In this document: piece after piece, positions 1-64,000 of the stretch | Layout: each line of letters opens with the position of its first letter | Numbering within the stretch: the first letter of the stretch is position 1 | Origin: Eledone cirrhosa | Lineage: Eukaryota | Reading direction: 5' to 3' | Assembly (NCBI GenBank): GCA_964016885.1 | Contig: OZ024743.1 | Span: forward strand, 143,530,001 to 143,594,000 | Length of the DNA: 64,000 nt | Position numbers and translations under genes: made by a program | The notes under the pieces: model-generated | What the model was told of the DNA's origin: nothing | Seen by the model: only the letters and a program-made list of their open reading frames with translations | Database searches by the model: none

Positions 1-447
1 ACTTACACCTCTCCAAGACAATGTCACTGGACCGTGACCTTTGACGGTACTCAGTAACAGAGAAGACCCGCCTTGCCAGTAGGCATATCTAACAAAATAC
101 ACCCCTCCCGCCGCCACCCCCACCCCATCCACACCACCCCGTTCTATGTAAAGTTATGTTGGTGCCGCGCCATCCAGGCCGAAACAAATGAGATCGTGTA
201 GGTGTCACGACAAAAAAACACACAGTCCACGCTGTAATGTGGCCGTGTAGGCAACACGGTAAAAACCTCCCAGACCCACACTGTAAATGTGGTTGGTGTT
301 AGGAAGGGCATCCAACTGTAGAAAACCTGCCAGACAGTCCTATGCGAGCAAGACAATCACTCTTGCCTCAAGTGGGACTACCCCCGTCCAAACCCATGCA
401 AGCGTGGAACACGGACGTTAAACGTTGATGATGATGATGATGATGAT
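1..447 (+). mobile_element. RTE LINE family A, 3' end (ORF end, 3' UTR, (GAT)n tail)
   Basis: Near-identical to 7023-7468; ends CGGACGTTAAACGTT(GAT)n. Confidence 0.9.
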
Positions 448-609
448 ATATACATATATACATACATATATACATACATATATACATACATATATACATA
501 CATATACATACATATATACATACATATATACATATATACTTACATATATATACATATATACTTACATATATATACATATATACTTACATATATATACATA
601 TATACTTAC

Positions 610-640
<31 letters not shown>

Positions 641-1200
641 CATACATATATACATATATACATACATATATACATATATACATACATATATACATATATA
701 CATACATATATATACATATATACATACATATATATACATATATACATACATATATATACATATATACATACATATATATACATATATACATACATATATA
801 TACATATATACATACATATATATACATATATACATACATATATACATACATATATATACATATATACATACATATATATACATATATACATACATATATA
901 TACATATATACATACATATATATACATATATACATACATATATATATACATATATATATACATATATATACATATATATATACATATATATACATATATA
1001 CATACATATATATACATATATACATACATATATATACATATATACATACATATATATACATATATATACATATATACATACATATATATACATATATATA
1101 CATACATATATATACATATATACATACATATATATACATATATATATACATATATATATACATATATACATATACATATATACATACATATATATACATA
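448..1200. repeat. (TA)n/(TACA)n compound microsatellite
   Basis: Direct reading; similar blocks at 8956-9756, 11126-13058, 18567-19536, 21648-22340. Confidence 0.97.
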
Positions 1201-3018
1201 TCATCATCATCATCATCTTCACCGTTTTACGTCCGTTCTTCCACGCTAGCATGGGTTAGACGGGTTGTCCTGTTGTGGGCAGTGTCTGGTCGGCTGACCC
1301 TGCCTTGCTCATACAGGAACTGATTTGGCTTGATTTCTACAGCTGGATGCCCTTCCTAACACCAACCTCATTTACAGTGAGTGCTGGGTGCTTTTTCGTG
1401 GCGCCTACACGTCCACTTTACAGTGTGGGCTGGGTGCTTTTTTGCCGTGGCACCTCCACGACCACCTTGCGGTGGGGGGTGTGGGGGCATATTGTCTATA
1501 TGCTTCAGCTTGTACCCATGGGAGGTCAGGTACTCTGTATTACTGCGTGACGCCAGAAGTCACGGTCGTGTGTCATTGCCTTTGAGAGGTGTAATTTGGT
1601 AAGGTCGGCTTTTATCACCTCATCCCAGGTCATCTTGGGTCTCCCCACTCCACGGTTCCCATCAACTTCTAGTGCTCTGCACCTTTTCATGCAGCTGTCA
1701 TCCTTCATACGCATCACATGTCCATACCAGCGCAACCGCCTCTCCTGCACACAGCATTTGATTTATCTTATGCTCAGTCACTCTCTCAATTCATTTATGC
1801 TTTGTCGTTCACGTATATTACTGTTACACATCCATCGGAGCATGCAGGCTTCGTTTCTCTCTAATCTACGTAAGTCCTCCACCTTCAGCGCCCAGGTCTC
1901 ACTACCATGCAACATTGCTGTTCGGATACACGCATCATACAGTCTGCCTTTCATTCTGAGGGAGAAGCCTTTTGCAGCTAGCAGTGGTAATAGTTCCCTA
2001 AACTTCTTCCATCCCGTTCTTACTCTAGTTATTGTACTTTCTGAACACCCACCTCCGCTGCTAATTCAGTCACCTAGGTAGCAGAAGCTGTCTACTGTTT
2101 CTACAGAGCCCTCCCAGAGATTGGTGGTACTTGTTTCCTGTGGCTGTTTGCTGCTTGCTGTCTCAGCACAGCTGCTGCACGTGAAGCCTACATTCTTAAT
2201 TAAGCTTCCTGAGATCCCGCTACATCTCTTGTGTACCCATTGTTTGCATTTGGGGCAGAGAATGGAGTTCCTACCTACACCTTTCCTACATACTGAGCAA
2301 GGCCATTTCCCTGAGGGGATGTGGGTTCTGTTTTCTCGTCTACTTACAAGGACCTTAGTCTTTGTCATGTTGACTTTGAGACCCTTTCTTTCTAGTCCCT
2401 GCTTCCAAGTTTGGAATCTAGTTCTACCATAGATTCAGCTATGAGTGCGAGGTCATCAGCATACAGGAGTTCCCATGGGCATCCGGTCTTAAACTCCTCC
2501 GTTATTGCCTGCAGGACTATGATGAACAGGAGGGGGCTAAGAACAGAGCCCTGGTGGACCCCAACCTGTACACTAAATTCCTCGCTATACTCATTGCTAA
2601 TCCTAACTTTGCTGACTGCTCCCCTATACATGGCCTGTACCGCTTTCACAAGCCATTCATCTACTCCTAGTTTTCTAAGAGCCCACCACATTACAGCACG
2701 TAGAACTCTGTCAAAGGCTTTCTCAAGGTCGACAAATGCCAAGTAGAGTGGCTTACTTTTAGCTAGGTACTTTTCCTGTAACTGCCTCACAAGGAAGAGG
2801 GCATCAGTGGTGCCTCTTCCTGGTACAAACCCAAATTGCATCTCGTGTATTTTCACCCGGTCCCTAATCAGCTGTGCTATAACTCTTTCTGTTACTTTCA
2901 TGACCTGGTCCATCAACTTTATACCTCTATAGTTTCCTCTATCTAGTGCATCACCTTTACTTTTGTAGCAGTTGACAATGATGCTAATGCACCAATCTTT
3001 TGGTATGACACCTAGTAT
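1201..3018 (-). mobile_element. RTE LINE family B, 5'-truncated and disrupted
   Basis: ORF pieces 2392-3078, 2066-2368 and 1526-1750 carry [20 protein letters not shown] and RRLRWYGHV; (CAT)n tail at 1201; homologous to 22341-24689. Confidence 0.92.
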
Positions 3019-3087
3019 ATACATATATATATACATATATATATACATACATATATACATATACATACATATATACATACATATACA

Positions 3088-3486
3088 TAAATATATAGTA
3101 AAACCTACTCCAGCCAGTAGGCATCTCTAACAAAATACACCCCGTCCCACCACCCCCACCCGATCCACACCACCCCGTTCTATGTAAAGTTATGTTGGTG
3201 CCGCGCCATCGAGGCCGAAACAAATGAGATCGTGTAGGTGTCACGACAAAAAAACACACAGTCCACGCTGTAATGTGGCCGTGTAGGCAACACGGTAAAA
3301 ACCTCCCAGACCCACACTGTAAATGTGGTTGGTGTTAGGAAGGGCATCCAACTGTAGAAAACCTGCCAGACAGTCCTATGCGAGCAAGACAATCACTCTT
3401 GCCTCAAGTGGGACTACCCCCGTCCAAACCCATGCAAGCGTGGAACACGGACGTTAAACGTTGATGATGATGATGATGATGATGAT
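3088..3486 (+). mobile_element. RTE family A 3' fragment (variant with ~28-nt insertion before the stop region)
   Basis: Starts TAAATATATAGTAAAACCTACTCCAGCCAGTAGG, also present on the minus strand at ~14487-14520; (GAT)n tail. Confidence 0.88.
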
Positions 3487-3822
3487 ACATACATATATAT
3501 ATATAGATATATATATACATATATATAGATATATACATACATATACATACATATATATATATAGATATATATATACATATATATAGATATATACATACAT
3601 ATACATACATATATACATACATATACATACATATATATATAGATATATACATACATATACATACATATATATATAGATATATACATACATATACATACAT
3701 ATATATATAGATATATACATACATATACATACATATATATATAGATATATACATACATATACATACATATATATATAGATATATACATACATATACATAC
3801 ATATATATATAGATATATACAT

Positions 3823-3973
3823 GCTAGGTACTTTTCCTGTAACTGCCTCACAAGGAAGAGGGCATCAGTGGTGCCTCTTCCTGGTACAAACCCAAATTGC
3901 ATCTCGTGTATTTTCACCCAGTCCCTAATCAACTGTGCTATAACTCTTTCTGTTACTTTCATGACCTGGTCCA
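3823..3973 (-). mobile_element. 151-bp RTE family B RT fragment fused to the 5' end of family A
   Basis: Matches 2762-2912 with about 2 substitutions. Confidence 0.85.
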
Positions 3974-6900
3974 TGCGAGCACTCCTCTTTGTTTCGTCCG
4001 CGGATGGCTAACATAACCCTATCTCCCCCCGCCCCCCACCACCCCCACCCTCCAAACGCAACCCAAAACTTCAGAGTTGGTACCATAAATGTAGGTACCC
4101 TAAAGGGTCGCGCTAACGAGGTTGTAGAAATGCTTGAACGTAAGGAGGTCGATGTTTGTTGTATTCAAGAGACCAGGTGGAGGGGTGGGTCTGCTAGATT
4201 CATTGAGGGTAAAAAACGATGTTATAAGCTTTTCTGGGTGGGAAACGACGATGGGCTGGGTGGAGTAGGAATCATGGTAGCAGAAAAGTGGGCAGATAAG
4301 ATAATAGACGTAAATAGAGTGAACGACAGAATAATTAAAATAAGACTTGTCCTCAATAGAACTACGGTGACAGTAATATCTGCGTACGCACCCCAATCCG
4401 GACTGCCCGGCACTATAAAAGACAGATTCTATGAGACACTGTTGCTAACTACCTCCCAAATATCTGACAGTGACTATATAATTATTGCAGGCGACCTAAA
4501 TGGTCACGTTGGACAACATTGTGACGGCTACGACGAAATCCATGGAGGCTATGGGTTTGGTACTAGAAATGAGGAAGGCTCCAGAATTCTGGAATACTGT
4601 GATGCAAATAACCTAACTATCTGTAACACTAACTTCAAAAAACGTGACAATCACCTGATTACCTATAGATCCGGGGAACACACAAGCCAGGTAGATTATA
4701 TCCTTACCAGAAGACGTGACAGAGTGTCTGTTGTAAACACTAAATCCCTCCCCCATGAAGAATGCACCTCCCAACATAGACTGATAATTAGCGACCTCAC
4801 AGTCAGGACGAGACGTACCCGACAGCAGAAGAGGACTATCCTCAGGAGGAAAATATGGAAACTAAAGGACCCCACAGCCAGAAATAAATTTCAAAGCATA
4901 TTACTTGATGCTTTCGACAGTAAGGAAGAGCATCTAGAATCGGACAATATAGAGGGACAGTGGAAATTTCTGAAAGCAAACCTGCTGTTGGCGACAGACG
5001 AAGTCTGTGGCTGGAGCAGGCCTGTAGGCAGGAGGAGAGTAACATGGTGGTGGAACAATAGGGTGGAGGGGTCAATTAAGGCCAAAAAGCAGGCTTGGAA
5101 AGTATGGCGGGATGGGGGAAGTAGAGTAGACTATCAAGTGGCCAGGAGGGAAGCTAGGAGAGAAGTGTACTTAGCAAGAAGGGAAGCTGAGGAAAGAAAG
5201 TTCAAGCATGTTCTACAACGCGATGACCAAAAACGTGAGGTGTTCAGGATTGCCAGGCAATGCGTCAAGGAAAACCGTGATATTGTCGGGGAGAAGTGTG
5301 TACTTAACGATGATGGCATACTTGCCATCACCGACACTGATAAGAAGGTAGCTTGGAAGTGTCACTATGAAAGGCTACTAAATGAGGAGAATAAATGGGA
5401 GAAAGACAGTCTCCCCCATATCGACCCGATAGAGGGACCAGCAGTGTTAGTCGAGGGGAGTATAATAAGTAAGGCAATCAAGGATATGAAGACTGGTAAG
5501 GCGGCTGGGCCTTCGGAAATAGTTGCTGAGATGCTGAAGGCATCTGGCACAGTGGGACACACCATGGTCACCCGCATAGTTAACCAAGTCGTACAGAATG
5601 GGGTTGTTCCGAAGGACTGGCATAGCAGCATCATCGTTAACTGTTATAAGGGTAAAGGAGACGCCCTAGATAGGAGTAACTATAGAGGCATTAAATTAAT
5701 CGACCAGGTCATGAAGGTCACGGAAAAAGTAATAGCGCAACTAATCAGAGAGAGAATTGATCTAGATGAAATGCAGTTCGGGTTTGTGTCAGGCAAAAGC
5801 ACCACAGACGCTCTTTTCATAGTACGACAACTACAGGAGAAGTACCTAGCTAAAGGTAAACCCCTCTACTTAGCTTTTGTCGACCTGGAGAAAGCCTTCG
5901 ACAGAGTCCCCCGCTCCATTATCTGGTGGGCTCTTAGAAAACTAGGCGTTGATGAATGGCTTGTGAGGGCTATACAAGCCATGTATAAAGAAACAGTCAG
6001 CAAGGTTAGAATTAACAACGAATATAGTGAAGAGTTTAGCGTAAAAGTTGGCGTCCATCAGGGCTCTGTTCTCAGCCCCCTACTATTTATTATTGCCCTT
6101 CAGGCTATAACAGAGGAGTTCAAGACAGGCTGCCCATGGGAACTCCTATACGCAGACGACCTGACACTCATAGCGGAATCAATGGCCGAGCTAGAGAAGA
6201 AATTCCAAACATGGAAGCACGGCCTAGAGTCAAAAGGACTTAAAATTAACCTGGCTAAGACCAAAGTTCTAGTTTGTAGGAAAGAAAACAAGGCGGCGGT
6301 CCCTTCTGGGAAATGGTCGTGCTCGGTATGTAGGAAAGGCGTAGGTAGAAACTCCATCTTATGTCCTAAATGCAAAGTATGGGTGCATAAAAGATGTAGT
6401 GGGATCACAGGTAAGCTAACTAAGAACATAGACTTTACATGTGGCCGGTGTTCTGGTGCAATAAGTAGCAGCAAGTGCCCACAAAATACTAGCTCTTTCA
6501 ATTGCGCAGAGGGTTCTATAGAAATAGTGGACAGCTTCCGTTACCTGGGCGATAAAATCAGCAGTGGGGGAGGGTGCTCTGAAAGTACTGTAGCTAGAGT
6601 CAGAACTGGTTGGAAAAAGTTCAGAGAGCTTATACCACTATTAGCTGCTAAAGGGTTCTCCCTAAAAATGAAAGGCAGGTTGTACGATGCCTGCATACGA
6701 ACAGCAATGTTGCATGGTAGTGAGACCTGGGCATTGTGTGCAGAGGATATACGCAGACTAGAGAGGAACGAAGCTTGCATGCTCCGCTGGATGTGTAACA
6801 GTAATATACGTGAACGGCAAAGCATAAACGAACTAAGGAAAAAATTAGAGATAAGAGGGATCAGATGTTTACTCGAGAGAAGGCTGCGTTGGTATGGACA

Positions 6901-7468
6901 CGTGATGCGCATGAAAGTCGATAGCTGTATTACAAAGTGCAGGGCAATAAAGATAGACGGTAGCCACGGAATAGGCAGACCTAGAAAAACATGGGATGAG
7001 CTGATAAACTCCGACCTCACACACTTACACCTCTCCAAGACAATGTCACTGGACCGTGACCTTTGGCGGTACTCAGTAACAGAGAAGACCCGCCTTGCCA
7101 GTAGGCATCTCTAACAAACTACACCCCGTCCCGCCACCACCCCCACCCCATCCACACCACCCCGTTCTATGTAAAGTTATGTTGGTGCCGCGCCATCCAG
7201 GCCGAAACAAATGAGATCGTGTAGGTGTCACGACAAAAAAACACACAGTCCACGCTGTAATGTGGCCGTGTAGGCAACACGGTAAAAACCTCCCAGACCC
7301 ACACTGTAAATGTGGTTGGTGTTAGGAAGGGCATCCAACTGTAGAAAACCTGCCAGACAGTCCTATGCGAGCAAGACAATCACTCTTGCCTCAAGTGGGA
7401 CTACCCCCGTCCAAACCCATGCAAGCGTGGAACACGGACGTTAAACGTTGATGATGATGATGATGATG
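3972..7468 (+). mobile_element. RTE family A, near full-length, potentially coding-competent
   Basis: Intact ORF, 3' UTR and (GAT)n tail; most of the 5' UTR is missing relative to the copy at 14131-18566. Confidence 0.92.
3989..7114 (+). CDS. RTE family A ORF: APE endonuclease + reverse transcriptase with inserted PHD finger
   Basis: Uninterrupted 1041 aa: GTINVG, IQETRW, AYAP, GDLN, DYIL, SQH (APE); [23 protein letters not shown] (RT); first ATG is in GATGGCTAAC (~4004). Confidence 0.93.
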
Positions 7469-7820
7469 ACATACATATACATACATATATATATATAGAT
7501 ATATTCATACATATATATAGATATATTCATACATATATATAGATATATACATACATATATATAGATATATACATACATATATATAGATATATACATACAT
7601 ATAGATATATACATACATATAGATATATACATACATATATATAGATATATACATACATATATATAGATATATACATACATATATATAGATATATACATAC
7701 ATATATATAGATATATACATACATATATATAGATATATACATACATATATATAGATATATACATACATATATATAGATATATACATACATATATATAGAT
7801 ATATACATACATATATATAT

Positions 7821-8955
7821 ATTAATGACATAGATGCCAACTTACAGAATGCCACGGTATTAAAATATGCAGATGACATCAAGCTGTACCTTGAAATCAA
7901 AAGGACTGATCCTGAAATTTACAACTCTTTCCTACAGTCAGACCTGGACACAATGCAGCAATGGATCACAGACTGGCAACTGAAGCTGGCTGTGGACAAG
8001 TGTACCACCATACATTTTGGAAGGAAAAATCCAGCGTCCACATACTCCCTCCACAACACTGACATCAAAAAGTCCTCTTGTGAACGTGACCTGGGCATTA
8101 CTGTCAGCAACGATTTGCGTTGGACAAAGCATGTCTCTAAGATTGTCAAGAAGGCCGAGGGTGTCTTGGCATCACTCAGCAAGACCTTTGTTAGCCGCTC
8201 TCCAGCCATCTATTTAAAACTGTATACAGCTATGGTGCGACCACACTTGGAATTCGCATCATCAGTCTGGAACCCCTATCTTGCTCGGAACATTGACCTC
8301 CTGGAAACTGTTCAGAGACGTGCAACCAAGCGCATACCCTCCATCAGACACCTACCATACTCTAAACGCCTTGCTTCCCTGGGCATGGATTCATTGAAGC
8401 TCCGACGTCTGGCAATGGACTTGGTGAATACCCACAAAGTTTTTAACCATCTCGCCAACTGCAGCCCTGAGCGCCTCTTTGATCTACATGTGTCTAACAC
8501 ACGTGGACATGCCTACAAGATAAGAAAACAGCACAGCTCCCATGACTTTCGCAGACATTTTTTCACGCTCAGAGTTGCTGAAGCATGGAACAAACTGCCT
8601 GCGTCAATTGTTAGCTGCCGAGACACTGCATCCTTTAAGACACTCATGCTTCCCGAAATACGCCAAAACTACACCTGATGTACCCCTTCCATACACATGC
8701 GTATATCATGACTCGTGAACTGTTCATTTTACTGATGTTTGTGCATTGCCCTATGTACTGTACATGCACTTTTTTGATGAGTTGTGGTGCACCTGGGCAC
8801 TGTACACAACATTTCATTATTGTTATTGTTATTATATCATGACTCATACACTGTTCATTTTCCTGACATTTGTACATTATTCTATGTACTATACATGCAC
8901 CTTTGATGAGTTGTAGTGCACCTGAGCACTGTACACAATTTCATTATTATTATTA
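7821..8955 (+). mobile_element. CR1-clade LINE, 5'-truncated
   Basis: KYADD, LQSDL, RPHLEFASSVWNP, TRGH, FFTLRVAEAWNKLP; ORF ends 8678; 3' UTR partly duplicated in tandem; (ATT)n tail. Confidence 0.88.
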
Positions 8956-9024
8956 TATACATATATATAGATATATACATACATATACATAGATATATAC
9001 ATACATATATATATATATATATAC

Positions 9025-9123
<99 letters not shown>

Positions 9124-9124
9124 C

Positions 9125-9241
<117 letters not shown>

Positions 9242-9266
9242 CATATATATACATATATATATATAC

Positions 9267-9409
<143 letters not shown>

Positions 9410-9422
9410 CATATATATATAC

Positions 9423-9471
<49 letters not shown>

Positions 9472-9476
9472 GATAC

Positions 9477-9539
<63 letters not shown>

Positions 9540-9544
9540 GATAC

Positions 9545-9607
<63 letters not shown>

Positions 9608-9631
9608 CATACATATATATATATACATACA

Positions 9632-9681
<50 letters not shown>

Positions 9682-9756
9682 CATACATATATATATACAT
9701 ATACATATATATGTACATATATATATATATATATACATATATATGTACATATATAT

Positions 9757-11125
9757 GTAAGTATGCATGTATACGTACATACATATATGTATACAGACGT
9801 ACAGTAGCATGCACATATATATATATATACACATATATACATACATATGCATACAGGTACACATACATATATGCACGTATCAGTTTAGCGGCGCTAACGT
9901 CGCTTTGTTCGTTTGTAAACAAACTGAACAGCCTGAATTTATGCCATACGGTGTTAAGGCAACCACGTCACCTTTTTGTTCAACACTGACACAGGAACGA
10001 TGTACTAGTTTCAAGCTTGTTAGCTATCATCAGCACCGTTTACCCATCTGCCAGATAGTTGAACGTTCGAAAGTATATACTTTCCTTATGAAAATTAACG
10101 GCTGAGCAGCCTAATTTGCATATTGAGTGAGTTAAATCGGTCAGGCATACCGAAAACGATAAATTAACGGCTGAGCAGCCTAATTTGCATATTGAGTGAG
10201 TTAAATCGGTCAGGCATACCGAAAACGATAAATTGCTGCTCAGCCGTTAATTTTCATAAGGAAAGTATATACTTTCGAACGTTCAACTATCTGGCAGATG
10301 GGTAAACGGTGCTGATGATAGCTAACAAGCTTGAAACTAGTACATCGTTCCTGTGTCAGTGTTGAACAAAAAGGTGACGTGGTTGCCTTAACACCGTATG
10401 GCATAAATTCAGGCTGTTCAGTTTGTTTACAAACGAACAAAGCGACGTTAGCGCCGCTAAACTGATACGTGCATATATGTATGTGTACCTGTATGCATAT
10501 GTATGTATATATGTATATATATATTTATATATATATGTGCATGCTACTGTACGTCTGTATACATATATGTATGTACGTATACATGCATACTTACATTTAA
10601 GTAAGTGCCATACTAAGAGTGAGAAATGAAATTTCGTTTTCATTTTGTTTCAATTTATCGTTTTCGGTATGCCTGACCGATTTAACTCACTCAATATGCA
10701 AATTAGGCTGCTCAGCCGTTAATTTTCATAAGGAAAGTATATACTTTCGAACGTTCAACTATCTGGCAGATGGGTAAACGGTGCTGATGATAGCTAACAA
10801 GCTTGAAACTAGTACATCGTTCCTGTGTCAGTGTTGAACAAAAAGGTGACGTGGTTGCCTTAACACCGTATGGCATAAATTCAGGCTGTTCAGTTTGTTT
10901 ACAAACGAACAAAGCGGCGTTAGCGCCGCTAAACTGATACGTGCATATATGTATGTGTACCTGTATGCATATGTATGTATATATGTATATATATATATAT
11001 ATATGTGCATGCTACTGTACGTCTGTATACATATATGTATGTACGTATACATGCATACTTACATTTAAGTAAGTGCCATACTAAGAGTGAGAAATGAAAT
11101 TTCGTTTTCATTTTGTTTCAATTTA
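9757..11125 (+). mobile_element. Hammerhead-containing 472-bp tandem repeat (retrozyme-like) with an inverted arm
   Basis: Direct units start at 10235 and 10707; inverted copy 9757-10234; one HHR per unit. Confidence 0.82.
10307..10347 (+). ncRNA. Type I minimal hammerhead ribozyme (copies 10779-10819 +, 9998-10038 -)
   Basis: cggtg CTGATGA t agct aaca agct t GAAA ctag TA catcg: stem I, core, stem II, palindromic stem III ACTAGT, GUA site. Confidence 0.85.
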
Positions 11126-11338
11126 TACATATATATATACATATATATATATATATACATATATACATATATATATATATATACATATATATATACATAT
11201 ATATATATATATACATATATATATACATATATATATATATACATATACATATATATACATATACATATATATATACATATATATATATATACATATATAC
11301 ATATATATATATATACATATATACATATATATATATAC

Positions 11339-11369
<31 letters not shown>

Positions 11370-11394
11370 CATATATATATACATATATATATAC

Positions 11395-11425
<31 letters not shown>

Positions 11426-11474
11426 CATATATATATACATATATATACATATATATATATACATATATATATAC

Positions 11475-11505
<31 letters not shown>

Positions 11506-11566
11506 CATATATACATATATATATATACATATATATACATATATATATATATACATATATATATAC

Positions 11567-11613
<47 letters not shown>

Positions 11614-11628
11614 CATATATATATATAC

Positions 11629-11759
<131 letters not shown>

Positions 11760-11895
11760 CATATATATATACATATATATATATATACATATATATATAT
11801 ACATATATATATACATATATATATATATACATACATATATACATATATATATATATACATATATATATACATATATATATACATATATATATATA

Positions 11896-11927
<32 letters not shown>

Positions 11928-11957
11928 CATACATATATATATATATACATATATATA

Positions 11958-12019
<62 letters not shown>

Positions 12020-12054
12020 CATACATATATATATATATACATATATATACATTC

Positions 12055-12101
<47 letters not shown>

Positions 12102-12342
12102 CATATACATATATATATATATACATGTATATATATACATATATATATATATATACATATATATACATATATACATATATATACATATATACATATATAT
12201 ACATATATATACATATACATATATATACATATATATACATATACATATATATACATATACATATATATATATATACATATATATACATATATATACATAT
12301 ATATACATATATATATATATACATATATATACATATATATAC

Positions 12343-12411
<69 letters not shown>

Positions 12412-12524
12412 CATATATATATACATATATATATATATACATATACATATATATATATATACATATACATATATATATACATATACATATATATATACAT
12501 ATATATATATACATATATATATAC

Positions 12525-12573
<49 letters not shown>

Positions 12574-12662
12574 CATATATATATACATATATATATATAT
12601 ACATATATATATACATATATATATATACATATATATATATATACATATACATATATATATAC

Positions 12663-12815
<153 letters not shown>

Positions 12816-12822
12816 CATATAC

Positions 12823-12923
<101 letters not shown>

Positions 12924-12966
12924 CATATATATATATACATATATATATATATACATATATATATAC

Positions 12967-13010
<44 letters not shown>

Positions 13011-13058
13011 GCATACATACACACACACACATATATATATACATATATATATATATAT

Positions 13059-13656
13059 GGTGGCTGCCAACTCGTTTTCGAGTACGGCCACTACTTTATA
13101 TCCATGTAGGAGAACCCCACCGATGCGCTGAACGAGTGTGACTTTTTAGTGCAGTTAGCGACTTGAAAACTCTGTACAAACACTACACTTGTGACAATTA
13201 TTGACACATAGTGCTGGGACAATGGAACCATGTCACGACAAGTGCAGAGAGATCTCCAGATATAAAGCAATGCCTGTGCCGTGAAGCTTTTATAGTGAGC
13301 AAAGGCACTGCACAAAGCCAGTCCACTCTCTTAACTAAGATGATATTTACCAAAAAGAAGAACAAGTCAACATCATTAGATACCATTAGGGCTACAGGAG
13401 TTATATCAGAGTTTTCCTTCTCCTAGAATTCTGCCTTGACAAAGGCTAAGGAGTCATCTCTCCCGGTGATTTTGGATGGCCATTGACTCTTAAGAGCTCC
13501 TTTGCCCTTTTGACAGGTTTTGTTTTTAGTCCTGCAGGATGTCCAAAGTCAGCCTCCTCACCAAGAAACCTTGGTGGGGTTGCCAGTTTAGTCGCCAACG
13601 ACCCGACCATGAGACAGGTTGTACTGGTATACATGTTACCAGTAGCACCAACTGCA
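13059..13656 (-). mobile_element. ~600-bp non-autonomous element/SINE with RTE-derived 3' tail
   Basis: 3' 150 bp matches 26621-26786 (C2H2-like CSVC...H...H remnant, as at the end of the BovB-like RTE at ~62700); 5' part matches 55434-55490. Confidence 0.55.
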
Positions 13657-13671
13657 TATATATATACATAC

Positions 13672-13702
<31 letters not shown>

Positions 13703-13730
13703 CATACATATATATACATATACATATATA

Positions 13731-14027
13731 TCATCATCATCATCATCACCGTTTTACGTCCGTTCTTCCACGCTAGCATGGGTTAGACGGGTTGTCCTGT
13801 TGTGGGCAGTGTCTGGTCGGCTGACCATGCCTTGCTCATACAGGAACTGATCTGGCTTGATTTCTACAGCTGGATGCCCTTCCTAACACCAACCTCATTT
13901 ACAGGGAGTGCTGGGTGCTTTTTCGTGGCGCCTACACGTCCACTTTACAGTGTGGGCTGGGTGCTTTTTTGCCGTGGCACCTCCACGACCACCTTGCGGT
14001 GGGGGGAGTGGGGGCATATTGTTTATA
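13731..14027 (-). mobile_element. RTE family B 3' UTR fragment
   Basis: Matches 1201-1497. Confidence 0.9.
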
Positions 14028-14055
14028 TGCATACATATATATATATACATACATA

Positions 14056-14109
<54 letters not shown>

Positions 14110-14130
14110 AATACATATATATATAAATAC

Positions 14131-17100
14131 ATCATCATCAACGTTTAACGTCCGTGTTCCACGCTTGCATGGGTTTGGACGGGGGTAGTCCCACTTGAGG
14201 CAAGAGTGATTGTCTTGCTCGCATAGGACTTTTTTTAGCGTTTTCTACAGTTGGATGCCCTTCCTAACACTAACCACATTTACAGTGTGGGTCTGGGAGG
14301 TTTTTACCGTGTTGCCTACACGGCCACATTACAGCGTGGACTGTGTGTTTTTTTGTCGTGACACCTACACGATCTCATTTGTTTCGGCCTCGATGGCGCG
14401 GCACCAACATAACTTTACATAGAACGGGGTGGTGTGGATCGGGTGGGGGTGGTGGTGGTGGGACGGGGTGTATTTTGTTAGAGATGCCTACTGGCTGGAG
14501 TAGGTTTTACTATATATTTAGGTAAGGCGGGTCTTCTCTGTTACTGAGTACCACCAAAGGTCTCGGTCCAGTGACATTGTCTTGGAGAGGTGTAAGTGTG
14601 TGATGTCGGAGTTTATCAGCTCGTCCCAGGTTTTTCTAGGTCTGCCTATTCCGTGACTACCGTCTATCTTTATTGCCCTGCACTTTGTTATACAGCTATC
14701 GACTTTCATGCGCATCACGTGTCCATACCAACGTAGCCTTCTCTCGAGTAAACAACATGTGATCCCTCTTATCTCTAATTTTTTCGTTAGTTCGTTTATG
14801 CTTTGCCGTTCACGTATATTACTGTTACACATCCAGCGGAGCATGCAAGCTTCGTTTCTCTCTAGTCTGCGTATATCCTCTGCACACAATGCCCAGGTCT
14901 CACTGCCATGCAGCATTGCTGTTCGTATGCAGGCATCGTACAACCTGCCTTTCATTTTTAGTGAGAACCCTTTAGCAGCTAATAGTGGTATAAGCTCTCT
15001 GAACTTTTCCAACCAGTTCTGACTCTAGCTACAGTACTTTCAGAGCACCCTCCCCCACTGCTGATTTTATCGCCCAGGTAACGGAAGCTGTCCACTATTT
15101 CTATAGAACCCTCTGCGCAATTGAAAGAGCTAGTAGTTTGTGGGCACTTGCTGCTACTTATTGCACCAGAGCACCGGCCACATGTAAAATCTATGTTCTT
15201 AGTTAGCTTACCTGTGATCCCACTACATCTTTTATGCACCCATACTTTGCATTTAGGACATAAAATGGAGTTTCTACCTACGCCTTTCCTACACACCGAG
15301 CACGACCATTTCCCAGAAGGGACCGCCGCCTTGTTTTCTTTCCTACAAACTAGTACTTTGGTCTTAGCCAGGTTAATTTTAAGTCCTTTTGACTCTAGGC
15401 CGTGCTTCCATGTTTGGAATTTCTTCTCTAGCTCGGCCATTGATTCCGCTATGAGTGTCAGGTCGTCTGCGTATAGGAGTTCCCATGGGCAGCCTGTCTT
15501 GAACTCCTCTGTTATAGCCTGAAGGGCAATAATAAATAGTAGTGGACTGAGAACAGAGCCCTGATGGACGCCAACTTTTACGCTAAACTCTTCACTATAT
15601 TCGTTGTTAATTCTAACCTTGCTGACTGTTTCTTTATACATGGCTTGTATAGCCCTCACAAGCCATTCGTCAACGCCTAGTTTTCTAAGAGCCCACCAGA
15701 TAATGGAGCGGGGGACTCTGTCGAAGGCTTTCTCCAAGTCGACAAAAGCTAAGTAGAGGGGTTTACCTTTAGCTAGGTACTTCTCCTGTAGTTGTCGTAC
15801 TATGAAAAGAGCGTCTGTGGTACTTTTGCCTGACACAAACCCGAACTGCATTTCATCTAGGTCAATTCTCTCTCTGATTAGTTGCGCTATTACTTTTTCC
15901 GTGACCTTCATGACCTGGTCGATTAATTTAATGCCTCTATAGTTACTCCTATCTAGGGCGTCTCCTTTACCCTTATAACAGTTAACGATGATGCTGCTAT
16001 GCCAGTCCTTCGGAACAACCCCATTCTGTACGACTTGGTTAACTATGCGGGTGACCATGGTGTGTCCCACCGTGCCAGATGCCTTCAGCATCTCAGCAAC
16101 TATTTCCGAAGGCCCAGCCGCCTTACCAGTCTTCATATCCTTGATTGCCTTACTTATTATACTCCCCTCGACTAACACTGCTGGTCCCTCTATTGGGTCG
16201 ATATGGGGGAGACTGCCTTTCTCCCAATTATTCTCCTCATTTAGTAGCCTTTCATAGTGACACTTCCAAGCTACCTTCTTATCAGCGTCGGTGATGGCAA
16301 GTGTGCCATCGTCGTTTAGTACACACTTCTCCCCGACAATATCACGGTTTTCCTTGACGCATTGCCTAGCAATCCTGAACACCTCACGTTTTTGGTCATC
16401 GCGTTGTAGAACATGCTTGAACTTTCTTTCCTCAGCTTCCCTTCTTGCTAAGTACACTTGTCTCCTAGCTTCCCTCCTGGCCACTTGATAGTCCTCTCTA
16501 CTTCCCCCATCCCGCCATACTTTCCAAGCCTGCTTTTTGGCCTTAATTGACCCCTCCACCTTACTGTTCCACCACCATGTTACTCTCCTCCTGCCTACAG
16601 GCCTGCTCCAGCCACAGACCTCGTCTGTCGCCAACAGCAGGTTTGCTTTCAGAAATTCCCACTCTCCCTCTATATTGTCCGACTCTAAATGTTCTTCCTT
16701 ACTGTCGAAAGCATCAAGTAATATGCTTTGAAATTTATTCCTGGCTGTGGGGTCCTTTAGCTTCCATATTTTCCTCCTGAGGATAGTCCTCTTCTGCTGT
16801 CGAGTACGTCTCGTCCTGACTATGAGGTCGCTAATTATCAGTCTATGTTGGGAGGTGCATTCTTCATGGGGGAGGGATTTAGTGTTAACAACAGACACTC
16901 TGTCACGTCTTCTGGTAAGGATATAATCTACCTGGCTTGTGTGTTCCCCGGATCTATAGGTGATCAGGTGATTGTCACGTTTTTTGAAGTTAGTGTTACA
17001 GATAGTTAGGTTATTTGCATCACAGAATTCCAGGATTCTGGCGCCTTCCTCATTTCTAGTACCAAACCCATAGCCTCCATGGATTTCGTCGTAGCCGTCA

Positions 17101-18566
17101 CAATGTTGTCCAACGTGACCATTTAGGTCGCCTGCGATAATTATATAGTCACTGTCGGATATTTGGGAGGTAGTTAGCATCAGTGTCTCATAGAATCTGT
17201 CTTTTATAGTGCCGGGCAGTCCGGATTGGGGTGCGTACGCAGATATTACTGTCACCGTAGTTCTATTGAGGACAAGTCGTATTTTAATTATTCTGTCGTT
17301 CACTCTATTTACGTCTATTATCTTATCTGTCCACTTTTCTGCTACCATGATTCCTACTCCACCCAGCCCATCGTCGTTTCCCACCCAGAAAAGCTTATAA
17401 CATCGTTTTTTACCCTCAATGAACCTAGCAGACCCACCCCTCCACCTGGTCTCTTGAATACAACAAACATCGACCTCCTTACGTTCAAGCATTTCTACAA
17501 CCTCGTTAGCGCGACCCTTTAGGGTGCCTACATTTATGGTACCAACTCTGAAGTTTTGGATTGCGTTTGGGGGTTGGGGGCGGTGAGGGGCGGGGGCGAT
17601 GGGGTTATGTTAGCCGTCCGCGGTCGAAACAATGAGGAGTGCTCGCATTCTCGTCCAAGAGGTGAATTTGTCTATCTTTGGCATTGTCGCTGAGCGTCCA
17701 GATTTTTCTCTCTCACCTCCACTCTCCAGGATTCCGCAGTCCATCCATCCATCATATATCGTATATCGAAAGGCAACCAGGCAAGCGATAGTATAGGCCT
17801 CTGGTTTCTGATTGGTCCGCGTAATAATACTGGTGATGCGTGGGGGCTCTGTTTTATGATTGGTCCACGTAATAGCAATGGTGGTGCGTGGGGGTGGGAG
17901 GGAGGGGTGTTGGGTAGCTAGCAAGAAGGTAATGATTGAGTGGGGTCCATGCATTTAACAAGCGATTAACAAAAATACAAAATTTGTTCTGTTAAATACG
18001 TCCAAAAACCTACGTATTTAGCAATTAATAGAAACAGAAAATGTAGTTTGTTTTAGCGATAGATTGGCTATTTGGACTTGATACGAAATATGGATTGTTT
18101 TGAAAATACGCTAGAATTAAGATTTGTGGAGGGAGAGGAGAGAGAGAGAGAGAGATGAAGTCTGTACATTACGTTTACATGAATATCGTGTGGACAGCAA
18201 GCAATGAAATGAAATTTGGCGAAGTGAATTCCTATCATATATTTATAGGGAGAGAGAGAGAGTGAGAGAGAGCGAGGGGAGGGGGCCACATGATGGCTGT
18301 GAGTGTTAGGCGTTTGACCGCCCCGTGCCTTCGAAGAAGGAAGAAGGAAAGGATTTTGTTTTTTTTTGTTTTGAAGATACGCTAGAATTAGGGATTGGGG
18401 TTTGAAAATACGTTAGGAATTAAGGTTTGAAAATAGCTAGCAAGAAGGTAATGATTGAGTGGGGTCCATGCATTTAACAAGCGATTAACAAAAATACAAA
18501 ATTTGTTCTGTTAAATACGTCCAAAAACCTACGTATTTAGCAATTAATAGAAACAGAAAATGTAGT
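14131..18566 (-). mobile_element. RTE family A, probably full-length with long 5' UTR; one frameshift near 15007
   Basis: ORFs 14979-17492 and 14518-15012 are near-identical to 3989-7114; the 5' boundary is inferred from the start of the microsatellite. Confidence 0.88.
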
Positions 18567-18716
18567 ATATATATATATACATATATACATATATATATAC
18601 ATATATACATATACATATATACATATATATATACATATATATATACATATATATATACATATATACATATATATATACATATATACATATATACATATAT
18701 ATACATATATATATAT

Positions 18717-18761
<45 letters not shown>

Positions 18762-18800
18762 CATATATACATATATACATATATATATATATATACATAC

Positions 18801-18853
<53 letters not shown>

Positions 18854-19222
18854 CATACATATATATATATATATACATACATATATATATATACATACAT
18901 ATATATATATACATACATATATATATATATATACATACATATATATATATACATACATATATATATATACATACATATATGTATATATATACATATATAT
19001 ATATACATACATACATATATGTATATATATACATACATATATACATACATATATACATACATATATGTATATATATCCATATATATATATACATACATAT
19101 ATACATACATATATGTATATATATACATATATATATATACATACATATATACATACATATATGTATATATATACATATATGTATGTATATATGTATGTAT
19201 ATATATATATGTATATATATAC

Positions 19223-19253
<31 letters not shown>

Positions 19254-19258
19254 CATAC

Positions 19259-19291
<33 letters not shown>

Positions 19292-19536
19292 CATACATAT
19301 ATGTATACATATATACATACATATATATATATATATATATACATACATATATGTATACATATATACATACATATATATATATATATATACATACATATAT
19401 GTATACATATATACATACATATATATATATATATATATACATATATACATACATATATGTATACATATATACATACATATATGTATATATATACATACAT
19501 ATATGTATATATATACATACATATATGTATATATAC

Positions 19537-19711
19537 AGTGGAATAATAGAGACCCCAGTCCCTATCATCTCATTTCTACAGCTGAGTAAACTGGAGCAAT
19601 GTGAAATAAAGTGTCTTGCTCAAGGAAACAACACATCACCCGGTCTGAGAATTGAACTCACAACCTTTCGATTGCAAGGCCAATGCTCTAACCACTAAGC
19701 CATGTGCCTCC
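19537..19711 (-). mobile_element. tRNA-derived SINE (5' part)
   Basis: Minus strand TGGCTTAGTGG (A box), GAGTTCAATTC (B box), then CTTGAGCAAGACACTT core; related copy at 50811-51120. Confidence 0.78.
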
Positions 19712-19734
19712 ACATGTATATATATACATATATG

Positions 19735-21647
19735 TATGACAGCGAACGGAGACATTGTTATGCTAGCAGGACACTTCAATGGTCATGTTGGACAGCTCCA
19801 GGATGGTTACACTGGAGTACATGGTGGGCACGGTTACGGCTCAAGAAGTGAAGAAGGAGTGAGACTTCTTGAATTTTGTGATGCGGGTACATTGACTCTT
19901 TGCAACACAAACTTCCAGAAACCTGCCAATCACCTAATAACCTACAAATCTGGCGAGCACATAAGCCAGATTGACATCTTACTAGTTAGGCAGCGGGACA
20001 GGCAGATAGCGTCTAATACCAAGGCATACCCTGGGGAAGAATGTACCCTACAGCATAGGTTAGTCGATATCTCAGTAAGCAAGAGATTGAATGAGACATA
20101 CAGGAAGGTATGGAGAAGGTAAAATACAAATTTAGGAAAAGCCCGTCAAAATGTATATGACGAAAAAGAAGACGATTTAGAGACGTATGACATAGATAAT
20201 AACTGGAATTTCTTACGTGACAACTTGCTGCAGGCTACTGATGAAACTTGTGGCTGGAGCAGAGCTCCAACCAGACAGAGAGTGAACTGGTGGTGGAACA
20301 GCACAGTAGATAAGGCCATTAGAGAGAAAAGACTAGCATGGAAGGCTTGGAAAAAGAGTGGGAGTCGGGAAGAATATACAGCCGCTAAGACAGAAGCTAG
20401 ACGTCAGGTGTACTTAGCACGCAAGGAGGCGGAGAGTAGGAGGTTTGCCAATGTTCTGCGACGGAAAGATCAGAGGCATGCGGTGTTCCACATTGCAAGG
20501 CAGTGTGTCAATGCAAATCAGGATGTTGTTGGAGATAAATGTGTCCGGGATGATGCCGGTGTACTTAGTGTCACGAATGATCAGAAAAAGGAGGCCTGGA
20601 AATGTCATTATGAGAGACTGATGAATGTGGAGAACGATTGGGGGAGAGAGAAATTACCCTTAGTGGATCTGACAGAGGGACCAGCTATTGAGATTGACGA
20701 ATATAGGGTCCAAGAGGCGATTAAGGAAATGAAAAATGGTAAGGCTGCTGGACCATCGGGAATACAAGTAGGAGTTCATCAAGGTTCAGTCCTCAGCCTG
20801 CTCTTGTTCATTATAGTCCTCCAAGCCATAACATAGGAGTTTAAGACTGGCTGTCCATGGGAACTTCTCTATGCTGACGATCTGGTTCTTATAGCAGAAT
20901 CAGTAGAGGAGCTAGAGAATAAATTCTGGCTATGGAAACAGCAGTTGGAAGCAAGAGGACTGAGAGTGAACCTAGCTAAGACAAAAGTGTCGATGAGTAG
21001 AACGAGGACAAAACTCTGATTCTGTCAGGGAAATGGCCATGTTCGATATGCAGAAAAGGAACGGGCATAAATTCTATAAAATGCACACAATGCAGATCCT
21101 GGGTACACAAGAGATGTAGCGGGATAGCAGGCAAACTAACAGGTAGGGAGAAATATGTATGCAGTAGATGTACAGGGAAATTAGAGAGTGGAAGTCGCAT
21201 TGATAGACACGTTTTTCAAAAGCAGGAGGGCGCTATAGAAGTGTTGGATAGCTTCCGGTACCTAGGAGATCAGATTAGCATGGGAGGAGGGTGTTCCGAG
21301 GCCATAGTATCTAGAATAAGGACGGGTTGGAAGAAGTTCAGGGAGCTGCTTCTTCTGCTGACAAAGGGTTTCTCCCTGCGTACGAAAGGCCAGTTGTATG
21401 ATGCCCGTGTGAGGAGCGCGATGCTACATGGTAGTGAGACATGGGTAGCAACTGCAGAGGATATGCGACGGCTGGAGAGAAATGACGCAAGCATGCTCCG
21501 TTGGATGTGCAGTGTAAATGTGCGTGAACGACCCAGCATGAATGTGTTGAGAGGGATAGAATGCAGTGTACAGGAGAGGCGACTGAGGTGGTATGGACAT
21601 GTGATGGGCATGGAGGATGACCGATGGGTGAAGAAGTGCCAGGAAAT
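19735..21647 (+). pseudogene. RTE family C, degenerate, with internal deletion near 20760
   Basis: APE/RT fragments; jumps from GPSGI to QVGVHQG; PHD-like CSIC..CTQC..WVHKRC..CSRC retained. Confidence 0.85.
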
Positions 21648-21869
21648 GTATATATATATACATATATATATGTATGTATGTATATATATATACATACATA
21701 TATATATGTATATATATATACATACATACATATATATATGTATATATACATACATACATATATATATGTATATATATATACATACATACATATATATATA
21801 TATGTATATATACATACATACATATATATATGTATATATACATACATACATACATATATATATGTATAT

Positions 21870-21902
<33 letters not shown>

Positions 21903-21941
21903 TGTATATATACATACATACATACATATATATATGTATAT

Positions 21942-21974
<33 letters not shown>

Positions 21975-22277
21975 TGTATATACATACATACATACATATA
22001 TATATATATGTATATATACATACATACATACATATATATATGTATATATATACATACATACATACATATATATATGTATATATATATACATACATACATA
22101 TATATATGTATATATATATACATACATACATATATATATGTATATATATATACATACATACATATATATATGTATATATATATACATACATACATATATA
22201 TATGTATATATATATACATACATACATATATATATGTATATATATACATACATACATACATATATGTATATATATAC

Positions 22278-22336
<59 letters not shown>

Positions 22337-22340
22337 CATA

Positions 22341-24689
22341 CGAAGCAGTCAAGGCCAAGAGACAGGCATGGAAAGAATGGAAGAACGGGGGGAGCAGGGT
22401 ACATTACATAGAGACCAAGAGGGAAGCTAGGCGACAAGTATACTTAGCTAGGAGGGAAGCAGAGGATAGAAAATTCGAGCATGTTTTACAACGTGAGGAC
22501 CAGAAACAGGAGGTATTCAAGATTGCGAGGCAGTGTGTCAGAGATAGTTGTGATGTCATTGGAGAGAAGTGTATCCGGAATGATAAAGGTGAGCTTGCCC
22601 TCACAAGTGCTGAGAAGAAAGATGCATGGAAGAGTCATTATGATAGATTACTAAATGAGGAGAATGCATGGGAAGAAGAGACCCTACCCCACGTAGACCC
22701 TATAGAGGGACCAGCAGTACAAGTCAGCGGCAGCGTAGTAAGTAAGGCAATCAGAGATATGAAGATAGGGAAGGCAACCGGTCCATCGGGTATAGCTGCC
22801 GAGATGCTGAAGGCATCTGGGTCTGTAGGTCACACTATAACCACACGTATCGTTAACCAGGTAATACTAGAGGGGGCCATACCAAAAGATTGGTGCAGTA
22901 GCATCATTGTCAACTGCTACAAAGGTAAAGGCGATGCACTAGATAGAGGAAACTATAGAGGTATAAAGTTGATGGACCAGGTCATGAAAGTAACAGAAAG
23001 AGTTATAGCACAGCTGATTAGGGACCGGGTGAATATAGACGAGATGCAATTTGGGTTTGTTCCAGGGAAAGGCACCACTGATGCGCTCTTCCTTGTGAGG
23101 CAATTACAGGAAAAGTACCTAGCTAAAAGTAAGCCACTCTACTTGGCATTTGTCGACCTTGAGAAAGCCTTTGACAGAGTTCCACGTGCAGTAATCTGGT
23201 GGGCTCTTAGAAAACTAGGAGTAGATGAATGGCTTGTGAAAGCGGTACAAGCCATGTATAGGGGAGCAGTCAGCAAAGTTAGGATTGGCAATGAGTATAG
23301 CGAGGAATTTAGCGTACAGGTTGGGGTCCACCAGGGCTCTGTTCTTAGCCCTCTCCTGTTCATCATAGTCCTGCAGGCAATAACGGAGGAGTTTAAGACC
23401 GGATGCCCATGGGAACTCCTGTATGCTGATGACCTCGCACTCATAGCTGAATCTATGGTAGAACTAGAGAATAAATTCCAAACCTGGAAGCAGGGACTAG
23501 AGAGAAAGGGCCTCAAAGTCAACATGACAAAGACTAAGGTCCTTATAAGTAGACGAGAAAACAGAACCCAGATCCCCTCAGGGAAATGGCCTTGCTCAGT
23601 ATGTAGGAAAGGTGTAGGTAGGAACTCCATTCTTTGCCCCAAATGCAAACAATGGGTACACAAGAGATGTAGCGGGATCTCAGGAAGCTTAATTAAGAAT
23701 GTAGGATTCACATGCAGCAGCTGTGCTGAAACAGCAAGCAAACAGCCACAGGAAACAAGTACCACCAATCTCTGGGAGGGCCCTGTAGAAACAGTAGACA
23801 GCTTCTGCTACCTAGGTGACCGAATTAGCAACGGAGGTGGGTGCTCAGAAAGTACAATAACTAGGGTAAGAACGGGATGGAAGAAGTTTAGGGAACTACT
23901 ACCACTGCTAGCTGCAAAAGGCTTCTCCCTCAGAATGAAAGGCAGACTGTATGATGCGTGTATCCGAACAGCGATGTTGCATGGTAGTGAGACCTGGGCG
24001 CTGAAGGTGGAAGACTTACGTAGATTAGAGAGAAACGAAGCCTGCATGCTCCGATGGATGTGTAACAGTAATATACGTGAACGACAAAGCATAAATGAAT
24101 TGAGAGAGAGACTGAGCATAAGAGGAATCAAATGCTGCGTGCAGGAGAGGCGGTTACGCTGGTATGGACATGTGATGCGTATGAAGGATGACAGCTGCAT
24201 AAAAAGGTGCAGAGCACTAGAAGTTGATGGAAACCGCGGAGTGGGGAGACACAAGATGACTTGGGATGAGGTGATAAAAGCCGACCTTACCCAACTACAC
24301 CTCTCAAAGTCAATGACACACGACCGTGACTTCTGGCGTCACGCAGTAATACAGGGTACCCGACCTCCCATGGGTACATGCTGAAGCATATAAACAATAT
24401 GCCCCCCCCCCCCCCACCGCAAGGTGGCCGTGGAGGTGCCACGGCAAAAAAGCACCCAGCCCACACTGTAAAGTGGACGTGTAGGCGCCACGAAAAAGCA
24501 CCCAGCACTCACTGTAAATGAGGTTGGTGTTAGGAAGGGCATCCAGCTGTAGAAATCAAGCCAGATCAGTTCCTGTATGAGCAAGGCATGGTCAGCCGAC
24601 CAGACACTGCCCACAACAGGACAACCCGTCTAACCCATGCTAGCGTGGAAGAACGGACGTAAAACGGTGATGATGATGATGATGATGAT
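22341..24689 (+). mobile_element. RTE family B, 5'-truncated, RT open to 24384
   Basis: RT motifs, PHD insert, 3' UTR and (GAT)n tail. Confidence 0.92.
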
Positions 24690-30756
<6,067 letters not shown>

Positions 30757-30956
30757 NNNNNNNNNNNNNNNNNNNNNNNNNNNNNNNNNNNNNNNNNNNN
30801 NNNNNNNNNNNNNNNNNNNNNNNNNNNNNNNNNNNNNNNNNNNNNNNNNNNNNNNNNNNNNNNNNNNNNNNNNNNNNNNNNNNNNNNNNNNNNNNNNNNN
30901 NNNNNNNNNNNNNNNNNNNNNNNNNNNNNNNNNNNNNNNNNNNNNNNNNNNNNNNN
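30757..30956. other. Assembly gap (200 N)
   Basis: Run of N. Confidence 1.
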
Positions 30957-31261
30957 TATTGAAGATAGGTACGAAAAGTAAGAGTGTTGTCATATAGAGA
31001 GTGAAGAGAGACAGAGGGTAAAGCAGTTAAATTATAGAGAGGGTGAAAGAGGGAGAGAGAGAGAGAGATGACGCTCAGCTTTATAATACTAGAGAGTGAA
31101 GAGTGACAGAGAGAGTAAAGCAGTTAAATTATAGAGAGGGGGAATGATCTATTATAGAGAGATAGAAGAACGAGGGAGAGAGCAAAGCTAAGAAACTATA
31201 GGGAGGTGTGTAGGATACATACATAATACATACAAACGACACTCAGCTTTATAATATAGAT
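30957..31261 (-). mobile_element. Helitron/HINE-type non-autonomous element 5' end
   Basis: Minus strand begins A|TCTATATTATAAAGCTGAG followed by GTAT/GA-rich repeats. Confidence 0.45.
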
Positions 31262-31278
31262 ATATGTATATATATATA

Positions 31279-31510
31279 TAACACATATATACCCTAGAAA
31301 CGATCGTTAAATAGTGAACTTTTTTTTCTTTAATATAAGGAATTGTTTGTTCATTATTTGTTTAATATTTTATCTTGACTCTGTATACCGTTTATCTTTC
31401 ACCGAAAGTGGATTTTCATTACATCTCTTCTTTCCATGATATCCGGAATACATTGAGTTCTTCATACGGATTGGACACTACCGTAAACTCTTGGTAGATT
31501 TATCTACATA
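31279..31510 (+). mobile_element. 3' half of the long-stem-II HHR family (see 44583-45167)
   Basis: TAACACATATATACCCTAGAAACGATCGTTAAATA...; reverse complement of 44583-44810. Confidence 0.8.
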
Positions 31511-31621
31511 CGTATATATATATATATGTGTGTGTGTGTATATGTATATATAAACATATATATAAATATATATATATACGTATATATATATATTTATATA
31601 TATATACTTATATATATATAC

Positions 31622-31717
<96 letters not shown>

Positions 31718-31792
31718 GTGTATACGTATATATATGTATATATGTATATACGTATATATATAAATATATATATATACGTATATATATATATG

Positions 31793-32152
31793 CATAAGGA
31801 AAGTATATACTTTCAGACGTTCAACGATCTGGCAGGAAGGTATACGATGCTGCGATAGCTAATAAGCTTGAAACTAGTACATCGTTCCTTTGTCGGTGTT
31901 GAACAAAAGGGCAACGATGGTTGCTAAACAATGTACGGCTTAATTCGGCATGTTTGTTTACAAACACACCGAGCATTATAATAAATGCTCGGTAAATCCA
32001 TACGTACATATATATATATGTGTGCATGTATGTATATATATTTATACTACTGTGCGTCTGTATACATGTATGTATGTACGTATAAATACTTATATTTAAG
32101 TAACAGCCGTACTAAGAGTGAGAAATGAAATTTCGTTTCATTTTTTCCGTTT
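31793..32152 (+). mobile_element. Diverged copy of the 472-bp HHR monomer
   Basis: Homologous to 10255-10650; HHR at 31845-31884 has core CTGCGA (one core nucleotide lost). Confidence 0.8.
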
Positions 32153-32164
32153 ATATATATATAT

Positions 32165-34658
32165 ATATTGTTATACTTTTGGAGGGTCATGTTGCCAATA
32201 AGAAACACACGCACCAGTTGCTTTTACTTCAATTTATTATAATAAATTTATAAATTTAGGAATTTATAAATTTCCGGTTGGTTGGTTGGTTCCACAACGA
32301 GATGGTTGTTTATATATTGTCAAAGTTCTTTCGTCACACATTCTGTGACCTCTTCAGTGACTGGGGTTCTTTTCTTTGTTTTTTGTGCCTCTCCTTTGTT
32401 CTGTCCTACGCCATCTTGTTTTTGAGTGTCTGTTGTGTGCTTAGTTTGCGCATGTGTTACATCCGGGTGTCTGTGTGTGTTTATATTCGTTTATTTATTT
32501 GTTTATTTACATGTTACTGGTTGGTAGGTTGTTCTATGTGCCTGTGTGTTTTCATTTTGTCCTTAATTGTAAGTTGTGATGTTGCTGTTCCACTCATGTT
32601 TTCTATTTAATTTTGGTTGTAATTCATTTATGTTTATTGCCTCTGTGATTTGTCTAAACATTGCATCTTTTCTGTGTGTAGATTCTATTTTTATTTCTAT
32701 GTTCTCTAATTTACCCTTATGTTCTATTTTAGCATGTTGCTAGAGTACAGATGATTCTTTACTATCTTGAATGTCTCGCCAGTGTTCATTTATCCGTTCC
32801 CCTATACTACGAGCTGTCTCACCTATGTACACTATATTTTTATCTCTAGATTGTCCTTCAGTACATCTTATGCTATATACTACATTTCTAGTTTTACAGT
32901 TAATATGGGGGCTTAATTTACAGATCATACATTTCTTATCTATACAGGGAGGTCTTTGAAAAGGGTATGTCTTGCTAATAAGTGTTTTTACGGAGGTACC
33001 TGGTCTTTCTACTATCTTAATATTGAGTTAATGTTTATCTAGGGCCCTTCTAAATTTGTAAGCTAATTCACCTCTAGGGGTTGTATCGATGAACATTACA
33101 CTCTGGTATTTATTGCTATCATACCATGAGTTTATTCTATTAGCCTTATTCCTAGTTCTTTCTATTCTATTCCAAAATTTGTTCCTATACAAGAGGCAGG
33201 TCCCATTCGTGTCATTATTTACCATTTTTTCCCATTTGGTTTTGGCTCCTCTATACACTCTGATTTTATCTCTCTGATTGTAACCAGAGAACAGCATACA
33301 GTGGATGAAGTGTTGTATGTGTCTCTCTAGTTCTTCGGGGTTGCACATGCGGGACACGTTTCTCATCACCCGTACCAAATCCGCAATCAGTATGTTGATT
33401 TTGGTATGGTCCGAAACAGCTGAGTTTCGGTGGATCAGATGTTTGGAAGTCATGGGTTTGGCATAATGGGAATGGAGGATTATTTTTTTGTTATTAATGG
33501 TATCTAACCAGAGCTCTGTATCTAGTACAGGTAATCGATGGTTGGGGTGTTTGCTTGGGTAGTCTATAGTAACTCTAATACTCTGGTGGATGGAGTTAGC
33601 TATTTGCTGGATGCTTTCCATTGTGTTTTTCTCTAATTCCTGACTGTTCTCTAGTGGGGGTGTTTTAACTACGATGTTTATATCATCAACTTAGCGGGAG
33701 TACATTATCAGGGTTAAGGGGTCTTCTAATTGTTCTTTAAGTTTAAGTTTAAGTCTACTGTCCCACCATACCATGAATAAGTTAGCTATGTCGCCTGCAA
33801 TGTTAACACCAATGGCTGCTCCCTCCTCTTGGGCATATGTTTTTCTATTAAATTTGGATTTTACTGTGGAGAAATGCGTAGAAATGATCAGTGAAAGCAA
33901 TGTTGAATTCCGTGGGATTGATACCAGTGAGCTGGGACTCTTACTTAAACCTACCTATAGTAATAATTATCTAGACACATATGACCTTAGCAACCTGTGC
34001 CTTACAAGACCAGCAAGAGGCAGACCACCTACCATTATCTCAATGGCCAAGAAAACCCACACAGATAGATGGAACGGGTGGACCAGAGCCACACGGACCC
34101 CCGAAAACCACGAAGAACTAAAGAAAACGATTGCACATGCGGTGGGGGACAGCATAAAATTAACCCTTAAGGAACATATGTTCAAATTTAATGGAAAAAT
34201 ATATGCCCAAGAGGAGGGAGCAGCCATTGGTGTTAGCATTGCAGGCGACATAGCTAACTTATTCATGGTATGGTGGGACAGTAGACTTAAACTTAAACTT
34301 AAACTTAAAGAACAATTAGAAGACCCCTTAACCTGATAATGTACTCCCGCTACGTTGATGATATAAACATCGTAGTTAAAACACCCCCACTAGAAAACAG
34401 TCAGGTATTAGAGAAACACACAATGGAAAGCATCCAGCAAATAGCTAACTCCATCCACCAGAGTATTAGAGTTACTATAGACTACCCAAGCAAACACCCC
34501 AACCATCGATTACCTGTACTAGACACAGAGCTCTGGTTAGATACCATTAATAACAAAAAACAAATCCTCCATTCCCATTATGCCAAACCCATGACTTCCA
34601 AATATCTGATCCACCGAAACTCAGCTGTTTCGGACCATACCAAAATCAACATACTGAT
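32165..34658 (-). mobile_element. Penelope-like element P1 (RT + C-terminal GIY-YIG) with inverted segment 33862-34658 (+)
   Basis: GAAIG..ANLFMVWWD, YSRYVDD, RLPVLD, YAKPM; CKTRNVVYSIRC..YIGETARS. Confidence 0.87.
32319..32361 (-). ncRNA. Hammerhead ribozyme in the P1 3' UTR
   Basis: gtca CTGAAGA g gtcac agaatgt gtgac GAAA gaac TT tgac. Confidence 0.72.
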
Positions 34659-34659
34659 T

Positions 34660-34817
34660 TTTTTTGTGTCTTCTCTGCGCATGCGTTTGCGTGTGTGTAT
34701 AGTGTTTTGTTTGAAGTGTGTTCTTGTTTGGGTGACTGTGTATTGGTTAATTTATTCTATCTTAGTTTACTAGTGTGTGTTTATATGTGTTTCTTGTTAT
34801 TGTGCTTGTGCATGTAT

Positions 34818-34852
<35 letters not shown>

Positions 34853-36681
34853 TACTTCTCTTAGGTCAGTGTTGTTTGTTTGGGTGTTGTTATTCCATTC
34901 ATTTTTTCTGTTTAGCCTTAGCCTTCTAAGTTCTATTTTACTGGCCTCTCTGATTTGCCTATCTGCTGGGTCATTTCTATGTTTAGATATTATTCTAATT
35001 TCTATGTTGTCTATGTTACCGTCGTGTTGTTGTCTGGCATGTTCGTATAGTACTGAACCGTTTTTTCGTCCTTTTAGTTCCCCCCAGTGTTGATCTATGT
35101 TTCACCTATGCTACGAACTGTCTCGCCTATATATGTTGTTGTCATGTTTCTGCAAGTACTCTCTGTACATCTTATGCTATAGACTACGTTTCTAGTTTTA
35201 CATTTTATCCGGGGGTTTACCTTACATATGATACACTTCCTATTAGTACAGTGGGTTTTCTTAAAAGGGTAGGTTTTGCTGATCAGGGATTTTATGGTGG
35301 TTCCTGGCTTTTCTACCACCTTAATCTTTAAGTGGGTCTTTCTCAGGGCCTTTCTACACTGGTTAGCTAATTTCCCTCCAGGGGTAGCGTTCACAAACAT
35401 GACACTCTGGTATCTCTGGTTGTCGCACCATGAGGTAACTTTCTCTATCTTATGTCTAGCCCTATCTAAGCTATTCCATGATTTGCTCCTGTATAATGGG
35501 CAAATTCCTTTCATGTCCAGTTCTATGAGGGTCTTATACTTCTCCGTGGCTCCTTCGTATACACTGAATCTAGAGAACTGCATGCGGTTGATGAAGTGTT
35601 GGATGTGCCTTTCCATTTCTGTTCGCTCGCCCATGCGTGACACGTTCGTCATCACTCGTACCAAGTCTGCGATCAGAATATTAAACTTAGCACTACTGGA
35701 CATTGCTGAGTTTTTGAGTATCAGGTATTTGGAGGCCATGGGTTTAGCATAGTGTGAGTGGAGAATTTGGGCTCTCTCGTCTATAGTGTTAATCCAGAGT
35801 TCCATGTCTAATACAGGTAGTCTATTGTTAGGGTGTTTGGAAGGGTAGACGATAGTTACAGTTATACTCTGGTGTATGGAATTAGCTATCTGCTGGATGC
35901 TTTCCATTGTGCTACGTTCTAAATCAAACCTGTTAGTGCTCTCTTGTGGCGGATGTTCTTATAACTATATTGATATCGTCTACGTAACGAGAGTACATGA
36001 TGAGGTCTATGGAGCTCTCATTAAGGAGATCTTTAAATCTCCTTTCCCACCATACCATAAAAAGGTTGGCAACGTCACCAGCTATGCTGACGCCATGGCT
36101 GCTCCCTCATTTTGGGTGTAGATCTTCTCGTTGAACTTGAATATGTGGCCCTTTAGGGTAGTCTTGATACTAGCCCCTATTGCATGTGCGACCATTTTTC
36201 TTACCTGATCATTGTTTTGGGGGGGTCCGTATAGCTTTGGTCCACCAAATCCACCTTCCCATGGGAGTCTTTTTAGCCATTGAGGTTATGGCGGGGGTCT
36301 ACCTCTTATGGGTCTACTGGGGCAGAAACGTCTAAGGTCATGGCTGTCTAGGTAGTCAGTGTCGTAGGTAAGTCTAAGTAGGAGGCCCAGTTCGTCTGTG
36401 TCGACGTCGCATAACTCCACCTCGCTCTCAATGATCATCTCCACACATTTTTCCACAGCATTTTTTACCGTTGGTCAGTCAATGGCAACATTGAGGACCG
36501 AATAAATTAAATTAACCGATATAAAAGACACAGAAGTGAAAGCGAAAACCAACCAAACAGTGAGTGTGTTCTGTTATTAATTTTGGCAATATTACACAAA
36601 TATGACCCTCCTCAAGTATAACAATATTTGTTTCGACACACGATTTCATATCAAAAACCTCGCAAAACTAATTCATCACCG
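34660..36681 (-). mobile_element. Penelope-like element P2, degenerate, with inverted 3'-end segment 36460-36681
   Basis: ORF 35095-35907 is homologous to P1; 36602-36627 is reverse-complementary to the P1 3' end at 32165-32190. Confidence 0.82.
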
Positions 36682-36789
36682 TATATATATATATACGTAT
36701 ATATATATATATATATATACGTATATATATATATATATATACGTATATATATATATATATACGTATATATATATATATATATTTATACG

Positions 36790-36850
<61 letters not shown>

Positions 36851-36855
36851 GTATA

Positions 36856-36891
<36 letters not shown>

Positions 36892-36927
36892 CGTATATAT
36901 ATATACGTATATATATATATATATACG

Positions 36928-36959
<32 letters not shown>

Positions 36960-36961
36960 CG

Positions 36962-36997
<36 letters not shown>

Positions 36998-37022
36998 CGT
37001 ATATATATATATATATATATAC

Positions 37023-37111
<89 letters not shown>

Positions 37112-37310
37112 TACGTATATATATATATATACGTATATATATATATATATACGTATATACATATATATATACGTATATATATATATATATATATACGTAT
37201 ATATATATATATATATATACGTATATACATATATATATACGTATATATATATATATATATACGTATATATATATATATATATATATACGTATATATATAT
37301 ATATATATAC

Positions 37311-37352
<42 letters not shown>

Positions 37353-37426
37353 GTATATATATATATATATATATATATACGTATATATATATATATATAT
37401 ACATATATACGTATATATATATATAC

Positions 37427-37480
<54 letters not shown>

Positions 37481-37633
37481 GTACGTATATATATATGTAT
37501 ACGTATATATATATATATACGTATATATATATGTATACGTATATATATATATATACGTATATATATATATATACGTATATATATATATATACATATATAT
37601 ACGTATATATATATGTATATATATATGTATATA

Positions 37634-37665
<32 letters not shown>

Positions 37666-37769
37666 CGTATATATATATATATATACGTATATATATATAT
37701 ATACATATATATACGTATATATATATGTATATATATATGTATATATATATGTATATATATATGTATATA

Positions 37770-37812
<43 letters not shown>

Positions 37813-37919
37813 GTATATGTATATGTATATATATTATATATATATATATATATACGTATATGTATATATACGTATATATATATATATATATATACGTATA
37901 TATATATATATATATATAC

Positions 37920-37973
<54 letters not shown>

Positions 37974-38021
37974 GTATATATATATATACGTATATATATA
38001 TATACGTATATATATATATAC

Positions 38022-38061
<40 letters not shown>

Positions 38062-38097
38062 GTATTATATATATATACGTATATATATATATATACG

Positions 38098-38130
<33 letters not shown>

Positions 38131-38227
38131 ACGTATATATATATATATACGTATATATATATATACGTATATATATATTACGTATATATATATATATATA
38201 CGTATATATATATATATATATATATAC

Positions 38228-38269
<42 letters not shown>

Positions 38270-38349
38270 GTATATATATATATATATATATACGTATATA
38301 TATATATATATACGTATATATATATATACGTATATATATATATATACGT

Positions 38350-38382
<33 letters not shown>

Positions 38383-38419
38383 CGTATATATATATATATA
38401 TACGTATATATATATATAC

Positions 38420-38455
<36 letters not shown>

Positions 38456-38471
38456 GTATATATATATATAC

Positions 38472-38511
<40 letters not shown>

Positions 38512-38527
38512 GTATATATACATATAC

Positions 38528-38573
<46 letters not shown>

Positions 38574-38576
38574 GTG

Positions 38577-38610
<34 letters not shown>

Positions 38611-38617
38611 TACATAA

Positions 38618-38650
<33 letters not shown>

Positions 38651-38660
38651 TGTATGTATG
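36682..38660. repeat. (TA)n array with TACGTA interruptions
   Basis: Direct reading. Confidence 0.95.
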
Positions 38661-39433
38661 TATATTCAACGAAGGGTTAAAATGAATTAAGTAATAGTTA
38701 GAAGTTGTTAGGTGGATTAACATGAATAATAGTTGAAATCACAATAATAAGAAGAATAGGTGTAATAACGAAAATATAAAGAATAAATGATTTGGTTATA
38801 TATAGTTTACTTCACGTGAATCAATTAAAAAGTACATATAAAACTGTTACCAAGAGTTGTTAATGTTGTTATTGTTGCTGTTGTGGGGCTGTTGTAGTCT
38901 GTTGTTGTTGTTGGTGTGAAAACAGCGAGCGACAGATAATTGTTGTTGTTGTTGGAATTTGAAGGTCCGTGGTAGTAGTTGTGAGACCGTAGTTAGTAAG
39001 AGAGAGACAGAGACATGGTTTGTATATCTCTGAATGGTCTGTAATTGGTTGTAGACCACAGTGGCTTTTGCATGGTCTGTACTAGTAGGGCTCCAATCTC
39101 TGTGTGTGTATCTGTAGACCTCATGGTGTCTGTTGATAGTGGTCAATCCTTACATAGTTAGTTGCTAGCGTAATGCTCCGATGTCTCTGGCTTTTCTGTA
39201 GACCTCTGGGATCTGAAGTTAGCGGTTAATCTTTACATAGTTAGTTGTGTATCCTATCGCTCCGATGTCTCTGTGTAAAGTGGGAAAATATAGGCCTTAT
39301 ATACCTATCGCTTCCTATCTCCCACCTTGAGAGGATAGCCAACACATTAACCTGTCTACACCAAAAGGGTGTTGACCTAGAATTTAACCTTTAGGTATCA
39401 CCCAAAGTTCAAGGCGCGGACAGATTTCGCTAC
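38661..39433 (-). mobile_element. Possible solo LTR
   Basis: Minus strand starts TGTAGCG; TATATAA at ~39296-39302; (CAA)n tracts; possible ...TACA ends at 38761 or 38659; no PBS/PPT checked. Confidence 0.3.
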
Positions 39434-39444
39434 ATATATATATA

Positions 39445-39700
39445 TTAGAAAGTGAACAACACAAGATATAACTACTCCATTACCGAAGGTTTCTGGATTC
39501 CTGACAATATTAATATACGTCTGGATCTGTCATCAGACAGAGATGTTATGATGACCGATCCAGACGTATATTAATATTGTCTGGGATCCAGAAACCTTTG
39601 GTAATGGAGTAGTTATATTTTGTGTTGTTCACTTTCTAATTAAATAGCTCTGTTCTATATATAGAGCACTCTTTTTTCCTTTGCTTTTCCTTCGGAGTTA
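39445..39700 (+). repeat. Foldback element (~90-bp arms) with degenerate HHR
   Basis: 39445-39535 is inverted relative to 39547-39640; CTGATGA..stem..GAAACCTTCGGTA on the minus arm. Confidence 0.6.
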
Positions 39701-39702
39701 CC

Positions 39703-39826
<124 letters not shown>

Positions 39827-40183
39827 GTATATAAGTTTATCCCGGGTTCAATCGGGGGTAACCACAGTAAGTAAGGTACTCAATACATAGCAGAGTATAA
39901 ATATTTAATATAGAAATGGCTTCTACAGTCCTGTAAAAGCTATTTCTATGTATGTATATGTATATGTGTATATATATATATATATATCATGTAGCCCAGT
40001 GCAAACAATCACATTGTAGGGTTGTTGGCAACTGAACCGACAGCCCCACCCACCAAGCTTGTTTGGTTGGTTAGGAAGGTGATTTTTGAAAACTCTGCAG
40101 GTTGAAAAACAAAACTCGTCAAACGGCAAAGAAACCCAGGAGGGTCAACAACCATTCAATAATGACTAGTTATTTATGTTATA

Positions 40184-40242
<59 letters not shown>

Positions 40243-40245
<3 letters not shown>

Positions 40246-43060
40246 CACGGGGACATGGAAATGCTGGGTTTGGTGACTGAGCGCGCGGTTAGCCCACTGG
40301 ATGTGAAAGACCCCTGGTCCTTGTTAGGACATCATTCTATGAGAAGGAAAACTCCGATGCAAAACCTGCGACTTGATGGCAGCTAATAATGTTGACCTAT
40401 TCATCTTTTTGAATACCTGTCACCGTTATTCGGAAAGTGGGATCGATCCAGTGCAAGGCGTTTCCTTAAAAAATAACTTCAAGCACAGATATCATGTGAT
40501 CTAAACATCTTTCACGTGTGTTGTATGGGCATAGCTGGCCATAGCTGCAAAAGGCAAAACACTTAAAAACGTTGAACTCAATGACGTATCAGTCAATAGC
40601 AATAAGGGCTTTAGAATAAGTGAAATGGTTTGGATCGACAGGTGTCCCAAGGAACTGCAACCTGTGCCGGGTCGTCATCCAGCTATTGTGATAAAAGCAA
40701 AACCAAACCTTTTGAATATTGGTTGTTGGAACATAGGGAGATCATTAGACTGTAAACTCACATTGTCTCGTCCTGAAAGATCATCACTTGTGGCAAAAGA
40801 GCTTCAATGTTATAATATGGGTGCTGTAGCTTTGTCTGAAACCAGGTTTGTTGGGGACGGTCATTGTCGAGGTTCATTCTAGAGAATACACTTTTTATTA
40901 GCGTGGAGGGTCAAAAGGATGCAAAAGGATGGCTTGGCTGGCATTTGCTATCAAAAATACAATTGCTTCCAGACTAGATGAGTTTCCTCGTGGCTTCTCT
41001 GATCGTCTCATTTCTGTGGGGCTTTCAAAAATATGTATGCTACATTTGTGAGCGTATATGCTCCGACTATGTGCACTACGGAGGACGAACAGCTTTCATT
41101 TTATCTTTCCTTAAAAGAAATTGTCCGGAAGATGCCTCTATCTGATAAAACTATCACACCTGGGGATTTTAATGCTCGGGTTGAAAAGACCAGAGGACTT
41201 GGGATGTGATTAGCAAAATCCAATAGCAATGGCTTGTTACTCCTGCGAATGTGCCAGGATTTACGCCTTTGTATAGCTAACACTTTCTTCTAGCACAAGG
41301 AGAAGCAAAAACAAGACAACTTGGATGCATTCAAGTTCAAAGCAGTAGGATACGATAGATTTTGTTCTTGTGTGTAAGCGTGATTTTCGATACATCTGTG
41401 ATGTCCGTGTGTTGCGAGTAGCTGAGTGCTGGGCAGACCATCATCTTGTTCACACTAAGGTAAAATTGGTAGTAAAGCCGAAAATACGAGTAAATGGTGT
41501 TGTTGTTACAAAGAAAGTAAATATTGCTCTGATTAAAAATACTTAAAAAATGGTTAGGCTGGTGAGAAGGTTAGGCAAGTTTCAATGCAATGAAACATGG
41601 GAAGGTTCCAAAACTTCGGATTATGACTCCTCGGCATCTGTTCTTGGTTCTATTAATAGGTAACACCAACATTGGTTCGATGAGGAAGAAATTGAAGTGC
41701 TACTTAATAAAAAGAAAACAGCGATGATGAGAGTCCTTGCAGGAAGGCAAGGAGCTGGAAAGAGTGAAGCGTTGGTGAAGGAGGTGAAAGCCAACTTACA
41801 GCGCAAAACATGCAAGATACATGGTGAAGAAGTAAAGCGAAGGAGATTCAGGCTGCAGCTGATGCCAACAATACAAACTACTTTACAACTTATTATTAGA
41901 AGTCTATTAGGGCGGTAAATTGGTGGTATCGGTAGAGCGCCGGATAACATACATTGTGTCATAGAATTACAGCCCTTTACGTTCTGAGTGCAAATCCCGT
42001 CAAAGTTAGCTTTGCCTTTCATCCTTACGGGGTCGATAAAATAAAGCACCAGAAATGCACTAGGGTCGATTTAATTGACTTTCCCCTCCCCACAAATTGC
42101 TGGCCTTGTGCCTATACTAGAAATAATTATTAGAGGTGTATGGTACTTATTCTCGAATTGCACCGCTGAAATCTCAAAATGGTAGCGAATTGTTTAGAGA
42201 CCCAAAGGACATCCTTTTGAGATGGAGGAAACACTTCAATGAACCTTTGAATAGACCTGCTCTGCGAGTTTATTGACTAAATTCTTAGTTGGTCTACAAA
42301 GGATGTACTAGCAGAAAGTCCTACCATGGAGGAGGTGGAAGAAGCTGTAAAAACTCAATAATGGAAAGTCGCCAGGTAGGGATGGTATTTATGTTGGAGT
42401 ACTGAAATATAGAGGTTGAAACGTTCTTTGACTTCTTACAAACCTGATACGTAAGGTTTGTGAAGAAGGAAGCGTTCCTCAAGACTGGAAAGATGCATTG
42501 ATGGCGGTGCTTTATAAAGGAAACGGCGCAAAGGATGATTGTAGAAATTATCCTGGAATAGCCCTCCTGTCAGCTGTGGGAAAAGTGTTGTGTAAGATCA
42601 TGCTGGACAGATTGCTAGATAGAATCACTGCCAATGTTCTTCTTGTGTCGCAGAATGGCTTTAGAAGTGACAGAGTGACAGTAGACATGATCATCTCTGT
42701 GAAGCAACTACAGGAGAAGTGCATTGAACAGAGAATGGATTTGTATCACGTCTTTGTTGACTTGACAAAGGCTTTTGATACGGTGAATAGATCTGCCTTA
42801 TGGAAGATTCTAAGCTCATTTGTCATGACATGTTCGTATCAGTTCTGAGAGGTATTCGTGATAGTATGCAGCTTGAGTCAATATAGGTGGACAGCTGTCA
42901 GATCCTATTTTTGTTGAAAATGAGGTAAAACAAGGGCTATACCAGCACCTACACTGATTACATTGTATTTCTCTATGATTTTCCTTATGACATTTTAGGA
43001 CTGCATACATGGACTGCTTGAACATTTTCATCAACAGTGTCTTCGTCAAATACTCGATAT
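40243..43060 (+). pseudogene. Old RTE/BovB-like LINE (5' UTR, APE, partial RT)
   Basis: NIGCWNI, ALSETR, VYAPT, GDFNARV, FVDLTKAFDTV; many stops. Confidence 0.82.
41909..42132 (+). mobile_element. tRNA-derived SINE nested in the BovB-like LINE
   Basis: Core GCCTTTCATCCTTACGGGGTCGATAAAATAAAG; (AAT)n tail; further copies at ~51820-51930 (+), 52745-52875, 53468-53730 and 54092-54250 (-). Confidence 0.78.
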
Positions 43061-43345
43061 CTATTGGCAATCATATATGTGTAATGTTGAGGTACTGGAA
43101 TGAAGTCATTTCTACTATAAAACCTTTAACCGTTTGACATTCAATAACAATATACACATTAAAAATTTGCCATTTAAAAATGTGTATTGCTGACTGTGTA
43201 TTGCTTAGCTAAAATACCGAGAAGCTGGCTAAGATGAAAATGTAGTTTTTAAATAAAATTTACCCAAGTTTCCATAATGCCGAAATTACAGACCGAAACC
43301 TGAAATTAGTGATAATTAACCGACTTAACATTAACCTGAGGGATG

Positions 43346-43406
<61 letters not shown>

Positions 43407-43516
43407 TTATTTATAGGAAAAGAGTCAGGACCCCGACGGATGAGCTCCGGCCGTTTCGACAGCTAGATCTGAAAGCGTTCAGATCTACTACCCTAAGTAT
43501 CGAGTACTCTGGTGCG

Positions 43517-43585
<69 letters not shown>

Positions 43586-43591
<6 letters not shown>

Positions 43592-43933
43592 TGAAATCGA
43601 AAATGCAACTGAAGTCTTATTTTTTTAAAAAATATATATATTTATTTGGTTCCTTTACCGGTTTCGCAGTTCTTCTGCTTTTCAAAAGGTGAGTTGAGAT
43701 GGAGGGTCTGTGGTTTTTCTCACATCAGATGTGAGAAAAACCACAGACCCTCCATCTCAATTCACCTTTTGAAAAGCAGAAGAACTGCGAAACCGGTAAA
43801 GGAACCAAATAAATATATATATTTAAAAAAAAAATAAGACTTCAGTTGCATTTTCGATTTCATCTCTTTTTCTTTATACTTCCACTCGTGTAGGACACCT
43901 CGGTTATTTTTCATTTTGTAAAAAAAACCTCAC

Positions 43934-43940
<7 letters not shown>
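43586..43940 (+). repeat. Foldback element (~140-bp arms) with HHR
   Basis: Apex ~43727; HHR at 43765-43802. Confidence 0.78.
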
Positions 43941-44019
<79 letters not shown>

Positions 44020-44179
44020 ATTTATATATATTTATTAAAATAACAGATTAAAGTTTAAGCAAAGAATCGCTGCTTTGGATTTTAGTCTTCAATTTTATTA
44101 TTATTACTATATATATATATATATATATATATAAGTTTAATCGATACATGTAAAATATGTATCGATTATGTTTCTCAAC

Positions 44180-44227
<48 letters not shown>

Positions 44228-44582
44228 GTTGAGAAACATAATCGATACATATTTTACATGTATCGATTAAACTTATATATATATATATATATATAAACCC
44301 AAATGCTGGATATTTTACCAACCTTCCTGGGGTCCGGGTTTAATTTTTCAATCATATTTTACTTGTTTGACCCGAATTACTTGGTCGTTTCTATGGCTGT
44401 GCGGATAATGGTTTAACCATAATCTCAGTGTGTTTGGCCTTTTAACTTATGTTGTTGCTCTAGTTCATTAGGTTCTATGGAGCGCTTGCCACACACCTCG
44501 GAAGTTGTTTTTCGCTAATTTCCAATAGCCGAAATACGATTCTCGCTAATTTATATTTGTATATATATATATATATATATAT

Positions 44583-45158
44583 GTAGATAAATCTACCAAG
44601 AGTTTACGGTAGTGTCCAATCCGTATGAAGGACTCAATGTATTCCGGATATCATGGAAAGAAGAGATGTAATGAAAATCCACTTTCGGTGAAAGATAAAC
44701 GGTATACAGAGTCAAGATAAAATATTAAAGAAATAATGAATAAACAATTCCTTATATTAAACAAAAAAAGTTCATTATTTAACGATCGTTTCTAGGGTAT
44801 ATATGTGTTATAATTGGTATGCATATTCAACAGATCTATGTACAAAATTATACAAAATTATACAAATTATCAAGATTAAATATACATACCTAACACATAT
44901 ATACGCCGTCTTCAGAAATAATTTATTTCTGAAGACATATATACGCCGTCTTCAGAAATAATTTATTTCTGAAGACGGCGTATATATGTGTTATGTATGT
45001 ATATTTAATCTTGATAATTTGTATAATTTTGTATAATTTTGTACATAGATCTGTTGAATATGCATACCAATTATAACACATATATACCCTAGAAACGATC
45101 GTTAAATAATGAACTTTTTTTGTTTAATATAAGGAATTGTTTATTCATTATTTCTTTA

Positions 45159-45167
<9 letters not shown>
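44583..45167 (+). repeat. Foldback element with long-stem-II HHR
   Basis: Arms 44717-44921 and 44962-45167; double apex; HHR at 44963-45109. Confidence 0.78.
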
Positions 45168-45218
<51 letters not shown>

Positions 45219-45221
<3 letters not shown>

Positions 45222-45534
45222 AACAGAAATAACAACACAATCGGTACAGTATATGGAAGGTATATATTAGGTTAACGCTTGATATAGCAGGAAGAGGGTC
45301 TTAACGTTTCGGACGCTAGTCCTTCATCAGAAGAAAGAATGAGAAATAAAATAGATTAAGGGGACGGGCGGGAAGGAATTAGAAAAAATGTCTTTAGATA
45401 AAAATAATAGGTCCATTCATGTTGACATCTCTTGCAAAACTGTTGGTGCTGTGTTTTGTGTATGATGGCGCGCGTCTACCTGAAATGGAAAAAAACCGTT
45501 TTGTAAAAAGAGCTATACTTGAGCACGCGCGCGC

Positions 45535-45572
<38 letters not shown>

Positions 45573-47403
45573 GCGTGCGCGCGTGTGTGTGTGTTATTAT
45601 AGGTCCGTAGGAAGCTAAGAAGAGATATGTGTGTATATGTGAGTAAAAGAGTGTGTGTGCATGTAAGTACGAAGCTATGAGCAAAGAGAAAGCGATAGGA
45701 ATCTAGTGGTGTGATAATGGACGGGGTATTAGAGAAATTGGGGAGGTAAGTTGAGTCCAAGAGGGGAATAGGACCCAAGACGGTGAATCAGACTTTGTTC
45801 AGTCCTGGTGCGCGAGGCCTGTGATCCATGATGTAAAAGGACACCCAGGACTGAAACATGTAAGGAAGAATGACCAGGAGAACAGAAATAACGAGCGACA
45901 GGAGTATCCAAACCGAGTCGTTTGTCCCTCAAATGTTCGGCAAAATGGTCCGCCATACGGCGTCCCGTTTGTCCGATATATAAAGACCCGCAAAGGGAAC
46001 ACCGGAGGGCATAAAAAACGTGGGTGGATGTGCAGGTGAAGGAATGGCGGATACAGAAAGATCCGTTAGGGCCTGTAAGAGTGGTGAGGGTGGAAATAAA
46101 GGGACAAATGTTGCAGCGGGAACGGGAACAAGGATGAGAGCCGGGTGGAGTCGTGGAAGAGGACGAAAAAGAACTGCGAACCAGGAGGTCGCGGAGGTTG
46201 CGGGCGCGCTTAAAAGCAGTAATGGATGGGTTTGGAAAAAAGCGAGAAGTGACGGGGTCAGAAGAGAGGATACGGAAGGAACGGAGGATATGTCGCCGGA
46301 GTGGTAGGGTGATGGGGTGGTAGGTGAGAGGGAAAGGAAAACGGGTGTTGGGAGGGTGGGGTTGAGGTGAGAGGGCTGTGGTGCGGTCTGTTTCACGGGC
46401 GCGGGTGAGAGCAGCTTGGATCAAGGTGGGTAGGATATCCACGCTGGATGAAGCAGGAAGCCATGCGAAGGGAATGGGTTTCGAAATCGTCGTCCTGGTT
46501 ACAGAGTCGATGAAGACGGAGGAATTGAGAATAGGGTATGGAGTGTTTGGTGTGGGTTGGATGGGAGGAGGTAAAGTCGAGGTAAGATTGGGAGTCTGTT
46601 GGTTTAATGAAGATGGAAGTAGAGAGGGTGTGGTGAGAGTGATTAATAGATAGAGATATCTAGAAAAGCGACAGAAGAATCGGAGACAGAGGCGGTGAAA
46701 TTGAGAGCAGGATGGAAAGATTGGACAAAAGAAAGAAAACAGTCGAACTGTTCTCGTGATAGAGAGGTGGCGCCGATACAGTCGTCGATATAACGACCGT
46801 ATAGCTCAGGAGTCTGTCCAGCGTACTGGGAGAAGATCTGGGCTTCGACGTAGGCAACAAACAAGTTGGCATAGTTTGGACCCATTCTGGTTCCTATCGC
46901 TACCCCAGAGAACTGCTGGTAAAATTCACCCGAAAATGAAAATCCATTAAGGGTGAGAACAAGCTCAGCCAGACGGAGAAGAGTGGTAGTGCTGGGGTAA
47001 GGAGTATGGCGTAAGTCTAAAGAATGCTGGAGAGCGCGGAGGCCGTCATCATGAGGGATGACGGTATAGAGAGAAGTAATGTCCATGGTAAAGAGAAGGC
47101 GGGAGGGACCAGGATGGAAGGAGAAAGAGTTGAAGAGTCTAAGGGCATGATTTGTATCGTGAATGTGGGAGGGGAGATTGCCGACCAACAGGGCGAGGAT
47201 GGTGTCTAAATATTCAGAAATTATCTCGGTGGGGCAGTTGCACGCAGAAACGATAGGACGGCCAGGATTATTTTGTTTGTGCATTTTGGGGAGGAAGTAG
47301 ATGGTGGGTGTGCTAGGGGTGCGTACAATAAGGTTGGTGGCTGTGGGGGTAGGTGAGAGGAGGAGATGAGCTCGTGGGATGGTGGAGGACACGAGTTGTT
47401 GGT
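45219..47403 (-). mobile_element. Penelope-like element P3 (Neptune-like: RT, Cys linker, GIY-YIG), 5'-truncated
   Basis: LPKMHK..PGRPIVS, MDITSLYT, GTRMGPNYANLF, RYIDD; CSRSRCNIC; FYALRCSLC..YIGQTGR. Confidence 0.9.
45299..45334 (-). ncRNA. Minimal hammerhead ribozyme in the P3 3' UTR
   Basis: tctt CTGATGA a ggac tagc gtcc GAAA cg TT aaga. Confidence 0.85.
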
Positions 47404-48191
47404 AGATATATATATATATGTGTGTGTGTGTAATTAGAAGACCCTCCTCCCCACACAGGTCCCTAATTACCATGGTTTTGTACTACTAATTCATAATTAT
47501 GTATGTGTATTTTGGTGTTGCCTTTTTATATGCTGATTCCTCCGCGTGTTCTATTATCAACTATAACAATTTTAAGAGTTTTTCTTCTTTATTTTTCAAA
47601 TATTTGCTACATATCATAAACCGGTTGTTGATAGGTTTCAAGCTATTTATTGGTCAAGTTTCCCAAACAATTCGTAAACACAGGATACGTTTTATATTGG
47701 AAGCAATGAACTTTCGTGAAACGGAAAATTTTACGTTTCTAAATATATTCAACATTTTCTAATTTTCTATGACATTGTTAAAGGAGACGGACTTCCTGAT
47801 GAATTGATCTATAAAAATTGTAAATATGATTATATACATATCTCTCTGGAATTTTACAAATGTTTTTCTTGTGTTGTCTTATGTTGAATTCACAAGTCAA
47901 CGTTCAATTCACAAATCTTACAAACGTCATGTGCACTATCTTCATATTTTTTTTAATCATTATCAAATACTATCTGGCCCGTCCGACTGGCGTCCAGCAA
48001 GGTATACCTGCCCCCACCACTCCACTGCAAAGATACCACACACCCTCCCGTGTCACATTGTCCTTCCGACTCCCTCTCTCTGAATAACTAACACTTTAAT
48101 TGTATCTCTCTCTGTCTAACGGCCTATCTCTCTCTTTCCCCCTCCCTCTGTTTTTCTGCCCCTCTCTGTAGATGTGTGTGTGTAGTTTTCC

Positions 48192-48252
<61 letters not shown>

Positions 48253-48256
<4 letters not shown>

Positions 48257-50281
48257 AAACAAAAACTCTTCTACTAATTCTTTTTTATCAAGGTCTACAA
48301 ACCGTACATAGCAAATTAATTGAGACTTGTTATTATTAATATCCGTAGTTTCGTCCACTTGCAGTCCAAAACATGGGCTTTTCTTTAGTGCAGTTAGTAT
48401 CTGATTTTCTATATCAGAAGAAATATCAATTATCCCTCTTTTTACGGTATTTACTGACAATGGTAACTGGCTTAATTTTTCTTTGTCCTTAATACTGCAG
48501 CTTTCAAAAAGATTCTCTGTAGCAATTTTTATACTTGGCAGAATTAACTGTTCTCCTAATGTAAATGGTTTCTTGTTTTTACCAATCAAATGTGAAATCT
48601 CAAAAGATGTTCTTGTTAAAGCTTTATTTCTATCTGACTTTTTACAAAACAAGTCATACATATTAGCTTGTGATTTTTTAATGTTGTTTTTCAGCGAAGT
48701 AAAGTATTCCAGTGACTTGTTTTTATCATTGGTGTGATTAGTATCAAGGTGTCTTTTAAGTTTTGCAGGATTTAAACAGCTATTTGATAGAACTTTTGAA
48801 CATAGCAAACACATGGGCTGATCTGGTGTATCTTTTTTAGTGTCAGCTTTTTGAAATCCATATCTAACATAATCATCACACCACTGTCTAACCTTACTGC
48901 TGGTATCTAACTTCAGCTTCTTTGCAGTAGACATCATATCAATGTTATTTATCTACAGTTAATATTTTTAATATGACATTAATAAAGAGAAATTAACGGG
49001 TTTTTTTTATTACAAAAAGTACTTAAATTAACTTTAATTTTAGATATTTGGAAAAACTTAACTAGTTAAAAAAAAAAATTTATTTTTAAAAATTGAAATT
49101 TCTCCATTTTAGGATGGCAAACATTATTTAAAGTCTTATAATAATATTAAAATATTAGGGGTTACTGAAAAAGGTGCAAATTTATGAACAACTAGAAGAA
49201 ATTTTTTTCAGAGTCCAGCACTTCCTGCATATACTACTTTAGGGTCGTATTAAATATTATTGGTAATGTAAATATATTTAAATATCCGCCATACTAACAG
49301 GTGCAAAAAATGAAAATCAGCTGATAGTGTAAGATGTGACGATGGTATTGGAAATTAATTCAGATATCTTCTATCTATTTTGACTCAAAGTTAGATATAA
49401 TATAAGAAGGCTTTAGGCTGCGTTAAACATATATTAGATTGGAACAAATAAAGTTTAGTCAAATGTTTGTGGACATATATATTTATTGTATAAAGTAATT
49501 TCTCAATTGTGAATGCAGATGTCATCAAATGAATACATAATTGTGTGGCAAAGTTTATAGTGTATGCATGGAATACAAAATTACCTTTGTTAGTAGTCAA
49601 AACTTTACAGGCGTTATATTTTCTGTGCAAAGTACAACAGAATGTAACGTGTTCTTATTTAGAATTGTCTGTGGAACTGGATGCATGTTGAAAACGACTA
49701 GTAAGCGAGTTCACTCAGTGAGGAAACTTTAGACGACTTTAAAGCTTTTGTGAGGGCAGCAGATTAAAACGTGTTCTCTATTGAAAACATTCTACTGAAC
49801 TTACGTTGTGAGAACAGCGAACTGACCCTGCCTCTTGGCTGAGAGACCTCGCTGAACTGAAGTTTTCAGTTTAAAGTTATGCTGTCATCGACCAACATTT
49901 ACTTGTTCGTGATTGGTCAATTTCTAAGTTCAATTAGTGTATTATGAGTAGTAGTCAAATCCTCGGAATTCAGAAAACTATGTCTTTCCAAGAATTGATG
50001 TGAAATTGAAAGTATTCAATTTCCACGAATCTCAGAACAGTGTTTTTCTGCTAATTCAAGTGAGAAACTGAAAGTAGTGTTTTCGACGAATTGGAATGGA
50101 GAACCTGTGTACACTACAATAGTACTCGTTCATTTATACATTGCACCTTTGGCATTTTCTTTGCACCTTTTTCAGAAAACCCAAAATATTAATGGTAATG
50201 TAAATATTTATTTTTTTAAGGAACCCGGAGTTTGTTTTACGGAACCCCAAGGTTCCGCGGAACCCATGTTGGCGACCACTG
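48253..50281 (-). mobile_element. hAT (Charlie/Buster-type) DNA transposon, 5' half
   Basis: ORF 48191-48937: BED finger CLLC..H...H and DETTD; TIR CAGTGGTCGCCAAC at 50281 with GGAACCC subterminal repeats; broken at a (CT)n tract. Confidence 0.82.
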
Positions 50282-50810
50282 AAGTAATGGATCCTCCAGT
50301 GATTTTGACAATGAAAATTCGATCAACTGAATGTCTTACTCGTGAAATTAACGTGTAATTGGCTGAGTATTCTTCAGACACGTATCTTTAATATAATTAA
50401 TCTAGGCTTTGAATTACAGGTGTAATCCATCCGATGGGCTTCCACATAGTTTCTGTTTAAACAATTTCATTCATAGGCTCAGGTCTTTGCAACACTACGG
50501 TAATAGACACTTACCCAAGATATCACCTAGTGGAATCGAATTCAGAGCCTCGTAATTGTTTTAAACGTACATTTTAACCGCCCAGCTATGCCTGCATCCA
50601 CAACTACCAGACCTGTCAACTCTCCCCGTCGGATGGGGAGATCTCCTACCCACTTTGGGTGAAAATGGGTATAGCTTTTATTATGTAAAATCTCCCCATT
50701 TTGCCTCATTTCTCCCCTTTTTTTCATGGTACTCCTCGTTTGGGTCCTTAGGGGTTGGCATGGGTCTGAACTACTGGGTGATGGATATATCGACCATACA
50801 TTCCATGTAA

Positions 50811-51120
50811 AGGTGTGTGGCTTAGTGTTTAGGATAGTCAACTTATGATCGTATGTCATGAGGTCGATTCTCTGTGACATGTGTCCTTAAGCAAGACACT
50901 TTATTTCACGTGGCTCCATGTCACTCAGTCGGTAAAAATGAGTTGTGCCTGTATTTCAAAGAGCCAACCTTACCACACACTGTCACACGCCGAATCCTCC
51001 CGAAAACTACGTTAAGGGTGTACTTGTCTATGGAAGGCTCAACCATTTGCACGCTTATTTGATGAGCAGGCCGTTCTGTTGTCCGAATGACTGGAACATT
51101 CATCGCCGAAACTGACTAGG
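50811..51120 (+). mobile_element. tRNA-derived SINE
   Basis: Same family as 19537-19711. Confidence 0.7.
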
Positions 51121-51269
51121 TTCATTGCACCTTCTCTGACATTCGTATCTTTATTAGTAATCCTTATTAGACACTATATTTAAACAAGCAGTGTAGACTG
51201 GGTACGAGGTAAATCCTCTGTTAGCAAAATTTGAAATATGGTTTCGATTCTAGATTGAATGTAATTCAC

Positions 51270-51510
51270 AAACCCGAGCACTACTGCTCGTAACGCAGAG
51301 GAGCGGAAGATAACCAAGTACCAGGACTTGACGACCGCTTCCTTTTCGGTCCCCTAACTGCTGTTTTCTTCTACAAAAATTGAGAGGAATACATCCCGCC
51401 CGAGGAAGGGGTCACATAAGTGAAGTGGTTGATGGAGCGGGTGTCGGTGGTTTTTATACGCGTGGTGCAACAGATATTTCACCTTAGCAGAGGTATAGAA
51501 TCTTCCACTC
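51270..51510 (+). pseudogene. CRE-like restriction-like endonuclease relic (second relic at 63830-64000)
   Basis: AEERKITKYQDL; ESKLSKYRSL..IAVEISG. Confidence 0.45.
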
Positions 51511-54500
51511 CCCTTTCCACTTTTTATTATTCAATGTTTCGTGTTTTATTGCAAACATTATATAATTTAATTGAAATTTGTTGAATAAATTCATTGATGT
51601 CTTTAAGAAATGAAAACGTCAAGCACAATGAATCCGTGACTTTATATTTAAGCAAGAGTCCGTTATTAACGACAAAACTACGGAGATGAGAGATGACCAA
51701 GTGAAATGAAACTAGTTCAGCTGGTTATCAAAAACCAAAACAGATCATAAACTCTGTTTACTAAGAGATTAGTTTTTATTTATACTAAATATACATTTAA
51801 GGTGGTGAATTGGCCGAGTCCTTAAGACGTTAGTTAGAATGCTTCGTGATAGTCGATTATGCTTTTTATGCTCTGAGTTCATATCACGCCGAGATGAACT
51901 TTGCCTTTCCTACTTTCGAGGTCGATAAAGTAACAATCCGCATGAATTGTTAAAGCGTTCCGTGATATACTTTGCAATAACTTTTCCGGCTTTACGTTCT
52001 AAGTTCAAATCCTGTCTCCTGTCACCAGAAATGGGATAAAACGAAATTAAATAGCTTTAACTTGAACTACAAACCCTGCGTTCGGTTCACCTCGTGCTTA
52101 CACCTACACTATGGTATTAACAAATTTAAAATATATTTATTGCTACCCCTCCCATTCTCACATACACACATACACAAATACACACAAATGGTTTCTAACA
52201 ATGTAGTTTTACATTTTTTTAAAAGGAAGGTTTCTATGTTCTTTGTTCATTGTGATAGGGGAAGTAGGAAAAAAAACCAATCCCTTAAAGCTGAAAGGAT
52301 AATGTTAGATAACTGGTCTTAAAGATATATAATTATATACAAGGGGGCAAATGAACTTAACAACAAAAAGTACGGTTATTTACAAGTGAAGTCAGGTATT
52401 AGCAGATGGTGTTGATGGAGATGGGATAATGGTGAAAACATCAACACACACAGACACCCACTTGTTTTTTTATTTGTATATTTCAATTCTATTGCTTCTA
52501 CTTAACCGCATAAATGTTACCTTCATTGGTGACATCGCAGCTGCTTGTTGTTATATAAGTCTAGATCGACCTTGAGGGAACAAACCTATGGCACCTAAAC
52601 AGTCGGCCAAACAGCTAACTAAATGCGGCTCGCTGATCAAAATCGCATATGCGACGAATTCTCATTTCAACCGTGACCATCGCGTCTACATTTCTGGCAT
52701 ATCATAACCAAGAAGCACCCATCTCGTAGTCCAGCCATTAAATAATAATAATAATAATGATTTCTACTATAGACACAAGGACAGCAATTTGGGGAAGGGG
52801 AAAGTCAATTAAATCGAACCTAGTACTTACTGGTACTTTATTTTATCGACCCCGTAAGGATGAAAGGCAAAGCTAATAATAAACAGTAATTAAGGACTTG
52901 GCAGGACATTTAGCTGCTATTTCTAGCAGCTCAAGAAGCTATTCAGGGGACGCTTTAGTTTGAAATTGCAGCTGGTAGTTTAGATAATGTCAGCTTGCCA
53001 GTGAACGGGTTAATTCGTTAAAGTTGAAACATTTTGACTGACATTGAATCTTTAAATGTAAACCATTACGAATTTGAAGAATTTGAAAGGAATTTTAAGT
53101 ATTTCGATATGATGTATGAGAAAAGGAAGGTCTCATTTCGAATTTTTTTAACCCCACTGCAACGGAGTAGCACTCCACCCAGGGAAGAGTCTTGTATTCT
53201 CAGTCGTTTAACGCCCATGAAACCGGAATATACACCAGGCCTTGTCCAATCTGTGTAAACATGGAAAAAAACCGACGTTAAACGATAATTCCTATTCAAA
53301 CTATTCTTTTTCTTTTTTTTTTTAACGAAAAACAGTAGTAGTAGCAAAAAGTGAAACGAAATGATTTGAAAAGAGAGGCAAAATCAGGCTGTGACTAAAC
53401 TCACCGAAAACCTCTTTGACCCTTCCCCCTATGTAGAACTGCAATTTTCTAAAATACAAGGTAGCTAATAATTGTTTCTACTTTAGGCACAAGGCCAGCA
53501 ATTATCCCAGTGCACTGCTGGTTCTTTATTTTATCGACCCCGTAAGGATGAAAGGTAAAGTCAACCTCGGCGGGATTTGAACTCAGATCGTAAAGGGACG
53601 TAACTATGCTAATTTTTAACTTAGACACACAAGGTCGTTATATAGAACACTCCCGCCCATTAGTACTTGACAGGCAGGATGAAAGGCAAAGTTGACCTCA
53701 GCGATATTTGAACTCAGAACATAAAAAGTCGCAACAAATATCACAGGACATTCTTCTTAACTCACTCGTCTCTAGTTCTCTCATTCTCCAAACCCCGACT
53801 AACCACTATACCCAGCCAGGTAGTTCTCTCCAGAACATCAGCCCTCTGGATATCCTTTTTTGTCCATGTCTTTCTAAAATAAATAAAACATTCAACAGTT
53901 TAAGCATAATATACGGCATCGATATCTTGGTTCTCTTCGGGCTTCAGAAGGCCATGGGTAGTGTCCTTTCCTACAGGCTTACAAAATACGAAGGAAAAAT
54001 GTCCGACGCTTTAACGATTTTTCCAGGGCATGATTAATGTTTAAGTCAACAAATATTTTTATTGATAGCTCCCATTTTCCACTTTATATAATGATTTCTT
54101 ATTCAGGCACAAAGCCTGCAATTTAGGGGATGGGTTAGGTCGATTAAATGGACCTCACTACTTGAATTCAGAACGTAAAGAGCCGGAATAAATACTGCTA
54201 AGCATTTGTCCGACGCTCTAACGATCCTGCCAATCTACTTATGGCGGCGGATTAACGATTATGTCTAAGTCAACAAATATTTTCATTGACAGCTCACGAC
54301 ATTTTTTTTTTTACGTAATGCTTTCTGATATTTCATTGTTAAACTTGAGATGAAAGAGCTCCCATACCTAGAGAACTGGACTTCCTTCCTAGTCATATAT
54401 AATCAACAAACTGACTATGAAAGGAGCAGTGTTTGTGTTACTCCAAATAAATTAGTGATGGAATAAAGAGATATCTTAAGGTTATTTACCATAAAGGCTT

Positions 54501-55402
54501 TCCTCTCTCTCTCTCGCCCCCCTGTTTTTCTTTCATAATTATTATTTGCTTGCCGTTCATGATATCTACTATTTCCTCCGATTTTCAAAACATTTATTTT
54601 TTGAAGACCGTTCCTATAAATTTCATCTCATTAACATTTATTTCCGTCCTACTTCTTCCCCTCTCTCTTTCTAACTCAACTTTATTTTTAGCTGTTATAG
54701 CCCTTAACTTCCTCTTCTCTCTATTCCTCTTTCATACTTTCTCCTTCTCCCTCTCTTTACTTTCTCTCTCTCCACTGCTCCTTCGTCTTTTCTCATTCTT
54801 TACTCTCCCACCTTATTCAGTCATTATTCTCTCTTTTTATTTTTCTCTCTTTCCACTGTTCCTTTGTCTTCTGCTATTTTTCACTCTCCTATCTTGTTCA
54901 GTCGCTATTCGCCCCCCCCCCCCCCCTCCCACATTCTTTATGTCCATTTCTCACTCTCGTTTACTCTCTGTCTCTCTCACACATTCTTTGCTTCTCTCTC
55001 TTCCAACATCGCCCCCCCTCCTCCATTGACTTCCCAATGCTTAGATGACTCTACTCTATTATACTCTATACGGGAGTGTTTGTTTCCACATGACTTACAT
55101 TCATATTAGTGCAAAACAAACCGCAAGAGATATCCTACTTCCTAAACGACAGCTTCTTATGAATTGCTTTTTTCCTTTAAAACTTTCCGAATTCTTTGTC
55201 AAAACATTTTAACTTCGAACTCTTAATATTTCACCTTTTCCTCTGCCTCCGTTTCTCTCATATCCTCTCCACCTCCATCTCACAATGTTTTCGCGTGAGT
55301 ATGTATATGTGTACATCAGTATGGGATCTTTTTGTATGAATACGTTTATATATGCACTTCATGCATGCACACACGCATATATATAATGTGTGCGTATATA
55401 TA

Positions 55403-55434
<32 letters not shown>

Positions 55435-55593
55435 ACCTGTCACATGGTCGGGTCGTCGACGACTAAACAGGCTATCCCACCAAGGGTTGACATTGGTGCC
55501 CTGCGGTATGAAAAGCAAAACTCGAAAAAAGAGCGAAGGAACTCATGAGTGTCAATGTATATATGTGTATATGTATGTATGTATATATATATG

Positions 55594-55650
<57 letters not shown>

Positions 55651-55654
<4 letters not shown>

Positions 55655-56310
55655 TAAATCATGTCCTTAGAATTATTAGATAAAATATATACTATTTCCT
55701 CTTCCAGTTAGCATAATTAACCATATAAAAAATCAATTAGACCAAGCTATAAGAAGAAAGGCTCTTATGAAGAAATCTCCGACAAATAACCGAAAGTGGC
55801 CTCTTCGCGGTGGCCCAATAGAGTATTTATCCAACATTTCGACAGCATGTAGAAACTGACTAAATATACCATCAACCATACACAATTAGGTGTAAAATTA
55901 AACTTAGAAGAAATGTGTACATACCATAATTACGGTGTGTACACATTTCTTCTAAGTTTAATTTTACACCTAATTGTGTATGGTTGATGGTATATTTAGT
56001 CAGTTTCTACATGCTGTCGAAATGTTGGATAAATACTCTATTGGGCCACCGCGAAGAGGCCACTTTCGGTTATTTGTCGGAGATTTCTTCATAAGAGCCT
56101 TTCTTCTTATAGCTTGGTCTAATTGATTTTTTATATGGTTAATTATGCTAATTGGAAGAGGAAATAGTATATATTTTATCTAATAATTCTAAGGACATGA
56201 TTTATGATATATTGCTCTGATTATTTAATTTATTAATTCTTCATAGAGCCTAAAAGTGACCGGTTGCAGCATATATATCTATAACTTTATGTATATGTAA
56301 ACCTTTATAT
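55651..56310. repeat. Foldback with ~280-bp near-perfect arms
   Basis: Apex ~55930. Confidence 0.85.
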
Positions 56311-56389
56311 ATATATATATATATATATATAGTAATGATAAATGTGAAGACTAAAATCTGAAGAGGGCTCGATAAGGTTTATATATATA

Positions 56390-57068
56390 CTAGCAGAATG
56401 GCCCGGCGTTGCTCGGGATTCTAAACATAGATTGGCATGTTTATCCCTCCTTTCCAAAACAGTACAGAGAAGTACGGAATACCTCGGCCTGGGGATGGTG
56501 TCTACATTTTGTGCTTATAAAAATAATTCGTCGTAGATTACCAAGGGTTTAACTTAATTGGGTGCCTGAGAGTAAAATGTTCAACCCACGAAAGCCAAGA
56601 TGATAGGGTTAAGTAAAAAGGCATTCGACAAACCGAACATGTATTTGTTGTGCTATGGTACAATGAAAGCAATAGTTACAGAGCAGTAAGCATGTGGGAC
56701 TGCAGTGGCGGAGAGTGGTGTGGTTTTACTCCTTTCAATATTTCGTCGTATGTTCACCAATTGATGCAGAAGTCCTTTAAAAGCATGTAATTGCGTTCCC
56801 TCTCTTTTTTTGTTGTTCTTTTTGCTGCTGTTGGTGTGATAGCAGCCGTTGGTCGTACTACTAACACAGTCTCGTCCTTCTTCAGCCAATCGTGTATATC
56901 CCATTCTGCCTCGTCTACCTAAAAAATGATTGTAGCACCTCCTTGTACGCAATGTTAGATTAAACTTTAAGCAAAGAATCGCTGCTTTCACCCTTAACGG
57001 GATCTTCTGAAACTAAAAGAATCAATCTGTGAACGCAGCAGTAAATATTTCGAAAAAACGTTACACAC

Positions 57069-57102
<34 letters not shown>

Positions 57103-57365
57103 TAATGTCGTAATGCAGACAGTCAGACATACAGACAGATATTATAAGGACGCGACGTTGTTGCGATGTATCTATCTAAAAAGACAGACTAAGAAAGTCA
57201 GAAAGAGATCGCTAAATCGCCTAATGCGGTCCCTAGTGCATTTTCCTCAAAAACACTCACACGACCGTAAGTATTACATGAGTAAAGTTTTGAAAAAATC
57301 GGTTGGGTGGTTCTCGAGTTTTAGGGAGTCAGACAGTCAGACATTCTCTGTTTTAGATATATAGA
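56390..57365 (-). mobile_element. Non-autonomous Helitron (Lep1-like)
   Basis: 5' A|TC at 57365; 3' hairpin CCCGAGCAACGCCGGG then CTAG|T at 56390. Confidence 0.75.
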
Positions 57366-57477
57366 TAATATATATATAAAAACCCAGAGGATCCCGTTAA
57401 GGATGAAAGCAGCGATTCTTTGCTTAAACTTTAATCTATTCTTATAATGAATATATATATATATATATATATATATT

Positions 57478-57797
57478 CAAGTTAGCAACGAGGAAGTGAT
57501 GAGGAGGTCAGGATTGGAGAGGTTAAGGGACATTGTCCGGAAAAGGAGACGGCGGTTCGCGGGCCACATCCTTCGTTTGCCGGCAGATCGACCTGCTCAT
57601 ATTGCAATGGATTGGGTACCAGAAGGTGGCAGGAGAGAACGGGGAAGACCACGAAAAACATGGCAGAGCACATTCAGGGAGGACCTGCGGGAGATGGGAA
57701 TTACCTGGAGAGGTGCTAGAAGGGCCGCCAGTGACAGGATCAAGTGGAGGAAGATCGTCGCCCAATGTTCCATAGGGGACTGGAGGAACTAAGACTA

Positions 57798-57800
<3 letters not shown>
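57478..57800 (+). mobile_element. RTE LINE 3' fragment (separate family)
   Basis: RRRRFAGHILR..RGRPRKTW; ACTAAG repeat tail. Confidence 0.82.
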
Positions 57801-57867
<67 letters not shown>

Positions 57868-58052
57868 TATAGAAATGGCTTCTACAGGACTAGAACTGTT
57901 TCATTCGGGAGAAATCATCAGCGCTTCCTGGTGATTTCTACCGAATGAAACAGTTCTAGTCCTGTAGAAGCCATTTCTATATTAAATATTTGTACTCTGC
58001 TATGTATTGAGTACCTTACTTACTGTGGTTACTCCCGATTGAACCCGGGAAA

Positions 58053-58058
<6 letters not shown>
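57868..58058 (+). repeat. Foldback element with HHR (family also at 39833-39950)
   Basis: gcttc CTG(G/A)TGA t ttc tacc gaa t GAAA cag ttctagtc ctg TA gaagc at 57923-57971. Confidence 0.78.
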
Positions 58059-58094
<36 letters not shown>

Positions 58095-58100
<6 letters not shown>

Positions 58101-58312
58101 AGAAATGTAAGCTATCGCCGTATTTTGACTAAAAAAATTAAAGAAATTATTTAGCCTGATAGTGGGGTTAAGAACCCTCCATTTCTCCGAGGGTTCTTAA
58201 CCCCACTATCAGGCTAAATAATTTCTTTAATTTCTTTAGTCAAAATACGGCGATAGCTTACATTTCTAATAATTTCAAACCAACTCGCTGTTTCGAAAAT
58301 ATCCTTACTTGA
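58095..58312. repeat. Foldback with ~85-bp arms, no HHR seen
   Basis: Apex ~58184. Confidence 0.75.
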
Positions 58313-58328
58313 TATATATATATATATA

Positions 58329-59558
58329 TTTTGGATTTAATGCTCTGAAATAGCGATATATATGTGAAGACAAACATAGAATATTCGAAAATATTCTGTA
58401 TGTTTATAATAAACATTTTGAAGACCCAATCGCTATAGAATAGAATACGTCACGTATTACAATTTGAGATTCTCGATAAAAGCAAGGGAAGTAACCTACG
58501 CGTTTCATTCTTATTAGAAATCATCAGGATTACATATCCAATGCTTTTATCGAGAATGACACAGCTAGAGACTTATAGAATACTTAGCTGTGTACAGGAA
58601 CTGGTTTGAAAGAGCGGTAGCCGGTCCGGCAGAAATTAGAATTTGGATTTAATGCTCTGAAATAGCGATATATATGTGAAGACAAACATAGAATATTCGA
58701 AAATATTCTGTATGTTTATAATAAACATTTTGAAGACCCAATCGCTATAGAATAGAATACGTCACGTATGTAATCCTGATGATTTCTAATAAGAATGAAA
58801 CGCGTAGGTTACTTCCCTTGCTTTTATCGAGAATCTCAAATTGTAATACGTGACGTATTCTATTCTATAGCGATTGGGTCTTCAAAATGTTTATTATAAA
58901 CATACAGAATATTTTCGAATATTCTATGTTTGTCTTCACATATATATCGCTATTTCAGAGCATTAAATCCAAATTCTAATTTCTGCCGGACCGGCTACCG
59001 CTCTTTCAAACCAGTTCCTGTACACAGCTAAGTATTCTATAAGTCTCTAGCTGTGTCATTCTCGATAAAAGCATTGGATATGTAATCCTGATGATTTCTA
59101 ATAAGAATGAAACGCGTAGGTTACTTCCCTTGCTTTTATCGAGAATCTCAAATTCTAATACGTGACGTATTCTATTCTATAGCGATTGGGTCTTCAAAAT
59201 GTTTATTATAAACATACAGAATATTTTCGAATATTCTATGTTTGTCTTCACATATATATCGCTATTTCAGAGCATTAAATCCAAATTCTAATTTCTGCCG
59301 GACCGGCTACCGCTCTTTCAAACCAGTTCCTGTACACAGCTAAGTATTCTATAAGTCTCTAGCTGTGTCATTCTCGATAAAAGCATTGGATATGTAATCC
59401 TGATGATTTCTAATAAGAATGAAACGCGTAGGTTACTTCCCTTGCTTTTATCGAGAATCTCAAATTGTAATACGTGACGTATTCTATTCTATAACGATTG
59501 GGTCTTCAAAATGTTTATTATATACATACAGAATATTTTCGAATATTCTATGTTTGTC

Positions 59559-59562
<4 letters not shown>
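58329..59562 (+). mobile_element. Hammerhead-containing 312-bp tandem repeat (retrozyme-like) with an inverted arm
   Basis: HHRs start at 58770, 59082 and 59394 (+) and span 58491-58533 (-). Confidence 0.88.
58770..58812 (+). ncRNA. Type I minimal hammerhead ribozyme
   Basis: gtaatc CTGATGA t ttct aata agaa t GAAA cgcg TA ggttac. Confidence 0.9.
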
Positions 59563-59631
<69 letters not shown>

Positions 59632-59973
59632 GATATTAATAAATGGAAACTATATTTATAAAACCATATCTATTTCATCATACATATTTCAGGGATACCA
59701 AATTAAATTATGGTATGCCTTAATCAGACAAAATACAATATATAACAGTTTTACAAATAAGCTTAGACGTACGCTTTGGCTTCCAAAAATAATGGTCGCA
59801 TTTTAAAAGGGTACGTCAAAGCTTATTTGTAAAACTGTTATATATTGTATTTTGTCTGATGAAGGCATACCATAATTTAATTTGGTATCCCTGAAATATC
59901 TTCTCCGTTTTTTCTTTGCTTGTTTCCTTAAAGTTGACCATCATTCCGTTGGTATACCTCAATTACGCAATTT

Positions 59974-60031
59974 ACACCTGAAGATGTCATCGGGTTATTA
60001 CGCAACCTGGTCACTGAAATGCGCATAGTGT
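59974..60031 (+). ncRNA. Type I hammerhead ribozyme
   Basis: acac CTGAAGA [imperfect stem II] GAAA tgcgca TA gtgt; palindromic stem III ATGCGCAT. Confidence 0.7.
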
Positions 60032-60087
60032 TTGCAGAAATAAATAATTAAGGAAATACAACATATTTGGCCTCGTGTCATTCCACT

Positions 60088-60159
<72 letters not shown>

Positions 60160-60163
<4 letters not shown>

Positions 60164-62833
60164 GCATAAGGACTCAGAAATACTCAGGTTCGTGTTCGAA
60201 TGCGCAGCAAACCCACCGAGAGTGAGAGACCTCTGATTCACGTTAGGATATCTCTCTGGAGAGTGAAACTCTGATGTAAAACCTGCGGCTCAATAGTAAC
60301 CCATGATGTTGGTCTGTTCTTCTTTTCGGATTATAGCTATTGTTGCTCAGTGAGTGGGATTGGTCCAGTGCAAGGCGTTTCCTCACTCTAAAAAGATTCA
60401 CAGACAGGCATCTCACAATCTTTGAATGATGTGAATGATTGACTGTAGCATTAACAAGTGACATAATGAAAATGAACGCTCAAAATTTTGAACTAAATGG
60501 CTCTACAACAACATCTGGGGAAAGGGTCTGGCCCGGCAGGTGTCCCAGAACATCGCAGCTGAGGACCATCCCAATACTGTGGTGAAACCTTTGAAACTTT
60601 TAAATATTGGTTGTTGGAATGAGAGAATACTGCTTGGTACTACGTCTCTGGAACGTCACGAGAAGACATCATTTCTTGCAGTTAAAGAGCTACGTCATTA
60701 CAATCTGAACATTATCGCTCTGTCGGAAACTCGTTTGCTGGGTAAAGGCCACATAAAGGAATGCACTGGTGACTACATTTTTTTTAGAAAGGTGAAGCGG
60801 AGGGGCTTAGAAGAGAGGCTGGAGTGGTCTTTGCAGTGAAATCAGGACATATGCTCGGGATTGAGGAATTTCCATTGGGTATAAAGGAGCATTTGATGAC
60901 CATGAAAATTCCACTGCAAAAAGGCAGTTGTGTGATTTTAGTTAGTGTATACGCTCCGACAGTATCTGCCTCGGAAGAAGATATATTTTCTTTCTACCAA
61001 ACTTTAAAAGCTGTAATACCCAGTATTCCTATGGCAGATAAGGTTTTCATTCTTCGTGGCGTTAATGTTAGGTAGGTAAAGGCCACAAAACATGGAGTGC
61101 GATTGTCAAGCATGGTGTTGGCCATTATAACAGTAACATACTACTTTTGTCACAAATGTGCGAGGAGATGGGGTTATGCATAACTAAATTCCAGCAAAAT
61201 GATAACGTTAAAACCACTTGGATGCATCAAGGAGCTAAACAATGGAACGTGTTGGATTATATACTTCTGCAGGAGTGTGATATTCGTGACGTTCGGTTGG
61301 TCTGGGTCCTTCGTGGTGCTGAGTGTTGTACGGACCTTCGTTTAGTCCGTGCGCAACTTAAACTTGTGTGTAAAGCAAGAGTAAAATCTGGTTTTCGTGA
61401 GGAACGTGGTACGGCTGACATGATATTTTCTGCCAAACAATTGCAAGAGAAGTGCTTGGAACAATGAATGGATTTGTACTAAGTCTTTGTTGATCTCACC
61501 AAAGCTTTTGACACGGTGAACTGAGGGGCTTTGAGGATAACATTGGATAAGTTTGGGTGCCCTGAAAAATTTCTGAGTATTTTGAAAGGTTTCATGATAG
61601 CATGGTTGCTCTCGTAAATGTGGATGGAAAGCTGTCTGAACCCATAAACGTCAGGAATGAATTGAAAAAGGGAGATATTCTTGCTCCTACATTATTTGCT
61701 TTGTACTTCGCAATAGCATTTCAACTGACTTTCGGGGACTGTAAACATGGTGTTTATATCGTCTATCGAACAATTGGAAATGTCTTCAACATCTGACATT
61801 TTAAGACAAAGACAAAGATATTTTTGACATTGCTGATGGATTAGCTCTATGCCGATGGCTGTAACCTTGTGGCTCGCACAAAAGAGAATATGCAACACTT
61901 AATGGGTGCTTTCGAAAATGATTGCACTGCCTTAGAGTTGACACTAAGTCTCAAGAAAACTGTGATGATGCTGCAATCTGCGCCTGGAAGCCAATACAGG
62001 GAGTCTAATATCTTTGTGTATGGAAAGCGCTTGGGAGTAGTAGAAACGTTTGTCTAGCTTGGAAGCGCAGTAAGCAGGTCTTTCAACCTGGATGATAAAG
62101 TGAATTTCATGATTCTTTTGGAAAGCTTAAGGTGCATCTATGGTCACAACATAGGATCTAACTGCAGACAAAAGTAACTGTGCAACGCATGTGTTCTCAC
62201 ACTGTTACTGTATGTTTGTGAAACATGGGTAACTTACAGGCATCACTACAAACAACTTGAAAGGTTTCACCAAACGAGTCTCAGAAGGATTGATGGAATT
62301 GACTGGAGACACCGAGGTTCTTGAGAGAACTCACTGTGAGAGCATCGAATCTCTGGCTCTAAAAAAACATGCTGAGATGGAGTGATCACATGATGCGCAT
62401 GGATGACAGCCGGCTTCCCAAGAGGATGTTGTATGGAGAAGTGGCCAGTGGAAAGCGACCACCTCAAACCCAGGAAGAGATACAAGGACTGTCTTAAAGA
62501 GTCACTTATAGGAGCTAACATTAATATTGCAACATGGAAACTGAAGCCTTTGATGGAAGTAAATTGTGAACGATGGTGTATTTAGGAAAAAAGGTTTTCG
62601 AGACATCTCGGGTACACAATGGGAAATTTAAAAAGAATACAGGCCTGCTGGCGGCCTAAAAAGGCACACCAAACTGCAATAATATTATATTGAGAGCGTT
62701 ATCACCTGCCAACTATGTGTAAAACACTGTAAGTTACTGGCAGGACTAAAACGCCAAATTCGTTCGCAGCACCCACAGGACTCAAGCTGATGTCGTTTGA
62801 CTGGCATACCCCGATCACGGGGTGGCTGCCATT
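60160..62833 (+). pseudogene. Old RTE/BovB-like LINE with internal deletion (~61385)
   Basis: NIGCWN, ALSETR, VYAPT, FVDLTKAFDTV, C-terminal CQLC finger; 5' UTR shares TCCAGTGCAAGGCGTTTCCT with ~40447. Confidence 0.82.
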
Positions 62834-62949
62834 ATATATATGTATATAGGACCGGATTTAGACCTTAAAAGAGAAGGCGACTTAGTGTACTTCAGCTTTG
62901 GTGAGCCCCTAATATATCAAACACTTTAAAGTCATTTCCCTGCTAAAGG

Positions 62950-63425
62950 TTGATTTTGTGGTCCACATGACAAGGTTCTACACTTTGCCATGTCAGCTGT
63001 CCCTCACCTCAAGACCACCCTGTGCTCTCAATCTCCAGTTATGTAATGTTGTTTTCCCCTTTTTTTACCTACCTTCACATTCATTTCCAACACTCATCTC
63101 ATCCAGCCACTTCCATCCTTCTTCAACTCATGATCCAAACATCTATTCCCATTTATCTTCGCAACATTCACCAATGCCCCTATTCCCACCATCCTCTACA
63201 CTTCATTGTCTCTGCTCACCCACTGAACCAATCTTATTTCTGTTCTTTCCATCCTTCTCTGCTGCTCCACATTCATAGCATGTGTCTCGTTCCCACAAAT
63301 CATGGTACTTCTTATACATGAAGCATACATATTATTCTTCAGTTTCAATGGCAATCCTCTCCTCATTAACACATCACTCAGATCCTGTAACTTCTTCCAA
63401 TTTTTGTGTATAGAACCTTCATTCA
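62950..63425 (-). pseudogene. Degenerate RTE C-terminal fragment
   Basis: WKKL..LKLK..Y..CIRSTM..G.ET. Confidence 0.65.
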
Positions 63426-64000
63426 CAAAAATTAAAACTCAGCAAATTACCAAATATATATTAAAAAGTCTATTTATTATTTCCATAATTGAAAATGTTA
63501 ATTTATACATACAACATTTAAATGCAAAAAAAAAAAATCAAATCAAAACAAAACAAAACAAATTCTCATGATTAAGCTGGTGTTTGAAAAATAACAAATG
63601 TTCTTACATAAAATTATGGTTGAATGTTTTTGGATAGATTTAAACTTTTTAAAACAAACTTTTATATTGTAGAAGCAGTTTCAGGTGGTTTTGTATATAT
63701 AAAAAAAAACAGTAATAGCTTATCAAACTACATTTTACTGACAAGGCTAGATTTTAAAATTCACTTGCGTTTCTCCTAATATTAATAATGGTAAATCTGG
63801 AAAAAAGTAAATAATTTCTCCAGTGGCAACCTGGTGCAGTCTGCGATTAACCCAGGCTCTGCCGCACTTTGGGCCTAGGAGAGTAAACTCTCCAAATATC
63901 GGTCACTCTCCGACAGGTTTGTGGTCGAGCTAATAGCAGTAGAGATTTCTGGTGTCCTTGACCCTAGGACTACATCCCTACTCACCACCATCGGCACTGA

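Follow-up and report, generated by a model that had tools for sequence, protein, structure and literature searches.

Head-to-head arrays of a putative molluscan retrozyme suggest two-ended, rolling-circle priming on one monomeric template

We analyzed a 64,000-nucleotide stretch of the Eledone cirrhosa genome assembly (contig OZ024743.1, positions 143,530,001 to 143,594,000; hereafter, the window) in which a non-coding 312-bp repeat with a hammerhead ribozyme motif lies in two opposed arms between (TA)n tracts. The question raised by this locus is how such a unit comes to be inserted in this form. In our preferred reading, to which we assign a probability of about 0.72, a single circular monomer is reverse-transcribed by a rolling-circle route from two fixed sites, each primed by one end of a break in (TA)n, with an enzyme borrowed from a Penelope-like element.

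The element at 58330-59562 comprises 1.41 inverted and 2.55 direct 312-bp units with a (TA)n tract on either side, in agreement with an initial annotation of this DNA that had counted about 1.4 and 2.5. We number the unit from the base directly after the predicted cleavage site (58807, unit position 1). Its parts are as follows:

58312..58329, no strand: left (TA)n target tract
58330..58769, minus strand: left arm, 1.41 units (440 nt), reading from unit 40 round to 167 on the following turn and identical to the monomer throughout (0 mismatches); the long end is the outer (3') one
58330..58364, minus strand: 35-nt tail (unit 133-167), present at the left end only and missing from the right end
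58767..58769, no strand: head-to-head junction, a 3-nt microhomology where the arms overlap
58767..59562, plus strand: right arm, 2.55 units (796 nt), from unit 273 through two turns to 132, 3 mismatches; its outer (3') end is the short end
58807..59118, plus strand: single monomer between cleavage sites, the predicted 312-nt circular RNA
59563..59630, no strand: right (TA)n target tract

By testable features, we classify the element from its sequence as a metazoan non-LTR retrozyme of a mollusc. Retrozymes of this kind have been described from coral, mussel and axolotl (Rtz331 and Rtz353), together with their circular RNAs and a proposal for their mobilization by Penelope-like elements (PMC7229834). 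Like the retrozymes described there, the element is built of tandem low-GC units (34% here; the published range is 150-450 bp) with one type I hammerhead each and no ORF. The longest ATG-started ORF on the 312-nt circle has 34 aa, in keeping with the non-coding, (TA)n-flanked unit of the initial annotation, and an endless ORF around the circle is ruled out by 3-9 stops per turn. The arrays of its family (family A) extend to (TA)n without an LTR-flanked internal region. As PMC7229834 presents them, the published retrozymes have demonstrated cleavage and circles and a proposed insertion route, whereas for family A cleavage and circles are predicted. What family A adds is fixed two-site ends, head-to-head arms and one haplotype per insertion; the word “inverted” is absent from the main text of PMC7229834. 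Our literature search, thin on subscription journals, returned no description of a cephalopod retrozyme and none of head-to-head retrozyme arrays whose arms share a haplotype and pair one short with one long end. Retrozymes as a class have thus been published, along with their circular RNAs and the Penelope proposal; what is new is the insertion anatomy.

Four ribozyme positions lie in the window, and the core motif is present at all of them:

58469..58557, minus strand: the inverted arm's complete hammerhead domain; core 58527, predicted cleavage after 58497
58767..58834, plus strand: first plus-strand hammerhead, without the 5' strand of the stem I extension; core 58776, predicted cleavage after 58806
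59058..59146, plus strand: complete type I hammerhead with 16-bp stem I extension and palindromic helix III; core 59088, predicted cleavage after 59118
59370..59458, plus strand: second complete hammerhead domain; core 59400, predicted cleavage after 59430

The initial annotation saw an intact type I hammerhead in each unit. This holds for the core motif; the first plus-strand copy lacks the 5' strand of the extension because the right arm begins at unit position 273. Helix II has a U.U mismatch at its base that had been overlooked. The 16-bp stem I extension is real, and the hammerhead domain folds at -36.5 kcal/mol (z -5.8), a value reached by 0 of 200 shuffles. Folding the circular monomer, as proposed with the annotation, gave z -5.0. 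A search against Rfam gave no match at the gathering threshold and, below it, only Hammerhead_HH9 (20.6 bits, E 0.29). The ribozyme call therefore rests on motif, fold and covariation. Helix III consists of one pair and a palindromic tetraloop, as in the dimer-acting HHR_Amex1 (1 bp plus palindromic tetraloop), and the U.U at the base of helix II has a counterpart in HHR_Amex2 (both as described in PMC7229834). The U.U in helix II and the 1-bp helix III are predicted to make a weak ribozyme. The single-ribozyme active fold, at -24.9 against a minimum of -33.7, costs ~9 kcal/mol. A strand-swapped dimer reaches -69.3 kcal/mol versus -49.8 for two active monomers and -67.4 for two monomer minima, and these computed energies support the preference for dimeric cleavage that the palindromic stem III had suggested at first. 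Among Xenopus dimers, one of nine was cleaved in vitro, according to the available text of bioRxiv 10.64898/2026.07.22.740005.

The family is young and dispersed, as first proposed from the single locus. The genome, of 3.0 Gb, includes molluscan hemocyanin genes whose clusters have seven domains each, a number typical of octopods and Nautilus. Of 499 candidates from a genome search with the unit, 39 were scored and yielded 262 matches, and the full-length ones among those listed are 98-100% identical to the unit; a tight ribozyme pattern has 1,762 exact genome matches and a wider superfamily motif 19,082 occurrences, with 0 in the control for each. We distinguish subfamilies A312 (the window element), A310, B (314-320 nt) and C (321 nt), and a further type at locus L060. 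Families A and B are collinear and 61% identical overall; identity in the ribozyme is 56%, and a ribozyme-swap origin of family A is unsupported. In the ribozymes of B and C, the core is U3-A8, helix II has G-C at its base, helix III is 4 bp long and the site is GUC; in that of family A, the core is C3-G8 and the site GUA. U3-A8 is a known variant of the hammerhead core (PMC4209133, in the portion available). In an alignment whose 11 rows represent about three independent lineages (essentially the three subfamilies) and not 11 independent events, 98.5% of cells are paired versus 36-48% for slid controls, and 12 of 42 pairs across the ribozyme and hairpins show two-sided changes, C3-G8 versus U3-A8 included. 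One hairpin has a UUCG tetraloop in A and GCAA in B and C. These patterns argue for selection on RNA structure. Of the hairpin series in the initial annotation, two hairpins are kept in the sister families, and GCCGGACCGGC, TAGCGAT/ATCGCTA and ACACAGCTA are not conserved as such. Unit 228-256 may hold an antisense relic of a ribozyme, with 22 of 29 nt matching (E 0.12-5).

Conservation peaks not at the ribozyme but in a neighboring stretch that contains both insertion-end sites:

58877..59004, plus strand: the superfamily's best-conserved domain (unit 71-198), a candidate reverse-transcriptase binding/initiation domain
58940..58947, plus strand: (AT)4 tract, the short-end site, within this domain
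near 58974, plus strand: the long-end site, within this domain

The domain holds an invariant GGTC/GACC helix and, crossing it, a near-invariant AGAGC/GCTCT helix, together with two covarying hairpins and the (AT)4 tract; its invariant pairs are in themselves no evidence of pairing.

We mapped the insertions at 78 family A loci, namely the 38 best-scoring (including the window) and 40 from the first contig, most of them chosen by their order along it, with three picked as long arrays and one as the neighbor of L048; L022 was left out as a duplicate of L037. The arms are head to head at 59 loci and tail to tail at none, 18 loci are single-armed and 1 is complex. The inverted part, treated as incidental in the initial annotation, is thus regularly present, and no other feature is as informative. 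In 56 of the 59 two-arm loci, one outer end falls at unit ~130-141 and the other at ~158-174, with no short-short and no long-long pair (P 1e-17 versus independent choice). The three exceptions are an alignment overrun (short plus long on inspection), an assembly gap and one locus cut short. A (TA) tract adjoins 127 of 138 3' ends, and family B follows the same pairing in 5 of 8 two-arm loci, the other 3 having an atypical end. The short-end site, (AU)4 in the RNA, is complementary to the (TA)n target; the long-end site is without evident complementarity. Between the outer ends, arms are of non-integer unit length, run head to tail for up to 22 units without an intervening ORF, and meet at a short microhomology or with a few added bases; in 38 of 59 loci, each of the two arms is longer than one unit. 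At L126, L131, L141, L166 and L171, clusters have built up by repeated nesting, with family members sitting in each other's (TA) tracts and in those of other Penelope-type insertions.

One way to obtain an inverted arm is fold-back or self-priming, in which one cDNA is copied back on itself, as proposed for rotifer Penelope on an antisense template (PMC3846280, as available to us in part). Such copying would give one haplotype in both arms, as we observe below, and many short fold-backs of other families in the window do look palindromic. We nevertheless consider it very unlikely, because neither arm limits the other and the inner break points are unrelated: the short arm is longer in 27 and the long arm in 29 of 56 loci (rho 0.14), with an excess of >0.5 unit in 23 and 25 of them, respectively, and the inner positions lie within 1 nt of each other in only 2 of 55. 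Mirrored variants are few.

The ends point to the enzymes of Penelope-like elements. EN+ members of this group (Neptune, Naiad, Hydra) often have a 30-40-nt tail at one end only and an inverted 5'-truncated copy, and they target (TA)n (PMC8557442, PMC3846280, in the portions available). Family A shares a tail of this type, which is the offset between its short and long ends, as well as the inverted truncated arm and the (TA)n targets, so that the Penelope machinery invoked in the initial annotation gains genomic support; it differs in having no ORF and in that both arms are multimeric. The tail of EN+ elements is called optional in the accessible descriptions, whereas 56 of the 59 two-arm loci of family A carry it on one arm and lack it on the other. 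Penelope elements are already known to have the tail and the inversion; what is new here is that the two are strictly paired, and on a substrate that is multimeric and non-coding. A comparable geometry arises in L1 twin priming, where both target ends prime cDNA on one RNA and leave an inversion joined by microhomology; there the position of the second site varies and each arm represents another part of the RNA, whereas family A has two fixed sites and its arms are repeated copies of one sequence. An enzymatic parallel is the PAc enzyme of the anole Poseidon element, a predicted dimer that cuts and extends both strands and has two internal start sites bounding the tail (PMC11167929, as far as its available text goes). 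Its start sites are described there as non-homologous, unlike the short site of family A with its complementarity to the target. The non-autonomous Chlamys elements, MRC1 among them, are Penelope relatives with multicopy head-to-tail insertions, but they are algal and, unlike family A, resemble their autonomous partners at the 3' end; for N-terminal-endonuclease elements, no canonical hammerheads are reported (both from the available part of PMC8557442).

What template the two ends copy can be read from sequence variants, which tend to be fixed across all units of both arms of a locus. Consensus sequences of the two arms differ by 0.32% within loci versus 1.09% for shuffled partners (0/5000; 36 loci), with 6 of the 7 discordant calls in this comparison coming from L048, where a neighboring insertion was paired as its arm. 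L048 was left out of the sporadic-variant and haplotype counts, and L050 out of the sporadic-variant count. At 7,488 sites present in at least two copies in both arms, we find 1 arm-fixed difference, versus ~32 expected for two sister units (0.0077 per site between loci), an expectation drawn from present-day heterogeneity that may overstate that of the source arrays. Across 38 loci there are 18 haplotypes, each locus-wide; the cleavage site is crossed 320 times, in 318 cases seamlessly. One haplotype across both arms implies that each insertion passed through a single-unit bottleneck; taken with the multi-unit arms and the seamless crossings, a covalent monomeric circle is the simplest explanation. 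A monomer-sized, probably circular template, as implied by the rolling circle of the initial annotation, thereby gains genomic support. Template jumping on a linear monomer is disfavored by the seamless junctions.

Our main rival explanation retains the twin priming and takes as template an uncleaved linear multimeric transcript of a homogeneous source array, with circles as by-products or absent. The anole PAc enzyme uses unprocessed RNA, its ribozyme is dispensable and ribozyme mutants still insert (PMC11167929, in the part available), and seamless junctions would be equally expected. However, each of the 18 haplotypes would have to become fixed across whole arrays without a single-unit bottleneck, and sister families have kept covarying ribozymes. 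Such a template also predicts ordered variants common to arms and loci. Among 174 types of sporadic variant, 159 are single and 2 recur across arms (0.3 expected, P 0.04), and 1 of 1,225 locus pairs shares at least two (50 of thousands of loci compared). The two cross-arm recurrences, together with 13 recurrences within an arm (0.7 expected; 8 in adjacent units), could come from a source array. On balance, we regard a linear template as unlikely.

The same-arm recurrences also bear on the route favored in the accessible part of bioRxiv 10.64898/2026.07.22.740005, tandem growth by unequal crossover. In this case, insertions would begin as non-autonomous Penelope pieces of about one unit and become multimeric later by unequal exchange, like a minisatellite. 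The 13 recurrences and the recurring variant pairs in the 22-unit arm of L050 are what it predicts, and they indicate that local duplication or conversion added units in some arrays, so that arm length is not all primary. As a general account we find it quite improbable: a seed of more than one unit would be required on each arm separately, most variant types are single, and the arms are non-integer, with unrelated inner ends and with both exceeding one unit in most two-arm loci at 98-100% identity.

Two further observations concern the proposed circle. Inner ends fall at unit 1-8 in 10 of 139 cases versus 3.6 expected (P 0.003), a pattern noticed before testing; the densest 8-nt window begins at position 1, with a scan-wide P of 0.37. 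The excess would fit in vivo cleavage, weakly and post hoc. We compared contigs of four sequencing runs with the element; no RNA run is listed as containing it, a listing that carries no information about expression. Run X4, of unspecified kind and with another organism label, contains one 342-nt contig with the whole unit plus 30 nt, a hint at most. With 31-letter words, presumably the word size of the assembly, a closed 312-nt cycle would give 342 nt; a collapsed DNA tandem would look alike, and contigs cannot tell strand, ends or molecule type. In run X1, depth is close to 2e5 and there are variant contigs by the hundred as well as additional inversion joints, a picture expected for genomic DNA. 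Over 58250-59650, run X6 has 15 listed differences that are absent from X1 (13 T>C and 1 A>G among them), and all 8 of those found in several contigs are of the T>C / A>G type; the pattern resembles A-to-I editing of double-stranded transcripts, in a run of unspecified kind without matched DNA.

Autonomous Penelope-like elements co-exist with the retrozyme family in the host genome. We count 10,596 GIY-YIG candidates, and find ORFs of 636-1096 aa with a reverse transcriptase, a CX4CxxC linker and, at the C-terminus, a GIY-YIG domain, including young Neptune-type ORFs. One ORF-bearing Neptune-type locus (L095) is head to head, has a U.U hammerhead and has arms that part 127 nt after it, a geometry close to that of family A. 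The superfamily member at L060:2438-2871, whose hammerhead has C3-G8, U.U, a longer helix III and a GUU site, also pairs a short end with a long one; the (TA) tract in which it is inserted lies behind a Neptune-type element.

The initial annotation had itself raised the possibility that the unit is nothing more than a pLTR belonging to some full-length Penelope-like element, in which case our loci would be truncated copies. Retrozymes have been interpreted as non-autonomous Penelope-like elements from co-occurrence and pLTR homology (bioRxiv 10.64898/2026.07.22.740005, a study with a vertebrate focus whose available text includes no mollusc and no analysis of tails or inverted arms). For family A, where we found no parent pLTR, the evidence is instead the insertion footprint. 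The ends of the unit do behave like those of a pLTR, and its core matches the family D hammerhead, described below, at 26 of 28 nt. Nevertheless, up to 22 units follow head to tail with no ORF between them, and 0 of 43 loci scanned for ORFs, 15 single-ribozyme loci included, have a sense-linked Penelope ORF, so the unit is not merely a pLTR; at L135 and L148, a (TA) tract separates the array from Penelope-like ORFs that point towards it. In 52 loci (30 best GIY-YIG, 20 long-ORF, 2 family D), we found no autonomous element with the same initiation domain, and the superfamily matches in two of them (L060 and L089) are separate insertions in (TA)n. We therefore hold the pLTR explanation to be highly implausible.

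Family D (window 57866-58055; L094, L096, L099, L141, L171, L180, L181) forms abundant short fold-backs in (TA)n; its hammerhead has U.U, a 4-bp helix III and GUA, and its short and long ends lie ~67 nt apart. We did not accept it as the parent element, as the ORF link at L181 is broken by other insertions and the end geometry differs. That ORF (L181:4282-5964, minus strand) encodes 561 aa with reverse-transcriptase and GIY-YIG-like parts, is 21% identical to Neptune-type proteins (E 0.04) and possibly belongs to the Hydra clade. The window also contains a truncated Penelope-like element at 45220-47390 (minus strand), with a reverse-transcriptase fragment at 46646-47482, a GIY-YIG-like tail end and a hammerhead at 45330, and at 43581-43873 a fold-back from the 3' end of a young Neptune-type family (L089, L090, L094) in which our scan detected no canonical hammerhead.

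We can now restate the preferred reading as a series of steps. The arrays would be transcribed, and neighboring hammerheads would swap strands to form a 6-bp helix III, whereupon 312-nt monomers would be cut out and ligated into circles. An EN+ Penelope-like endonuclease would cut both strands of a (TA)n tract. On one RNA molecule, each of the two DNA 3' ends would then prime reverse transcription at its own fixed internal site, the first at the (AU)4 tract (unit ~130-141) and the second ~30 nt downstream (~158-174); the observed pair of outer ends would be the footprint of this step. Each cDNA would then circle a variable distance, often more than one turn, before the two are joined at their ends into head-to-head arms, as the arm lengths and junctions record. 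Some units would later be duplicated or converted locally, as the variants show in part.

A bolder version, which we offer tentatively and at somewhat less than even odds, is that a dimer of the Penelope-type enzyme binds a single RNA circle together with the two ends of one cut (TA)n tract, and that it begins a cDNA at each of two programmed sites, such that tail and inversion are a single event and the one-short/one-long rule is strict. Unit 71-198 would then be a compact binding and priming module, similar to a telomerase RNA, that stayed fixed while the adjacent ribozyme varied between dimer-only (C3-G8, GUA) and stable-helix-III (U3-A8, GUC) forms.

The family bears on how animal retrozymes re-enter the genome and on why Penelope-like elements leave tails and inversions. 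It supplies thousands of near-identical natural products with fixed ends, a defined 312-nt substrate and young candidate enzymes in the same genome. With these, target-primed reverse transcription of the two-ended, rolling-circle kind can be put to a direct test in the in vitro Penelope assay that already exists. Work on RNA-templated insertion, and on natural expression of circular RNA, might also draw on a small circular template able to insert multimers at (TA)n.

Several other repeats in the window deserve mention. A second retrozyme-like hammerhead family, head to head in (TA)n with U.U and a palindromic helix III, occurs at 9800-11126 and at L101, with periods of 472 bp and ~510, respectively. 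Near-perfect fold-backs adjoin (TA)n at 44112-44295, 44717-45167, 55647-56212, 58095-58273 and 59684-59899; they are probably minimal twin-primed Penelope ends, and they account for spurious Rfam microRNA matches at the E-value threshold, which we rejected as genes. Long LINE ORFs with a PHD finger after the reverse-transcriptase domain lie at 3965-7111, 14982-17609 and 21001-24381, the last broken by a microsatellite.
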